Below are positions 1-64,000 of a stretch of 64,000 nt of DNA, piece after piece. The notes under the pieces were generated by a model that worked only from the letters and a program-made list of their open reading frames with translations, did not search any database and was not told where the DNA came from. A program made the position numbers and the translations under genes. The stretch spans positions 61,008,001 through 61,072,000 of the forward strand of contig NC_043010.1 in NCBI RefSeq assembly GCF_006345805.1. The letters are read 5' to 3'. Numbering within the stretch: position 1 is the first letter of the stretch; every line of letters starts with the position of its first letter. The DNA comes from Octopus sinensis. Taxonomy: Eukaryota.

Positions 1-269
1 AGTCAAATGACTGAAACAAGTAAGAGAATATATATGTATGTATGTATATATAAGTACAGTGTCAATCCGTTGTATGCGTTGTGGATAAATATACAGAGTC
101 ATGGATGTGTGTGTTTTTCAGCAGTGTGAAATATCAATGAAGCCAGTCCACAGGTTCTTCACCCACAGCTGACAAAAAGAGGACCCCCATGGGGCCTAAT
201 TTCACAGCGGGATGAAATATATAGAATTATTCAGATTTTAGTCAATGCTGCATGATGTCATGTAGAGAT

Positions 270-470
270 ATGTACACCTGGTCCTTATACACACTGTATG
301 ATGCAACACAGACAGATATATATAAACACCTGCTCTCTATATACTGTATGAGTAAAAATACATCCATATATTTACACTAGTCTCAATATACTATTTTATG
401 TAATATAGGCATATATATACATACATATATATATACATACCTGATCTTTGTACTGTATATAAGTGTGGAC
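270..470. repeat. Degenerate ~50-bp tandem repeat
   Basis: About four recurring TA(C/A)ACCTG.TC...TA(C/T)ACTGTAT units separated by TA-rich spacers. Confidence 0.45.
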
Positions 471-755
471 AGTAATAAGAAGTCAGCTGTATTAGGTTCA
501 ATCCCTGTGTAAGGATCCCATCAGTGACTGTGTGCCCCCTTTTTAACAGTCTCCGTTAGAACTACGAATAAACCCAGTCTTATTAGGGGCTTCAGTATAT
601 TGGAGAGATCTAATTTGCATATAATACTTCATCAACAGCTCCACTGATTAATGAATCATCAGTGAATTAACAGGGCTTTTGTTTCATTAGAATACTATAC
701 TAGATAACAATCATTTCTATGTATATGTGTATGTGTGTGTATGTATGTATGTGAT

Positions 756-1056
756 GGTGCGTGGCTAAGTGGTTAGGGCATTCGGCTCATGATCGTAAGT
801 TCATGAGTTCGATTCCCGGTGACGTGTTGTGTCCTTGGGCAAGGCACTTTATTTCACGTTGCTCAAGTCCATTCACCTGACAAAAATGAGTTGCTCCTAT
901 ATTTCAAAGGGTCGGCCTTGTCACACTTTGAGAACTACATTAAGGGTACACGTGTCTGTGGAATGCTCAGCCACTTGCACATTAATTTCATGAGCAGGCT
1001 GTTCCGTTGATCATATCAGCTGGGACCCTCGTCGTCGTAAACCGACGGAGTGCTCC
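756..1056 (+). mobile_element. tRNA-headed SINE with CORE-like central domain (family C)
   Basis: A box TGGCTAAGTGG, B box GAGTTCGATTCC, then TGTGTCCTTGGGCAAGGCACTTTATTTCAC. Related copies at ~33520-34060(-), 36639-36880(+), 48225-48586(-), 53171-53497(-) and 54299-54670(+). Confidence 0.85.
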
Positions 1057-1119
1057 TTTTTCCTTTATTTTTTTATGTATGTACGTACGTATGTAGTAAA
1101 CATGAATTAAACTTACAAA

Positions 1120-1171
1120 AGCTGATGACACACAGCATTTGTTGAGTTGCTACACAGAAACTCAGAGTCCT
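1120..1171 (+). ncRNA. Decayed type I hammerhead-ribozyme-like motif
   Basis: CTGATGA(1122-1128), then AGCA/TGCT stem II remnant, then GAAAC-TC-A-GA-GTC(1157-1169). Stem I is poorly paired. Confidence 0.45.
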
Positions 1172-1302
1172 GAATCTAAGTGTTCCACACATGTGTCATT
1201 TTATGTGTGTGTGCAGAAAGAGAGGGAGAGAGAGAAGCAATAAATAAAAACAAAGATGGGCCCAATGCAGGGGTCTCTTGCAATATTTGTGTATGTGATT
1301 GA

Positions 1303-1495
1303 ATATATTTTTATTAGGGAACAGCAGAGGTTACGGAATGCCTCAAAGGCTGAGGGTTTCACGTAACAGAACTTACCAAACTGGTATCAAATTAATTCCA
1401 ATAATGTGAAACCAGTTTGCTCAGTTCCAGTGCACGAAACTCTAAGCCTTTGAGTCACACTGTAACATCTGCAGATTAATAAAATAAATATATAT
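1303..1495. repeat. Fold-back palindrome containing a hammerhead 3' half
   Basis: 1324-1389 is an imperfect reverse complement of 1407-1472. The right arm has GAAACTC-taagccttt-GAGTC and the element ends in (TA)n. Confidence 0.75.
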
Positions 1496-1822
1496 ATATA
1501 CTCATGTGTTTGAGTTCTATTTATTCTATTTTCCTGTTTATAGTATCAATAAATATGTATATGATATATATATATATATATATATATACATACATATATA
1601 TGAAATACATAGGTATATACACACACACATATCATTGTATGATATATACATACATATATATATGTGTGTTTATATATATATATATATATATACACATATA
1701 TCATTATATATGATATATATACATATCAGGTATATATATATATATACAATATATGCATGCATATGTTTGTATATGTGTGCATATTTGTACATAAATTCAA
1801 TATGTACATATGCATACATACT

Positions 1823-1885
<63 letters not shown>

Positions 1886-2599
1886 GCATCAATATAGAAC
1901 CAATATATATATATAGAGAGAGAGATTTATATATCTTTATTTATATGGAAATAGTAATTCAGGTAAACTTTTAACTGTATCCATCTATACATGTGTATGT
2001 ATAAGTATATACAGGGTGTATTGTTGTGCCTGTACACATCCATGAGTATGTGTGTGTGTGTGTGTGCAGTGGTGCTATTATTTGCTGACTTCTGGCAAAC
2101 CCTATATCTTGTAGATCACTTCACCAAACCACATATGCCCACCCCCACATTATAATGTCAGCATTAGCTAAATCCATGGTACACCAATAATAATGATGAT
2201 GATGACAACAAAGATGATGATGATGATGATGATGATAGTGCTGGTGTCTGACTACTACAGACATTGTCATTGATAATGATGATGATGGTGATGGTGATGG
2301 CAATAATGTTTTGCTTTGACCGATGGCTTCTCTGTCAATTGATCCTATGTCCTGTAGAAAGAATATGCTGCTATACAACACAGCAGGGTACATCATATAA
2401 ACAGACTACATGGTTGACAAATGTTGTTGTTCTTGTTATATTATCATTGAGAGAGCAGTGTTAAGAGTGGAGCTGAGCTGGGCTGGGCTGGTCTTGCATG
2501 GGGGGAGGATATCATCGTTTTTATTTACCTTATTTTCCCATTTTTATTTTCACTTTTAAATCCCAAAACAAATAAATACAATGTGTTTGTATACGACAT

Positions 2600-2634
<35 letters not shown>

Positions 2635-2892
2635 CTCCTCCATGAGTATGGTGAGCTAGGTCAAGCGTGTGTGTCCATACAGACAAATATTACAGTATCG
2701 TTTGAGCAGATAACAAAACTCAGTCAATGTGAAAGGTCATTTTCCATTGATATAGTTAACTCACTATAATACACATACACAACTATACCTACCACATACA
2801 GTACAGAACCATGCTATGAACACACCTATATGTATGTATGTATACACACAAACATATATATATGTATATACATACATATATGTGTGTATATA

Positions 2893-3012
2893 TATTGATC
2901 TAAAACATGAATATTATTGACAGTGCCTTTGAAGTTTCGACCAGTTAGGCCATCATTGGATGGGCCAAAACTTCAAAGTCACTGGCAATAATATCCATGT
3001 TTAAGAATAATA
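2893..3012. repeat. Fold-back palindrome of a hammerhead-bearing element
   Basis: AAACATGAATATTATTGACAGTGCCTTTGAAGTTTCG pairs with CAAAACTTCAAAGTCACTGGCAATAATATCCATGTTT. Homologous to 23430-23539 and 48688-48734. Confidence 0.8.
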
Positions 3013-3267
3013 AATTTTTACTTTTAGGAGTAATCCATCAGATAAATGGAAACTTGTTTTTATTATAACAGAACACAAAACAAACAACACACACACATTC
3101 ATATACATATATATATATTATATATTTATGTGATGTTTAATGAATATAAACTATGTTATTATATATACACCTATAATTCTAAGGAAATTAATTCCTCCAA
3201 AATACTAGGTATTGAACCAGTATTTCCTTGGATGAAACCATCCCTTCACAAGGTCAACACAACCTCT

Positions 3268-3311
<44 letters not shown>

Positions 3312-4411
3312 TCTTCTTTTTAAACTGATAAGCCTACCCTCATCTATACTATGGCTGAGACTGTCTTCAAATCTCTAATCAGCACTGTGTGTGTATATAT
3401 ATGTGTATGCGTCCAACGCCTGTACTCACTCCCACTTCACATGACCAGTAGGGGGTCACCCTAATCAGAAACCCCACATCTATATTTCAATCATATTCAC
3501 TGGGTTTAAGATGTAGAACATAGAAATTTCTATTTTGTAAGTTTGCTTCTCACATGTTAGGGATTCTTGAAATCCCTACAGAATTTATTGCACCACTAAC
3601 TCTGTGTGTGTGTGTGTGTGTGTGATTGTCAAGGGATATTAATTTGGTCTTCAGAGCCTGACCCTTACTGTATATATGTATCACAACTTCCCAATGAACA
3701 GGAACATGAAACTCTGAGTAGCAGTTTTTTTGTGATGGTTTTGCAGCTTTAATAAAAAAAAACATGCTGCTCTACCTTTGGTATTTGAGTACTATTCTTT
3801 CCCCACCTTGTTTCACAATTATGTGTTTACTCATGTGTGTGTGTGTGGTGTGTGTGTGTGTGTGTGCGTGTGTATGTAACAACTGCTGCTATTACTTTAC
3901 ATAACCCCTAAATGATCCCTTAGAAATATCTGGTTTGTCTCAGATAAAAATAAAGCCAGTGATAGAAAGGGATTTTTTTTTAGTCAGAAAGGCAGTGATG
4001 TGGCCCTTAGAACTTCTTGTGGCTAGTATGAGGAAAGAGGTTAAAGGTCAAATGAGGAGGGGAGGAATTGAGAAGTTGTGGCAAGGATGCCTCTCTTCAA
4101 AACATCCAGGAAATGGTGCAATTCATAAAAGGTTCCCAGATTTCATTTACTATTTATCTTACACACACAAATATGCCCTATGATAATCCTTTCCACTATA
4201 GGGCACAAGGCCTGAAATTTTGGGGGAGGATGATAGTTGATTACATAGGCCCCCCCCCCCAATATTCAACCGGTACATATTTTATTGACCCCAAAATGAT
4301 GAAAGGCAAAAGTTGGCCTCAGCGGAATTTGAACTCAGAATGTAAAGCTGGAAGCAACACTGCTAAGCATTATGTCCAGCATGCTGCCTTAATATGCTCT
4401 TAACATACTTT

Positions 4412-4444
<33 letters not shown>

Positions 4445-4909
4445 ATAGTTTCTAACTTTGGCACAAACCCATACAATGTTCTAGGGGTAGAGGAAAGCCC
4501 TAAATTATTAAACTGACCTCATTGTATGACTGGTACTTACATATTTTATCCCTCCCCTCTCCCCCCTCCCCCACATACTTGGAAGGAGGAGAATTAAAGT
4601 TCAGTTTCTCAACCTCCATGCAATTTGAATTCAGAAAATAAAAGGATGGAGGTAAATACCACAAGGTGTTTTATCTGATGCTCTACTGATTCTATCATTG
4701 ACCAATAGCACTAATAATATAACAATAAGGATACTAATATTGATCCCATAATCATAAGCTCAAGAGGAGGGCAGGGAATATAGTGAACCCCTAAGTTGTA
4801 CTAGGAGCTGTTTGATCAACCCCTGGAGGATTGAAAGGCAAACCAGAAGGTAGAAGGATGAAATGGCATTTATGTCAAGGTTTTATTGATTCATGTATTA
4901 AGGTTAACC

Positions 4910-4945
<36 letters not shown>

Positions 4946-5739
4946 TTCTAACATCGACACAAGGCCACAGATTTATAGGGGTGATTATAGTCAATTACAT
5001 GGACCACAGCAACTGACAGGAATTTATTTTAAGGACCCCAGAAGTATGAAATGGAAAACTGATCCCTAATATGATTTGAACCCAGATCATAAGAGACTGA
5101 AACTAAAATAGTTTAATGTAATTAAACTAGATACTGGATCATTTCTGGCAAATATTAAATGGTGGTGGTCATGATGATGATGATGATATCAGACTGACTT
5201 GCTAAGCATAAAGTTTTGGATTTATGAGAGAAGGAAAAGGAGTCCTTAAAGCACAATGCCCTGTATTTCTAAAGGAGAAGAGGTTTAGGTTATATGAAGG
5301 TTATGCCTCCCTTGAGGGTGTTAGCAAATACAATTGAAGTGGTTACAACAGCCAGTGGATTCAGATCACTGAGATAGTACCTCTTGTATGGTGCTTACCA
5401 TACTAAACAGGTGGAACTAATAAGAACTGACAAAAATAATATAAAATCTTTTAGATTGGATTTTCAATTAATAATCCCATTTTCGTCTCAGATGTTTTAG
5501 AGGAATATTAATTTGACCTTGATACTTAACTCATTGAACCTGGAAGCACAAAGCTAACTTCACCATGATTTGAACTAAAAATATACAGAACGGTACCTAA
5601 GTAACAGATATTTTGTGCAAAGCCCTAAAGAGTCTGCCAAATCAACCGGTCACTACTGCAATATTGAGGGATTTTAGTACTTGTAGATCTTAGTCTAGGA
5701 CCATAACTGTGGAGGAGTATAGCCCAGGGAAGAACATCA

Positions 5740-6060
5740 ACTGGCAACACAGATCCATGGAAAGATCCATGCAAGGAATATCATTGCAAAAGCATATCCA
5801 CAACAAGAGAATTCAAGAGCAAAGCAGAGCAGAGTGAGAAATGTGATCAGAGAACACCAAAAGCCTAAGTTCTATTGGACTGGACATGTCACAAGATTCA
5901 CAGACACCAGGTGGAGCCATGCAGTTGCTGAATGGTATCCAAAAAATTAGAAAAGGCCACTCAGAAGGCATCCACAATGATGGGAAGACAATTTAGTTAA
6001 ACAAGTTAGGCCAAGATGGGAAACAAGGGTGAAATCAAGACAGAATTATAAGCACATTGT
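5740..6060 (+). mobile_element. RTE-clade LINE, decayed ORF C-terminus
   Basis: Translates (with frameshifts and stops) to ..SMERSMQGISLQKHIHN..KFYWTGHVTRFTDTRWSHAVAEWYP..KRP..WED, matching the RTE W-GHV-R..D-RW..EW-P pattern. Confidence 0.7.
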
Positions 6061-6550
6061 GGCCCATGGTGTATAACAATATCCAATAGTCTAGTCAATA
6101 CAACTCTGTGTGTGTGTGTGTATTGCTATTTATACTATAAAGTATTGTTGATCCATTTCAACAGATTTTACCAATTAGTCTCACACACAAGAAATGCTAA
6201 GATTGGGTTTCCTAAAACTCTTGTGTATGAAATGAATTGTTAAAACCAGCAGAAATGGCTCTAAAATACTGTAACTGTATGAATATTTATATACCCACTC
6301 TAGTGACCAATATACTAGTGCTTGTTTTTTTGTGTATATATACATGCACACACACACAAGTATATACATATAAAAGACTAGATTAACTGGGGAATGCAAC
6401 CATGAATTTACAAGGATCAACTGGTGATGGGCTTTAAGTTTGGACCCTGCTTTAGAATTAGCTGGAATTCAATACCAACCTGAAAACCTTTTACTAGCCT
6501 TGTGCATTAACAAAGAGCTTGAGAAGTATTTTGCCCAGATTGATAATCCC

Positions 6551-6741
6551 AAAATTTTGGGGGAGGGGGCCAGTTAATTAGATAGACCCCAGTATGCAAC
6601 TGGTGCTTAATTTATCGACCCTGAAAGGATGAAAAGCAAAGTCGACCTCGGGAGAATTTGAACTCAGAACGTAAAGACAGATGAAATACCGCTAAGCATT
6701 TCGCCCAGCGTGCTAACGATTCTGCCAGCTCACCACCTTAG
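6551..6741 (-). mobile_element. tRNA-headed SINE with Meta-like domain (family M), with TSD
   Basis: Sense strand reads GGTGAGCTGGCAGAATCGTTAGC..GAGTTCAAATT..CTTTTCATCCTTTCAGGGTCGATAAATTAAG. Flanked by the direct repeat TGATAATCCC (6541-6550, 6742-6751). Confidence 0.85.
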
Positions 6742-8363
6742 TGATAATCCCCTATTAATAACTTTCTCTGTGTGTGTGTGTTTGTACTAATACAGAATTA
6801 ATTCCTGTGGTGCATTAAAAGCCGCGTAATTCTCCATCCTGCACCAAATTGTTATATTTAAGCTATTTAATTCCATTTAGTTGATTGGTTGATGCCTCTC
6901 ACTTGCAATGGCATCTTCATATTTTGACAATAACAAACTGCAATTAAGGTGGCAAATCCAAAGACACAGTCTTCAGCAATGCAATACAGCACAAAGTATT
7001 TAGTGTTGGACACCACTGTTTTTGAAACTTCATTAGCAGTACTAATTATGATAATTAAAAAAAGACACACCATGAATAGAGTTGTGTGTGTGTGTGTGCG
7101 AGCATAGGGATGAGTTAAGAAATCAATGTTTGATGATTGGCAGGGTGAGTTATGATGGTCCTGTGGGTAAACTACTGATCTTCTAACTCAGAGGTTGTGA
7201 GTTCCTTCCCATTACCAACATAATTAGCTTTTTGTTTGTTTTTTTACTCTGGGTAGCACAGTTAACTCTTAGACAGAACTTAGTCAGTGAGAAGAAGTTA
7301 ACATGTGGAAGACTAGCAACCTATCCCAGAAGACAGATCTGTTTTACATTCCCTCCATACTGTAGACAAGAAATATTTAACCGCAACACTCAAGTGTCCC
7401 CTAGCAGGGTTTGGGTGAGAGAGTTTACATCAAGGACATTAGGACACCTCACAGAAGGGGGGGGAGTGTCAGTGTGTGAAGAAATGAAGGACCCTAATCC
7501 AATCAGATCCACGTCTGTCCCACCCACCAATGATAACCCCACACATTGTTCCCCACTAACTATTTGCTAAGTGACTGACAAGAACAGAATGAAGGGTCCA
7601 CATCTACCCTATCCTCCCAGCTGATTTATGTTACTCAGAGGAGCAAGTGACAATTGCAACCAGTCAAAACTGGTTCACTCCCTACTGATGATAGATGCCA
7701 ATGGTGATGATACTGATGGTGATGATGATGATGGCAGGGGAAAATTTGTTGTTTTTTTAATGTTAATATTTTTTTAATTTACAAATAAATTATAACTTTT
7801 GCTTGAAATAATTTTCAAAAATGCTTCCATTTTTTTTTGTAAGTATATTTTTTTATATTTTATTTCATTTCTTCCCCACCCAGGGAGGTAGGCAAAGTGG
7901 GGTATGTTAAGGGTGGTGTTTAACCAATGAGGATATACCAGGATGTTAACAAGAAATATTTAATTAATTAGGATTGTCCACATCATTCCTATTTACAGCT
8001 AAACGGATTTTCTATAGGACCGAAGGGGCCTAAAGTGAAACTAAACTACAAAACAACCGGGTCACTAGTTTGTCAAATGTTGACCTTTGACAGAATTTTA
8101 CAGAACTAATTCAGAAGAATCGAGTGAAAAACTCTCTAAGAAAAATTGATGGAAGAATGAGTGAAAGATAAACTTGTTTTTAGAAACAGTTTTGGGTCAG
8201 AAGAGACATCAATTCCATTTGTTATTATTTCGTAATAACCATTCAGACCCACCGAGAGACTAATGTTTGCGGTGAGTAACATGCAATAATAAAACTGCCC
8301 CTGACCCAGGGGGTTGCTTCCCTGTAGAAGCCATAAACTTCTCACACGACTACCAATTAACCA

Positions 8364-10012
8364 TTAATATATAGTCTGCCATAAAATGGTATTTAATGGG
8401 GTGTACTCTTTAACATTTTTACATGAATTAGCAGCAGTTGTAGCCCCAGCCCCTAAACCAGCCCCTAAAGTAGAACCGACAGCTCCACTCGTACTGCTTT
8501 TTCTTAGTTGCTTATGTGTTCGTCTGTGTCGTTGTAGTTTGCCCGTCTGGGAGAAAGCTTTACCACACACCTCACAATGGAACGGTTTCTCTCCAGTGTG
8601 AGTCCGTCGGTGGATTTGTAACGTGTCCCGGCGGGCAAACCTCTGGATACACAGATCACACGGGTATGGTTTTAGCCCTGTGTGGGTTCGTTGGTGTAGC
8701 TGGAGGCGGTCCCGCTGGGCAAATCGGCGCATGCAAACTCCACACTCGTATGGTTTCTCACCAGAATGTACCCTGTGGTGGATCTGTAGCTTATCCTTGC
8801 GGGAAAATTGCCGAGGACAAAGGGAACAACAAAACGGTTTTTCCCCAGAATGAGTTCTTTGGTGCATCTGCAGTTTATCTCTTCGTGCAAACTTCTTTGG
8901 ACAAACGCTGCATTGAAACGGTTTCTCCCCTGTATGGGTTCGGGTATGAATTTGCAGGTGGTCTTTACGAGCAAATTGCTTCGGACAAAGTTGACACTGG
9001 AAAGGTTTCTCTCCGGAATGAGTGAGTTTATGGGTTTGAAGAGTATTTCGTTGGGCGAAACATTTGGAACATATATCACAAGAATATGGCTTCTCCCCCG
9101 TATGTGTCCTGCGATGCATTCGTAGCTTGTCCCTCTGCGCAAACTGTTTACAGCAGAAATCACAAGGAAATGGTTTCTCGCCGGTGTGAGAACGCCTGTG
9201 GATTTGCAGTTTGTCGTTTCTGGCAAACTTTTTTTGGCAAAACTCACAGGTGAACGGTTTCTCACCTGAGTGAATACGTTGGTGGATTTTCAAGTTGTCA
9301 CGTCGAGCAAACTGCTTGGAACAAGTGTCACAGTGGAATGGTTTCTCTCCTGTGTGGGATCTCTTGTGAATCTGAAGAGTGTGTCTCTGAGCAAACTGCT
9401 TCGGACAATCTGTACAATGGAAAGGCTTCACGCATTTTACATTCTTCTCCTCGCTGTTGTTGTTGTTGTTGTTGTTGTTGATGCTGATGCTTTTATTGAT
9501 GTCATTGTTGCTGTTGGTACTATTGTTGCTGCTGTTGTTGTTGTTGTTGCTGATTTTGCTGCTGTTGTTACTGCTGCCGGTGCTGCTGCTGTTATTGTTA
9601 TTATTATTATTATTGTTATTATTGATATTGTTGCTGTTGCTGCTGTTGGTGGTGGGGGTGCTGCTGCAGGCGGGAGGTGTAGGGGTAGGAGTGGGGGTGA
9701 TACAGTTTGGGGTGGCATTGTTCGCTCTGCAGCTACTACCGCCACCACCACCACCTCCTCCACCACCACAGCAACTGTTATTGCTGTTGGTGCTATTATG
9801 AACGTGATGATGATGATGATAGCTAATACTATGATTACCGTGGGGATGGTGATGGTGGTGGTGGTGGTGGTGGAGGTGGTTGGGAGGAAGCAGTGTCTTG
9901 GGGGAGGGGCTGTGGCTCACAAACGGTTTGGCAGCTTCTGGTTGTTGTTGTTGTTGTTGTTGTTGTTGAGGTTGTGTTTGTTGTTGCTGTTGTTGTTGTT
10001 GTTGCCGTTGCT

Positions 10013-10043
<31 letters not shown>

Positions 10044-10547
10044 TTGTTGCTGCTGCTGCTGCTGCTGCTGACAAGCTGATTCGGTGGAACTGCTCCTTGG
10101 CGACAGCAGAGACGGTTTTTCAATGGAGAGCGGTTCCAGGACCTGACCGTGATGACTCTGGTTTGAAATGTGCTGGTCGTGGGCCTGCCTCAGGACTGAC
10201 CCTTGGAGGGGACTCTGGGGAGGATGCGGCGTGGTCATGTGAACGGGACTCTGTTGACAACGCTGGTCGTTCAAAGACAGGGAAGCGGCAGCCGCTTGCA
10301 GATAACAGTTCTGGGATGCATATTGCTTGGCGTAGATGTTGCTGCATGGCACAATCATTGGTCGGTCATGCGAGACGGCAGCCTGGAAATAGCAGCTCTG
10401 TGCAAACTGCTTGCTGCACATGTCCATAGAGAATTGCTTTTCAGCTGCATGTGACATCCGGCCGTGCGTGGGCAGAGCGTAATGAGGCTGGAACTGTTGG
10501 CTGGGGACATTGCAATGGATCGTCTTCTCACTCATGTATCCGTCCAT
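8364..10547 (-). CDS. C2H2 (Kruppel-type) zinc-finger protein, 11 tandem fingers, 727 aa, N-terminal polyQ/polyH/polyG/polyN region
   Basis: Uninterrupted ORF with 11 repeats of CxxC-x12-HxxxH joined by T/SGEKPF/Y linkers (approx. 8514-9429). The track starts at a TTG (10553); the first ATG is at 10547 in an AAAATGG context. Confidence 0.95.
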
Positions 10548-11677
10548 TTTCAAGCTTTAACCTGGTTTTAATTAAACCATACAAGAAATTTTGCACTCTG
10601 GTCTTGTGGTCAATATCGGCTCGATATGTAAAAGATTAATTGGTTTGAAGGGGATAAACTGCGTGTAATAAATTAAATGATTGTATAGATCCAGTGGGTG
10701 TAGAGATTAATCAGGAAAATATTACATGTGAGATATCGTACCTGCTGTTATAGCAACAGAGCTCACAGTGACTGTCATGGTTGGACACTGATAAAATGAG
10801 GTTTGATTCAAGATTAATCACAAGCGTGTATGTGTATGTCTGTGCATATACATATACAAGTTAAGTTATTCAATGAATGTGTGTATATGTATACATGTGG
10901 GTGTGTGTGCTTTATGTAGTTTAATATATATTTATGTTCATATACATGTAATATATATATTGTGTCACTTAATATAGATATATATACATATAGATGTATG
11001 CTGAATGTCTGAATTAAAGATGCAAGCTATCTGAGTTTTTTTGAAAATTGATGTTTTAACAGAGATGGTTCACTATTTTCTTCCAAAGACAGTGTGTGTG
11101 TGTGTATATGTGAGTGTGTTTGGTGAAAGTCTCTCAGCACTTTTTTTTTATTCAATATTCTTCAGGCAGAGACTTTCTTTGCTCCTTTTGCAGCCTGATT
11201 TTACAACTGGAAGATTTCGCTGATCCCACATTAATTAATCCATCAATCATGTAAGAGTAATTAATAAATTTGATGGGTTTTTCTTTGCACATCACAATCA
11301 CGAGTCTGGCAATATTTTATTGTTGTCTTCCACCAGTAAATATCTTGAAATCAAATTGCTAATTTCAGAAATCAAATAATTACTTAAAAAAAAAAAATGA
11401 ATAAATGTAACGAAGAATAGAGACTATGTAAAGTCAATGATGGTGCTTGATAATAATAAACACGGAGGTTGTAGAACAGTTGATGGGCGCATAGTGACCA
11501 TATTTTATCGAATATAATTACTTCGGTGTCTCTCAAACACATCAGATATGGAGTCCATCTTGCGAATGTCTTTGTCTGCAAAATAAAAGGTGGGAAATAA
11601 GCATTATATATAGATAAATGTTATATAATAACATATAGATAAATGTTATATAATACGCATGGCATATAAATAAACAT

Positions 11678-12042
11678 CATCATCATCGTTTAACGTCTGT
11701 TTTCCATGCTAGCATGGGTTGGATGGTTTGACTGGGGTCTGGGAAGCCAGGAGGCTGCACCAGGCTCCAGTCTGATTTGGCAGTGTTTCTACAGCTGGAT
11801 GCCCTTCCTAATGCCAATCACTCCGTGAGTGTAGCGGGTGCTTTTTATGTGGCACCAGCACAGGGGCCAGAGGAGGCTGGCAAACGGCCATGATCGGTTG
11901 GTGCTTTTTATGCGTCACTGACACAGATGTTAGTAAGGCGGCGCTGGCATCAGCCATGTTCGGATGGTGTTTTTACGTGCCACTGGCACGGGTATCTTAA
12001 CTACAATTTCCATTTGATTTTTATTTTGATGTTGGTGTTGAC
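11678..12042 (-). mobile_element. 5'-truncated RTE 3' end with (TGA)n tail and TSD
   Basis: Matches the 3' UTR of the RTE at 29395-30548. Flanked by the direct repeat AAATAAACAT (11668-11677, 12043-12052). Confidence 0.85.
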
Positions 12043-12169
12043 AAATAAACATTATGTTAGTTAGTTAGTTAATTTTTTGGCTCAAAAAGCAAAAAGCAAG
12101 GCCATGTAGGGGGACATGGAGTTATGTACAGGGTGGTGTTCATGTAAAGAGTTCAAGCCACTTGAAATA

Positions 12170-12757
12170 TTCTTTTCTACTCTAGGCACAAGGCCTGAAA
12201 TTTTTGGGAAGGTGGCCAGTCATTTAGATCAACCCCAGTACGCAACTGGTACTTAATTTATCGACCCTGAAAGGATGAAAGGCAAAGTTGACCTTGGTGG
12301 AATTTGAACTCAGAACGTAAAGACAGGTGAAATACTGCTAAGCATTTCGCCCAGCGTGCTAATGATTCTGCCAGCTCACTGCCTTCACATGTACCATTGA
12401 TAAACGTATAACAATGAACACTGTCTATTAATAAACATTACATATTAATAAATATCATATGCAAATAAGAATTACATGTAAATATACATTGTATATAAAT
12501 AAATATAGGAATAAACATGTATGTAAATAAGCATCATACATTGATTTCACATTTTGGCACAAGGCCAGCAAGTTTTGGAGGAGGGGATAAGGCAGTTACA
12601 TTGACCCCAGTACATGACTGGTACTTATTTTATTGATCCCGAAAGGATGAAAGGTGAAGTAGACTTTGGTAGAATTTGAATGCAGAATGTAAAGATGCAT
12701 GAAACACCAGTGGACATTTCCCCTGGGGTGCCAGCAGCCCTGCCAGATCAATGCCTT
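12170..12757 (-). mobile_element. Two family-M SINE copies (~12170-12385, ~12545-12757)
   Basis: Same GAAAGGATGAAAGG..GAATTTGAA..CAGAA..TGCCAG body as 6551-6741. Confidence 0.8.
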
Positions 12758-12814
12758 GAATAAACATTTTGTGTATTTTTTATATTACTTCTTCTATTAG
12801 GAAATGAGACATGA

Positions 12815-13197
12815 GACAGGAGTGGCTGTGTGGGAAGAAGCTTGCTTCCCAACCACATGGTTCCGGGTTCAGTCCCACTGCATGGCACCTTGGGCAAATG
12901 TCTTCTGCTATAGCCTCTGGCTGACCAAAGCCTTACAAGTGGATTTGGTAGATGGAAACTGAAAGAAGCCCGTTATATATATATGTATGTAAGTGTTTGA
13001 TGTTTGTGTCTGTGTTTGTCCCCTCTTGCCAACCGATGTTGGAGTGTTTACGTCCCTGTCACTTAGCAGTTCGGCAAAAAAGAGACCGATAGAATAAGTA
13101 CTAGGCTTACAAAAAATAAGTCCTAGGGTCGATTTATTTGACTAAAAGCAGTGCTCCAGCATGACCACATTCAAACGACTGAAACGAGTAAAAGAGT
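12815..13197 (+). mobile_element. tRNA-headed SINE with internal (TA/TG)n (family B)
   Basis: Head GGAGTGGCTGTGTGG..GGTTCCGGGTTCAGTCCC, CORE-like GGCACCTTGGGCAA, tail GACTGAAACGAGTAAAAGAG. Other copies at ~27605-28000(-), 38537-38928(+), 48940-49545(-), 56585-56730(+), and a tail at 1-28. Confidence 0.85.
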
Positions 13198-13246
13198 ATT
13201 TCTAAATCCCACAATGAGAGATATTCAGCAACAGTACTTTGGAGTA

Positions 13247-13499
13247 AAGATTGTTTGCCAACATAACATGGCAGTCCTGGTTTAGGATGAATGTTGCTGT
13301 AATTTAGCCCCAGGAGACATCGTCTCCAGCTGGCTATATGACATGATCTGTGTCCTTATATTTTCTAGCACCCCCACTATTCAAAACAAAATCTGTGTAT
13401 CATGATTTTCAGGTTATTTCCAGGATGTCTCCTGGGGCTTAAATTACAGCAACATTCGTCCTAAACCAGGACTGCCATGTTGTGTTGGCAAACAATCTT
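13247..13499. mobile_element. MITE with ~75-bp terminal inverted repeats, TA-flanked
   Basis: AAGATTGTTTGCCAACATAACATGGCAGTCCTGG...CCAGGAGACATC is mirrored by GATGTCTCCTGG...CCAGGACTGCCATGTTGTGTTGGCAAACAATCTT. TA on both sides. Confidence 0.8.
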
Positions 13500-13727
13500 T
13501 ATGTCTTCTATATTTATATACAAAAAGACAGTAAAAAGGCATTAACATATTAATGTAGTGAGCCAAGATATTTTAATTAATTTAACTGCAGCCTTAATCA
13601 TTAGAAAAAAAATCATTATCTTAATAATTAATTGTAGTAAGTAGGCCTAGTCTATAATTAAATTAATTAGAATTAATTAGGAAAACAATGCAAGGAGGAA
13701 ATGTTTATCATTGGTAATGAGGTGACA

Positions 13728-13770
13728 ACTCTTAACATATTTCACTCTTGCTAGACCTCATCAGGAAAGT
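13728..13770 (-). ncRNA. Decayed type I hammerhead-like motif
   Basis: Minus strand: ACTTTC-CTGATGA-GGTCT-AGCA-AGAGT-GAAA-TAT-GTT-AAGAGT. Stem I pairs at 5 of 6 positions. Confidence 0.55.
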
Positions 13771-13957
13771 ATATTCTAATATTACTGCCAGATCTCAGAT
13801 GCCAAGAGAAGATATATTATGAGAGAAAGAGAGAGTGAGGGAGAGAGAAAGAGAGAGAGGAGGCTTTTATTGAATGGATGGTGAGTGATGTGGTAACATG
13901 AAAGAATAACTTCAAAAGTTTTCATGTGCACCACACACAAACACATATATATATATA

Positions 13958-14165
13958 GTTAATCCAAACAAGAAAACACAAGAAAACACAACAACGCGAG
14001 GACGTGGAACAAATATAGTATTATTGGACGCTCAAGAAAGAAGGGAAGAAGGAGGGTTTAACGTTTCGAGCGGAGCTCTTCGTCAGACACATAGGAGAAG
14101 GAAAGATCCAGAGAAGGGAAGACAGAGGAAAAAAAATCGCCAACGGTACACACGAGGTCACATAC
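13958..14165 (-). mobile_element. Short Penelope-type terminal fragment carrying a minimal hammerhead (14056-14090)
   Basis: Minus strand: GTGT-CTGACGA-A-GAGC-TCC-GCTC-GAAAC-GTT-AAAC. The 3' end abuts (TA)n, and the same terminus recurs at 29338-29388. Confidence 0.75.
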
Positions 14166-14436
14166 TCATGTATCTTATGTGTATATACATATATACATAG
14201 ATTGATAGATAGATATGAATACATATATACTTCTGTATATGCATGCGTCCGTGTGTGTGTGTGTGTGTGTGTGTAATAGTCGTAAATAAATGTCACGATA
14301 CAAGTTGTCATTTTTCCATTGTTCCATGGAACCATGTCCAGTTGTAAGGAAATATTAGAAAACCTGCCTCAATGAATTTCATCTGACCCATGCAAGTAGG
14401 TAAAAGTGAATGTTAAAATGATCGTGAGTATACATA

Positions 14437-14479
<43 letters not shown>

Positions 14480-15849
14480 TAAATGAAATAAAACATATGC
14501 ATATATATAAACATATATGTACGTACCTACCTCTACATGTACATATACACGCATATATGAGTACAGGACACCAAGGGGACGTCGAACACAAAGAGAAACG
14601 AAAACATAGACACAAACCAAAGGAACAGGACATTTTTTTTAAAAACAACAAAAAATGGAGTACAGGACAGTTAACACAACGAAAAAAAACCCTTCTTCAG
14701 TCGCTAAGGTTTCATCTACTCTACGTTTCGAAGGATAAAAGCGAGACGTATCTTCGACAAGAAACTTTCCTTCCTGCGAAAAGCAAATCAATTAAAATTC
14801 TGAGATATATATATATGGGTAACAACCTCCTCATAACATGCATATCAAAGCTCCTATACAGTTATTGGCTACCATTTGCCATCATACAGCAGGATTACTC
14901 CTTTTACTGGACATACATGCAAGACTACAAACCCCAAGATGGGGAGCAACAACATTATGCTAGAAGAATTAAGGAGTAGAGAGTAGTAAAACATGAGACA
15001 AAAGGGTCTGAGCAGAACGGGTTGGCTGCTGAAGAAGGGAAACATGACTATAGACATGTAGAAGAGAGGGTGTGCGTTGGTGGAGAGGCAAAGGGATAAA
15101 AAAAAATGTGGTGATGAGATATCAGGGGTACCAGAGTGAGTGGGGGAGTAGGGGATGTCTGATAGTGTAGAGCAGCAGAATAGTGTGTGTGTGTGTCTGT
15201 GTGTGTAGTTAGATATATACAGCAGTCTCTGCTTCAATTTGAACCTGGATTCTTTTTCCTATTAGAAGGTTTTAGCAAATAACAAATCGTTCAAATGTAA
15301 CCAATGACACCCAAATGACGCCCATCAAATTCTTGGACTGACAACGACCAAACATTGTTGACTGAAAATCAGTGAAGCATCAACTGATCTAAACTCAGCT
15401 TATAAAATGCGTAGCAAGGAATAAGCAAATGGGAAGAAGAATAGGGTCACAAATGGAGCTGGACAAACAGACAGACACAGAGATGCACTCATGCATTAAG
15501 TTAACTTCAATATCAGTTGTTTTCCAGCAATTAAATGGGTCAGCCTAGACATTATGCAATACCTTATGTCCAAACAAAGCTGATCACAAGATTCTCTTAT
15601 AGAATCAGGCCACAAGGTTAATCTAATTCTTCTGACCTTATTTTGTAATTTTCTTCCTGGGAACAGCCATGTTCCATTTTCACTTTTTATGAATAAAACA
15701 GATGAACTTAAACAACAAACTGCTTTTGTTTTCCTATGGAGCTGTTCATTTTTGTTAAATCAATTCTTTTCTCAATCATACATGGAGATACACATACATA
15801 TACATATTCATACACACACCCATATATGTACATACGTATACATAATATT

Positions 15850-16540
15850 GACAGGAAGTCTTGTGGTATCTTTTGAACTTATTAATAATACGTTACATTG
15901 AAATCGAGAGGTTAAGTTTCGGGGTTTCAAGAGCAGGTGATAGCTACAAAACACATATTGAACACAAAAAGGGACAGCAAGAGCCTTCAACCCCTTCCCC
16001 AGAAGCAACTGGAAATGTCGATTACATCCCATTTCAGTGGAAGATAATACACATGTGACCATCAGCTACCCCCAAAAATGACATTAAGGTAATACCTTCC
16101 AATACATCATCATCATGTTGTTAATACCTTGATGTTGGAAAACTGTCCCCCACCTTCGATGGACAAATACAAAAGCTATTTCTGGCATGGAGTACATACA
16201 TTCATTTCAAGATAACAAATTTTGGAGGGACATTCCCCTCTAAACATAACAGGCTTCTCATATTGTTTGGGTCAGAAAAGAACAATTATGTGTTATTATA
16301 CAAGACATTTGCCCTACAGATACGAACATTTTTTCTCAATCAGGGAGAAAGAGAGCATTTATGGAGAACTGCATCAAAAACTACAGCTCCCTACCCAGGT
16401 CATCAATTTACATTTCCATCTGCAATTATTGGTGCAGTTGGTTATCTTACTAAATGTCTATGTGGTAAAATTGAAAAGCTGAGCTTTGCAGACAAAGACT
16501 GTGAACCACCAGTGCAGTCATTGCCATATTGTACCTGATT
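15850..16540 (+). mobile_element. Decayed restriction-like-endonuclease non-LTR retrotransposon (R4/Dong-like) C-terminus
   Basis: Frameshifted motifs in the expected order: ..QEQVIATK.., EDNTHVTISYP.KM..YLP.HH..V (CCHC knuckle remnant), HNR, EKESIYGEL..YPG.QFTF..IIGAVG.L..L..IEKL. Confidence 0.65.
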
Positions 16541-16658
16541 GATCAGTTCAGGTGTGAGATTGATGCTGGCCTGCAACCTTCTGTGGTTAATCTCACTTCT
16601 GCTCACTCTCCATTCCTTTCTGCATAGCTGTATGGTTACACAGATGATGAAAGATATT

Positions 16659-16874
16659 CTTTTCTACTCCAGGTACAAGGCCTGAAATTTTGGGCGAGGG
16701 AGCCAGTTGGTTAGATCAACCCCAGTACACAACTGGTACTTAATTTATCAACCCCAAAAGGACGAAAGGCAAAGTCGACTTCAGTGGAATTTGAACTCAG
16801 AATGTAAAGACAGACGAAATACTGTTAAGCATTTCGCCTGGCATGTGCTAACATTTCTGCCAGTTTGCCGCTCT
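16659..16874 (-). mobile_element. Family-M SINE with 16-bp TSD
   Basis: GATGATGAAAGATATT at 16643-16658 and 16875-16890. Confidence 0.9.
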
Positions 16875-17054
16875 GATGATGAAAGATATTAAACAAGAGA
16901 AGCCTTGCCTAATTTTTTTTTCACTAAAGGGCTAACTCTTTAGGGAATTCAGGTGAGCAACCAATCCCTCTGAGAATATTCCACAAATATTCTGTTGACA
17001 ATGTCTCAAAACACTAAGATACATCCCCAAAAGACCCCCAAATACAATAAACAG

Positions 17055-17620
17055 CTTCTAGTTAAAATCATGGACTGGTCTGTCTCACATTTGGCTCCCA
17101 TCACTGCATGAAGGAGGAGAGCATCTTTCAGGTCAGCTCACCTGACCATGATGTCATCAATAAGATGTGGGATGCATCGATGGGGTTAGTGCTTGGTTGT
17201 TGGATGTGTCCAGGGGGTCTAGTGATGGTCCTTCTGCAGGGAAATGATGTTTGTTAAAGTGAAATTGAACTCTACACACAGAGAAAGAAGTATGATGTCA
17301 TTGCTGATAGTTTTTCCAGTGCCATGGTCCCTGATCCCTTGTTCTCAGGGGTTTAAAAAAAAAAAATTATTCCTCCCTACTCTCACATTGAAATCATTCA
17401 TTATGACAACTTTGTCTTGTTTAGGTATTTCAGTCAGTTCTGCCTGGTCTAATATCTGATAGCAATGGTCTTTCTTCTGACTATCAGCTCACCATGTTGC
17501 TACACAGACACTCAATATTGTAATACGACAGACAATCTGAAATCCCTTTTGTCTGATGAATCCTTCTTGACTTTACTCCCTAATTTTGTCAGTTATGTTA
17601 CTGCTGTCCCTTGCCCTACC
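17055..17620 (-). mobile_element. RTE/BovB-type LINE APE endonuclease fossil
   Basis: ..EIPKQDKVVIMNDFNVRVGR..DHGTGK..SN..LL and HLIDDIMVR.ADLKD..AVMGAKCETDQ, matching GDFNARVG and IDY..GA.C.TDH. Confidence 0.7.
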
Positions 17621-17959
17621 ATACTCCTCCATATCACTTTAAAAAATAAAATGCTCTCAAAAGGATACTTTTGATATTATTAGCATAAAAATATTAAAAC
17701 CAAATTTGATGAAATTATAAGATGGGTAAAAATTGGAAAAAAGCAAATCAAATATCAATCAATTTTTTTTAAAAAGGGCAAAGGGCAACGTTTTGGAATC
17801 TGATATTTAATTAAGCATATCTTGAATTTTCAAAATTAATTAACCTTTGGCTGTTACTATGTGCCCTTTTTTCACAAAATTACATTTGTGGAAAACACTT
17901 GTAAAATTTGAAAAAATTTTGCCAGGGATAAATTTCCCAACATCAACAAAATTCATGTA

Positions 17960-19235
17960 TCAGGTCATCCAATAAATAATGTTTTTTTAATACTTCTTTT
18001 GTTTTTCAAAATTAAGAGAAACAAGGTTCATTTTTAAATCTAAAATATACTCTCCTTAATTTTCGGCAATGCTCTTCCATCTATCTGGTAGACTTGCAAG
18101 GCTCTTCTTCCAAAATTCACTTGCCCGTCATGAAAAATATTCCTTCAATGCTGTTCTGACCTCATCTACATAATTCATACTTTTTCCATCCAAATGATTT
18201 TGAAGACTGCGGAATGAATGATAATCAGATGGAGCAATGCCCTGCGAATATGGTGCATGGACCATCGTTTCCCATTCAAGCTGCTCCAGCCTTTGGAATG
18301 TCATCTTCACTTTATGTGGCTGAGCATTATCCTGATGGAAGAACACCTCTTGTCTTGTAACCAAAGATGGTTGTTTTACTTCTAACGCTGACTTAAGCTG
18401 CTCACAGTTGATCTCCTTCATTATCGTTTAGTTTGGGTTTAAAAGTTCAAAGTGGACTAAACCTTTCATATCCCACCAAACACATAACAACACCTTACGT
18501 GAGTGAAGACCTTCTTTAGCCTGGGGTGCCGGTGTTTCTCCTTTCCCTGCTCACTGTCTTTGGCGCTTGACATTTTTATAGAGAACCTATTTCTTGTCAC
18601 CAGTCACTATTCGGTCCAAATGAATTTCATTCGTGAGATGTGACAGCAAAGAAGAGCACACATTCACTCTCTGTGCGCGATTAGACTCAGAAAGTTTGTG
18701 AGGAACCCATTGACCTAATTTGCTGACTTTTCCGATGGCACAAGTGTTGATGAATGGTTGAATGACCAAATACAAGCTTCTCTGCTAGTTCCTCAACAAT
18801 TACCATGGGATTTTGTTCCACCAGGGTTTGCAGGACATCTTTCTCAAGTTCTACAGATCTTCCAGGATGAGGCTAATCTTCTAGGCTGTAATTTCCAGCT
18901 TGGAATTTCTGGAACCACCATTGACCCTGGCTCATGCCTATTGTCCAATCCCCATATACTACATTAATGTTCCTCACACTTTTTATTGTGTTGTTGCCTT
19001 TATTGAACTCATAAAGCAAAATATGCCGAATATGCTCCTTTGTCACTTCCAATATAGTTTTGAAAGACTAACTGTTAAAATCGAACTGCACTCTTCAAAA
19101 CTTGCACTAAGAATAAGTACAAGGTAAAATTACTACCTGCTTTTATAGCAAATTGATGCAGGTAGTTTATCCCGTCCCCCTCCGACTTTTAGTTCATGCA
19201 ATTGAAAAAACTGCATTATTTATGGGATGACCCAA
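17960..19235 (-). mobile_element. Full-length inactive mariner (DD34D-type) transposon
   Basis: TIRs TCAGGTCATCCAATAAATAATG / CATTATTTATGGGATGACCCAA, length ~1.28 kb. Broken transposase retains WVPHKL, RIVTGDKK, HQDNAQPH and PYSQGIAPSDYHSFRSLQN. Confidence 0.93.
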
Positions 19236-19572
19236 GACTTGATATTCTTTCTGTAGTTGTAAAATCACCTGAATTTTGATAAAATCCATATTTTAGCCCC
19301 TTTTCTTCACTTGGATACAAAATAATATTTTCAAACCAGTTTTATTCATTTTGGTGATTTTTGACGGGTAAAATCTTGACCCTGTTCAAACACCATTTAT
19401 TTGGACCCACGTCCCAAATTCAAAATGTCGTAAAATTCCTTAAAAATCAAGCTTTTCATCAACTCTTTTTCATGTTAAATCAGACATTTATTGTAGTTTC
19501 CAGAAATTACAACAAAACATGCATTTGGGCACCTTCAGTTTTTTAAAATGTCCAGCCCTGGGTCCACTGTGA

Positions 19573-19747
19573 ATGGTATACAATGTAAGTGGTATGGTGG
19601 TATGTACAATTTACAGTGGTATATCAGTGGTATGTACAATGTACAGTGATATGCTGATGGTATGTATAACATACGGCAGTATGGCTGAGGTAGATGGTAG
19701 TGTACACCGTGCAGTGGTATGGTGATGGTATGTACAACATACAATGA
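19573..19747. repeat. ~30-bp degenerate minisatellite
   Basis: About five TGGTATGTACAA..TACAGTG.TAT units. Confidence 0.7.
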
Positions 19748-19879
19748 CACTGAACTGATTAGAAAATGGAAGAGCCAGGAAATTGATTATTGATTTGTAT
19801 AAATTATTGTTTGAATGGTAAAACAGTGTGGAATATTCTCACAGCTTATCATCAATGACGACATTGTGGCTACAGTTGG

Positions 19880-21205
19880 GCTGTGTCTGTGTGTGTGGTG
19901 CTCAGTGTGTGTGTGTGTGTGTGTGTTGTATATATGTGTGTACGTGTATTGTACACAAGTGTGTGTGTAGTGCTTAGTGTGTATGTGAGTGTGTGTGTAT
20001 GTGTGTTGTACACAAGTGTGTGTGTGGTGTGTGTAGTGCTTAGTGTGTGTGCATGTGTATGTGTGTTGTATATGTGTGTGTACGTGTGTTCTATACAAGT
20101 GTGTGTGAGTGGTATGTGTAGTGCTTAGTGTGTGAGTGTATGCAAATGTATGTGTTCTATACAAGTGTGTGTGTGTGTGGTGTGTGTATGTGTGTGTTGT
20201 ATACATGTGTGTATATATGTGTGTGTTCTATACAAATGTGCATATGTGTGTGGTGATATGTCTGCTGCTTAGTGAATGTGTGGTAGTGTGTGTGTGTTGT
20301 ATACATGTGTATACATATATGTGTGTGTGTGTGTGTGTTAGAATTCTACTCCTCCCGCCTTCCCCTCCCACTACCCTGTTTGACATAACTACAACCATCA
20401 ACCACCATGCCAGTGGTCACACGATCTGCAAGAAACAGCAGCTAAACTTCCCTCAAATCACACCTCACTTTCTTACAAGTGCAGAAGCACAGTGGTCATG
20501 GATATACACTGCTACCTGAGATGTAAGACAGGATGGTCATGGCTTGAACTGCTTTGATCACAGTTTTACTGGAGTGGGGGAGCACTGACCTGGGGCTAAA
20601 CAACACCCACCCCAGCCATTACCTAGTGTAATCACCACCACATTCTACTACAACAGTCACCCACCACCACCGCCACTAAACCACAACATCACCACCACCA
20701 CCACCACCACCTCTAATACTACAACTACTATCTCCACAACTATCTCCAAACCTACTACAGCCAAACCACAATCACAACCACCACCACCAACTACAACAAC
20801 CTCTCTACCACCACCACCAACTACAACAACCTCTACCACCACCACCACCACCGCCGCCGCCGCCGCCGCCGCCGCCATATCCAATGAGGGGAGATATTAA
20901 AATGTAGTTGATATAGCTGAGAGCGTTTTGAAAAATTCTGAATGTTTCTATTGATTTTTGTGATTGTAATTAGAATAGGGAGGGGGAGGGGGAGATGAGG
21001 AAAAGTGAGTGTGTGTGTGTATTACTGTGTGTGTGTGTGTGTGTGTGTGGAGAGAGGTCGATGTGTGTATGTGTGTACGAAGGGGCTGATATATCTGTTA
21101 CTATGTGTAAGGTGTGTGTGTGTGTGTCTGTGTGTTTGTGTATATATATTACTGTGTGTATGTGTAGAGAGGTTGCTGTATGTGTGCATATGTATGCGTT
21201 CATGT

Positions 21206-21245
<40 letters not shown>

Positions 21246-21462
21246 AAGAGGTTGAGGAGTCTGTCACCGTATGCGTGTGCGTGTTTCTTGGTGTGTGTGT
21301 GTGTGTAAAGAGGTTGCTATGTATATATTTGTTCCTGTGTGAAACGGAAATATGATGTATGAGAGGGGGGGAGGGAGAGAGAAGGAGAGAGGGAGAGGTG
21401 GAGAGAGGGAGAGAGAGAGAGAGAAGGAAAGAGACTGAGGTGCGTGTGCATGTGTCTACTAC

Positions 21463-21498
<36 letters not shown>

Positions 21499-21573
21499 AC
21501 CTTAAATGTGTATGTGCTATGATACACACACACACATACTCACATACCAATTAGAATGTGAAATGGGGAGGGA

Positions 21574-21606
<33 letters not shown>

Positions 21607-22131
21607 CTGTGTGTGTGCATGCTATATATATTATAAACATGCGCATAGCAATTAAAGAGCATGTGTAGGAGAAGGATCCATGTTTGTGTAAGTGTGTATG
21701 CCTCTCTGTGTGTGTGTTACTGTGAGTGTGTATTAGTGTGTATGTGTGTGTGTGTGTGTGTGTGTAAGAGTCTGTGGAGGATCAGGATAGACATGTGTTA
21801 CTGTGAGTGTGTGAGAGTGTATGTACACACAAAATGTATTATAAACACCCACTTGGCAATTAATCTGTCATAAGAAGTACAAGAGGGAAGGAACCAGTGT
21901 GTAGCTGTACACACCTGATATACTACACATGCACACACAAACACACACACATTTAGTTTTTACAAAAAGGAGAACGAACTCAATACAGAAATCAGAGTGT
22001 GTGTGTGCATATATATATATTATTACTATTATTACTATTATTATTACTTTTATTATTATTATTATGAGCTGAGAATAACATTTTCAGTTAATCAATAAAT
22101 TTATATACACAAATACAAACTACATACACAT

Positions 22132-22185
<54 letters not shown>

Positions 22186-22280
22186 GGATGGATGGATGGA
22201 TGGATGGATGGATGGATGGATGGATGGATGGATGGATGGATGGATGGATGGATGGATGGATGGATGGATGGATGGATTAG
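19880..22280. repeat. Low-complexity field: (TG)n, (CCA/CCG)n, (GA)n, (TAGA)n followed by (TGGA)n
   Basis: Read directly. It explains the spurious Cys/Val/His/Thr and MDGW ORFs. Confidence 0.9.
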
Positions 22281-22864
22281 AGAGAAGTGGAAAAAGAGGA
22301 AATCACTTGTATTTAATCATGTGCATATATGTTTATACAATATGTATGTATGTACGTATTTATGTATGTATGTATATATGTTGGTATGAATGTATGTTTG
22401 TGTGTATGAACATGACATAAAGGCATTGTTATGTACAGAATGCCTATGAAATTTCTTTCACTGAATTATTTAGAGTAGAAGTTATTAGAATTATTTAACC
22501 ATTAATACATAAACTTACAAAACCACACTGACAGAAGCACATACACTCATACACACACACACATGGATAATATGTACATATATCAACATATACACACACA
22601 TGGCTGATGGGGGGGGGGTGAACAATGAACATGTATGGACATATACACATTCAGGGATACTATGAACATGTAGACATATACACACACATAAATGCTTATA
22701 CATATAAATGTGAGCAATATGGATGAGATAAAACTGTAGGTGAGCATGAATATATTCCTGATATACCTAAATAAGTGTACTGTTACACTTTTGTTTATCA
22801 TCAGTATCTCACTGTCTGTATGTATGTATGTATGTATATACATATGCATGCATGCATGTACATA

Positions 22865-23030
22865 GTTCAAATTTACAGAAAACAAAAGACGAAGACAGGT
22901 GTAGGAACAACAAGCAGGTGTATTAGTTTGACACTCAGGAACAAGAATGGAAAAAGTGTTTTACGTTTCGAGCCTATGCTCTTCAACAGAAAGGATCAAG
23001 AGGGAAAAAAACGGAGAGAGAATGAAAAAA
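22865..23030 (-). mobile_element. Short Penelope-type element with variant hammerhead (22958-22993)
   Basis: Minus strand: CTTT-CTGTTGA-A-GAGC-ATAG-GCTC-GAAAC-GTA-AAAC. Homologous to 29130-29282 and 49152-49350. Confidence 0.75.
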
Positions 23031-23276
23031 ATGCCTACAAAGTCAGAAAACAATACAGCTCCCATGACTTTCGGAAACATTTTTTCACGCTCAGAGTTGC
23101 TGAAGCATGGAATAAACTGCCTGCGTCAGTTGTTGACTGCCATGACACTGCATCTTTTAAGGCCCTCATGCTTTCCGAAATCCGCCGAAACTACACCTGA
23201 TTATATACACACTTTAGATGAGTTGTAGTGCACCTGAGCACTGTACACAATTATTATTATTATTATTATTATTATT
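23031..23276 (+). mobile_element. CR1-clade LINE 3' end with (TTA)n tail
   Basis: AYKVRKQ..FRKHFFTLRVAEAWNKLPASVV..TASFK matches the CR1 FF..RV...WN.LP motif. Stop at 23200, short UTR, then (ATT)n. Confidence 0.85.
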
Positions 23277-23429
23277 AAAATAGAAAGAAAAAAAAGTGTG
23301 CAGGGTTCAATGGTCCAACATGGCAAGATATTGGTGTTAATGTTTGTTTTTATGTTCAGTTGTAATAAAAACAATTTCACATTAATCTAATGGCTCCCTC
23401 TATACTTTTGTAGAGCACAAATTTATTAT

Positions 23430-23539
23430 TCTTAAACAAGACTATTATTGACAGTTTCAGCCAGTTAAGCCATTATCAGACTGCCAATGGCTTAACTGGC
23501 CGAAACTTCAAAGTCACTGTCAACAATATATTTGTTTAA
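23430..23539. repeat. Fold-back palindrome of a hammerhead-bearing element
   Basis: GTTTCAGCCAGTTAAGCCATT pairs with AATGGCTTAACTGGCCGAAAC. Outer arms are TTAAACAA..TATTGACAGT and ACTGTCAACA..TTGTTTAA. Confidence 0.8.
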
Positions 23540-23759
23540 CCCTTTCGTTACTGTATTTATTTTGAGATGATCTGTGTTTCTTTTAATTACTTTAAATATA
23601 GCAAAGAATTTAGCAAAATAACTTAGTTATCATTCAGCTGGTTTTAGGAACATAAATTGCGACCAAGGTTTGGTGGAAGATTTTAATTCAAAACTTATGA
23701 AAACAAGACATTTGTACTCAGAGCCAGAGCTGGTTTCAGCCAGGTTGGTATCAAAAGGG
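23540..23759. mobile_element. piggyBac-type MITE
   Basis: TTAA|CCCTTTCGTTAC...GTATCAAAAGGG|TTAA, inserted in the terminal TTAA of the adjacent palindrome. Confidence 0.85.
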
Positions 23760-23782
23760 TTAAGAGTATGTATGTGTATATG

Positions 23783-23840
<58 letters not shown>

Positions 23841-24174
23841 CGTATGTATGTAATGCATGTATGTATACATACAGAGGAAGAGAGATAGAGATACAGACAA
23901 GTTTGAGGATCAAACAGAGAGAAAAAGAAGTCAGTAGAAGAGAGTGTGCGTACACACACACACACACACACACATGTATGTATATATTATCTGAATAAAT
24001 ACAAAACTGACTCAAGGACTGAGAATTTCATGCTTGTATATATCTGTGCACGTGTGCCATACATACAGCTGTACCATGTAAATAGCACATAACCAGTTTA
24101 GCTGAGTCCAGTTTGTAAAGACAATCAAAAGCAATGAGATACTTACCTCTCTATTAACAGACGATGGCTCTATA

Positions 24175-24219
24175 TAATCTCTGATGAGGGTCTAAACAGA
24201 CTAGAAACTAGACAGATTA
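24175..24219 (+). ncRNA. Minimal type I hammerhead-like motif with mutated cleavage triplet
   Basis: TAATCT-CTGATGA-G-GGTCT-AAAC-AGACT-A-GAAAC-TA-GAC-AGATTA. Stem I is a perfect 6 bp, but GAC stands where GTC is expected. Confidence 0.65.
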
Positions 24220-25889
24220 ATTTCACTTCTCCTGTCCCTGGAGGAATGAAAATTCTGGTTTCACAATTTTGCTACCTTTTCACGACAAGTCTACAACAGT
24301 ATGTTTATCAAAGAAAAGCCATATTTTACAATTTTCCATTTCAAAGACATATTTATAGACACACCGGAAAGAAGAGTGTGTCTGGCCTGGCATTGAGGGT
24401 GTGTGGCTCATGATTGCTAGATTATGGATGCAATTCCTTCACCAAGCAGTGCTTTGTGTCCTTAAGCAAGGCACTACAGTTCATGTTATTCCAACATGCT
24501 CAGATATAAAAGTGTACCAGCTGGGTGCTGGCATAGCCCTTTCTTCCCCTGGCCGTCACATTCTGGATGTGCCACGGGGTCAAGAGTGAAGGAACCCAAA
24601 ATGGCACCTAAAACAATCAATAACAGTATGATATATTTTACAAAGCCCTTTTCAGACACAAGTAATGGCTGGTTGATCATAGTGTCTAAGGAGTATGATG
24701 GAGAGTATGATGGCCAAACTCTCTGTCATACTCTGGTGAAATTCATTCACAAGGTGATCAACCTGACTCCATTCCAAGGCTGGTACATAAAAGCTGGAGG
24801 ATAACTGAAGATGTGGCTGCTGGAGGTAAAGGCAGATGTAGAAGCATGATCAGGCCCCTGTATTTATGGTCTTTGGCAATGGAACCAGAAGTGGGTATTA
24901 ATTAAAGCCTTGACTGCAGTTGACCATCGAATGTGGTCAGCATTCATAGGAGACACAGTGAACTCATTGGTCGGGGCCTGCTCAACCCACTGTGGGTGAA
25001 TGCCACTACAAGCACAAATAAGTCCTTTCTGAGGAACAGCTTTTTTCTCAAACATGTGACAGTGAAAACAAACGTGCTCCAATTTAAATCATTTTTATCA
25101 AAAATTTTTCTTTATTATTTCTTAGAGCTTTCTGTTTAGCATGGACCAATCATATTGCTAAGTCCAGAAATATTTCAACACCGTCTAAGCCACATCTGAA
25201 TGACATGACAGTCATGGTATACTGTTGCTGCATGTTGTACTAAGCAGTAAATGACCATGGGAATGAAAACGAAATTGATAAAATCATCATTGCATCATTT
25301 GTAATTTCTTTAACTGTAAAATAAACTCTGAAAGTAAAAGAAACTCTTAACTCTTGGATACTTTCAGACTTCCTTCCAGTGTTTGCTGCAGCTGGGAACA
25401 TGCGTGTTCAAGTGTAGGCAAGCCAGCTCTTATCAACCCATCCAACCCATCTCAGCAAGGAGAACAGGTGTTAAATGATGGTGATGGTTTCATATATATA
25501 TAATCTTCAATCTTTCCCTTTCCTGTGGTTCACAAACTTCATATTAGGGGCGTTGAGGCAGGTTTTTCTAGGGTTTGCATGCCTTTCCTTAACCCTCAAT
25601 CGTTTCCTAGCAACGTAATATTTCCCTCAGGTCAGGCATGTTTACCATGGAAGACTGAAAATGAACAACACTGCTTGTATGATGGTGATGTTCATTTACA
25701 ACCATCACTTGATGTTTAGACAAGGGTACACACAAATACACACTGAGGCTTCTTTCAGTTTCTATTGACCAAATCTATTCAAAAGGCTTTCATTAGTCCA
25801 TGGCTAGAATAGTAGGGGCTGCACAGTTGGATCGAACTCTAAGCCACATAGAAAGTAAGCATTTTAACCACAGAGCCATACCTGTACCT

Positions 25890-25945
<56 letters not shown>

Positions 25946-26681
25946 CCACTTGACATGCCAGTGCTACTTGACTGGCACCTGTGTCAGTGGTACATAAAAA
26001 TCACCATTCAAGCATGGCTGATGCCAGTTCCAGTGGCACGTAACAAAAACCATTCGAGCATGGTCAATGCCAGTGCTGCCTAACTGGCTCCTATGCCAGT
26101 GTCATGTAAAAAGAATTATTGAGCATGGTTGATGCCACTGCTGCCTCGCCTGGCCCTCATGCTGGTGGCACATAAAAAAGCACCCACTACACTCTCAGAG
26201 TGGTTGGCATTAGGAAGGGCATCCAGCTGTAGAAACTTTGCCTGATCAGATTGGAGCCTGGCGCAGCCTCCTGATTTGCCAGTGCTGTCAAACCATCCAT
26301 GATGATGATGATATATATATATATATATATAAGAAAGGGCATCCAGCTATAGAATCCATGCCAGAACACACAATAGAGCCTGTTCCAGCCCCTAGCCTTA
26401 CCAGCTCTGGTTAAACTGTCCAATCCATGCCAGTATGGAAAATGGACATTAAATAATAATGACGATGATGATGATGATATATACATACGAATGATGTGTT
26501 GGCCATATCTTTGGGAGGCAAAATTAGTGATGTGTCCCTTTTAGATTAATTAATCATGTATTTTAATTATGAAATTATATAATGATGTTTTATGCCATTG
26601 AAACATTGTAAAAAAAACAATATAAATAGATAGGTAAATAGACAGGCAGATAGATAGATAGACAGTTATATACATAGGTAT

Positions 26682-26720
<39 letters not shown>

Positions 26721-26751
26721 GGAGACCAAAGTGTATGTATGCCACCATATG

Positions 26752-27008
26752 TATATAAGAAAGAATACAAAAAATGGGACAAGAATGCAAGACATCCAGA
26801 CAGCTAGATGATACAAAAGAGGGACAACAAAATATCTAGACAGATGATACGAAAGAGGGACAAGAGCTGAAAATGCAAAGATAACTTGGAACTCGACCGA
26901 AGAAAGAAAACTTCAAATGACCCGTCCCTTTTTTCTTGTCCCTCTTTCGTATCATCTGTCTGGATGTTTTGCGTTCTTGTCCCATTCTTTTGTATTTCTT
27001 TTTATATA
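26752..27008. repeat. TA-flanked inverted repeat element
   Basis: AATACAAAAAATGGGACAAGAATGCAAGACATCCAGACAG..ATGATACAAAAGAGGGACAA is mirrored at ~26936-27000. The left arm has an internal duplication. Confidence 0.8.
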
Positions 27009-27463
27009 TACAAATATATATATACATACACACACACATACACCATACACACCATACACACACCATACACACATACATAAATGCACATATGAATGTGTGT
27101 GTTTGAACACAAATATATGGTTTCAGTAAGATCATAGAATCGTGTTTTTATACATTTTCTGTCACCAACAAAGACAAAGCATTTTACTCTTCACTATTAT
27201 TCATAAAACTTGGGAATTTGAGTCCATCTTTTTAAAATTATTTAATTTTGCTGTTCTTCAGCAGGTGTTCCTGGTTAAAATTAAACCCTGCAATAATCAA
27301 TCCTATTTTAATTAAATTGGTTTCAAATTTTGGTACAAGGCCAGCAAAGGATAAAAAGCAAAGCTGAGCTTGGTGGAATTTGAACTCAGAACGTAGATGG
27401 ATGAAATACTGCTTAGCATTTTGCCCAGTGTGCTAACAATTCTGCCAGCTTTCTGCCTTACTA

Positions 27464-27797
27464 CAGTAGAACCTCACAGTACGAGTGGTCCCGTAGTATG
27501 AGTAATCTGCTGGAGTAGCCGTGTCTTGAAGTACAAGCAGAAATCTGCAGTACAAACACAAATCATCCCATGTTTAAGGTAATTCAGTTAATAAAACCAG
27601 TTTACTCTTACTCTTTTACTTGTTTCAGTCATTTGACTGCGGCCATGCTGGAGCACCGCCTCTAGTCGAGCAAATCGACCCCGGGACTTATTCTTTGTAA
27701 GCCCAGTACTTATTCTATCGGTCCCTTTTGCCGAACCGCTAAGTGACGGGGACGTAAACACACCAGCATCGGTTGTCAAGCAATGCTAGGGGAACAA

Positions 27798-27828
<31 letters not shown>

Positions 27829-28230
27829 CATATATACGACAGGCTTCTTTCAGTTTCCGTCTACCAAATCCACTCACAAGGCATTGGTCGGCCTGGGGCT
27901 ATAGCAGAAGACACTTGCCCGAGATGCCACGCAGTGGGACTGAACCCGGAACCATGTGGTTGGTTAGCAAGCTACTTACCACACAGCGACTCCTGTGCCT
28001 TACATATTTCTTTTGCATTCTCTTTTTTTTATAATTGTCGTTTTACTCATAACTACACCTTTTCTGTTTTAAAACCCATAAAAATTTATTTTTGAATGGC
28101 TTTTCGGGGCTTGAACTGATTAATTATATTTTAGTTAATTTCAATTGGGAAAATTAATTTGTAAAACAAATAAATCATAAGACAAGCTCCATCAGGGAAC
28201 GAATTAAACCTGTACTGCGAGGTATAACTG
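27464..28230. mobile_element. TcMar-Tigger-like non-autonomous element interrupted by a family-B SINE
   Basis: TA|CAGTAGAACCTCACAGTAC ... GTACTGCGAGGTATAACTG|TA. Confidence 0.75.
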
Positions 28231-29129
28231 TATCAACAACAAAATTCAGTGCAATTTTATTTTAAAAACTCCATTTTGTCTGCTTGTTCTGAAATATTTT
28301 CCATTAGTTTTGTTGGTTCATTAAGTTTCCTTAAAACTCCTTCCAAAACACACGAGATACTCAGCCACATATGTTGTGTGAATTAATATTTACATAAATA
28401 TTCCTATTGTTATCAGTGAATAGAAACAGACCCAAGGAGGAACTGTTTCTGTCTTCTCTATTCACACTTGAAGCAAAACATTTTTACTATTTTTACATCC
28501 CTCAATTAATTACCCCAAAAATTTAATTTCATAAATCAATATAGATAACAGGGGAGGGGGGAGGGGAGTTTGGTCTTTTGCTGGAAATGTTTGTCATTTG
28601 TGAGGTTTTACTTGTGTAAACAGAATGGGAGAGAGAGAGAGAGAGGGAGAGAGAGGGAGAGCGAGAGAGGGAGAGCGAGAGAGGGAGAGAGAGAGGAGGG
28701 AGAGAGAGAGAGAGACAAAGAAGTGTTTGTTATGTGTTTGAAAGGGAAAAGTGTGAGGGCGATAAAGAGAATCAGTGAAAGGGGGAGAGAGAAAAGAGAG
28801 AGGGGAGAGGAGAGGGATATAAAATCAAGTGAGAGAGAAGGGGAGTGTTATAAAGAAAAAGAAAAGAAGACATGTTTTATTAGAGATTATCTCCACTCAA
28901 TATATGTAAATGTGTGTGTGTGTGTGTGTGTGTGTAGAAGTGCACATACATATACATGAAAATTTATGTACAAAGAGTAAATGATTGTGGCACTACACGT
29001 GTGGAAATACATACACACACAGAACACGTGCTCTGATTTAAAATTTGAATGGCCATTGTTAACCAAGAAAACAAGGAAGGAAAGACAAATGTAAACTTTA
29101 TAAATATGTGTGTGTGTGTGTGTGTAGAT

Positions 29130-29282
29130 TAATCTCTCCATTTTTTTCCACCCAACCTTTTCTGTTGAAGAGTATAGGCTCGAAACATCAAAGACTTTTC
29201 CATTCTTCTTGAGTGTCAAACTAATACACCTGTTTGTCATTCCCTCACCTGTCTTAGTCTTTTGTTTTCTGTAAATTTGAAC
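29130..29282 (+). mobile_element. Short Penelope-type element with variant hammerhead (29157-29194)
   Basis: CTTTT-CTGTTGA-A-GAGT-ATAG-GCTC-GAAAC-ATC-AAAG. The 3' end TTTGAAC runs into (TA)n. Confidence 0.75.
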
Positions 29283-29291
29283 TATATATAT

Positions 29292-29341
<50 letters not shown>

Positions 29342-29394
29342 ATCCAAACAAGAAAGCACAAAAGAACACAACAACGCAAGGACGTATATATATA

Positions 29395-30548
29395 CAAGGC
29401 TAGTTTTTGTATGTGGCAAATGCTCAGGAACAATAAACACTGAAAATGCGCAGAGACCAACTTCCGCCACATTCCAGGGAGAAAAACTAGAAATAGTTGA
29501 TAGCTTCCGTTACCTAGGTGACCAAGTCAGTAGCGGGGGTGAGTGTGCTGAAAGTGTAACTGCTAGAGTAAGAATAGCCTGGCCAAAGTTCAGAGAGCTC
29601 TTACCTCTGCTGGTGACAAAAGGCCTCTCGCTCAGAGTAAAAGGTAGACTGTATGACGCATGTGTACGAACAGCCATGCTACATGGCAGTGAAACATGGG
29701 CCGTGACTGCTGAGGATATGCGTAAGCTCGCAAGAAATGAAGCCAGTATGCTCCGATGGATGTGTAATGTCAGTGTTCATACTCGACAGAGTGTAAGTAC
29801 CTTGAGAGAAAAGTTGGACATAAGAAGCATCAGTTGTGGTGTGCAAGAGAGACGTTTGCGCTGGTATGGTCATGTGGCAAGAATGGATGAAGATAGTTGT
29901 GTGAAAAAGTGCCACACACTAGCAGTTGAGGGAACCTGTGGAACAGGTAGACCCAGGAAAACCTGGGACGAGGTGGTGAAGCACGACCTTCGAACTTTAG
30001 CTCTCACCGAGGAAATGACTAGAGACCGAGACCTTTGGAAGTATGCTGTGCGTGAGAAGACCCAGCAGGACAAGTGAGACCATAACCCGTGGCCCCTACC
30101 TGGGATGTAGCCAGTCCACTTATGCATACCTTTCCTTCTTGGGACACAAAACTCTACTTGTGAAGACTTGTTGAGGCAAGTGAAAATTAAAATCGAAATC
30201 AATCAACATCAATGGAAATTGTAGCTGTGATACCGGTGCCGGTGGCACGTAAGCGAACCATCCGAACATGACTGTTGCCAGCACCGCCCCGACGGGCCTC
30301 CGTGCCGGTGGCACGTAATAAGCACCATCCGATCGTGGCTGTTTGCCAGCCTCGTCTGGCACGTAAAAAGCACCCACTACACTCACAGAGTGGTTGGCGT
30401 TAGGAAGGGCATCCAGCCGTAGAAACACTGCCAGATCAGACTGGGCCTGGTGCAGCCTTCTGGCTTCCCAGACCCCAGTTGAACCGTCCAACCCATGCTA
30501 GCATGGAAAGCGGATGCTAAACGATGATGATGATGATGATGATGATGA
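29395..30548 (+). mobile_element. 5'-truncated, young RTE-clade LINE (ORF C-terminus, 3' UTR, (TGA)n tail)
   Basis: Open frame 29403-30077 reads FVCGKC..LEIVDSFRYLGD..LHGSETW..RRLRWYGHVARM..GRPRKTW. The 3' UTR is shared by many truncated copies in the window. Confidence 0.93.
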
Positions 30549-32425
30549 ATAGTCTGAAGCATGTCATGGGTGGCCATGACAAAATATAAGATATTAGGGT
30601 GATATGGGATGTGTCTTATTCTTAGTTTATCACCTCAATGATGGTCAACCACTGTGCCATTGTCTAATGGCCCACAGGTGTGCCATGTATGGCATAGTCT
30701 TGTCCCTTTGCATTACCATCATCTTTATCTTCTTCCCAGCTGCTCCCACTGATCCTTATATAATGTTGGGTAGCCATGTATCCCCTTTATAGCAAGACCC
30801 CTGTGTTTGCCCCTCTGCCATAGTTTAGCTTTTCAGCACCTGGCATAATGCCACCTCTCTCTCTCTCTCTCTCAAATACTCCCACTTGGTCCCTTTTTTT
30901 CCTTTCTCTCTTCTATTCCCTGCTCTTTTCTATCTTACAAAGTTACATGGCAACCTCACTAGTAGAAGTGGCATGAAAAAAAAAAAAAGCACCCAGTACA
31001 CTCAGTAAAGGGGTTGGCATTTGGAAGGGCAACCAGCCATAGAAACCATGCCAAAGCTGACCATGGTGCTTGATGTGGATCTGCAGCTCACAGGATCCTG
31101 TCAAACTACGCAACCCATTCTAGCATAGAAAGCAGATGTGAGATGATGATGATGACAAGAAAATGTCAGGTTATTTTGAAAGCTGGACACACCATGATGG
31201 AATTAGCTGAATAACTTCTTCCTTATTTTAAGAATTAAGTGAAACAAAGGCAGCGCACTTCAAGAAGTTTGGTAAGAAAAGGGTTCAAGTATCCTTGAGT
31301 ATCATAAAACTCACTGAATGTGGGAGGTTGTTTCCTCTGATAAGTGCATCAGGTAAGTCACTGTTACACACACACACACACACAAACTATACCTATTGGT
31401 AATACAGAGTTGTATTTTTTGTGTAATTCAATATCTTTTAATAGCAACAGCCCCCACCATAGCTTTTGATCATTAGTGATGGTCATATATGGCCAGCATT
31501 TTAATGTAATATGTAATTACTAATCATTACAGCCACCATAAACCAATGAAAAAAATCATTGTGTGGTCACTCAGCCTGCTAGAAATAACAGCCAAATCTT
31601 TCTCAACTAACACTCGATGGTCTTGAAAACAGAAGATAGAGGACAATGTAGTGCTATATATATATTTGCATGTATGTATAAAGGATGGTCATAGCAGGTA
31701 CATCTTTGGTCATAAGTTCACTAAATATGAACTGACCTGGGAGAAAACAAACATCATCTACTATAATCCCCACCACTAACAGCTACAGTTCACACCACTA
31801 ACTACAACTGCCTCTACTACAACTGCGGCCACCAATACTAATCGTTACAATCACCAATAACGAAACGAATATAACCACCGTTTGTAATCATTATCTTCAC
31901 CAATACTGATTAATACAGGTATCAATATCTCCTATACACACCAATACTAATTATTATATCAAGTAATAATTTTTATAGCCATAATAATATTAAATATTAC
32001 GGCTTCGAATGTCTCCGAAAGAAATTATGTTGCTAAGCAACTGTTATTGCAAATGGATTTCTATTTTGTTTCTTTGCAACTGGGTTTTAATGTCTCCCCC
32101 TAACCTGTAATAATTGAACCAAACAATAATTTAAACGCTGGGTTAATATTTCTATCTAACCTGTAACAACTCTAGGCTAATGCTTCTGCTTTAACCTGTA
32201 ATGACCTCGACAAACAATTTAAACCTTGGGTTAAAGATCCCAAAGCTGTAATAACTCACCAATGATTTAAATATTGAGTACTTGGGTTGATTTATATCAA
32301 CTGACACCAGTGTGTCAGTGTGTCACAGACCTCTTCTAGCAAGAGGCTACAACAAAGAATTCTCAAATTTTCTGGAGGCGATTGTGGGCTAATGATGACT
32401 AAAGGTGACTAATGGCCACAATATT

Positions 32426-32646
32426 CTTTTCTACTCCAGGTACAAGGCGCCGAAATTTTTGGGGAGGGGGGGGGGGCAGTCGATAAGATCGACCCCAGTA
32501 CGCAACTCATATTTATATTTATCAACTCCAAAAGAATGAAAGGCAAAGTCGACCTCAGCGGAATTTGAACTCAGAACATACAGACAGATGAAACACTGCT
32601 AAGCATTTCGCCTGGCATGCTAACATTTCTGCCAGCTTGCCACCTT
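32426..32646 (-). mobile_element. Family-M SINE with 17-bp TSD
   Basis: CTAATGGCCACAATATT at 32409-32425 and 32647-32663. Confidence 0.9.
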
Positions 32647-34939
32647 CTAATGGCCACAATATTGCAGTAAGAAGGAGAGACCCGAGGTATTAGGGAAGTT
32701 GAAAGATTCTATGTGAGATGTAAGTCAACAGGAGAAGATTCTTACATCAGTAAACTTATGTTTAGAATAGTCTATAACAATATAATCATCATCATCATCA
32801 TCATCATCGTTTAACATCTGCCTTCTCTGCTGGCTTGGCTTGGATGGTTTAACTGGAACTGGTGAATCCGAAAACCATACCAAGCTCCGTTGTCTGCTTT
32901 GGCATGGCTTCGACAGCTGGACAACTTTCCTAATGCCAACCACTTTACAGAGTGTGGACTGGGTGCCTTTCTATGTGGCACCAGCACTAGTGGGGTCACC
33001 AAGTAACTTGCAAAACAAAGACCCCCTTCAACTGAGTCATATTGAAAGAAGTGGTTTTGTGCCAGGAGATGAGAGGTTAGAGTAGGAGGAATAGAGGGAC
33101 AGAAACAGGTTTCTTGTAATAAAGGAGATACAGTTGGGGGGAGAAAGGGGAGGAGAAAGAGAGAGGGGAGAGAGGGAGAGGAGAGAGAGGAGGAGGAGAA
33201 AAAGAGAGGCGAGAGAAAAGATAGTAAAGATGTGATGGGGGGGATACAGTGATATTATAGGGAGTTTATTAACAAATTGCTGCTCAACTAGAGAAAAGAA
33301 TCTTCTAGATTAACTGAACTGGCACAATGACACAACCACATTCTTTCATTGAGAATTGAATGACACAAAGTTAACAAATTTTATAAATGAAGGCTGCCAC
33401 TTCATTAATCTCAACAATTAAATATAAATTTTTTGTTGGGGAAGTAAGTAAAAGAATTGTAATTTTCAGGTAAGGAAACATGTGAAGAGAGAATTGATGG
33501 AAATGTTTTCCATCAATTTCCTGGCACTCCGTTGGTTCCAATGATGGGGTTTCCGTTGATTAAAATCAGTGGAACAGCCTGGTTGGGAAATTAACATGCA
33601 AGTGGTTGAGTGCTCCATAGAGACGCATACCTGTTTTTTTATTACCCACAAGGGGCTAAACATGGAGAGGACAAACAAGGACAGACAAACGGATTAAGTC
33701 GATTACATCAACCCCAGTGCGTAACTGGTACTTATTTAATCGACCCGGAAAGGATGACAAGCAAAGTCGACCTCGGCGGAATTTGAACTCAGAATGTAGC
33801 GGCAGACGAATTACCATAAAGCATTTCGCCTGGCGTGCTAACGTTTCTGCCAGCTCACCGCCTTAATGCAGTTCTCAGGAAGGTGGAGGTCCAACATAAC
33901 AGAGAACGTGAAGGGGCTGGCCCTTTGGAATTACAACTCATTTTTAGAATGAGATGGAGCCAAGTGAAGTCAACTGCCTTGCTCAAGGATACAATGCACT
34001 ACTGGGAACCAAACTCTCGACCTTGCTGTCATGAGCTGGAAACCCCTAACCATTAAGCCATAGAGCTACAATGATGACAATTGCAGGATGGATTGTCAAC
34101 CTCCTACATGTATCCTGAGCAAATATTCCACATCACATAACTCAGTTAAATATCAATAAAGGAACTGCAGGCTTTAATTATTTCTTGCTTTTTTTTTTAT
34201 TGATGATATATTCTGGGGAGAGTTAATGACTTCTGGGTGTCTCATTTGCCTACAGATTGTAATTAGGATTCATTAAGCAAACATTGAAATTTAATCATTT
34301 AAATTTAATGTCAAAAACATTGAAAAATGAAAAAACATTGGAATAAATGATTCCATTTGTTGAAATTATTTTACAGAATGAATCCTTTTGATGTGTTTTT
34401 GTTACAAGCCAGAATTATCAAATACGATAATATATTAACTACACTTAATCACTTCAGTAATTATATAATCGTTAGCAGCAGGCCACATTTCTAGCAGTAA
34501 CAGTCAGTCGCCCACTGACGCTACATCGAAGAGGCCAGGGAACAGAAGAAAGAAGACATGCACCAAACACCAGAGCTGAAGACACCACCGAAAGGATGGG
34601 GGGGCACCATATCAAAACGATAGAGGAGTAGGGGCTGAAACCGGACGTGGTTCCTCCTGATGATGTCTTGAGCAAACTGGATCCTATAAAGGAGCTGTTG
34701 TGGTAGCAGACCACAAAACACGGTTGAAATTCCTCATTATTTCCCCTTCGGATTTTTCTTCAATCCAAAGAGGGTATTTCCCTCACACAAGAGAGACAAA
34801 TGCTTGCAGAGCAGACTCCACTAAAAGCATTCAACAGTATGGTGGTAGCGCTGTAGCATGGCTACAGGGGCACCTACTCTGGAGAGGAAATTCTTTGGGG
34901 CACAAAATTTCAGAAGTGACAAAAATAAAATAGTAATGA

Positions 34940-35153
34940 TCCTTTCTACAATAGGTACAAGGCTTGAAATTTGGTGGGAAAAGGATTTGTCAATTACATC
35001 AATCCTAGTGCTTAATTAGTACCGATTTCTTCAACCCTGAAAGAATGAAAGGCAAAGTTGACCTTGGCAGAATTTGAACTCAGAACATAAAGGCAGATGA
35101 AGCACTGCTAAGCAGTTTGTCTGGCGAGCTAATGATTCTGCCAGCTCACCACC

Positions 35154-35190
<37 letters not shown>

Positions 35191-35191
35191 T

Positions 35192-35239
<48 letters not shown>

Positions 35240-36108
35240 CCTTTCTACTAAAGTCACAAGCGCTGAAATTTCGGGGGAGGGGTCCAGTCAACCCCAGTAC
35301 ACAACTGGTATTTAATTTATCAACACCAAAAGGATGAACGGCAAAGTCGACCTTGACGAAATTTGAACTCAGAACGTAGCGGCAGAAGAAATACCTATTT
35401 CTTTACTACCCACAAGGGGCTAAACACAGAGGACAAACGGATTAAGTCGATTACATCGATTCCAGTGTGTAACTGGTACTTATTTAATCGACCCTGAAAG
35501 GATGAAATGCAAAGTTGACCTTGGCGGAATTTGAACTCAGAACGTAATTGCAGATGAAATACTTATAAGCATATCGCCTGGCGTGCTAACGTTTCTGCCA
35601 GCTCTCCGCCTTATAATGATAATAATGATAATAATAATAATGAGTTCAAATTTTTGACACAAGGGCAGCTTGGGGGAGGGGATTATGCTGATTACATCAA
35701 TTCCAGTGCGTAACTGGTATTTATTTAATTGACCCCGAAAGGATGAAAGGCAAAGTCGACCTCAGCAGAATTTGAACTCAGAACATAGCAACAGGCGAAA
35801 TACCGCTAAGCATTTTGTCCAGCGTGCTAATGATTCTGCCAGCTTCACCACTTTAAATAATAATAATGATGTTGATGTTGATGATGATGACAATGACAAT
35901 GATGATTTTTGTACAAGGCCAGCAATTTCGAGGGAAGAGTTAAGTCAATTACATTGACCCCAGTGCTCAACTGGTACTTATTTTTAGCAACCCTGAAAGG
36001 ATGAAAGGCAAAGTCGACCTCGGTGGAATTTGAACTCAGAGCATAAAGTCAGGCGAAATGCTGCTAAGCATTTTGTCTGGTCTGCTAACGTTGCTGCCAG
36101 CTCACCAC
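34940..36108 (-). mobile_element. Cluster of five co-oriented family-M SINE units separated by (TAA)/(CAA)/(GAT) tracts
   Basis: GAATTTGAACTCAGA-type B-box blocks at ~35070, 35360, 35527, 35768 and 36026. Confidence 0.85.
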
Positions 36109-38279
36109 TTTTGCTCTTATTGCAATCTTGCTTTATTCCAGACCCTGGCAACCCACATTTCACCACTGGGTTGTGGTAGGGATAAACTGAGGGTCAGATT
36201 AAGCCTACTGTTCAGCAAGGTGACTTGTGTGTGTGTTTAAGGTTATGGGAAAGATGTTCCAAATGAGAAAAGGCAAGACCAAATCAGGCTTCAGGGAGTT
36301 ACAAAGGTTTCTCTCTACAATTTATGTATTGGTAACTGAAATTGTAACTGGAGGAGTTCTAATATTTGCCCCACAGCAATATCTTACCTCCACAATACTA
36401 GAAGAGTGAAGGGACCTGACATATTGCGTGTGTGTGTGTGTATGTGTGTGTGTGTGTGTGTGCCCTTGTCTTCACATCACATGATGGCTATAAAATAAGC
36501 ATCACCATCGTACATACAAGTAGTATCGTTCATTTCCAATGTTTCCTGAAAATATATCCAGCCATGGAGCAATATTACCTGACTTAGAAAGAGGTGAAGG
36601 TTGGTGACAGGAAAGGCATTTGGCCAGAGAAGATCTGTGGAGGCACATGGCTTAGTGGTTAGGGTGTTGGACTCATGCTCCAAAGATTATAGTTTCGATT
36701 CCTGGACTGGGCAATGTGTTGTATTCTTGGACAAAACACTTCATTTCACATTGCTCCAGTCCACTCAACAGGCAAAAATGAGTCATCCTGCGACAGACTG
36801 GCATCCCATCCAGAGGTAGGTTATACGCACAGCAGAAACCAGGAAACTGACCCCTATCGGTCTACATGACTTGTGAAGGATCTTTATCCTATCTATAGAA
36901 AATCTGTCTCAACAAATTCCATCAGACTCATGCAAGCATAGAAAAGTGGATGTTAAAACGATGACGATGACAATGATGATGATTCTATTTGTTAAATCAT
37001 ATCCTAACAATACAATTAAGATAAGCTTTTGACCCAATTGGTCAGTGTTGGTCTGTATCAATGTGTACTGACTGAGAAATCATGGTTTTGTGCTTTGCAA
37101 TGAAGGAGAGTCTATTATTTGAGAGACAAGGTTGAATATGCCAACAAACCTGTCCGCATTTCTTATTCAGTAAAGAGTCTTACCAGAGATGCTAGCCACT
37201 ACTTCAACATGGATCTCTTTAGGAGAGTTATCCACAATGAGGGGTGAAAGTGTCTACTGGTTTCAGAACCTGGTCTTCTTCAAGGAAGAAGAGGGAATAT
37301 ATCAAAATCTTGTCAACCAGGTCATAAAATTTGAAGGAGGAGAAATCCACATGGTCCAATGATAAGCTAGAAAGAATAGTCAACTCTCACTCAAATCACA
37401 ACCTACCATCTTAAAAAAAGGGAAGGACGCATTGATTAAGATAACCCTGTGATTAAAAATAAAAAGATGAGATGGTCATGGACAGAAAGTCTTTAATCCT
37501 TAATACCTTGGATCAGGACAATCCTGGAGTTAAACATCAACATCTCTAATTATTGGTTTCACATTTTGGCACAAGGCCAACAATTTCGTGGAGGGGCTAA
37601 GTTCATTAGATCGGCCCCAGTGCACAACTGGTATTTATTTTATCAACCCTGAAAAGATGCAAGGCAAAGTTGACCCCAGCAGCATTTGAACTCAGATCAA
37701 CATCTCTTCAATTTGTAGAAGGCCATCAATTAACACAATGAGTTAACCAAGTTGTTGTTGTTTAACCTCCAGGTCAGTCTTCATTGAGCAGCAGACCAGG
37801 ATCAAATACCTTCCAACCATGACCAACCCATTTTGCTTTCAGGCCAAGTCTATGTAAGACTACATTATCCAAAGTGTTCCTTTTTAAAAATATCAGCTTT
37901 GTTTTGAAGGAGATTTAGCTACTATTCCTACCATGTCAAAGAACTATCTAAAGGTCCCCCTATGCGGCTTATGAACCTCATACACCCTTCAACATTAGAA
38001 TTCAGTACTGAATGCAAAGATGAAAATATCAGAAATACAAGTCTGGTCGGGATTCACAGTTCCTAGGGAAGTTCTGCCAGTGAAAACAGAAAACTGAATC
38101 TAACAAAGACGGAGGTTTTCTTCTGAAAATCTCAAAGACATCCTTACAATAAATTCCAGACTGAAACTACCCAATCTGATCTTGGCAAACATTGTCTAAG
38201 GGCCATAAACAGGAAACTGCAGGTTTAATGCAACATGCCTGGGTTTAGACAGATATTGCTATATTTATGTGTGTTGCGT

Positions 38280-38500
38280 GTGCTGGCAGAATCGTTAGCA
38301 TGCCGGGAGAAATGCGTAGCTGTATTTCGTCTGTCGTTACATTCTGAGTTCAAATTCCGCCGAGGTCGACTTTGCCTTTCATACTTTCGGGGTCGATAAA
38401 TTAAGTACCAGTTTCGCACTGGGGTCGATGTAATCGACTTAATACCTTTGTCTGTCTTTGTTTGTCCTCTCTGTGTTTAGCCCCTTGTGGGTAATAAAGA
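38280..38500 (+). mobile_element. Family-M SINE
   Basis: GCTGGCAGAATCGTTAGCATGCCGGG..GAGTTCAAATTCCGCCGAGGTCGAC..GCCCCTTGTGGGTAATAAAG. Confidence 0.85.
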
Positions 38501-40169
38501 AATATATGTGAATGTGTGTGTGTTTCTATATTCATACAGGCACAGCAGTGGCTGTGTGGCAAGAAGCTTGCTTCCCAACCACACGGTTCCAGGTTCAGTC
38601 CCACTGCTTGGCACCTTGGGCAGGTGTCTTCTACTTATAGCCTCTGGCCGACCAGACCAGAGCCTTGCGAGTGGATTTGGTAGCTGGAAACTGTAAGAAG
38701 CCTGTCATATACATATATGTATGTATGTATTTGTGTCTGTGTTTGCCCCCTCCCCACCATCGCTTGACAACCAATGTTAGTGTCACTTAACGGTTTGTCA
38801 AAAAGAGACTGATGGAATAAGTACTAGGATTACAAAGAATAAGTTCTGGAATTGATTTGTTTGACTAAAGGTGGTGCTCCAGCATGATCACAGTCAAAAT
38901 GACTGAGACAAGTAAAAGAATAAAAGAGTATAGGCACTGGCATGGCTTACAGATGCAGTCATGGCTATGTGGTTAAGAAGTTTAGCTTCCAAGCACAGAG
39001 TTTTGGGGGTTCAATCCCACTGCCCAGCACCCTGAGCATGTGTCTCCTACTACAGCCCTCAACCAACCAATCTTTGGGGTTAGACTTAACAGACAGAAAA
39101 AATGCTTGTGGTGGGTGTTAGTGTTTATGTCTCTTGTCCTGATGTCACATGGCAGTTGTAAATGAGTGTCACTGTCGTACAAGTGGGGTTATCCGTTAGA
39201 AATATGTCTGATCGTGGGGAAAATATTATCATGTTTGGAAATAAGTGAAGGTTGGTGACAGGAAGGGCATCCAGAAAATCTGCCTCAATTGACTCCATCC
39301 GACCCATGCAAGCATGGAAAAGTGGATGTTAATCAATGATGCCACTGCCGATGATGATGATGATGATGATAGACATGTATTTAGTCTCCCTGCAAAAATA
39401 TAATCAATAGCTAAAGGTGAGGAATTGGCCAATAATTGTTCCATTTTTCTTGAAACCCATCAAGGTTGCTGCTTCTCTCATCTCCCAATTACCAAAGTTA
39501 CAAAGGACACACACACACACACACACACATACAAACACATGCATACACACACACACACACACACACATACATACAAACAGATGCATATATACGCACACAC
39601 ACACACACACACACACACACTTATGCTTATGCGTGATTCCTTGACTGTTGCTGTTGTAATGATGTCAATGAATCCAGAGGAGCTGGAATGAAAATGAGAT
39701 GACAGATGATAGATGGGAGATAAAGATGAAAAGAGAAGATATACAGTGAGATAAAAGAGATGAGAGATGTGGTGCTACTCCCTGTAGCAGTTCTCCATCT
39801 GTCTAGGACATCCGACAATGAAGATATAATCACTGGCAACATGGCTTCTCCACTACGACTCCCACCCCACCTCCTCTTTCCTTCCTTCCTCATCATTGAT
39901 GCTAGGGAATCGATAGACAAACTGCTGCCACCGCTGCTGCCGCCGCTGCTGCCACCGCTGCTGCCGCCGCTGCTGCTGCTGCTGCTGCTGCCTCTCTACA
40001 CTTTAACATATTTCAAATTTAAATACACACACACACACGCATACAGCATATGCACAGACGCTCACTGCACACACACTTCGTATACTTACACACTACATAT
40101 ACACATATTACACACACACACACACACGCATGTGCACATGCATATTGCCAAAATCATCAAGCAGTACTA

Positions 40170-40635
40170 GACACACACACACACACACATACACACACAA
40201 CACACACACACAACACACACACACATACACACACAACACACACACACAACACACACACACATACACACACATACAACACACACACAACAAACACACACAC
40301 ACAACACACACACACAACACACACACACAACACACACACACACAACACACACACACATACACACACATACAACACACACACAACAAACACACACACACCA
40401 ACACACACACACACAACACACACACAACACACACACAACAAACACACACACACAACACACACACAACAAACACACACACACAACACACACACACACACAC
40501 AACACACACATACAACACACACACACAACAAACACACACACACAACAAACACACACACGCAACAAACACACACACACACAACACACACACAACACACACA
40601 CACAACAAACACACACACACACAACACACACACAA
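40170..40635. repeat. Interrupted (CA)n expansion with (CACA..CAA) sub-periodicity
   Basis: Read directly. Confidence 0.9.
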
Positions 40636-40960
40636 ATCTAGCATTTGCATCAACATGCATGCACACACACACAATTGAAAAATTTTGCCTGCCTCGACTC
40701 ACATCCAAACACACACACACTCACAGCCAAGAATAACTTTTGCAACATACACATACAAGTACTCACACACACACAACAACAAGAAAAAGGAGAGACAATT
40801 TCTTTCTGTGGCACATGAAAGGCGTAGGGGAGGGGAGGGGCACAAGAGTTGTTTGATCAGAGTTCAAGAGGTAATTACTGGAATTTGTTTAATTAATCAA
40901 CCAGGTGAGACGAATGAGTGAAGTGAACTCTGGATGGATTCAAACTCACAATATTGAGAA

Positions 40961-41189
40961 CGGCGAGCTGGCAGAATCGTTAGCATGCCGGGCGAAATGC
41001 ATAGCCGTATTTCGTCTGCCGTTACGTTCTGAGTTCAAATTCCACCGAGGTCGACTGTGCCTTTCATCATTCCGGGGTCGATAAATTAAGTACCAGTTAC
41101 GCACTGGGGTCGATGTAATCGACTTAATCCCTTTGTCTGTCTTTGTCTATCTCCTCTGTGTTTAGCCCCTTGTGGGTAGTAAAGAAATA
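40961..41189 (+). mobile_element. Family-M SINE with 11-bp TSD
   Basis: AATATTGAGAA at 40950-40960 and 41190-41200. A box TGGCAGAATCG, B box GAGTTCAAATTCC. Confidence 0.9.
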
Positions 41190-41447
41190 AATATTGAGAA
41201 ATCAGACATAAATTTACTGAAATATCTTCCAACTCCATCCAATTATTTGCTGTCACCATAGCACCAGACTAGATTTCTCTCAGTCCTTTGGTCTATGTTG
41301 GTTATGTATATGGGAGAGCTGTGACTGCTGAACACCATCATGGGACACTGCCGTCAAACACTGTCTCTTCATGTATAGACAAAAGGCTATATGCACTTAG
41401 CTCTTGTTACATAGAGAAAATGCTATTTGCACAACCCTTCTTATTTA

Positions 41448-41548
41448 GACAAAATGCTATATGCACTGACAAAGGGCTATGTGCACTGACAAAGGGCTAT
41501 GTGCACTGACAAAGGGCTATGTGCACTGACAAAGGGCTATGTGCACTG
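41448..41548. repeat. 20-bp minisatellite (GCTATGTGCACTGACAAAGG)n
   Basis: About five units, the inner ones identical. Degenerate precursors at ~41378-41435. Confidence 0.9.
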
Positions 41549-42342
41549 CCCTTGTTGGACCAAATACAAAAGCTAACACAAAAAGCTTTTGGTCCAATAT
41601 TCCCACGTCTGTCTTAGTTTGATTAAAATTCTACTACTACTACTGCTGCTGCTGCTGCTACTACTACTACTAGCAGCAGTAGTAGTAGTAGTAGGTCAGC
41701 CCCATGATCAACGGTCTATATTATCTGTGTCCCTCCTTTTCTGAAGACAGTGTCATATGACGGAAGTTTTTGTTGCTATTTCTTGCAAGCAAAGAATCTG
41801 AGTAAAGTTTCTTGCTCAAGCAATCAGTTGTAAAGTGGAGAGAGAAGACTGTACCAGTTACGGGCTGGGGCTCATTTTTATAGTTGGATAGACTGAAGCA
41901 AAGTGAAACAATGTGCCTTGCTCAAGGAAACAATACATTACATGGGCCAGGAATTGAACCAATGAGCTGATAATTACATACTCAACACTCTAACCACCAG
42001 ACCAATGATTTTCAACTGGGGTCCATATAAGATTTTGTTAAAATTCATGTGCAATAAATTGCTCCATACTTCTACAACACATTTTTAAATACAATTCCTA
42101 ACAATATTTAATTATAAAAATATAGTAGGATCTTTTTTTTATATACCACTGAATGGCTTTGGAGGTCCAGCAGAGTAAAAGAGGAAGATAAGGGGTTTAC
42201 AGACAAAAAATGGGTGAGAACCCCAACACCAGACCAACCACATCCCTTCACCTGGGGATGGGCCAAGTAAAAGAAATCATTCATTAATGCTGTTACATCA
42301 CCAAACACTGAATTTTTGGAGCTGATTGTGCCATATTCCAGA

Positions 42343-43170
42343 CATCATCATCATCATCATCATTTAACGTCCGTTTTCTATGCTGGCATGGGTTGGACAG
42401 TTTGACTGGGGACTGGCAAGCCAGGAAGTCACACCAGGCTCCAATCCGAACTGGCAGTGTTTCTACAGCTGGAAGCCCTTCCTAACGCCAACCACTCCAA
42501 GAGTGTAGTGGGTGCCTTTTTATGTGCCACCAGCATGAGGGCCAGTCAGGCGGCACCTTAATCGGCCATGTTTGGATGGTGCTTTTTACATGCCACTGGC
42601 ACAGGAACCAATTGGGGCGGAGAGGTTGGCATTGACCACATTCATATAGTGCTTTTTACGTGCCACCGGCATGAGGAGCCAGTCAGGCAGCACTGGCAAT
42701 GACCCACGCATGCATGGTGCTTTTTATGTGCCACCAGCATGGGGGCCAGTCAGGCGGCACCTTAATCGGCCATGTTTGGATGGTGCTTTTTACGTGCCAC
42801 TGGCACAGGGGCCAGTTGGGGCGGAGAGGTTGGCATCGACCACATTCATATAGTGCTTTTTACGTGCCACCGGCATGAGGAGCCAGTCAGGCAGCACTGG
42901 CAATGACCCACGCATGCATGGTGCTTATTGTGTGCCACCAGCACGTGTGCCAGTCAGGTGGCACTGGCATCAGCCACAACTACAAATTTCCATTTGATTG
43001 TGATTTGATTTGATTTTCATTTTCATTTTACTTGACTCCATGGGTCTCCTCAAGCATGGAATGTTGCCCGACAATTCAAAGGACTTTTTAAATGGGGCTG
43101 ATTATGTGACACTGGTGTGGGCTACGGCTGGGATCTCACTTTACTTGCCGGATCTTCTCAATCAATGTCT
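42343..43170 (-). mobile_element. RTE 3' end with expanded internal 66-70-bp tandem array
   Basis: (CAT)n tail, the shared RTE 3' terminus, and seven units starting GGTGCTTTTTA.GTGCCAC at 42511-42975. Confidence 0.85.
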
Positions 43171-43861
43171 ACCGATTCCCTCCCTGCTCCAATCCCTTTA
43201 TTGTATTCCCTCTCTCTCTCTCTTTTTTTTCTTAATCTTTTACTGCCATTGGGCCCGATAGATTAAAAGAGAATATTTATTATGCCAAGATACAAAGACA
43301 TTACAAGCCACAGATGCCAACATCCACAAGCTACTAATTTCATTTTACATCCAAATAAGGCGACAACCACTAAAACTGAACATTTGAGAAATAAACATAA
43401 TCATTAGTTTAAGAAATAACGAGCAATTAATCTGGGTAAATTTCAAGATCTTTGCAAGCTTTTCTTCTCATGTAAGATGAGTGAAGTTGTGACACAGAAA
43501 AGAGAAAATGGCTTCTACAAAGACTTATTGTTGGAAAAGTCAGTGAAAGAACTGCTGCTCCTTCATCTGTTGCCCATGACAAGTTTATTGGAAGTGACCA
43601 GTGGCCAGTGGTGTAGTAGGAAGTAGCAATTAATGCCAGTTAATCACCAACCGTTAACAGTCGACCAGCAAACACATCACAACATCTGTTGTAAGATAGG
43701 AAACCACTGCCACAGTCAGTCTGACATTAATGGTCAAACAGTGACAAAAGAAGAAAGAAATAAGAAGAAAGGACGGTGATGGGGGGAAGGACACATACTA
43801 CCACCAGTGGTTGGTGACTGCACAACCATTGTTTGTACTGACTGGTTCTTTTTGTTGATGC

Positions 43862-43897
<36 letters not shown>

Positions 43898-43919
43898 TGT
43901 TGTTGTAGTAGTAGTAGTT

Positions 43920-43966
<47 letters not shown>

Positions 43967-43978
43967 TGTTGTTGTTGT
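43862..43978. repeat. (AGT)n/(GTT)n microsatellite
   Basis: Read directly. Confidence 0.95.
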
Positions 43979-44699
43979 CATTGTCTGTTGTCGCTATGGT
44001 TGTCATTGATCTTGTGGATATTTAGCCTAGTATCAACAACCCTGACTAAATTAGACCAATGATCAAAGACATTCCAGCTGTGGCCATCCCCACCCTCTGT
44101 CCAGGAATATAGAGAAGTACACAACCTAATCTTCCTTCTTTCCATCAACATAAAGGATGCAGTTTCAAGGAGATTTGGCTGCTATTTCTGAGCAACCAAA
44201 CAACCATACAAAGCTTCCTTTGTTGACATTTCTCTTGTTATTTAACCCCAAGCCAGCCTGGATCCAGCAGAACTCTGATCGAAGGTATTCCGGCCATGAT
44301 CAGTTATAGGAATAAGTGGTCATATATCATGTCTTTATGTCTCCTAACTGGACCCTATTTTTTAATTACTGATTATAGGGGCGAAGTGGTCTTTTGAAGT
44401 ATGCTTTCATGGTTCCTACATGCTCCCCTAGTATTGACATAAGGAGGAAGGTAGTCATATCTTCATAGCCCCTAAATGGCTCCCATTTGGTCCCTAATTA
44501 GTATTCACTAGTTATAAGGAGAAGGTGCTCATCTGATGTATGTCCTATTGACCCCTACTCAGTTATAAAAGGAAGGTCGTATGATATAATATGTGTTTGT
44601 GGCCCCTAAATAAAACACTAAGGACAGTTTTATCAGTGGCATTTATTGTTAGTACAATTGCAGTGCTGAAAATTGGTTCTTTGGATTAGCATTGGGCCA

Positions 44700-45022
44700 T
44701 TTCTTATTTCTTTACTGCCCACAGAGGGGACAAACAAGGACAGACCTCAGTGGAATTTGAACTCAGAACATAGCGGCAGACGAAATACCTATTTCTTTAC
44801 TACCCACAAGGGGCTAAACACAGAGGAGACAAACAAGGACAGACAGACGGATTAAGTCGATTATATCGACCCCAGTGCATAACTGGTACTTATTTAATCG
44901 ACTCCGAAAGGATGAAAGGCAAAGTTGACCTCAGCGGAATTTGAACTCAGAACGTAGTGGCAGACGAAATACTGCTAAGCATTTCGGCCAGCGTCCTAAT
45001 GTTTCTGCCAGCTTGCCGCCTT
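44700..45022 (-). mobile_element. Dimeric family-M SINE
   Basis: Junction GGCAGACGAAATAC|CTATTTCTTTACTACCCACAAGGGG, the same as at ~35395. Confidence 0.8.
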
Positions 45023-45769
45023 GGACCATTTCTAGTAAACAAAATCCTGCAAATTTCTCTCCAAGCCTTCCTTGATTGCAATTACAATTTGTACAAGGTT
45101 TTGTTTTGCTTTTACCAAAATATAAAAACATAAGTGAGAGATGTCAAATGTTTGAGCCAAAAGGTGATCGGTTCTTAACAGCTGTTGGGGATCAATAAAG
45201 AACAGAGGCTTTACTAGAACAATATTGATGCCACATCATTGGACTATGTTGTCTAATGTATTCTTCCTTGGTTCAGTCACTGGATGGCAGCCATGATGCA
45301 GCACCACCTTGAAGGATTTCAGCTGAACAAATCAACCCCTGTACTTATGCCTGAAAGCCATAGAAATTCACAGACAATCATTTCTGACTCTTTCCAGAGG
45401 TATGGCAAGGAGCTGAATCCTGCTGCCACACATATGGCCCTCCAGCAGGAGCAGCAGCAGCCCTCCCTCCCCCAGCCAGGGTTTCACCACAATCTCCATC
45501 AGCCTCACTTTGCCATTTGAAGTGAGCCTAAAGCCTAGTTCCAAGATGTGGGGGTTGCATGACAGCCCTCTCACTGGACACCCACCCAAAGACCCTCACA
45601 GTCCAGTTCCCTTAATTTATTAAGTCTGGTCTGTACTTTTTTGTCTCTTTTGCCAAACTGCTAACTTAAAGGGAACATAAATAAACCAACACCAGCTGTT
45701 AAGTAGTGGTGAGGATGGAGTGGGTATTGCAAACACAGACACAAAGATACATACAGGCATGTGTGTACG

Positions 45770-46516
45770 TATTGGCTGACACGGAGGACTGGAAGCCATC
45801 AGAATATTGGGGAAGAGTTACCTGTATCAGGATGATTTGCACCAGGTGTCAAAATGCTGGCATCCTGACTGCTGCCCAATACTCTGTGGAGGCTGTAAAG
45901 GCTGTAAGAGATGGCATGGACATTATGGGAACTGGACTGTGAGGGTCTTTGGGTGGGGGTCCAGTGGGAGGGCTGTCATGCAACCCCTACATCTTGGAAC
46001 TGGGCTTTAGGCTCACTTCAAAAGGCAAAGTGAAGCTGATGGAGATTGTGGTGAAACCCTGGCTGGAGAGGGAGGGCTGCTGCTGCTGGAGGGTCATATG
46101 TGTGGCAGAAGGATTCAGCTCCTTGCCATACCTCTGGAAAGAGTCAGAACTGATTGTCTGTGAATTTCTATGGCTTTCAGGCTTTCTAATTCCCCTGATT
46201 GTAATCCTATGGGTTCCTGGGTGAGGGGCACAATTGAGAAAGACACCAACTGCTCTGCCTGCAACAGCAAGGCTGAGCTGGTGGCCAAGATCAAAGATCT
46301 CCCAGGGGCACAGTAAAGAACATATACACCCGGTTCCTTAGACATCCTGAGGCCATGGTAGAAGCTGAGGGTGGCTTCAGAGTAAATTGTTATCACCGAA
46401 CTGTAATCGAGTTGGCATTTTGGGGTTTCTTAAAAAAAATTTTTATTTTTGGATGAGATATAGCTTTTTTCTTTTCCTTTTATACAAACTGTCAAATTTA
46501 ACCTGAACACCCTGTA
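45770..46516 (+). mobile_element. Decayed Tc1/mariner-superfamily (maT/DD37D-like) transposon, 3' part
   Basis: VKPWLER..YVWQKDSAPCHTS..NSPDCNPM..V.G.IEKDTN, ending ..CACCCTG|TA. Confidence 0.75.
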
Positions 46517-47545
46517 TATACACACACACACACAATGGCTTCCACACAGTTTCCACCTACTAAATTCACTTGCAAGGCATTGGTCAGCCCTGGGACTATA
46601 GCAGAAGAAACTTGCCCAAGGTGTCAAGCTTTGGGACTGAACCCCAAATCACATGGCTACAAAGTGAACCTCTTAACCACACAGCCATTCCTGCATTCTG
46701 TAATGTGAGGGAAACTTGGCTGCTATTTTTAATTGGTTGCATGTTTTAAGACATAAATGTAGGACACAAAAGATAACAAAGTCATTCATATACACCCTGT
46801 GTAAATAAAAAAAACAATCATGAGAAATGCTCTTTATAGGTCTGCTAAATGGATACTGACCTAGGGCTAAACAAACATGACCCTTTAGAGGAGTCCTTCC
46901 TAGACACAGGTCTGTAAATCTTGTCTTCCGGCCGTGAAAGGCCTGTTTAATACAATGCAAGTCAAGAGAACTGACAGCTGTACAGGATGGTTTGGTCTTG
47001 ACAATCAACTGACCTAAATCGCAGATTAATGATCGGAATGAATTGGGCCAAAGATTGAAAGAAAAATGGTCACCATCTGTTGAATATTGCTGACAACTGC
47101 TTCAGTGCTGTTAGGGGAGAGACGGGGGGAGGGGAGATTTGTCTAGAAATCACATCCAAGCAAAACATTATAATGTTGAGTCATCAAAAACATGCAGTAA
47201 TTATGATTTCGTGAATGTCTCTTTGTATTTTCACTTCATAAAGTTAAAATATGCTATTTCACTAATTTAACATTTTCACTACTTATCAACGCTTGTGTGT
47301 GTGTGTTTGTAATAATAATAATAATAATGTTAGTGAGAAGAAATGAGGGAACTGTCCCTTTATTTATATACAGGTACAGAAAAATCTTCAAATATTCCAA
47401 GGAAAGAACAAAAAAAGAATTTTAAAAAATAAAGTAAAATAAGTAGAATATTTACATTAAGATATTTAATAACCTTATTGTTATTACCAATATACTATTC
47501 TGTACGCTACTAAAAATGCATTATTCCTATATATACATATATATA

Positions 47546-47584
<39 letters not shown>

Positions 47585-48687
47585 CACAACACTCATTTTC
47601 ATTACTTCCTCTTCCATTCATCTCTCTCTCACCAATTTCTCTTCCTCTTCCATACTGCTTGTACTATTTTTTTATTCCATCTCCTTACCAACAACCAGCA
47701 TCTAGTTGCCCATTAATCTCTCTTCTATTACTTCTTGCTCCTGTCACTCTATTCCCGCACCCTGTCTTAACTTCCCTTCTATTACCTTTTTGCCCCAGTT
47801 CTTTCTCTTTCATCACTCTTTCTTACACTCACCATCTTGGTCAAGCTGACCTTATGAAATGAAGACAGTGTAAAAAAGACTTTTTAGTCTTACCAGGGCC
47901 AAGACAATCTTTCCACTGCTGCCATAAGAAGCATCTAGTATGCTCTGTAAAATGGTAGAACTCAGAGTAGATAAGGCTATAGATTGTAGCATGTAAATAT
48001 TAAGTTAAGAACTCCTTTGGATAGAAAACTTGTAAAATGTCTGTCATATTCTCAGATGTGTGTTTGAGTCCCATGAACTGCTTTCATCTTTCTCCATCCA
48101 AAAGGTTCTTTAACACAATATTTACCATGTTACTATTCATAGCTTCATCCACTTCAAGTTAAAAACAGATTATTTCATGTTTCTTGAAGTTTCTAAATTC
48201 TTATGACGTAACCAATTAAACAGAAGACCCCTTTCGATTTAAACAGAGGTAAAGACCCCCTTCAGTCATGAATGACCATCGAATTGTACCAAGAAAGTTA
48301 CCCTCCGAGGCATAAATTTGGACAAGGTTGTTTATGGAAGACCAGCAGTCACCCATGCATACCGGCCTCCCCTCTCCATGCCACTGATATTATCCAATGG
48401 AAGGGAAAAGGGGCCGATACGGCTTGGCACCAGTGACATCACAACTCATTTCTACAGCTGAGTGAACTGGAGCAACGTGAAATAAAGTGTCTTGCTCAAG
48501 AACACAACTCAGAGCCTGGTCCAGGGATTGAACACACTACCTTGTGATTGTGAGCCTGATACTCTAACCACTGAGCCATGTGCCTTCACATATGTATATA
48601 TATGAATGTGTATGCGTATACGTGTATGTGTGTGTGTGTGTTGACTCAAAGGAGACTGTAATGAAGCCAAAATTAACTTCAATGCAT

Positions 48688-48734
48688 CACAGTCTAATGA
48701 TGGTTTAACTAGCTGAAACTTCAAAGTTACTGTC
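48688..48734 (+). ncRNA. Decayed full type I hammerhead-like motif
   Basis: cACAGT-CTAATGA-T-GGTT-TAACT-AGCT-GAAACTT-CA-AAGTT-ACTGTc. All three stems are visible, but the core has G5 changed to A. Confidence 0.65.
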
Positions 48735-49151
48735 ATTATTCTTGTTGAAGAATGATAAATCAGCAGTGGTGCCCCAGCATGGCCACGGCCTTTGGGCTAA
48801 AACATTTTTAAGGATTTTTAAGGATTTGTACTCAACAGAAGTGAAGTACAGAGTAACCCATCAAATTAATGTAAAATTGTTTTTATTATGATTGAACGTA
48901 AAAACAAATATTAATTTTTATATATAAATATATTCTTTTATTTATTTCAGTCATTTGACTGCGGCCATGCTGGAGCACTGCCTTTAGTCGAACAAATCAT
49001 CCCCAGGACTTAATCTTTGTAAGCCTAGCCTAGTACTTATTCTATCAGTCTCTTTTGCCGAACTGCTAAGTTACAGGGACGTAAACACACAAACATCGAT
49101 TGTCAAGTGATGGTGGGGAGGCAAACACAAACATATATATATATGTATATA

Positions 49152-49350
49152 ATGGGAAGGTTTACGAAAATAAACAAAAGACAAAGGCAAGTTTACGAAA
49201 ATAAACAAAAGACGAAGGCAGGAGGAGTACAAACAAACAAATGTATTAGTATGGCGCTCAGGAATAGAAATAGAACAAGTCTTTTACGTTTCGAGCCTAC
49301 GCTCTTCAACAGAAAGATACACAGAAAAAAACAAGGAGAGAAAAAAATGC
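49152..49350 (-). mobile_element. Short Penelope-type element with variant hammerhead (49280-49317), nested in the (TA)n of a family-B SINE
   Basis: Minus strand: TCTTT-CTGTTGA-A-GAGC-GTAG-GCTC-GAAAC-GTA-AAAGA. Stem I (5 bp) and stem II (4 bp) are perfect. Confidence 0.8.
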
Positions 49351-49543
49351 GTGTGTATGTGTATATATATATACATACGACAAGCTTCTTTCATTTCTGT
49401 CTACCAAATCCACTCACAAGACTTTGGTTGGCTCGAAGCTACAGTAGAAGACACTTGCCCAAGGTGCCACACAGTGGGACTGAACCTAGAACTATGTGGG
49501 GTTGGTAAGCAAGCTACTTACCACACAGCCACTCCTACGCCTA

Positions 49544-49574
<31 letters not shown>

Positions 49575-49789
49575 TGATAAAAATGGTAAGACAACAGAAG
49601 AATGAAAGAGACCTCAATATTATGTAAATAGAGGAATTTTTCTGTAAATATAATATGTGACAATTATTCGGTAGCCATGATAAAACTCCGAGTTTCGGAT
49701 GCTGAGGTGGAAATATATATATAAGTATATATGCATACGTGTGCGTTATGTATGTGTGGTAGACAGAAGACCGGCTGTTATTCATGGTG

Positions 49790-50725
49790 CAAACACCAAT
49801 CAATTGAACAATGGTGTAAAATAACAGTGCATAAAGAGAGAGACAGGTGTAGGTATGGCTAGAAGAACTGAAGTAATGAGCAATGGATGAGGATGATCGT
49901 GTTGCTAGGTGAGACATTCAAAAGGTGATCACTAAACTCATCTGTCAATTTTATTTCTGGTTGGTTCCTCCAATAGATAACAAACTACCAAATGATGCAA
50001 CTGATGATGATGATGATGATGACGATGCTGGCAAAATGGTTGGCAACATGGAGGAGTTAGGTCTGTATAGGGTGGTGATGATTTTGGGTGAAGGGGAAGG
50101 CAAAGGGTCCAGGTTAGGGTATGGAGTGAGATGCAAGGGTTAAGGAGCAGAGTGTTATGCAAATTATATTCACACCTGAAGAAAGGATAAAATGTACAGG
50201 TAAGTAATGGGAAATAGGAAGCAGAGTGAGCCTGGAGGAGAGAGATGTCACATGGGATGATGCATGAGGGAGGTGGGGCAGGTGAGAGAAAAAGGAAGGT
50301 GGTAGGGTAGAGGTATGAGGTAGGATGTTCAATAAACAAAGGGGTGGGGTCTTGAAGGCAGGAGGTGTCAATGGTTTGTTGAAAGAACTTGTGTTTGAAG
50401 CAGTAAATATTTGATTTGAATATCAAAGTGGAAGTCATGGTAAGACAGGTGGTGGAGGTGAGAGAATTGTAAGAGGAGGACAACAGATTTGGGATGAGTG
50501 GAGTGGGATGAGATGAAACAAAAGTAGGAGTGAGTGGGGGGGGGAGTCAGTCGGTTTGCAAAAGACAGAAGCAGAAAGGGTGGAGAAGTGAATGGAGATA
50601 CAGATGTTCATAAAGTTAACAGAAGGTGGAGGAGATGGGGATGGAGATATTAAGGGCAGAGTGGAAGGAATTGAACTGTTCATCGGTAAAAGAGGTGGCA
50701 CCAATACAGGCATCATTAGTCACCC
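49790..50725 (-). pseudogene. Decayed Penelope-like element ORF (RT + GIY-YIG endonuclease)
   Basis: Frameshifted motifs in order: NDACIGATS..NSFHSAL (YIDD..NxFHP), SVNFMNICISI..LSASVFCKPTDS (FLD..KPTD), FRCEYNLHNTL (FRRxxNL), LSIGGT..LTDEFSDHL (YIGET..RFxEH), SIAHYFSSSSH (VAxHF..H). Confidence 0.75.
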
Positions 50726-51015
50726 CCACCTTAATCCTAAACCCTTTATTAAACTGCCCATCTCTTTAATGTACCCCACTTAGTTGAAGGGGCTCTTATT
50801 TTTGCAGGCTGCATGGCAACCTCACTGGTGCTGGTGCCATGAAAAAAGCACTGTAAAATGTTTAGTATTAAGAAGGGCATCAAGCCATAGACACCATGCC
50901 AAAGCAGACGTGATGCAGTCTTCAGATCCACAGGGGTCCTATCAAACCATCCAACCCAGACTAGCATGGGACATGGACATTAAATGATGATGATGGTGTG
51001 TGTGAGTGTGTGTAA

Positions 51016-51049
<34 letters not shown>

Positions 51050-51518
51050 CATCATCGTTTAACATCCGTTTTCCATGCTAGCATGGGTTGGATGGTTCGA
51101 CCAGGGTCTGGGAAACCAGGAGGCTGCACCAGGCTCCAGTCTGATCTGGCAGTGTTTCTACAGCTGGATGCCCTTCCTAATGCCAACCATTCCGTGAGTA
51201 TAGTGGGTGCTTCATACATGCCATTGGCACAGGTGACAGGGGAGGCTGGCAACGACCACGATCAGTTGATGCTTTTTACATGCCACCGGCACGAAAGCCA
51301 GTCAAGGTGGCACTGGCATCGGCCACGTTCGGATGGTGCTTTTTACATGCCACTGGCACAGGAGCCAGAGGATGCTGGAAATGGCCACGATCGGATTGGT
51401 GTTTTTTACGTGCCACCGGCACGGAAACCAGTCAAGGTGGCACTGGCATCGGCCACGTTCGGATGGTGCTTCTTATGTGCGACCGGCACAGGTATCACAA
51501 CTACAATTTCTATTTGAT
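51050..51518 (-). mobile_element. RTE 3' end with ABAB internal array
   Basis: Same terminus and GGTGCTTTTTAC.TGCCAC units. Further copies at ~25950-26310(+), 54063-54290(-), 57290-57555(-) and 58690-59000(+). Confidence 0.85.
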
Positions 51519-51684
51519 TTATATATATATATATATATTTGAGTAGTTGAATGAATTATCTTATTAAGGATAATTCAAATTAACCGATACCTGGGTAGCA
51601 AATTCACATCAGAAAAAACACGGTTGAAGTTACGTGCCTAGGGCAGAGACTACGTGCTTCCGTGTGGAAATTTGTGTGTTTAAA

Positions 51685-51831
51685 GAAAGAATGGAGCTGA
51701 ACGACGAATTAACAAAATTCCTTTATTTTCGACATATGTTTCGAAGGTTGCATATTAGGAATATGCAGCCTTAGAAATATATGTCGAAAATAAAGGAATT
51801 TTGTTAATTCGTCGTTCAGCTCCATTCTTTC
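51685..51831. repeat. Near-perfect 147-bp palindrome centred on a hammerhead stem II
   Basis: GAAAGAATGGAGCTGAACGACG...GACATATGTTTCGAAGGTTGCATATT-AGG-AATATGCAGCCTTAGAAATATATGTC...CGTCGTTCAGCTCCATTCTTTC. Confidence 0.9.
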
Positions 51832-52369
51832 ATATATTTATATTTTTAAAATATATATATATATGTATATATGGTTATATATATATATATGTTTATATAT
51901 ATAGTTGTGTGTATATGTATATTCCTACATAATGAATGCACGCACACACACATGAATATATGTGTGTGTGTGTGTGTGTATAGTACCCAGTATACTCTGT
52001 GATGCGTATGGTGAGAGGAAGGACATCCAGCCGTAGAAAACAGACCCAAAATGACATGTAGCAGAGACTGTCTCCAAACACACCGATTCCCTGTAAGAAC
52101 TGAATGAGATCATAATGACCCAACCAAATATGTGCCAGCACGGGAAGCTGATGTAGCATAATGAGCATCACACACACACACACACGTGTTTGTAGATATT
52201 TTCGATTATGTAATTATAAGAATATATTTAATATATAACTTAGGTTTTGTCCATTATTGGCCCCAGGCAATGCATACCTTAATAGTACTGCCTGCAATAA
52301 TCTTTTGAGTCAAGTTTTAGAACACCAAAGCCCACAGAAATAAGATGTCACTGTTCACCAAAATGTATG

Positions 52370-52720
52370 TGAGTGTTTGTGGTCTGTCAGGTATTTCTAA
52401 GAGGAATTTGTCCAGGTATCACTTGAATATCATGGGGTCTTTTCCTTCCTTGATTTTCTTCTGAGTAATGCTGAGCAAAGCAGGACAAGTCAAAAGTAAG
52501 GAAGGTGGGTCACAACACTGTCGTATGATGTCACAGTGACTTCTGTAGAAGGTGAGGGGTTGGGCTCAGAGCGTTTGGTACAGAGGCCTCCTAGCCTTAG
52601 GGGACTTGTCAGCTCTATGTCAGCATTGTCTGGACAATGCTGATGGAATAATTTCCCCATTTTGTACAAATGATGAGTGTTGGTAGCAATGTTGGAGAGA
52701 CTTTCAGCTTTTGCAGGATG
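52370..52720 (-). mobile_element. Decayed CR1/L2-group LINE C-terminus
   Basis: ..IFK*YLDKFLLEIPDRPQTLTY resembles the FKxxLDxFLxxIPDxP terminus. Confidence 0.5.
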
Positions 52721-52778
52721 TCTCATTTACTTTTTTATATGATATGTGTGTGTATGTGTGTGTGCATGTGTGTGTGTG

Positions 52779-52832
<54 letters not shown>

Positions 52833-53004
52833 GTATGTATATATTTATATATGTATATGTATGTATGTATATATATATATATGTATGTATATAAATATAT
52901 ATATTACATATATATATATATACACATATATATATGTATATATATATATATGTACATACATGTATATATGTACGTATATATATATATACGTATATATACA
53001 TATA

Positions 53005-53051
<47 letters not shown>

Positions 53052-53641
53052 ATATACATACATATATATATATGTATATATATATATGTGTGTGTGTATA
53101 TATATAAGAGCATTGTAGTACCAAAGAAGGAAAAGAAAAGGGAAAATAATATATATATATATATACTATAGCACTCCTTCAGTTATGATGATGAGGGTTC
53201 CAGTTGATCCGATTAACGGAACAGCCTGCTCATGGAATTAACGTGCAAGTGGCTGAGCACTCCACAGACACATGTACCCTTAATATAGTTCTTGGGGAGA
53301 TTCAGCATGACACAGAGTGTGACAAAGCTGGCCCTTTGAAATACAGGTACAACAGAAACAGGAAGAAAGAGGGAGAGAAAGTTGTGGTGAAAGAGTACAG
53401 CAGGGTTCACCACCATCCCCTGCCAGATCAATAAATACTCACGCCTGGTCTGGGAATTGAAACTGCGATCCTATGACCACTGGGCCATTGCACCTCCACA
53501 CATATATATATATATATTTGCTTGACTAAATGCGGTGCTCCAGCATGACCACAGTCAAATGACTGAAACAAGTAAAAAACTAAGAGTATACACACACACA
53601 CATATATATATGTGTGTGTGTGTGTGTGCATGTGTGTATAT

Positions 53642-53830
53642 ACCAGCCATGCTTTCACTGCTATCTACACAGAAGAGTTTGTACCTCTCTTACTTACCCA
53701 TGAGGAGTTTTGTAGAGGCCCTGCCTCCATCTTACCTCTTGCACCCAGTACACACCCACATGCCCCTGCTCTAGCATTTCAACTGTCTCGCAAGACCAGT
53801 CTTCCATTGAGGCAACATTAATCATGGCAG
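53642..53830 (-). mobile_element. RTE LINE APE endonuclease N-terminal fossil
   Basis: INVASM..SCETVEMLEQ..V.V.WVQEVRWR..GK..RYKLF (NVG..QE.RW motif). Confidence 0.75.
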
Positions 53831-54733
53831 CCAAAAGGATGTGAACTTTGGAAGAGGGAGCGAGGGATATGGAGTATTGTTTTAAGTTTCTGAAAAGGTG
53901 TTTGCAAGCAATGGCCAAGGGGCAGTGAGTACTTGGACATGTCCTGTAAAACAGGAAATCATTCCTCAAAGAATTACAAACTTTTACTCAATCCAGCAAA
54001 CCTTCAAGAACATAGGGGAGAGGAACAGTGATGGTAAGGGTATGTGTGCACATGCCTCATGTTCATCATCATCATCATCGTTTAACGTCCGCTTTCCATG
54101 CTGGCATGGGTTGGACGGTTCGACCGGGGTCTGGGAAGCCAGGAGGCTGCACCAGACTCCAGTCTGATCTGGCAGAGTTTCTACAGCTGGATGCCCTTCC
54201 TAACGCCAACCACTCCGCGAGTGTAGTGGGTGCTTTTTACGTGCCACCTGCACAGGTGCCAGGGGAGTCCGGCATCGGTCACAATCGGTTGTATATGTGG
54301 AGGATCAATGGCCCAGTAGTGAGGGTAGTGGACTTGCAGTTGTAGGATCGCAATTTCAATTCCCAGACCAAGCATTGTGAGTGTTTATTGAGCAAAAACA
54401 TCTAAAGCTCCACGAGGCTCCGGCAGGGGGTGGCGGCGAACCCTGCTGTATTCTTTCACTACAACTTTCTCTCACTCTTTCTGTTGTACCTGTATTTCAA
54501 AGGGCAAGCTTTGTCACACTCTGTGTCAACGTTGAATCTCCCCAAGAACTACATTAAGGGTACATGTGTCTGTGGAGTGCTCAGGCCACTTGCACGTTAA
54601 TTTCACAAGCAGGCTATTCTGTTAATCGGATCAACTGGAACCCTCATCATCATAACCGACGGAGTGCCACGATACATGTATATGGACATATATGGTGGTG
54701 GTGGTGGTGGTGGTAGTAGTAGTAGTAGTAGTA

Positions 54734-54765
<32 letters not shown>

Positions 54766-55157
54766 ATAGTAGTAGTATGGAGATGAGTTGTAACAGTGCA
54801 TTGCTGCACTCCCCATTTGTTGGTGATTCCCTACACCTGGAGGACAACACCTTTGCACCACTCAGGTAACAACCCTGCAACCTAAGGGTCTGTTTCAAGC
54901 ATTCATTGCTGGTGAAGGTTTTATGAGGTTGGAGTGCAAATCCTACCTCAACTTCTTTGGTTGCCTGATACAACACACAGGTTCTGTTCCTTGGCATGCT
55001 GACCCACCACACTGCATTAGAGCAACATGAAATGTCATGTTTTTTGTTAAGAATACAACATGATGCCCACTCTGGGAATCAAACCCGTGATCTGTGGATC
55101 ACGAGTGCAACATCCTAGCCACTAGGCCATATATATATGCATCTTCATGTAGACACA

Positions 55158-55554
55158 TCTTTATATATAAAAGAGAGGTTGTGTGTCTGTCTCCTACGAT
55201 TTAGATTCCTAACTACTCCCACATTTTGCGGTGCAGTTTAACCAAATCCGGGTATCTTATAGTCGTGATTCATATCGAGCCCTTCTGGGTATTAGCGCAC
55301 GTCTACGATGAGTCTACGATTTAAAAAAAAATTTACCATCATTTTTTCCCATTTTAATGCATTTTTTCACTATTATATAAGGGAAGTAACTCTCTAAAAA
55401 TGTCTACGATGAGTCAACGATTTAAAAAAAATTTACTATCATTTTTTTCCCATTTATAATGCATTTTTTTGCTATTTTTTGGCTATAACTCTCTAAAAAT
55501 GCTTATATAGTTATTTCCCTTACAAACCCGAACAACGCCGGGCGATACTGCTAG
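55158..55554 (+). mobile_element. Non-autonomous Helitron
   Basis: A|TCTTTATATATAAAA start, CCCG-AACAACGC-CGGG hairpin (55527-55542), CTAG|T end, no TSD. Internal ~100-bp tandem duplication. Confidence 0.88.
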
Positions 55555-55591
55555 TCACTAATAAAAACCTGCACACACACATATATATAAA

Positions 55592-56575
55592 CAAGGTGTG
55601 ATGAGTAAATTGTCGCTATTTTATATTTTTAATTTTGTGCATGCACATTGTTTGTTTTTGATTTTGTCGATGGCACAGTATAGTGGGGTCAGTTGGGTAC
55701 CGTCTGTGAGAAAAACAGCACCATGACACAATTCACTCAGCTAGAAATTTGGAAATGATATGCTGTACTGCTTAGCATTTGTGCCAGAAGCACCAACTAT
55801 GAAGATTTCAGAGTATCTGGGTGTCTAGCTGAAGACAATGCAATCTGAAGAGATGTGCCAAGAGTGATAAAAATCAAACAACCAGTCAACATCATGGTGT
55901 TTGGAGTGATCACTAGTGATAGTGAGATTATACTTCCAAGAGGGCGGCTGCTGGAAGACCCTATGCCTAGCAACAGGACTCTGCACCATGCCACACAAGC
56001 AGAACCCAGTCATGGCTGTCAGACAATTTCTGTAACCACACCACATGATCTCAGACTCAACATGGAGACCTACATCAAGTGCCTAGTGGAGGTAGTGCTG
56101 CCCTGGGTCAAGAGGGCGGCTGCTGGAAGACCCTATGCCTAGCAACAGGACTCTGCACCATGCCACACAAGCAGAACCCAGTCATGGCTGTCAGACAATT
56201 TCTGTAACCACACCACCCCACCCCCTAACATCTGGCCACCTAACTCCCCAGACTGCAACTCCCTTGATTATTATGTGTGGGGGTGCAGTTGAGCAAGAGA
56301 CCAACAAAACTCCTTGTAACATCAAAGATGAACTGAAGGCAAGGATTATGGCAGCATTCACCAACTTAAAAAAGGAGACCATTCAGAAGAGCTGCAGGAG
56401 ATTCCAAAGTCATCTTGAGGCCATGGTTGAAGCCAATGGCAATTTTATTGAATAAATTTACTCTTTAGTATTCAAGATACTCTAATGTAATTTTGGTAAA
56501 TATATCTGTTAAAACGAGATGTTAGTGTTATTTTCATTTTTGTGTAATTTAGACGACAATATATTCACCACATCA
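55592..56575 (+). mobile_element. Internally deleted Tc1/mariner-superfamily (maT/DD37D-like) transposon
   Basis: Imperfect TIRs GGTGTGATGAGTAAATTGTCG / CGACAATATATTCACCACATC. Motifs KQPVNIMVFGVI, QQDSAPCHT and WPPNSPDCNSLDYYVWG. Confidence 0.85.
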
Positions 56576-56952
56576 TATATATGTAGGTGCAGGTGTGGCT
56601 GTGTGGTAAGAAACTTACTTCCCAACCACATGTTTCTGGGTTCAGTCCCATTGTGTCTTTTACTATAGCCTCAGGCTGAGCAAAGCCTAGTGAATGGAGG
56701 TGGTAAATGGAAAGTGAAAGAAGCCCGTCATATATGTGTGTGTGTGTGTGTAAGTATACATACATATATATATATATATATATAATATATATATATATTC
56801 CTCACTGGAATATATGTGTGTATGTGTGAGTGTGTGTGTACAAAAGAGGCCTTCCCTACAATTCATCTTCTAACACCACAAACTACATGGTTAGTAAGTG
56901 AACTTCTTAACCACACAAACACAATATATGTTGATTATATATATATATATAT

Positions 56953-57150
56953 ATACTAAGCAATAAGGGTTTAGCAACGAGTTGCCTTACCACATACCGA
57001 ATTTAGAAATAGCAGTCAAAGGGTTATAGCTATTTCTTCTACTAAAAAGTAGAAGAAATAGTAGAAGAAATAGCTATAACCCTTTGACTGCTATTTCTAA
57101 ATTCGGTATGTGGTAAGGCAACTCGTTGCTAAACCCTTATTGCTTAGTAT
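56953..57150. repeat. Perfect 92-bp inverted repeat with 14-bp spacer, inside a (TA)n-flanked insert
   Basis: 56953-57044 is the reverse complement of 57059-57150. Confidence 0.92.
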
Positions 57151-57254
57151 TACTTAAATTTTCCTCGAATGAGGCTTTTACATGCCGAAGACTACTTGGT
57201 GTAATTGATAATTTTTCCAAATTAATTAATTTCACCCTTCATTATTACGGATAA

Positions 57255-57287
<33 letters not shown>

Positions 57288-57786
57288 CATTTTTTTTAAT
57301 GTCCGTGTTTTCCGTGCTAGCATAGGTTGGATGGTTCGACCGGGGTCTGCAAAGCCAGGGGGCTGCACCAGGCTCCAGTCTGATCTGGCAATGTTTCTAC
57401 AGCTGGACGCCCTTCCTAATGCCAACCACTCTGTGAGTGTAGTGGGTTTTTTTTTATGTGCCACCAGCACATGGGCCAGAGGAGGCTGGCATCGTCCACA
57501 ATTGGTTGGTGCTTTTTACATGCCACCAGCACGGATGCCAATCAAGGCAGCACTACAGATATATATATAAAGTTCTTTTAATGGTACTTAAACTGAGATT
57601 TTGTTTTGTGACAAGTCTTATACTACTGTAATCTTCAGCCAACAACAACAACACACACACACACACTTAATGACAGCAACACCTTCTGAAAATAAGAGAT
57701 GGTCCAACTCATGCCACCGTGCAAGAAGGGCATCAAAAGATGATCCTCATCGGCATGATGTAACATATGTTTATAATATTATACAA

Positions 57787-58688
57787 TACACAGAGTATTG
57801 GGGCTAAATTAGAAAATATTTTATATCTCCTTTTTTTCAGGAAAAGATTGATGTATTTGGTGAGCAGTCAATGGTGTTGGAGAGCATAAAGATTAAAGCT
57901 GTAGCTGAGTAAAAGGTAGCTGACATGAAGGACTAGGAGCCATCTGAATATTGGGAAAGAGTGACCTGTATCAAGATGATGATTCACACTTGATACGAAA
58001 GTGCTGATGTCATGACTGGTGCTCAATGTTCTATGAAGGCTGTGAGACGTGAGGTGGACACCTGCAATGAAGACTACAAAGCTGTGGCCAGTAGGAAAGG
58101 ACACAGCAGGGCTTCTGTGTCCACATGCTGGAATTCATCCTCACATCTTTGAATAGGGCCTTAGGCTCAATTGAAAGGGTTATCTGAAGCTGCTGGAAAC
58201 AGTCGTCAAACCGTGGCAAGAGAACCTTGCTGCTTGAATGCCACATGTGTGGCAGTAGGGTTCAATTCCTTGCCATACTTTCAGAAAGAGTCAGAAATGG
58301 CATTTGGAGAATTTCTACAATTCCACCAGACCCAATTTCAAGCTTCTGAATTCTTCTCAATTATAATCCCATGGATTACTATGTGTGGAGCATGGTTCAG
58401 AAAGATACTGGCCGCTCAGCCTGTAGCACTAAGGCCAAGCTTGTGGTCAAGATCAAGGAGATGTTTGAAGATCTTCCAAGGGACACAGTGAGGAAACCAT
58501 GCACCAGGTTCTGAAGCCATGGCAGAAGGTGAGGGCAGCTACTTTGTGTAAACTGTTATCTCCCAGCCATAATCTAGTTTTGATATTCTTTGAAAATTCT
58601 TTTTATCATGTTTTTACTTTTAGATAAAATATTGTGTTTTCTATTCCTTTTGTGCAAACTGTGAAATTTAGCCTAAACAGCCTTGTAC
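57787..58688 (+). mobile_element. Decayed Tc1/maT-like transposon, same family as 45770-46516
   Basis: Shares GAGCCATC.GAATATTGGG.AAGAGT.ACCTGTATCA and CCTTGCCATAC..GAAAGAGTCAGAA blocks. TIR-like GGCTAAATT / AATTTAGCC ends. Confidence 0.7.
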
Positions 58689-59410
58689 TGGTGGCACGTA
58701 AAGAGAACCATCCAAACGTGGCCGATACCAGTGCCACGTTGACTGGCTTCCGTGCTGGTGGCATGTAAAATGCACCAACCGATCGTGGCCATTGCCAGCC
58801 TCCCCTGGCACCTGTGCCAGTGGCACGTAAGAAGCACCCACTACACTCATGGAGTGGTTGGCGTTAAGAAGGACACACAGCTGTAGAAACACTGCCAGAT
58901 CAGACTGGAGCCTGGTGCAGCCTCCTGGCTTCCCAGACCTCAGTTGAACTGTCCAACCCATGCTAGCATGGAAAACGGATGTTAAACGATGATGATGATG
59001 ATTATATGTATGTAAAACTCCCAGCTAACTCACCCTGTCCAATCCCCTGTATCAATCCACTAACATTCACCTCCTTCTATGTTAAGGGTAAGTCCAGGCA
59101 TATCCAGACTATTTTCTCTCTCTCTCTCTCTCTCTCATTCTCTCTGACACCTGTTTCTGTCCTATCATAGTCTAGCCTGTCATCACCTGCACACTGACAC
59201 CCACCCCAATATCACTCCCTCTCTCTCTCTCAGCTGAGGAGTCCTTGCCTTGTAAGGTATTTGGTGACCTCACCAGCACTGGGTGCCATATAAAAAAAAA
59301 CACTCAGCACAAAGCTGACTATAAAACTTGGTGCAGTCCTCTGGCCTGACAGTTCCTAACAAACTGTCCAACCCATGCCAGTGTGGAAAACGGACGTTAA
59401 ACTTTGATGA

Positions 59411-59419
<9 letters not shown>

Positions 59420-59442
<23 letters not shown>

Positions 59443-59621
59443 ACTACATAAATATATACATATATATATATATGTATGTATGTATACTACATAAATATAT
59501 ACATATATATATATATGTATGTATGTATACTACATAATATATACATATATATATATGTATGTATGTATACTACATAAATATATACATATATATATATATG
59601 TATGTATGTATACTACATAAA

Positions 59622-59640
<19 letters not shown>
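59420..59640. repeat. ~38-bp TA-derived minisatellite (..GTATGTATGTATACTACATAAATATATACA..) x5
   Basis: Read directly. Confidence 0.85.
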
Positions 59641-59667
<27 letters not shown>

Positions 59668-59837
59668 TTATATACATATTTACATATGTATACGTACATA
59701 AGTACATATACATACACACACATAAATATGGTTACCTCTATGATATACATTACATATATGTGTTGTATTATATAAAATACATTGGATATATTGTTATAAA
59801 TGTAATATATTTCATATATGATATATGTAATATCATG

Positions 59838-59881
<44 letters not shown>

Positions 59882-59951
59882 TATAAACATATATGTATAT
59901 AAGCATATATATAAAATGGATATCATATACATACTGATAACTTATACATGC

Positions 59952-59993
<42 letters not shown>

Positions 59994-61489
59994 AACGTAT
60001 GTTGAATCCCTTATTACAAGTGCAAACGATGAGTATTTAAATCTTTTTCTTTCTTTTTTCATCATTATAGACACATACACATGAGAGCATTTAATATCAG
60101 ATACACAAACACTGCAATGTAGTGCTGACATATGCATGAAATATCTTACATTCACATATACATACAGTGGTTGTATCAACACATTATACTTACAAACACA
60201 CACATATACACACACTCACACACATGTATGTATATACGTTTGTCATGCATTTAATATACATATATATATATATATATTTTCACATCTGCGGATGTATAAT
60301 GCCTGAGAACAATTATAAAGTGATTTAAAGGCCTGTTTCTGTCTAGGTGTGTCGTGTTACTATGTGTATACATATTTGTATGTGTATATGTACATGTGTA
60401 TGTATACATGTGTTTGAGTAATATTAGCATGTGTTTATTATTGTTGTTGTTGTTGTTATTTGGCCTTCGGCCAACAGCTTATCAAAACCGTTCCAGGAGT
60501 GAAAATGCACTATTATTTCCAGGTTAATATACACACAGGATTTATATTATCCCATTATTCTGCATCTGTCCGTCCTTACTTAAGGCTGCAGGTTGTGATT
60601 TTGACGGGCCTTTAGCTGCTATTTCTGTCGATCGCACGACCACATAGGGGACAGACAGTGGTTAGACGAAGAGTGTGTGTGAACTGGTGAAGAGTTTAGC
60701 TGTAGGGGTACTTTATAGAGGAGCAGAGGAGCGAGAATTTGCAGACAGGACAGGCCACTGGGACTATTACAAGCTGGAATTGACGTGTAAATTGATAACA
60801 TCACACACACACACACACATACATACATACACATATATTTACACACAGACATTAGACGTACATCGTTTACATATGTGTGTGTAACACGTAAATATTCGTA
60901 CATATAGACGTTTTTTTAGATCACACACACACACACACACATATATAATATATACACACAGACACACACTGAGATTACACATGTATATGTGTATACTGAT
61001 AGCGGGAGACGGCGGGTGGCGGGAGTGAGGGGTGTGCGTCTGACTGTGAGAGGTGGGAGGGGAGGAGCAAGGGTCAGTGTGAAGTACACATGACACAACA
61101 TACACACACACATACATATACACATACATACATATACACATACATAACACAATCGCGCACAGATTGAACTAAAAACAAGAAGAAGAAAAAAAACAAATAC
61201 ATTGAAGATAACAAAACGACACAGACACAACACAACATAATATATATATATACATACATATATATATATATATATATATGTACACACACAAATAGAAACA
61301 TAGATATACAATACATATATATATATATACACACATTCATAGAGGGAGGCCCGACACAGACACACACTCATAAACACAGTGACACATACACTCACACTTG
61401 CAGCACCACACACTGTGACACACACATACAGAGCCCCGCCACACACATCCACAGCACACACATTATACTAAGTGGAAAAGCTTGCTTAC

Positions 61490-61793
61490 CCACACGTCTC
61501 TAAAACAGAAGTGTCCCTGGTGGTTCCCCGCCTCCAACTTGGCACCTTTCACTGACAAGGCCACCCCACCACTCTACTCACACAGCACTCCGAGGTCGGC
61601 CAGCTTATTCAGGAGCAATTCTCAGCAAGTCTCCATGTCATCTCCACACACACTCTCTCTCTCTCTCTCTCTCACAGACAGCAGACACACACACACTCAC
61701 ACACTCTCATACATCTCCACAGACGGCTGCTGTGTGTCCGTCTTCCATCTCTAAAGTGCTTTGTACGTCTTCTCTGGAGATCTTAAGATAAAC
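61490..61793 (-). other. Candidate non-coding exon
   Basis: Long pyrimidine-rich tract followed by CAG| acceptor at 61794, and GG|GTAAGC donor at 61489. Relatively GC-rich, non-TE-like sequence. Confidence 0.35.
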
Positions 61794-62602
61794 CTGGCGG
61801 CGGCGGCGGCGGAGACGACGGCGGCGGAGGCGATGAAGAAGCAGGAGGAGGAGGAGGAGACGGTAGATAGGCAGATAGAGACAGAGTAATAGTTAGAGAT
61901 GGAGAGAGACAGACAAACAGACAGAGAAGTAGATAGACATATAGATAGATAGAGACCGTAAAAGAAGGGGGAGGAAGGTGAATAGGAGAAAGTTAGATAA
62001 TAAAGAGGGGAAGGGGGAGATAGAGAGAGAGATAGAAAGAAGTAGAGACGGTGAAGGAACGGGGAGGAATGTGAAGAAGAGAAAGTTAGATAAGAGAGAG
62101 ATAAAGAGAGGAAGGGAGAGATAGAGAAAGATAGACACGTAGTGGTGGTGAGGGGGTGTAGGTATGTGGAGGAGAGGAAGTCAGATAATAGAGAGATAAA
62201 GAGGGGAGGGAGAGATCTGTATGGAAGTCGAAGCTATATATATGTGTATATATATATGTATATATATATGTATATATACACACACACACACAGATGTACA
62301 TAAATCGAACCAAAAGAGCCTCTACGTGGTCGACCGACCTGTTAGAAACTGCAGCCAAATCTCCCTCAATCAACCCCTACCCCATTGCCTTAACCAAGAA
62401 TGGACATATTAGATAATGTATAGTTCCAATTGCCCTCCCACCAAAGAAAAAATGACGGGATGGTCGTGGTTGGAATAGCTTTGATCATAGACTTACTGGA
62501 TCGGGGTGACCTGGGGCTAAAAAAAAACTATACATGTGTGTGTATGTGCATGTGTGCATGCTATAGAAGAGGAGGAGGAGGAGGAGAGGGACGACTGACA
62601 GG

Positions 62603-62634
<32 letters not shown>

Positions 62635-62979
62635 GACAAAGTAATAGAGGTGGAGAGAGGGGATGTAGTGTGAGAGAGAGAGAGGAGAGTGAAGGTGTGA
62701 GGTATGTACGGTAGAGGTGGAGGCTGCTTGCTCGGCAACAGAGGCAGCAGCAGCGATGATGGCCCAGATGAGGTGAAACTGGTGGTGGGGGGAGGATGGT
62801 GGAGAAGTTTGGTGAGCGATTGCTCATGTCTGGGGCAGCAGCAGCAACAACAACAACAACACTATCATCGTCAAACGAAGGCAGACAAACTGAAGCAGTT
62901 ATACCGTGGATGAGAATAAACATAGAAACACACAAGCTAAGCATTACAAACAAACTAAAGTCGGGCGTAAATAGATATT

Positions 62980-63945
62980 CACCCTCCATCTTTCCTTTCC
63001 ACCTCCCTCCATTCACTTCTCTCTTCCTGTTTAAAACCTCTCACTACCACCACTACCTCCCTCTTTCTATCTCTTACACTTTTCATTTATTTCTTCTACT
63101 CTCTCTCTCTCTCCCTCCCACCTTCTCTCACGCTTTTCCTCTTTCTTATTCCCTTTTCCTTTTACTCTCATTCAGACACCTCTCTATCTTTAAGTTCTAT
63201 TTTCTTTCTTTCTTTTCTACATCTTCCTCTTTCTCACCCTCTTCGTCACAAACACGTACACATACGCACTCTCTCTCTCTCTCTCTGCATTCTCTTCTCT
63301 TCTTTCTCTTTTTCCTCTTCCTTTTTCTCACTATCGTTCAACCTCCTCGCTTTCTCACTCTCTATTTCCATTCATTTCTCCTTTCTCTTCCTTCCTCACT
63401 ATATCACCTTCTCTCTTTCTGCTTCTTCATTTCTCTCCTATATTCTTCCTCTTCATTTTACTCTTTTCCCCGTATTTCTAAATTCACTCTCTCTCATACT
63501 CTCTACTTTTCTCCAAGGGGGTAGTGGTGGGGTTTCATTCCTCTAACCCTTCTGCTCCCTACTTTCGTTTTCTTCATCTTTTCTTTTCGCCTTTTTTCTC
63601 TTACCCTTTTCTTTCTTTACTCTTCATTTCCTTCTTGCTCTCCTTTTCTTCTTTCTCTTTCCATTTCCGATTTTCCTCTTCCTCCTCCCAATAATTTTTC
63701 CTCCTTCTCTTAGCACCTCTCTTCCTTCTCACTATTTTCCTCTCCCCTCTCCTCTCTCCATCACTACCTCTCTAATTCTCTCCTCCCACCCACCCACCCC
63801 CGCCGAAAACGGTTTCCCTTTTACACTTTCTTTCCCTCTCCTCTTTTTCCCCACTTCCTCCTACCTTCTTTGATTCTCTTCCTCTTCCTCATAATCCCTT
63901 TTCCTTGTCCTCACTCATCTATCCTCCTTCCACTCCTCTCTCTAT
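62980..63945. repeat. ~1-kb polypyrimidine/polypurine low-complexity tract
   Basis: Almost exclusively C/T on the + strand. Confidence 0.9.
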
Positions 63946-64000
63946 ATATAAGACGTTACCGTCTGCTAACATTACACGCTGTTTGCTTTTCCTCCTCCTA

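What the first reader, a model, noticed from the sequence alone, without database searches (positions are those of the whole stretch)
13958..14165. Sister element with an intact CUGACGA hammerhead core
Seen: the minus strand reads GUGU-CUGACGA-A-GAGC-UCC-GCUC-GAAAC-GUU-AAAC. It has the same extra A, GAGC/GCUC stem II and loopless palindromic stem III (AACGUU) as the CUGUUGA family. Its core is canonical and its flanks differ. Stem I has one mismatch. Inference: structure is conserved across families while sequence turns over. It lies on the ZNF gene's strand ~3.5 kb upstream of the ATG, so it could sit in the pre-mRNA.
Basis: partly seen in the sequence, partly recalled or inferred. Interest (0 to 1): 0.7.

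Follow-up and report, generated by a model that had tools for sequence, protein, structure and literature searches.

The report
Worn hammerhead in a Penelope repeat
This is one of roughly ten thousand copies of the end-repeat of a Penelope-type jumping gene, which carries a known kind of minimal hammerhead (self-cutting RNA) motif; this copy's perfect-looking core is likely a chance back-mutation and one of its stems is mismatched, so it likely does nothing to the neighbouring gene.

Summary
The motif is real and not chance: a 22-base core occurs 9,573 times in the genome, control 0. The 206-bp element is the solo pseudo-LTR of a Penelope-like retrotransposon; long copies carry it beside an RT + CxxC + GIY-YIG ORF. 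Its hammerhead fits the published minimal PLE type, and stems I and II covary across families. But the 'intact' core does not represent its subfamily: 6,552 exact copies read CCGACGA (U4C), 2,710 CUGACGA. A rooted tree makes CUGA ancestral and U4C derived, and nests this copy among U4C copies, so its CUGA is likely a CpG back-mutation. Its stem I mismatch is nearly private (87 of 90 copies read GUUU, none GUGU). 63 of 100 copies begin 99-112 nt upstream of the cut, 1 at it, so templates were mostly uncut. Effect on the ZNF pre-mRNA is unlikely. Of side interest: two large lineages fixed core changes (U4C, A6U) yet kept the fold.

The parts
13958..14163 (-). Solo pseudo-LTR (pLTR) of a Penelope-like element, unit length, about 206 bp
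   Evidence: 39 other near-full-length matches at 94-97% identity among 40 scored of 1,505 candidates; same sequence flanks an RT-GIY-YIG ORF in long copies; its 5' end lies in the main start cluster of the family
14056..14090 (-). Minimal type I hammerhead motif; predicted cut after GUU, between 14060 and 14059
   Evidence: Sequence; cross-family covariation; cleavage not tested
14085..14085 (-). U4 of the core; C in this copy's subfamily, so likely a C-to-T change at a CpG
   Evidence: 0 of the 29 closest copies have U4; 0 of 10 diagnostic sites of the old CUGA subfamily; nested among CCGA copies, 95/84
14088..14088 (-). G that breaks base pair 1.2 of stem I; nearly private to this copy
   Evidence: Shared by 1 of 29 closest copies; 87 of 90 anchor-picked copies read GUUU and none GUGU
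13945..13957 (.). (TA)n run abutting the element's 3' end, likely the insertion target
   Evidence: 68 of 100 copies continue into TATATA or TTTATA
8364..10556 (-). C2H2 zinc-finger ORF (host gene, not part of the element)
   Evidence: zf-H2C2_2 E 1.8e-70
11576..11577 (-). Likely splice acceptor of the ZNF gene (pyrimidine tract + CAG), implying an exon further upstream
   Evidence: Contigs of two guessed-RNA runs from two studies stop at 11576 with 183 letters lying elsewhere, while a contig of run X16 goes on to 11637; sequence
29338..29385 (-). Truncated 3' end of the same pLTR family, without the hammerhead
   Evidence: 92% identity over 48 bases

Best explanation
The stretch is a solo pseudo-LTR of a Penelope-like retrotransposon carrying a minimal hammerhead motif, and this copy is likely an inert insertion whose canonical core likely arose by back-mutation. 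Shown: full elements read pLTR(hammerhead) - short tail - 5' UTR - ORF (DKG, RT, CX4CxxC linker, GIY-YIG) - long CA-rich 3' UTR - pLTR - (TA)n. Inferred: transcription starts in the pLTR about 100-110 nt upstream of the hammerhead cut site; the element protein nicks (TA)n DNA and primes reverse transcription at the UA-rich tail just past the pLTR, copying back to the RNA start. That yields the 200-210 bp solo units, read straight through an uncut hammerhead. Inferred: the hammerhead can cut only as a dimer through the ACGU palindrome, slowly, perhaps with protein help. The lineage went from CUGA to CCGA (U4C) once and kept amplifying; this copy then changed C to T at a CpG and gained a stem I mismatch. 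It likely sits in a ZNF intron with no partner copy nearby, so cutting of the pre-mRNA is predicted to be negligible.
For: Copy number 9,573, control 0. Upstream PLE ORF start in L027 led to 20 long loci: 19 of 20 hold the pLTR, several on both sides of the ORF; motif order and tail; weak Pfam RVT_1 and GIY-YIG hits below curated cut-offs; 861 homologues at E<=1e-20, top hits about 50% identical with RVT_1, some with GIY-YIG. Core counts CCGACGA 6,552, CUGACGA 2,710, opposite-strand CpG decay CCAACGA 208, so about 200 CUGA copies are expected from decay alone. Tree rooted on a related CUGAAGA family: CUGA ladder basal, 44-row clade of CCGA copies at 98/87, this copy inside it. 63 of 100 copies start at -112 to -99, 1 at +1 to +4. 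Computed active-dimer energy +0.1 kcal/mol for this copy against -7.3 for an ordinary family copy; monomer minimum-energy fold pairs the core with the cut site. Published: PLE min-HHRs do not cut as monomers and cut weakly as dimers (PMC4209133); uncut RNA is the main insertion substrate and RT starts internally at the tail (PMC11167929).
Against: No cleavage assay and no raw RNA reads were available. 2,710 copies, an older subfamily, do carry the canonical core, so CUGA alone is not a sign of decay; the back-mutation reading rests on a 207-column tree and 10 diagnostic sites, and a short gene conversion from a CUGA copy would look the same. TA-abutting 5' junctions are about four times commoner in the AAA just after the cut (50 places) than in the AAA 7 nt before it (12 places), which may mean a small share of templates was cut. 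Energies from secondary-structure models ignore tertiary contacts. The transcription start is inferred from copy ends only.
Confidence: 0.87

Rival explanations
1. This copy is an active, co-opted ribozyme that cuts the ZNF pre-mRNA or nascent transcript and affects its splicing or level.
For: Canonical core on the gene's strand; likely intronic.
Against: Stem I has 3 of 4 pairs, no stem III as a monomer, GUU site; active dimer about 7 kcal/mol worse than ordinary family copies; no second copy of this family's hammerhead in the window; one exact-core copy per about 280 kb genome-wide makes nearness to some gene unremarkable; the copy is young (about 96% identical to its relatives).
Confidence: 0.04
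2. The family's hammerhead is catalytically dead and kept only as a structure (protein-binding or promoter-overlapping element) in the pLTR; core changes such as U4C and A6U are neutral.
For: U4C fixed in all later subfamilies; in the sister family 0 of the first 100 listed matches have A6 (99 U, 1 C); templates mostly uncut; hammerhead mutants do not affect insertion in vitro (PMC11167929).
Against: C3, G5, G8, A9, GAAA and the N-U-H site are kept across four families while N7 and loop II vary freely, the pattern expected of catalytic constraint; U4C and A6C variants keep low activity in other hammerheads (PMC3088659). This rival concerns the family and is compatible with the rest of the best explanation.
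Confidence: 0.3
3. The element is an independent non-LTR retrozyme or SINE that replicates through circular RNA, not a PLE end.
For: Most copies are solo, about 200 bp, non-coding; one locus has three tandem copies 270-280 bp apart (L049).
Against: Same sequence is the flanking repeat of RT-EN elements; copy 5' ends cluster 100-110 nt before the cut rather than at it, and tandem units are separated by (TA)n; helix I is 4 bp, not 6.
Confidence: 0.05

Closest known systems
Minimal hammerheads (min-HHR) in pLTRs of metazoan Penelope-like elements (Cervera and de la Pena 2014, PMC4209133; read parts 1-2 of 4, supplements not seen)
   Same: Type I order, extra nucleotide between 9 and 10.1, G10.1-C11.1, palindromic 15.2-16.2 with no loop III, helix I of 4-5 bp, thousands of dispersed solo copies, few in full elements.
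   Different: Helix II is 4 bp with a 3-nt loop (7-8 bp in Schistosoma); majority core is U4C, and A6U in the sister family; the core variant named in the text read is U3-A8. Octopus is not named in the parts read.
Short-stem-III hammerheads of PLEs that cleave as dimers (Lunse, Weinberg, Breaker, RNA Biol 14:1499; not held, seen only as a reference and summary in PMC6765202)
   Same: Very short palindromic stem III, PLE association, dimer cleavage expected.
   Different: Could not check whether that paper's alignments already include these families or the U4C/A6U cores.
C-terminal EN+ PLEs of the Neptune/Nematis type (Craig et al. 2021, PMC8557442; passages read)
   Same: RT then GIY-YIG, CX2-5CxxC linker before the endonuclease, DKG motif, pLTRs, tail, microsatellite targeting.
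   Different: Unusually long CA-rich 3' UTR (about 2-3 kb); Neptune versus Nematis not resolved here.
Poseidon element of Anolis, PAc (PMC11167929; passages read)
   Same: Hammerhead in the pLTR, internal RT start that defines the tail, uncut RNA as main substrate, AT-rich target.
   Different: In PAc the ORF begins inside the hammerhead; here the ATG lies about 430 nt after the core.
Non-LTR retrozymes (bioRxiv 10.64898/2026.07.22.740005, part 1 of 5 read; PMC7229834, listing only)
   Same: Non-coding, hammerhead-bearing, PLE-derived short units.
   Different: Retrozymes are tandem arrays with a type I hammerhead in each unit; these copies are mostly solo and bounded by (TA)n.

Membership tests
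PLE minimal hammerhead (min-HHR) | CUGANGA and GAAA core boxes with N-U-H site | tested here: met
   Met in this copy. Its subfamily deviates at U4: 6,552 CCGACGA against 2,710 CUGACGA.
PLE minimal hammerhead (min-HHR) | Extra nucleotide between A9 and G10.1; G10.1-C11.1 pair | tested here: met
   A in 90 of 91 family copies parsed (the parser required G10.1-C11.1); both present in this copy.
PLE minimal hammerhead (min-HHR) | Palindromic 15.2-16.2, no loop III | tested here: met
   CG in 88 of 91 copies.
PLE minimal hammerhead (min-HHR) | Helix I of 4-5 bp with covariation between families | tested here: met
   Family: pairs 1.1-1.4 formed in 86, 81, 88, 88 of 91; compensatory changes in two other families. 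This copy forms only 3 of 4.
PLE minimal hammerhead (min-HHR) | Lies in the pLTR of a PLE | tested here: met
PLE minimal hammerhead (min-HHR) | Self-cleavage as a dimer | not testable with these tools
   Only energies and an inconclusive genomic footprint.
EN+ Penelope-like element | Single ORF with RT followed by GIY-YIG endonuclease | tested here: met
   Motif order in 8 long copies examined; Pfam hits weak; homologues with RVT_1 and GIY-YIG. No copy examined had one unbroken ORF.
EN+ Penelope-like element | Direct pseudo-LTRs flanking the ORF, tail after the upstream pLTR, inverted or tandem partial copies | tested here: met
   pLTR on both sides in L049, L050, L052; tail in L049, L050, L052, L060; inverted pair in L057; triple tandem in L049.
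Neptune/Nematis clades | CX2-5CxxC linker before GIY-YIG | tested here: met
   CX4CxxC found in 6 of 8 long copies examined; definition from PMC8557442.
Neptune clade proper | Placement in an RT tree with named reference elements | not tested
   No named references were on hand; homologues are unnamed.
Non-LTR retrozyme | Head-to-tail arrays of units with a hammerhead in each | tested here: not met
   This copy is solo; copies are mostly flanked by microsatellite; one triple with (TA)n spacers.
Rfam hammerhead families | Covariance-model match | tested here: not met
   No hammerhead hit at E up to 10 in 13900-14250; expected for motifs without stem III (inference).

The most novel reading that the evidence does not exclude
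Two of the largest Penelope-type lineages in this genome each fixed a different activity-lowering change in the hammerhead core (U4C in about 6,500 exact copies, A6U in about 18,000) while keeping every helix by compensatory change, and went on amplifying from uncut RNA. Selection may favour a deliberately weak ribozyme, and the ancestral, derived and back-mutated cores lying side by side in one genome form a natural series for testing what PLE hammerheads are for.
Probability: 0.25. Interest if true: 0.55.

Novelty: new member of a known kind. Interest (0 to 1): 0.27.

Why it matters
For this locus, little: it is one worn copy among about ten thousand. For the family, it adds a very large set of PLE hammerheads in an octopus-like genome and shows that descriptor searches demanding CUGANGA miss most of them (U4C, A6U). 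Whether PLE hammerheads need to cut at all is an open question (PMC8557442, PMC11167929); a rooted CUGA-to-CCGA switch followed by continued amplification makes that question testable with natural variants.

Tried and rejected
First reading, that CUGA is purely private, was rejected (2,710 copies, an older subfamily); the refined reading is reversion inside the U4C clade. Rfam scans found no hammerhead (top 150 of 184 rows seen). PDB sequence search of the RT found nothing; the protein atlas gave no result. No RNA holder listed on record; laid runs were contigs only, so no strand, level or RNA ends; the element's bin is filled by paralogues, and lack of cover at 14986-16493 in the two guessed-RNA runs is not evidence. 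The orthologous insertion in other species could not be read. Footprint of cutting: among 25 distinct TA-abutting places in the first 100 rows, 5 start at +1 to +3 and none at -12 to -1, but starts are about as dense from +5 to +18, so this is a trough over the hammerhead rather than a peak at the cut; (50 versus 12 places after removing double-counted rows: 75 rows to 59 places, 9 starting past the AAA dropped; 20 rows to 13 places, 1 dropped) cannot separate cutting from RT stalling or junction preference. The Lunse et al. paper was not held. Searches of earlier findings by words and by sequence were blank. Literature searches for an octopus hammerhead or these core variants in PLEs found none, but subscription papers and supplements were not seen.

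Full report
Observation. The minus strand at 14090-14056 reads as reported: a 4-nt stem I strand, CUGACGA, an extra A, stem II GAGC/GCUC closing UCC, GAAA, CGU, U17 and AAAC, with one G-A mismatch in stem I and the predicted cut at 14060/14059. The ZNF ORF is on the same strand 3.5 kb away. Three CUGUUGA copies lie at 22989 (-), 29162 (+) and 49312 (-); their sites are GUA, AUC and GUA, so the palindrome shared with this element is ACGU, not AACGUU. Rfam has no hammerhead hit here. The host is a 2.7-Gb animal genome; I call it octopus-like from its repeat content and zinc-finger gene (recalled resemblance, not tested).

A large repeat family. A DNA search gave 1,505 first-look candidates; the 40 scored were this copy and 39 near-full-length matches at 94-97% identity. 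The 22-base core occurs exactly 9,573 times, control 0. Copies end at the same 3' base and run into (TA)n (68 of 100 continue with TATATA or TTTATA, 19 otherwise, 13 without the end motif).

It is the pseudo-LTR of a Penelope-like element. One copy (L027) was preceded by coding-like sequence. Searching with it gave 40 matches; I fetched 9-kb stretches for the top 20 apart from L027 itself, and 19 of 20 held the element, several both before and after the ORF. In 8 long copies examined, the order is pLTR with hammerhead, a tail beginning UUUAUAUA, ATG about 430 nt after the core, DKG, RT motifs, CX4CxxC, GIY-YIG, a 2-3 kb CA-rich stretch, then the pLTR and (TA)n. Pfam hits are weak and below cut-off (RVT_1 E 2.5e-4, GIY-YIG E 1.8e-3), but 861 homologues at E<=1e-20 were found, the best about 50% identical and annotated RVT_1, some with GIY-YIG. 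The CxxC linker marks the Neptune and Nematis clades (PMC8557442, passages); I did not resolve which. No copy examined had an unbroken ORF.

The hammerhead is of the published minimal PLE type. Cervera and de la Pena list the extra nucleotide after A9, G10.1-C11.1, palindromic 15.2-16.2 and a 4-5 bp helix I, with no monomer activity and low dimer activity (PMC4209133, parts 1-2 of 4). A generic pattern finds 12,932 canonical-core motifs in this genome against 35 in the control. Across families stem I reads GUUU/AAAC (86 and 54 of 91 for the two strands; the fourth pair is G-C in 67, G-U in 21), CUUU/AAAG (38 copies) and GACAC/GUGUU (13 copies); stem II changes from GAGC/GCUC to GGCUG/CAGCC; pairing stops at the fifth position in this family (1 of 91) (10 parsed copies fell in no family and 2 in a fourth).

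The intact core is not representative. None of the 29 closest copies has U4. Genome-wide, exact cores read CCGACGA 6,552 times, CUGACGA 2,710 and CCAACGA (the opposite-strand CpG change) 208. So CUGA is mostly a real subfamily, with about 200 copies expected from CpG decay. The CUGA subfamily has its own diagnostic sites; this copy has 0 of 10 (sites were chosen from the same sample). In a tree of 77 rows rooted on four copies of a related CUGAAGA family, CUGA copies form the basal ladder, all 35 CCGA rows fall in one 44-row clade (98/87), and this copy nests inside it with three CCGA copies (95/84); two other CUGA rows also lie inside (207 columns; of the 30 top-similarity copies only 7 were included; partial copies left out). 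I infer U4C arose once and this copy reverted; gene conversion is not excluded. The stem I G is shared by 1 of 29 close copies and 0 of 90 anchor-picked copies. The computed active dimer is +0.1 kcal/mol here against -7.3 for ordinary A or B copies, and in all eight sequences folded it lies above two monomer folds and above the best co-fold; this copy's best monomer fold pairs the core with the cut site.

How the solo copies arise. Among 100 copies picked only by a 3' anchor (the first 100 listed on contig C1 of 4,982), 63 begin at -112 to -99 from the cut, 6 further upstream, 1 at +2; this copy begins at about -104. The templates were therefore mostly uncut. This agrees with the Anolis PLE, where RT starts internally at the tail, uncut RNA is the main substrate, hammerhead mutants still insert and cleavage needs protein (PMC11167929, passages). 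I infer a pLTR transcription start near -110 and priming of nicked (TA)n on the UA-rich tail. Against a wholly inert ribozyme: TA-abutting 5' junctions number 50 in the AAA just after the cut and 12 in the AAA just before (binomial p 1e-6), but junctions are about equally dense further downstream, so this is inconclusive and concerns well under 1 in 100 copies.

The ZNF gene. This weak hint puts an exon further upstream and the element in an intron, in sense. With a broken stem I, no stem III, no partner copy in the window and one exact-core copy per about 280 kb, an effect on the gene is unlikely.

What is of interest. The sister family has 18,139 matches to its stem II pattern; of the first 100 listed none has A6 (99 U, 1 C), while N7 takes all four letters. 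U4C lowers activity in vitro yet supports viroid infectivity, and A6C gives low activity (PMC3088659, passage and section 8). I found no paper on hammerheads of octopus PLEs or on these variants in PLEs; a 2026 octopus repeat annotation lists Penelope families and has no occurrence of hammerhead or ribozyme in its main text (PMC13282606, passages). The most relevant paper (Lunse et al.) was not held and supplements were not read, so prior description is not excluded.

Verdict. Real motif, known kind, ordinary copy. New member of a known kind; interest 0.27.

Noticed in passing
window 22989 (-), 29162 (+), 49312 (-); loci L123-L152: Sister family with CUGUNGA core (A6U fixed, N7 free), 18,139 pattern matches; perfect CUUU/AAAG stem I, ends in (TA)n. 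Its own long element was not sought.
   Followed up: partly
L154-L181 (for example L160): Third large family with canonical CUGAUGA core, GGCUG/CAGCC stem II, 5-bp stem I and GUU site; best candidate for activity; PLE link not tested.
   Followed up: partly
L046:1339-1420: The 3' end of the CUGUNGA family is joined directly to the 5' UTR of this family's ORF, in place of its own pLTR: possible template switch, suggesting shared machinery.
   Followed up: no
L068, L076-L078, L080, L085, L086, L062, L057: A derived U4C subfamily changed the site from GUU to GUC and has a U-U mismatch in stem I.
   Followed up: partly
L049:6560-7316: Three tandem pLTRs 270-280 bp apart separated by (TA)n, a layout that could allow hammerhead dimers.
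   Followed up: no
window 14555-14800 (-): Another repeat 670 nt upstream on the same strand with a worn hammerhead-like motif at 14760 and a second CUGAAGA box at 14700.
   Followed up: no
window 48694 (+), 23479 (-), 13764 (-): Further hammerhead-like boxes; the one at 23479 sits in an inverted duplication.
   Followed up: no
window 29343-30077 (+): 244-aa open frame resembling the end of an RTE-type LINE protein (recalled resemblance; no Pfam hit), directly after TA-nested pLTR pieces of two families.
   Followed up: no
L121, L100: Two CUGA copies cluster inside the U4C clade (98/78), possibly a reverted lineage that itself amplified.
   Followed up: no

What the first reader, a model, noticed from the sequence alone, without database searches (positions are those of the whole stretch)
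23430..23539. Third hammerhead family reconstructed from three loci, two of them fold-backs
Seen: 48688-48734(+), both arms of 23430-23539 and both arms of 2893-3012 align to RCAGU-CYRAURA-U-GGYY-UAACU-RGYY-GAAACUU-CA-AAGUC-ACUGUC. This gives stems I, II and III with a GUC site. Each copy has different lesions (CUAAUGA, CUGAUAA, CCAAUGA). The two palindromes invert at different points within the ribozyme. Inference: independent inversion events in one family, with an ancestral core of CUGAUGA or CCGAUGA.
Basis: partly seen in the sequence, partly recalled or inferred. Interest (0 to 1): 0.7.

Follow-up and report, generated by a model that had tools for sequence, protein, structure and literature searches.

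The report
Dead Penelope stubs with variant hammerhead
These three spots are decayed short scars of an old Penelope-type jumping gene whose front end folds like a self-cutting RNA with one non-standard core letter, and the scars suggest that each mirror-image insertion was likely made as two DNA copies of the element's uncut messenger RNA joined head to head.

Summary
The three loci are real homologues, but not a free-standing ribozyme family. They are decayed copies of the 5' leader (pLTR) of a Penelope-like retroelement with Hydra-clade motifs: RT, GIY-YIG endonuclease, long 3' UTR, TATA box, minimal type I hammerhead, tail, start codon. The ancestral core resolves to CCGAYGA (U4C). That dinucleotide reads CG 38, TG 74, CA 53 of 213 arms, the pattern of CpG decay, so textbook CUGA copies are mostly decay products. 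All five window arms are broken. Of 99 palindromes, 94 are short: 53 junction classes, 46 with an arm starting about 31 nt after the TATA box, 67 pairing a long and a short end, none two long ends. Arms rarely start at the cleavage site (2 of 108). Best reading: two cDNAs, primed at two internal sites of the capped, uncut leader, joined head to head at insertion. Self-cleavage and the start site are untested. The scan already noted twin-primed Penelope stubs of other families in this genome, and a decay-made canonical core in another genome (unreviewed).

The parts
23337..23484 (-). Locus A long arm: family positions 5 to about 163 (stem I 5' strand, core CUGAUAA, stem II, 11-nt deletion of stem III and cleavage triplet, full tail)
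23485..23539 (+). Locus A short arm: positions 14-68 (stem II, stem III, GUC triplet, stem I 3' strand); first core strand missing. Junction 5/14 has no microhomology; a G precedes position 5 on the long arm's strand
23540..23759 (.). Later insertion into the end of the short arm: 220-bp high-copy element with short inverted ends and TTAA on both sides (piggyBac-like MITE; label recalled, not tested)
2890..2962 (-). Locus B short arm: positions 6-79, core CCAAUGA, triplet mutated to GGC
2963..3085 (+). Locus B long arm: position 27 to end of tail; G12 mutated. Junction 6/27 lies next to the recurrent 6/28 microhomology class (5 other loci, all retrieved with this locus as query)
48641..48760 (+). 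Locus C, solo copy: position -42 (decayed TATA region) through the ribozyme (48689-48733, core CUAAUGA, triplet GUU) into the tail
48761..48823 (+). Later insertion of about 63-65 bp that splits the tail of locus C
48824..48912 (+). Locus C, rest of the tail

Best explanation
The three loci are broken copies of the hammerhead-shaped leader of an old Penelope-like retroelement whose inferred ancestral core was CCGAYGA, and the two palindromes were likely made at insertion as two cDNAs of the uncut element RNA joined head to head. Shown: leader order TATA box, ribozyme motif, tail, ATG, ORF; CpG-type decay of the core; a wall of arm starts at positions 5-6; one long and one short end per insertion; microsatellite flanks. 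Inferred: transcription starts at position 5 (capped); the endonuclease nicks both target strands; each 3' end primes reverse transcription at an internal site of the leader (about +79/84 and about +163); both cDNAs run to or near the cap; their 3' ends join through 0-4 nt of microhomology. RNA from the pLTR promoter gives the 130-250 bp stubs; read-through RNA gives solo promoter-bearing copies such as locus C and the large inverted insertions. Predicted, untested: the master ribozyme was weak (U4C) and needed a dimeric stem III.
For: Element: RT and EN followed by this ribozyme on one strand in single loci (L162, L158; EN to tail in L141); TATA, ribozyme, tail, ATG, ORF start in L333; tail to ATG also in L343. 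Core: position 11-12 CG 38, TG 74, CA 53, TA 12, other 36 of 213, like the CpG sites at 30-31 (67/86/76 of 252) and unlike true TG sites (CA 4 of 247, 3 of 250, 3 of 229); CG is commonest (15 of 31) in arms whose other two CpGs survive; same pattern in each subfamily; majority of 71 loose contig ends in an independent read set reads CCGAUG. Junctions: earliest arm start 5 in 35 and 6 in 11 of 94, upstream of 3 in 2, about 31 nt after TATATAAA; G before position 5 in 23 of 35 versus 5 of 27 elsewhere, 10 of 15 without microhomology, p 0.024. Ends: 67 long+short, 22 with one intermediate end, 5 short+short, 0 long+long of 94; 11 of 12 large inverted insertions likewise. In 42 of 72 the short arm holds 5' sequence that the long arm lacks, so neither is a copy of the other. 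Arms agree at subfamily sites (65 of 69 versus 38 shuffled). Frangieh 2024 (PMC11167929): a purified PLE protein nicks and extends both strands, starts at two internal sites bounding the tail, and uses uncut RNA.
Against: No RNA, start-site or cleavage data for this family. Most palindromes came from top-scoring hits of palindromic or motif queries, which inflates particular junction classes; in the two sets not chosen by upstream sequence only 27 of 108 arm starts fit 5-7. 'Short palindrome' was defined as both arms starting after -5; 5 of 99 fell outside. 20 of the 35 position-5 junctions have microhomology, which in the common classes forces the G, so the cap signature rests on 15 cases. 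42 versus 28 is not itself significant (p 0.12). Arm discordance is 12 of 57, 15 of 71 and 18 of 80 at three sites. Several recurrent centres (9/14, 8/15, 11/12) are near-symmetric and also fit hairpin priming. TG exceeds CA at the core site (74 versus 53, p 0.076), so a minority CUGA master is possible. Clade assignment rests on motifs in broken frames, with no tree.
Confidence: 0.68

Rival explanations
1. Fold-back: one cDNA snaps back, or an antisense transcript self-primes (proposed for head-to-head Penelope palindromes in PMC3846280), and is copied on itself.
For: Arms agree at subfamily sites far above shuffles; near-symmetric recurrent centres 9/14 (7), 8/15 (5), 11/12 (3); published proposal (passages).
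Against: In 42 of 72 long+short palindromes the short arm has 5' sequence the long arm lacks while the long arm has the tail; junctions 5/5 to 5/8 leave no room for a loop; the wall sits at the predicted sense start, with a suggestive extra G.
Confidence: 0.14
2. DNA-level events after insertion: one symmetric junction or a solo copy that later inverted or lost its centre by microhomology deletion.
For: Microhomology of 1-4 nt at 49 of 86 junctions without inserted bases; microhomology-type deletions do occur in this family (stem III loss in locus A; the same loss visible in L003).
Against: A deletion across a palindrome centre would seldom leave one arm complete to the same base, yet 46 of 94 do; it does not explain the long+short end rule. 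Arms decayed independently (18 shared versus 536 unshared non-CpG changes).
Confidence: 0.08
3. Two RNA molecules, held together by the palindromic stem III as a ribozyme dimer, each template one arm.
For: Stem III is a perfect 10-nt palindrome: computed duplex -12.5 kcal/mol, no fold as an isolated monomer; dimer model for PLE hammerheads in PMC4209133; 8 of 71 palindromes differ at two diagnostic sites.
Against: Random pairing of subfamilies would give about 38 of 69 concordant at position 65; observed 65. Dimers of RNA from one source locus are not excluded.
Confidence: 0.07
4. The master had a canonical, active CUGA core, and the CCGA/CCAA forms are secondary.
For: CUGAUGA is the commonest single 7-mer (30 of 204); all 26 published Hydra rows have CUGA.
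Against: CA (53 of 213) cannot arise from TG in one step and is about 1-2 in 100 at true TG sites (Fisher p 5e-27); CG leads in the least decayed arms and occurs in every subfamily; my pattern search excluded CA copies, so the bias runs against my reading.
Confidence: 0.03

Closest known systems
Hydra clade of C-terminal EN+ Penelope-like elements (Craig et al. 2021, PMC8557442; read: passages, section 11, supplement part 2)
   Same: RT then GIY-YIG; RWK, DKT, CxCX5C linker, CxxC and CxH around E and N; microsatellite targets; hammerhead with a base after A9 and the same ACUU/AAGU stem III as several Hydra magnipapillata families; inverted 5'-truncated copy with a one-sided tail.
   Different: Core CCGAYGA, whereas all 26 listed Hydra rows have CUGA; not Hydra-1_oBim, whose motif differs; 3' UTR about 1.1 kb; tail about 80-85 nt rather than 30-40; ORF starts about 20 nt after the tail.
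Poseidon PAc of Anolis (Frangieh et al. 2024, PMC11167929; read parts 1-2 of 4)
   Same: Two internal RT start sites bounding a tail; both strands extended; uncut RNA is the main template; AT-rich targets.
   Different: There the ORF starts inside stem II and the sites lie in the ORF; here both inferred sites lie in the leader. The paper does not model head-to-head stubs in the parts read.
Minimal type I hammerheads of metazoan PLEs (Cervera and de la Pena 2014, PMC4209133; read parts 1-2 of 4)
   Same: Short stem I, unpaired base before G10.1-C11.1, palindromic stem III, thousands of decayed singles, pairs on opposite strands.
   Different: The core variant noted there is U3-A8; U4C is not mentioned in the parts read. 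U4C is known from a viroid, weak in vitro but sufficient in vivo (PMC3088659, passage).
Adineta vaga Penelope families (Arkhipova et al. 2013, PMC3846280; passages)
   Same: pLTR with TATA box, inverted pLTR, tail on one arm, palindromic head-to-head junction.
   Different: That paper favours self-priming on an antisense template and leaves the matter open; the counts here favour a capped sense template.
Non-LTR retrozymes (preprint 10.64898/2026.07.22.740005; read part 1 of 5)
   Same: Type I hammerhead of PLE origin in short non-coding repeats.
   Different: Retrozymes are head-to-tail tandem units; these copies are dispersed solo or head-to-head and continue into a coding element.

Membership tests
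EN+ Penelope-like element | RT followed by C-terminal GIY-YIG endonuclease on the same strand as the pLTR | tested here: met
   tblastn of P0109 (weak RVT_1 hit) covers aa 7-702 across loci; RT/EN then ribozyme in L162, L158. Pfam gave nothing on my 8 broken fragments; relatives carry PF26215, RVT_1 or GIY-YIG below curated cut-offs (2 of 9).
EN+ Penelope-like element | pLTR both before and after the ORF, with promoter and hammerhead | tested here: met
   5' copy in L333, 3' copies in L141, L162; TATA consensus.
EN+ Penelope-like element | Inverted 5'-truncated copy with tail at one end only | tested here: met
   67 of 94 short and 11 of 12 large inverted insertions.
Hydra clade | RWK and DKT motifs | tested here: met
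   Both read in the broken frames of L344; single locus.
Hydra clade | CxCX5C linker; CxxC and CxH around conserved E and N | tested here: met
   L141 linker; L151, L154, L164, L178 C-terminal motifs.
Hydra clade | (TA)n or microsatellite targets | tested here: met
   Microsatellite within 25 nt at 61 of 75 long ends and 49 of 70 short ends versus 2465 of 15960 background windows; repeats are mixed TA, CA, TG.
Hydra clade | Phylogenetic placement by RT | not tested
Hydra clade | Canonical (CUGANGA) hammerhead | tested here: not met
   Family ancestor CCGAYGA versus CUGA in 26 of 26 rows. Filed therefore as Hydra-like with a variant ribozyme.
Minimal type I hammerhead of PLEs | Stems I and II, G10.1-C11.1, unpaired base after A9, GAAA, palindromic stem III, NUH triplet | tested here: met
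   Column counts; 16 of 145 ungapped arms still pass (10 CUGA, 6 CCGA; sample enriched). None of the 5 window arms passes.
Minimal type I hammerhead of PLEs | Rfam hammerhead match | tested here: not met
   0 gathering-level hits in 6 best loci; none among the 150 of 184 window hits shown.
Minimal type I hammerhead of PLEs | Self-cleavage | not testable with these tools
   Indirect only: 1 of 68 and 1 of 40 arm starts fit positions 44-46.
Non-LTR retrozyme | Head-to-tail tandem units each with a hammerhead | tested here: not met
   All 12 loci with two separate long arms are head-to-head; 99 palindromes.

The most novel reading that the evidence does not exclude
A Penelope-like lineage amplified to thousands of copies while its masters kept an intact hammerhead fold with an attenuating U4C core that begins at the first transcribed base; host CpG deamination later wrote the textbook core into dead copies. 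Its stubs record the cap site and both reverse-transcription start sites, and so show in the genome that head-to-head Penelope insertions are twin-primed on a capped sense RNA rather than self-primed on an antisense RNA.
Probability: 0.45. Interest if true: 0.6.

Novelty: new variant of a known kind. Interest (0 to 1): 0.4.

Why it matters
How Penelope-like elements build their head-to-head ends, and whether their hammerheads need to cut, is open in the papers read (PMC3846280, PMC11167929, PMC8557442). This family offers about a hundred countable junctions that favour two cDNAs from a capped, uncut sense RNA, and names a short leader that can be tested in the existing in vitro system. It also warns that motif searches for CUGANGA in methylated genomes can count decay products as intact ribozymes. 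The window loci themselves are dead scars, and the scan has reached the twin-priming reading on other families of this genome, so the added value is the U4C ancestry and the start-site wall.

Tried and rejected
Rfam: no hammerhead hit in the window list shown or in the 6 best loci. Pfam on broken fragments: nothing; P0001/P0002 no hit in the local copy. Protein atlas unavailable. Sequencing runs: no RNA holder listed; no evidence either way. Laying contigs of four runs on locus A gave no piece spanning it, so orthology and dating were not possible; summed depths are not copy numbers and were not used as such. Copy number is only bracketed: about 900-1200 arms from exact-pattern counts divided by match rates (57 / (3 of 57 to 7 of 106); 21 / (1 of 57 to 2 of 106)), a lower bound because the samples are top hits; 0 in 400 kb arbitrary sequence puts it under about 20,000. 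Monomer folding of four intact copies puts the hammerhead fold 3.6-5.6 kcal/mol above the minimum; not evidence on activity. No covariation test: copies decay neutrally. Tandem retrozyme and MITE readings rejected (unequal ends, coding continuation). No intact ORF found. Lunse et al. 2017 was not held, so U4C in PLE hammerheads may be in print there or in supplements I could not see; searches made. Rows dropped: 339 hits to 273 non-redundant arms; 437 arms, 395 with the anchor, 225 non-redundant anchors, 99 palindromes; of 30 tail loci 4 lacked the anchor and 24 remained after collapsing duplicates; 57 pattern loci gave 56. The output was cut for a few rows; counts come.

Full report
Observation. 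The three loci were read directly and are homologous: blastn E 1e-6 to 3e-15 inside the window. A profile built from genome copies finds six segments in the window (five arms, locus C split in two) and nothing else, and nothing in 40 arbitrary 10-kb stretches or their reversal. The quoted lesions and the two different junctions are correct. Family positions below count from four bases before stem I: stem I 5-9/45-49, core 10-16, unpaired U 17, stem II 18-21/27-30, GAAA 31-34, palindromic stem III 34-43, triplet 42-44.

What the family is. Genome searches returned dispersed copies. Walking upstream gave, in order, a TATA box 27 nt before position 1, about 1.1 kb of shared non-coding sequence, a GIY-YIG-type domain and an RT. 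L141 carries endonuclease, UTR, ribozyme and tail in one piece; L162 and L158 add RT. L333 shows the other end: TATA box, ribozyme, tail, then an ATG about 20 nt later and the ORF start; L343 shows the same tail-to-ATG link. So the ribozyme and tail are the leader of the element's mRNA and are repeated after the ORF, that is a pLTR. The motifs RWK, DKT, CxCX5C, CxxC and CxH match the Hydra clade (PMC8557442 section 11); no tree was built. Non-CpG divergence from consensus averages 8.7% over 179 arms and no intact ORF was seen, so the family looks old. Earlier scan notes call this an octopus genome; I did not test that.

Ancestral core. Among 273 non-redundant arms, position 11-12 reads CG 38, TG 74, CA 53, TA 12, other 36 of 213. 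Known CpG sites behave alike (30-31: 67/86/76 of 252); true TG sites give CA in 3 or 4 of about 240 (Fisher p 5e-27). CG leads where the other CpGs survive (15 of 31), and the pattern holds in every subfamily split tried. The majority of 71 loose contig ends from a read set also shows CCGAUG. All 26 published Hydra rows have CUGA. U4C is reported for a viroid as weak in vitro but sufficient in vivo (PMC3088659, passage). A minority CUGA master is not excluded (TG 74 versus CA 53, p 0.076).

Junction table. A two-arm alignment over 225 non-redundant anchors found 99 close palindromes, 94 with both arms starting after position -5. They fall in 53 junction classes. The earlier arm starts at 5 in 35 and at 6 in 11; only 2 start before position 3, although the reference included 148 nt of upstream sequence. 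Position 5 is 31 nt after the first T of the TATA box, the usual spacing to a start site (established knowledge). A G precedes position 5 in 23 of 35, against 5 of 27 elsewhere; without microhomology 10 of 15 (p 0.024), suggestive of a copied cap. Ends: 67 long+short, 14 short+intermediate, 8 intermediate+long, 5 short+short, 0 long+long; 70 of 94 shorter ends lie at 72-86. Twelve large inverted insertions are all head-to-head and 11 follow the same rule. Arms agree at subfamily sites (45/57, 56/71, 62/80, 65/69; shuffled means 29, 36, 40, 38), yet in 42 of 72 the short arm starts earlier than the long one (28 the reverse, 2 ambiguous), so neither arm contains the other. Flanks are microsatellite-rich (61/75 and 49/70 versus 15% background). 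In the two sets not chosen by upstream sequence, short palindromes are 26 of 56 and 17 of 24, and arm starts fit the cleavage site in 1 of 68 and 1 of 40 but fit 5-7 in 16 and 11. Caveat: enrich for palindromes, complete cores and the queries' own junction types.

Mechanism. A purified PLE protein nicks and extends both strands, starts at two internal RNA sites that bound the tail, and uses uncut RNA (PMC11167929). Applied here (inference): both target ends prime cDNA on the leader, at about +79/84 and about +163; both run towards the cap; the two 3' ends join by short microhomology. One RNA can serve both if the second cDNA displaces the first (PLE RTs lack RNase H; recalled). This accounts for the start wall, the unequal ends, the matching subfamily letters and the non-nested arms. 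Locus A (5/14) and locus B (6/27) are such stubs; locus C (from -42) came from read-through RNA. The published alternative, self-priming on an antisense template (PMC3846280), fits the near-symmetric centres but not the non-nested arms or the wall. Post-insertion erosion and two-RNA dimers are weaker rivals. Stem III can form a 10-bp duplex between two RNAs (-12.5 kcal/mol) but does not fold alone, as described for PLE hammerheads (PMC4209133). Cleavage is untested; its rarity among insertion ends could also mean that cut RNA is simply not copied.

Novelty. The structure is the known Penelope arrangement and the element a Hydra-like family not found among earlier notes by sequence. Seven literature searches did not show a U4C master core in a PLE or a twin-priming account of head-to-head PLE stubs, but Lunse et al. 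2017 was not available. The scan's own unreviewed notes already give twin-primed stubs for other families here and a decay-made canonical core in another genome; my reading was stated before I saw them, and they are not independent proof. Verdict: real, explained, a new variant of a known kind; interest 0.4.

Noticed in passing
window 23536-23763: 220-bp element with short inverted ends and TTAA on both sides, inserted in the short arm of locus A; very high copy by read depth and seen in other loci (e.g. twice in L051). Looks like a piggyBac-type MITE (label recalled).
   Followed up: partly
window 8364-10556 (-): 730-aa open frame encoding a C2H2 zinc-finger array protein with polyQ, polyH and polyN tracts.
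   Followed up: no
window 24181 (+), 14086 (-), 13764 (-): Three other hammerhead-core-like motifs of different sequence; the one at 24181 has matching flanking stem I strands but a GAC triplet.
   Followed up: partly
window 48761-48823: Short insertion ending in a tandem 10-nt repeat that splits the tail of locus C; likely the 3' end of another retroelement.
   Followed up: no
window as a whole: Three copies in 64 kb against 0 in 400 kb of arbitrary sequence: local enrichment or chance, unexplained.
   Followed up: partly
window 23455 region and L003: The same deletion of stem III between short direct repeats appears in locus A and in an unrelated copy, so this lesion may recur or come from a deleted master.
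   Followed up: no
L081:387-857, L082:1081-1401: GIY-YIG-type frames of other Penelope-like families lie next to or inside copies of this family.
   Followed up: no
window 29343-30077 (+): 244-aa frame resembling the C-terminal part of an RTE-type LINE reverse transcriptase (resemblance recalled).
   Followed up: no

What the first reader, a model, noticed from the sequence alone, without database searches (positions are those of the whole stretch)
51685..51831. Palindrome whose axis is a ribozyme stem II: footprint of snap-back priming
Seen: a 147-bp near-perfect palindrome. Each strand reads hairpin (AAGGYTGCATATT..AATATGCARCCTT), then GAAA(C/T)-ATAT-GTC, then tail. That is stem II, GAAAC, palindromic stem III (ACAUAUGU) and a GUC triplet, with the CUGANGA half replaced by an inverted copy of the 3' tail. 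The few mismatches lie only in or next to the central hairpin. Known: Penelope-like insertions often have an inverted terminal segment at the 5' end. Inference: the cDNA folded back on stem II and self-primed second-strand synthesis, so the ribozyme fold itself may template the inversion.
Basis: partly seen in the sequence, partly recalled or inferred. Interest (0 to 1): 0.75.

Follow-up and report, generated by a model that had tools for sequence, protein, structure and literature searches.

The report
Back-to-back stub of a Penelope retrotransposon
This palindrome is the centre of a short back-to-back insertion of a common Penelope-type jumping gene; across 87 such insertions the join falls anywhere along the element's end, likely because two separately started DNA copies are stitched together, not because the ribozyme's stem folds one copy back.

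Summary
The 147-bp palindrome is real, but it is the core of a 314-bp insertion (51538-51851) in a (TA)n run. It comes from a Penelope-like retrotransposon family with over a thousand exact-match arms in this 2.7-Gb genome. Relatives carry the missing CTGATGA half (103 of 156 loci), and a long copy encodes RT plus GIY-YIG, so it is not a MITE. The central hairpin is not stem II: the true 5' strand is absent, and the left strand is an inverted copy of the 3' strand, joined at a 3-nt microhomology found once in the genome. In 87 simple inversions one arm always ends at the tail and the other at the pLTR end. Arms stop no more often in stem II than beside it, and in 51 of 87 the tail arm is the shorter, which fold-back of one cDNA cannot give without a later deletion. 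Best reading: two target-primed cDNAs joined head-to-head. The scan noted this two-arm architecture before on other DNA.

The parts
51510..51537 (.). Left (TA)n target run
   Evidence: Sequence; 96 of 103 tail ends in the family sample have (TA)4+ within 40 nt
51538..51684 (-). Tail of the Penelope-like element (the ~150 nt that follow the pLTR and precede the ORF in a long copy); outer end is the family's fixed tail end
   Evidence: Aligns to long copy L102 up to +207; in L102 the same segment lies just before the ORF; nearest tails are of the same subfamily as the arms
51684..51685 (-). 18-nt deletion of the AT-rich segment (+46..+63) in the tail arm; fixes the left edge of the 147-bp palindrome
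   Evidence: Spacer 10 nt here against 22-31 nt in 68 of 69 other arms, one 55 nt
51685..51756 (-). Tail arm, pLTR part (-26..+45): 3' strand of stem II, GAAAC, palindromic stem III, GTC cleavage triplet, 3' strand of stem I, AATAAA; one substitution at 51748
51754..51762 (.). Inversion junction: 3-nt microhomology ATT (51754-56) shared by both arms, then AGG and AAT; the loop belongs to the arm without the tail
   Evidence: tail arm ends at -26, other arm starts at -32, overlap 3; a 19-nt pattern over this joint matches once in the genome
51754..51851 (+). Inverted pLTR-ended arm (-32..about +65): same ribozyme 3' half, substitutions at 51773 and 51778, ends in the AT-rich segment after CTTTC
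   Evidence: both substitutions are rare in the family
51852..51905 (.). Right (TA)n-rich target run; no target-site duplication can be read in the microsatellite
   Evidence: Sequence; 108 of 115 pLTR-type ends have (TA)4+ within 40 nt

Best explanation
The locus is a 5'-truncated, two-armed insertion of an RT/GIY-YIG Penelope-like element in a (TA)n run, likely made by two cDNAs primed from opposite target strands, one starting at the tail end and one at the pLTR end, whose 3' ends were likely joined at the 3-nt microhomology ATT/AAT. Shown: family, arm extents, junction, target, and the family-wide statistics. Inferred: the GIY-YIG domain nicks both strands of the (TA)n target; each nick primes reverse transcription of element RNA; both products are antisense, so joining their 3' ends gives a head-to-head repeat; here they stopped at -26 and -32, annealed over three bases and each primed fill-in on the other. 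The ribozyme has no special role at this locus; in the family its palindromes and stems would act only as ready microhomologies. The copy is a dead fragment: neither arm can form a hammerhead alone.
For: All 87 simple inversions pair one tail-ended with one pLTR-ended arm and no tail/tail junction appears among the 156 loci. The tail arm is shorter in 51, longer in 29, equal in 7; where both arms reach +25 or further upstream the split is 24 to 28 (p = 0.68); in 26 the tail arm does not overlap the other arm at all. pLTR-ended arms occur alone (12 of 24 loci without a junction), reach 3 kb (L103), and exceed 300 nt beside a shorter tail arm in 7 cases, so they are first-strand products. Either arm runs on its own to the pile-up at -161..-144 (13 pLTR-arm, 10 tail-arm, 7 both), next to a TATAA and CTCATT block seen in 28 arms, a likely RNA 5' end. 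Microhomology of 3 nt or more at 37 of 69 insertion-free junctions against 5.5% by chance. Zero-loop palindromic joints recur (17 loci; 6 loci), easier for two molecules than for a hairpin. Native-stem joints occur in both polarities (tail arm keeps the loop in 6, the other arm in 3). The second subfamily gave the same picture as the first. In vitro the anole Poseidon protein nicks and extends both strands, prefers AT-rich DNA, starts at two RNA sites that bracket the tail and is modelled as a dimer (PMC11167929, parts 1-2 of 4 read).
Against: Near-symmetric junctions exceed independence (16 within 10 nt against 7.0, p = 0.0007), in the first subfamily (12 against 3.4) though not the second (4 against 3.6); fold-back predicts this too. 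The arms share subfamily variants (8% mismatch at polymorphic sites against 37% between insertions), as fold-back requires, so a two-cDNA model needs one RNA or one source locus. This locus has a 3-nt loop that a pLTR-primed cDNA could fold on, and a rare deletion exactly at the pLTR-end site that could be a second joint. PMC11167929 saw no difference in start site between the two strands, which does not explain the strict tail/pLTR pairing. Breakpoints are BLAST ends against natural copies (a few nt of error), overlaps may hide mismatches while the null is exact, and the sample needed an exact anchor at -7..+26 in one arm (100 of 426 and 100 of 799 hits, first in contig order).
Confidence: 0.6

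Rival explanations
1. Dual priming plus fold-back: the pLTR-primed cDNA folded on the 3-bp, 3-nt-loop micro-hairpin, copied itself to CTTTC, and was then joined to a short tail-primed cDNA; the 18-nt deletion is that second joint.
For: The loop lies on the right strand for this; the deletion sits at the pLTR-end site and is seen in 0 of 69 other arms; arms share variants and near-symmetric joints are in excess.
Against: Only a 3-bp stem; not ribozyme pairing; does not fit zero-loop joints or asymmetries of 800-900 nt; the tail is of the same subfamily, so no sign of a chimera.
Confidence: 0.22
2. Single-primer self-priming: one tail-primed cDNA or an antisense RNA (PMC3846280) folded back, guided by stem II, and primed the second arm; asymmetry came from later loss at the centre.
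For: Self-priming is the published reading of palindromic Penelope junctions (PMC3846280, passages). Both ends in stem II in 9 of 87 against 3.05. Native stem II joints with the tail arm keeping the loop exist (L119, L120).
Against: Needs the tail arm to be the longer: false here and in 51 of 87. True 5' strand of stem II absent here. No rise in stopping rate in stem II. Native stem II joint at only 3 loci, one in the opposite polarity. No symmetric joint at a tail palindrome (0 matches; one subfamily's letters only) and no tail/tail copy.
Confidence: 0.08
3. A one-armed insertion was turned into an inverted duplication later, by replication-fork template switching or hairpin repair.
For: Such events use short inverted repeats (own knowledge; PMC10766183 and PMC4689423 seen as search listings only); arms share variants.
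Against: Would not respect element ends, yet one arm always stops at the pLTR end and the other at the tail end, both against (TA)n, with no flank duplicated; 87 of 156 loci have the form.
Confidence: 0.06
4. A MITE or hairpin element with fixed ends, or an assembly artefact.
For: Long terminal inverted repeat and AT-rich target.
Against: Centre unique and variable across copies; relatives carry CTGATGA and an RT/GIY-YIG ORF; the arms differ by three substitutions and the tail arm has a deletion, unlike a fold-back read. The junction was not checked in reads.
Confidence: 0.03

Closest known systems
EN+ Penelope-like elements with inverted 5'-truncated pLTR and optional tail (Adineta vaga Pen2a etc., PMC3846280; overview in PMC8557442; passages read)
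   Same: Direct/inverted pLTR arrangement, tail on one end only, palindromes at the inverted junction, TATA and Inr-like motifs about 20 nt apart in the pLTR, Asn-rich stretch between RT and EN, AT-rich target.
   Different: Tail is about 150 nt rather than 30-40; most copies are ORF-less stubs; junction polarity does not fit the self-priming model proposed there.
Poseidon element PAc of Anolis carolinensis (PMC11167929; parts 1-2 of 4 read)
   Same: RT then C-terminal GIY-YIG; hammerhead in the pLTR; two fixed 3' ends bracketing a tail; AT-rich target.
   Different: There the ORF starts inside stem II and the tail lies in the ORF; here the ORF starts after the tail. The parts read do not treat how inverted copies form.
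Minimal type I hammerheads of metazoan PLEs (PMC4209133; passages read)
   Same: Type I order, long helix II, short palindromic helix III suited to a dimer, pairs of motifs on opposite strands 100-700 bp apart.
   Different: Stem II region is about 54 nt with an inner hairpin; the window holds only two 3' halves.
LINE-1 twin priming (recalled, no call)
   Same: Two target strands prime two cDNAs that are joined at a microhomology, giving an inversion.
   Different: In L1 the two pieces come from non-overlapping parts of one RNA; here 61 of 87 pairs are not of the non-overlapping kind and both starts are fixed sites.

Membership tests
EN+ Penelope-like element (Penelope/Poseidon type) | ORF with RT followed by C-terminal GIY-YIG endonuclease | tested here: met
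   Long copy L102: 458-aa frame with YRDD and 332-aa frame; RVT_1 E 2.4e-4 and GIY-YIG E 5.8e-4, both under Pfam's cut-off (whole frames gave nothing relevant); both frames match one 806-aa protein P0001 in order. The copy is broken by a frameshift.
EN+ Penelope-like element (Penelope/Poseidon type) | pLTRs in tandem or inverted arrangement with an optional tail | tested here: met
   L102 has pLTR end plus tail before the ORF and after it, and an inverted piece at the 5' end; 87 tail/pLTR inversions.
EN+ Penelope-like element (Penelope/Poseidon type) | RT groups with Penelope/Poseidon in a tree | not tested
   No named reference proteins in hand; clade name rests on domain order and hammerhead only.
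Type I hammerhead ribozyme (family copies) | CUGANGA and GAAA core, UH triplet, three helices in type I order | tested here: met
Rfam finds no hammerhead in the window or in L176.
Type I hammerhead ribozyme (family copies) | Self-cleavage | not testable with these tools
   Needs an assay, probably as a dimer or with protein.
Type I hammerhead ribozyme (window copy) | 5' half (stem I 5' strand, CUGANGA, stem II 5' strand) present | tested here: not met
   Arms start at -26 and -32; CTGATGA lies at -73 and stem II starts at -66.
MITE | Fixed internal sequence and ends, no link to an RT element | tested here: not met
   Centres vary from -995 to +183; this centre is unique; continuous with an RT ORF.
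Stem II-templated snap-back product | Joint uses native stem II partners and the tail arm keeps the loop | tested here: not met
   Joint at -26/-32 by ATT, loop on the tail-less arm; native joint would be -66/-12 as in L119 and L120.
Non-LTR retrozyme | Tandem non-coding units each with a hammerhead | tested here: not met
   Window copy is single and inverted; only isolated tandems in the sample (L051).

The most novel reading that the evidence does not exclude
Penelope elements integrate by coupled two-strand priming: one enzyme complex starts one cDNA at the tail end and a second at the pLTR end on opposite target strands and splices their 3' ends, so the family's hallmark inverted repeats are not self-priming products; the hammerhead's own palindromes, above all the hexamer at the base of stem II and stem III, are recurrent splice points, possibly because a ribozyme dimer or a pause at stem II brings the two cDNA ends together.
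Probability: 0.4. Interest if true: 0.65.

Novelty: new member of a known kind. Interest (0 to 1): 0.38.

Why it matters
The locus itself is an ordinary dead fragment. The family around it is useful: reviews call the origin of Penelope's tandem and inverted structures undefined (PMC8557442, passages), and the printed explanation is self-priming (PMC3846280). A polarity count on 87 young insertions contradicts plain self-priming and fits the two start sites and two-strand activity seen in vitro (PMC11167929), which makes the question testable with an existing assay. My searches showed no paper that states the two-cDNA model or this test; they cover only the open library, and supplements were not opened.

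Tried and rejected
Rfam at gathering score on the window: 0; by E-value on a complete copy: no hammerhead. Pfam on whole frames, PDB sequence search: nothing useful. ESM Atlas was unreachable. A gapped genome pattern for whole inversions could not be run, so inversions were read from fetched loci. Recurrence of this exact joint: 1 match, itself. Symmetric joint at the tail palindrome: 0. Stem III joint: 0 with one subfamily's letters but 6 with wider letters, so my first idea that stem III is avoided was dropped. Of 39 rows, 15 were read as loci plus one more; 3 are native stem II joints; the other 23 rows print letters like ordinary arms and were not read in context. Idea that the tail came from another subfamily: not supported (one allele column there was faulty and ignored). 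Idea that mutations cluster at palindrome centres: p = 0.10. Arm differences at +52 and +54 are an artefact of the arm running into (TA)n. Sequencing runs: no RNA holder listed; the junction and the empty site were not checked in reads, so both stay open. Genome search with the second palindrome returned nothing, not even itself, and shows nothing. Loci left out of the 87: 19 with complex junctions and 50 with no junction within 40 nt; the 27 loci and all junction-pattern loci were kept out of the statistics because they were selected on the junction region.

Full report
Observation. The stretch 51685-51831 is a 147-bp palindrome with three arm differences and a 3-nt centre, far beyond shuffles. 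It is the middle of a longer insertion: the left arm continues to 51538 and the right arm to about 51851, each ending against (TA)n. The left edge of the perfect part is an 18-nt deletion in the left arm, seen in 0 of 69 other arms.

Family. The arm is a young repeat: 1,396 first-look candidates, 426 exact hits for one anchor and 799 for a second subfamily's anchor. Relatives read stem I 5' strand, CTGATGA, a stem II region of about 54 nt, GAAAC, ATAT, GTC, stem I 3' strand. The structure pairs in 96.8% of cells with one compensatory change in stem II, and 103 of 156 loci keep the full core. A long copy, L102, continues upstream into an RT frame and a GIY-YIG frame and carries the same pLTR end and tail in front of its ORF. 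This is an endonuclease-bearing Penelope-like element; the clade was not tested by a tree. I number positions from the base after the GTC triplet: CTGATGA at -73, stem II -66 to -13, pLTR-type end near +46 to +75, tail end near +207.

The window's joint. The tail arm spans +207 to -26 and the inverted arm -32 to about +65, sharing three bases. Both ends lie in the 3' strand of stem II; the 5' strand is missing, so the hairpin is the inversion itself, not the ribozyme helix. The joint occurs once in the genome. The three loop bases belong to the arm without the tail. Fold-back of a cDNA that began at the tail would leave them on the tail arm, and a cDNA that began at the pLTR end holds no tail to copy (inference from geometry).

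Family test. I fetched all 100 listed hits of each anchor search (77 and 79 loci). They hold 44 and 43 simple inversions; 19 complex and 50 junction-less loci were set aside. Every simple inversion has one tail-ended and one pLTR-ended arm; no tail/tail junction was listed. The tail arm is shorter in 51, longer in 29, equal in 7; among 59 where both arms reach +25 or further upstream the split is 24 to 28; in 26 the arms do not overlap. Arms stop in stem II at 0.0053 per nt, in the next 54 nt at 0.0071, and at -161 to -144 at 0.063, beside a TATAA and CTCATT block that is likely the promoter and RNA start. Either arm can run there alone (13, 10, and 7 both). Junctions are rich in microhomology (37 of 69 with 3 nt or more against 5.5%).

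Both ends fall in stem II in 9 of 87 junctions against 3.05 by permutation, more than in neighbouring bins (5 against 3.0; 12 against 7.8); stem II is also the bin richest in self-complementary 5-mers (12 against 2 and 4). Genome-wide patterns found recurrent joints at ribozyme features: the hexamer palindrome at the base of stem II (17 loci), stem III (6), the inner hairpin (5, plus L228) and native stem II pairing (3). At the nine hairpin-type joints the tail arm keeps the loop in 6 and the other arm in 3. Near-symmetric joints are in excess overall (16 against 7.0) and arms share subfamily variants. So fold-back may make a minority of joints, and the ribozyme's complementarity does shape where joints form, but as microhomology, in both polarities, and not at this locus.

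Mechanism. Most likely (0.6) two antisense cDNAs, primed from opposite strands of a nicked (TA)n target at the tail end and the pLTR end, were joined by their 3' ends. This agrees with in vitro work on the anole element, which nicks and extends both strands, favours AT-rich DNA and starts at two sites bracketing the tail (PMC11167929, parts 1-2 of 4); that paper found no strand difference in start site, so the strict tail/pLTR pairing is unexplained. The main rival (0.22) keeps dual priming but lets the pLTR-primed cDNA fold on the 3-bp micro-hairpin, with the rare deletion as a second joint. Single-primer self-priming, proposed in print for such palindromes (PMC3846280, passages), needs a later deletion in most copies (0.08).

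Limits. Breakpoints are BLAST ends against natural copies; samples are the first hits in contig order and need an exact anchor; pattern counts cover only letters close to the pattern; no reads were laid; no ribozyme or RT activity was tested. Papers: PMC8557442, PMC3846280, PMC4209133 and bioRxiv 10.64898/2026.07.22.740005 were seen as passages, PMC11167929 in half, the rest as search listings; no supplements were opened and they may bear on the novelty claim.

Verdict. A new member of a known kind, with an ordinary locus and a modestly interesting family-level result against plain self-priming. Earlier notes of this scan report the same two-arm form elsewhere in this genome; I formed my reading before opening them.

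Noticed in passing
window 56953-57257: A second, unrelated 198-bp palindrome between (TA)n runs with a one-sided extension of about 105 nt: same two-arm form. Related sequence at 68-82% in L007 (also inverted, other joint), L241 and L104. Probably another Penelope-type family.
   Followed up: partly
window about 14060-14086, minus strand: A compact hammerhead-like core (CTGA-GA, short stem, GAAA) found by a simple pattern; may be chance or another Penelope end.
   Followed up: no
L069 1198-1440 and 2444-2522: An insertion with several successive short inversions at the same points (-154 and -83/-89), present twice 1.2 kb apart.
   Followed up: no
L051 1237-2191: Two direct tandem units of 495 bp, each pLTR plus tail with a hammerhead, retrozyme-like.
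   Followed up: no
L102 1700-2400 (minus strand): Asparagine-rich stretches between RT and endonuclease, like the N-rich inserts described in PMC3846280.
   Followed up: no
L137 1357-1556: Short tandem re-copies of the -7..-34 segment next to an inner-hairpin joint, suggesting repeated re-priming at stem II.
   Followed up: no
window 51048-51500 and 54071-54291: Copies of another abundant interspersed repeat with internal 60-70 nt sub-repeats flank the region.
   Followed up: no
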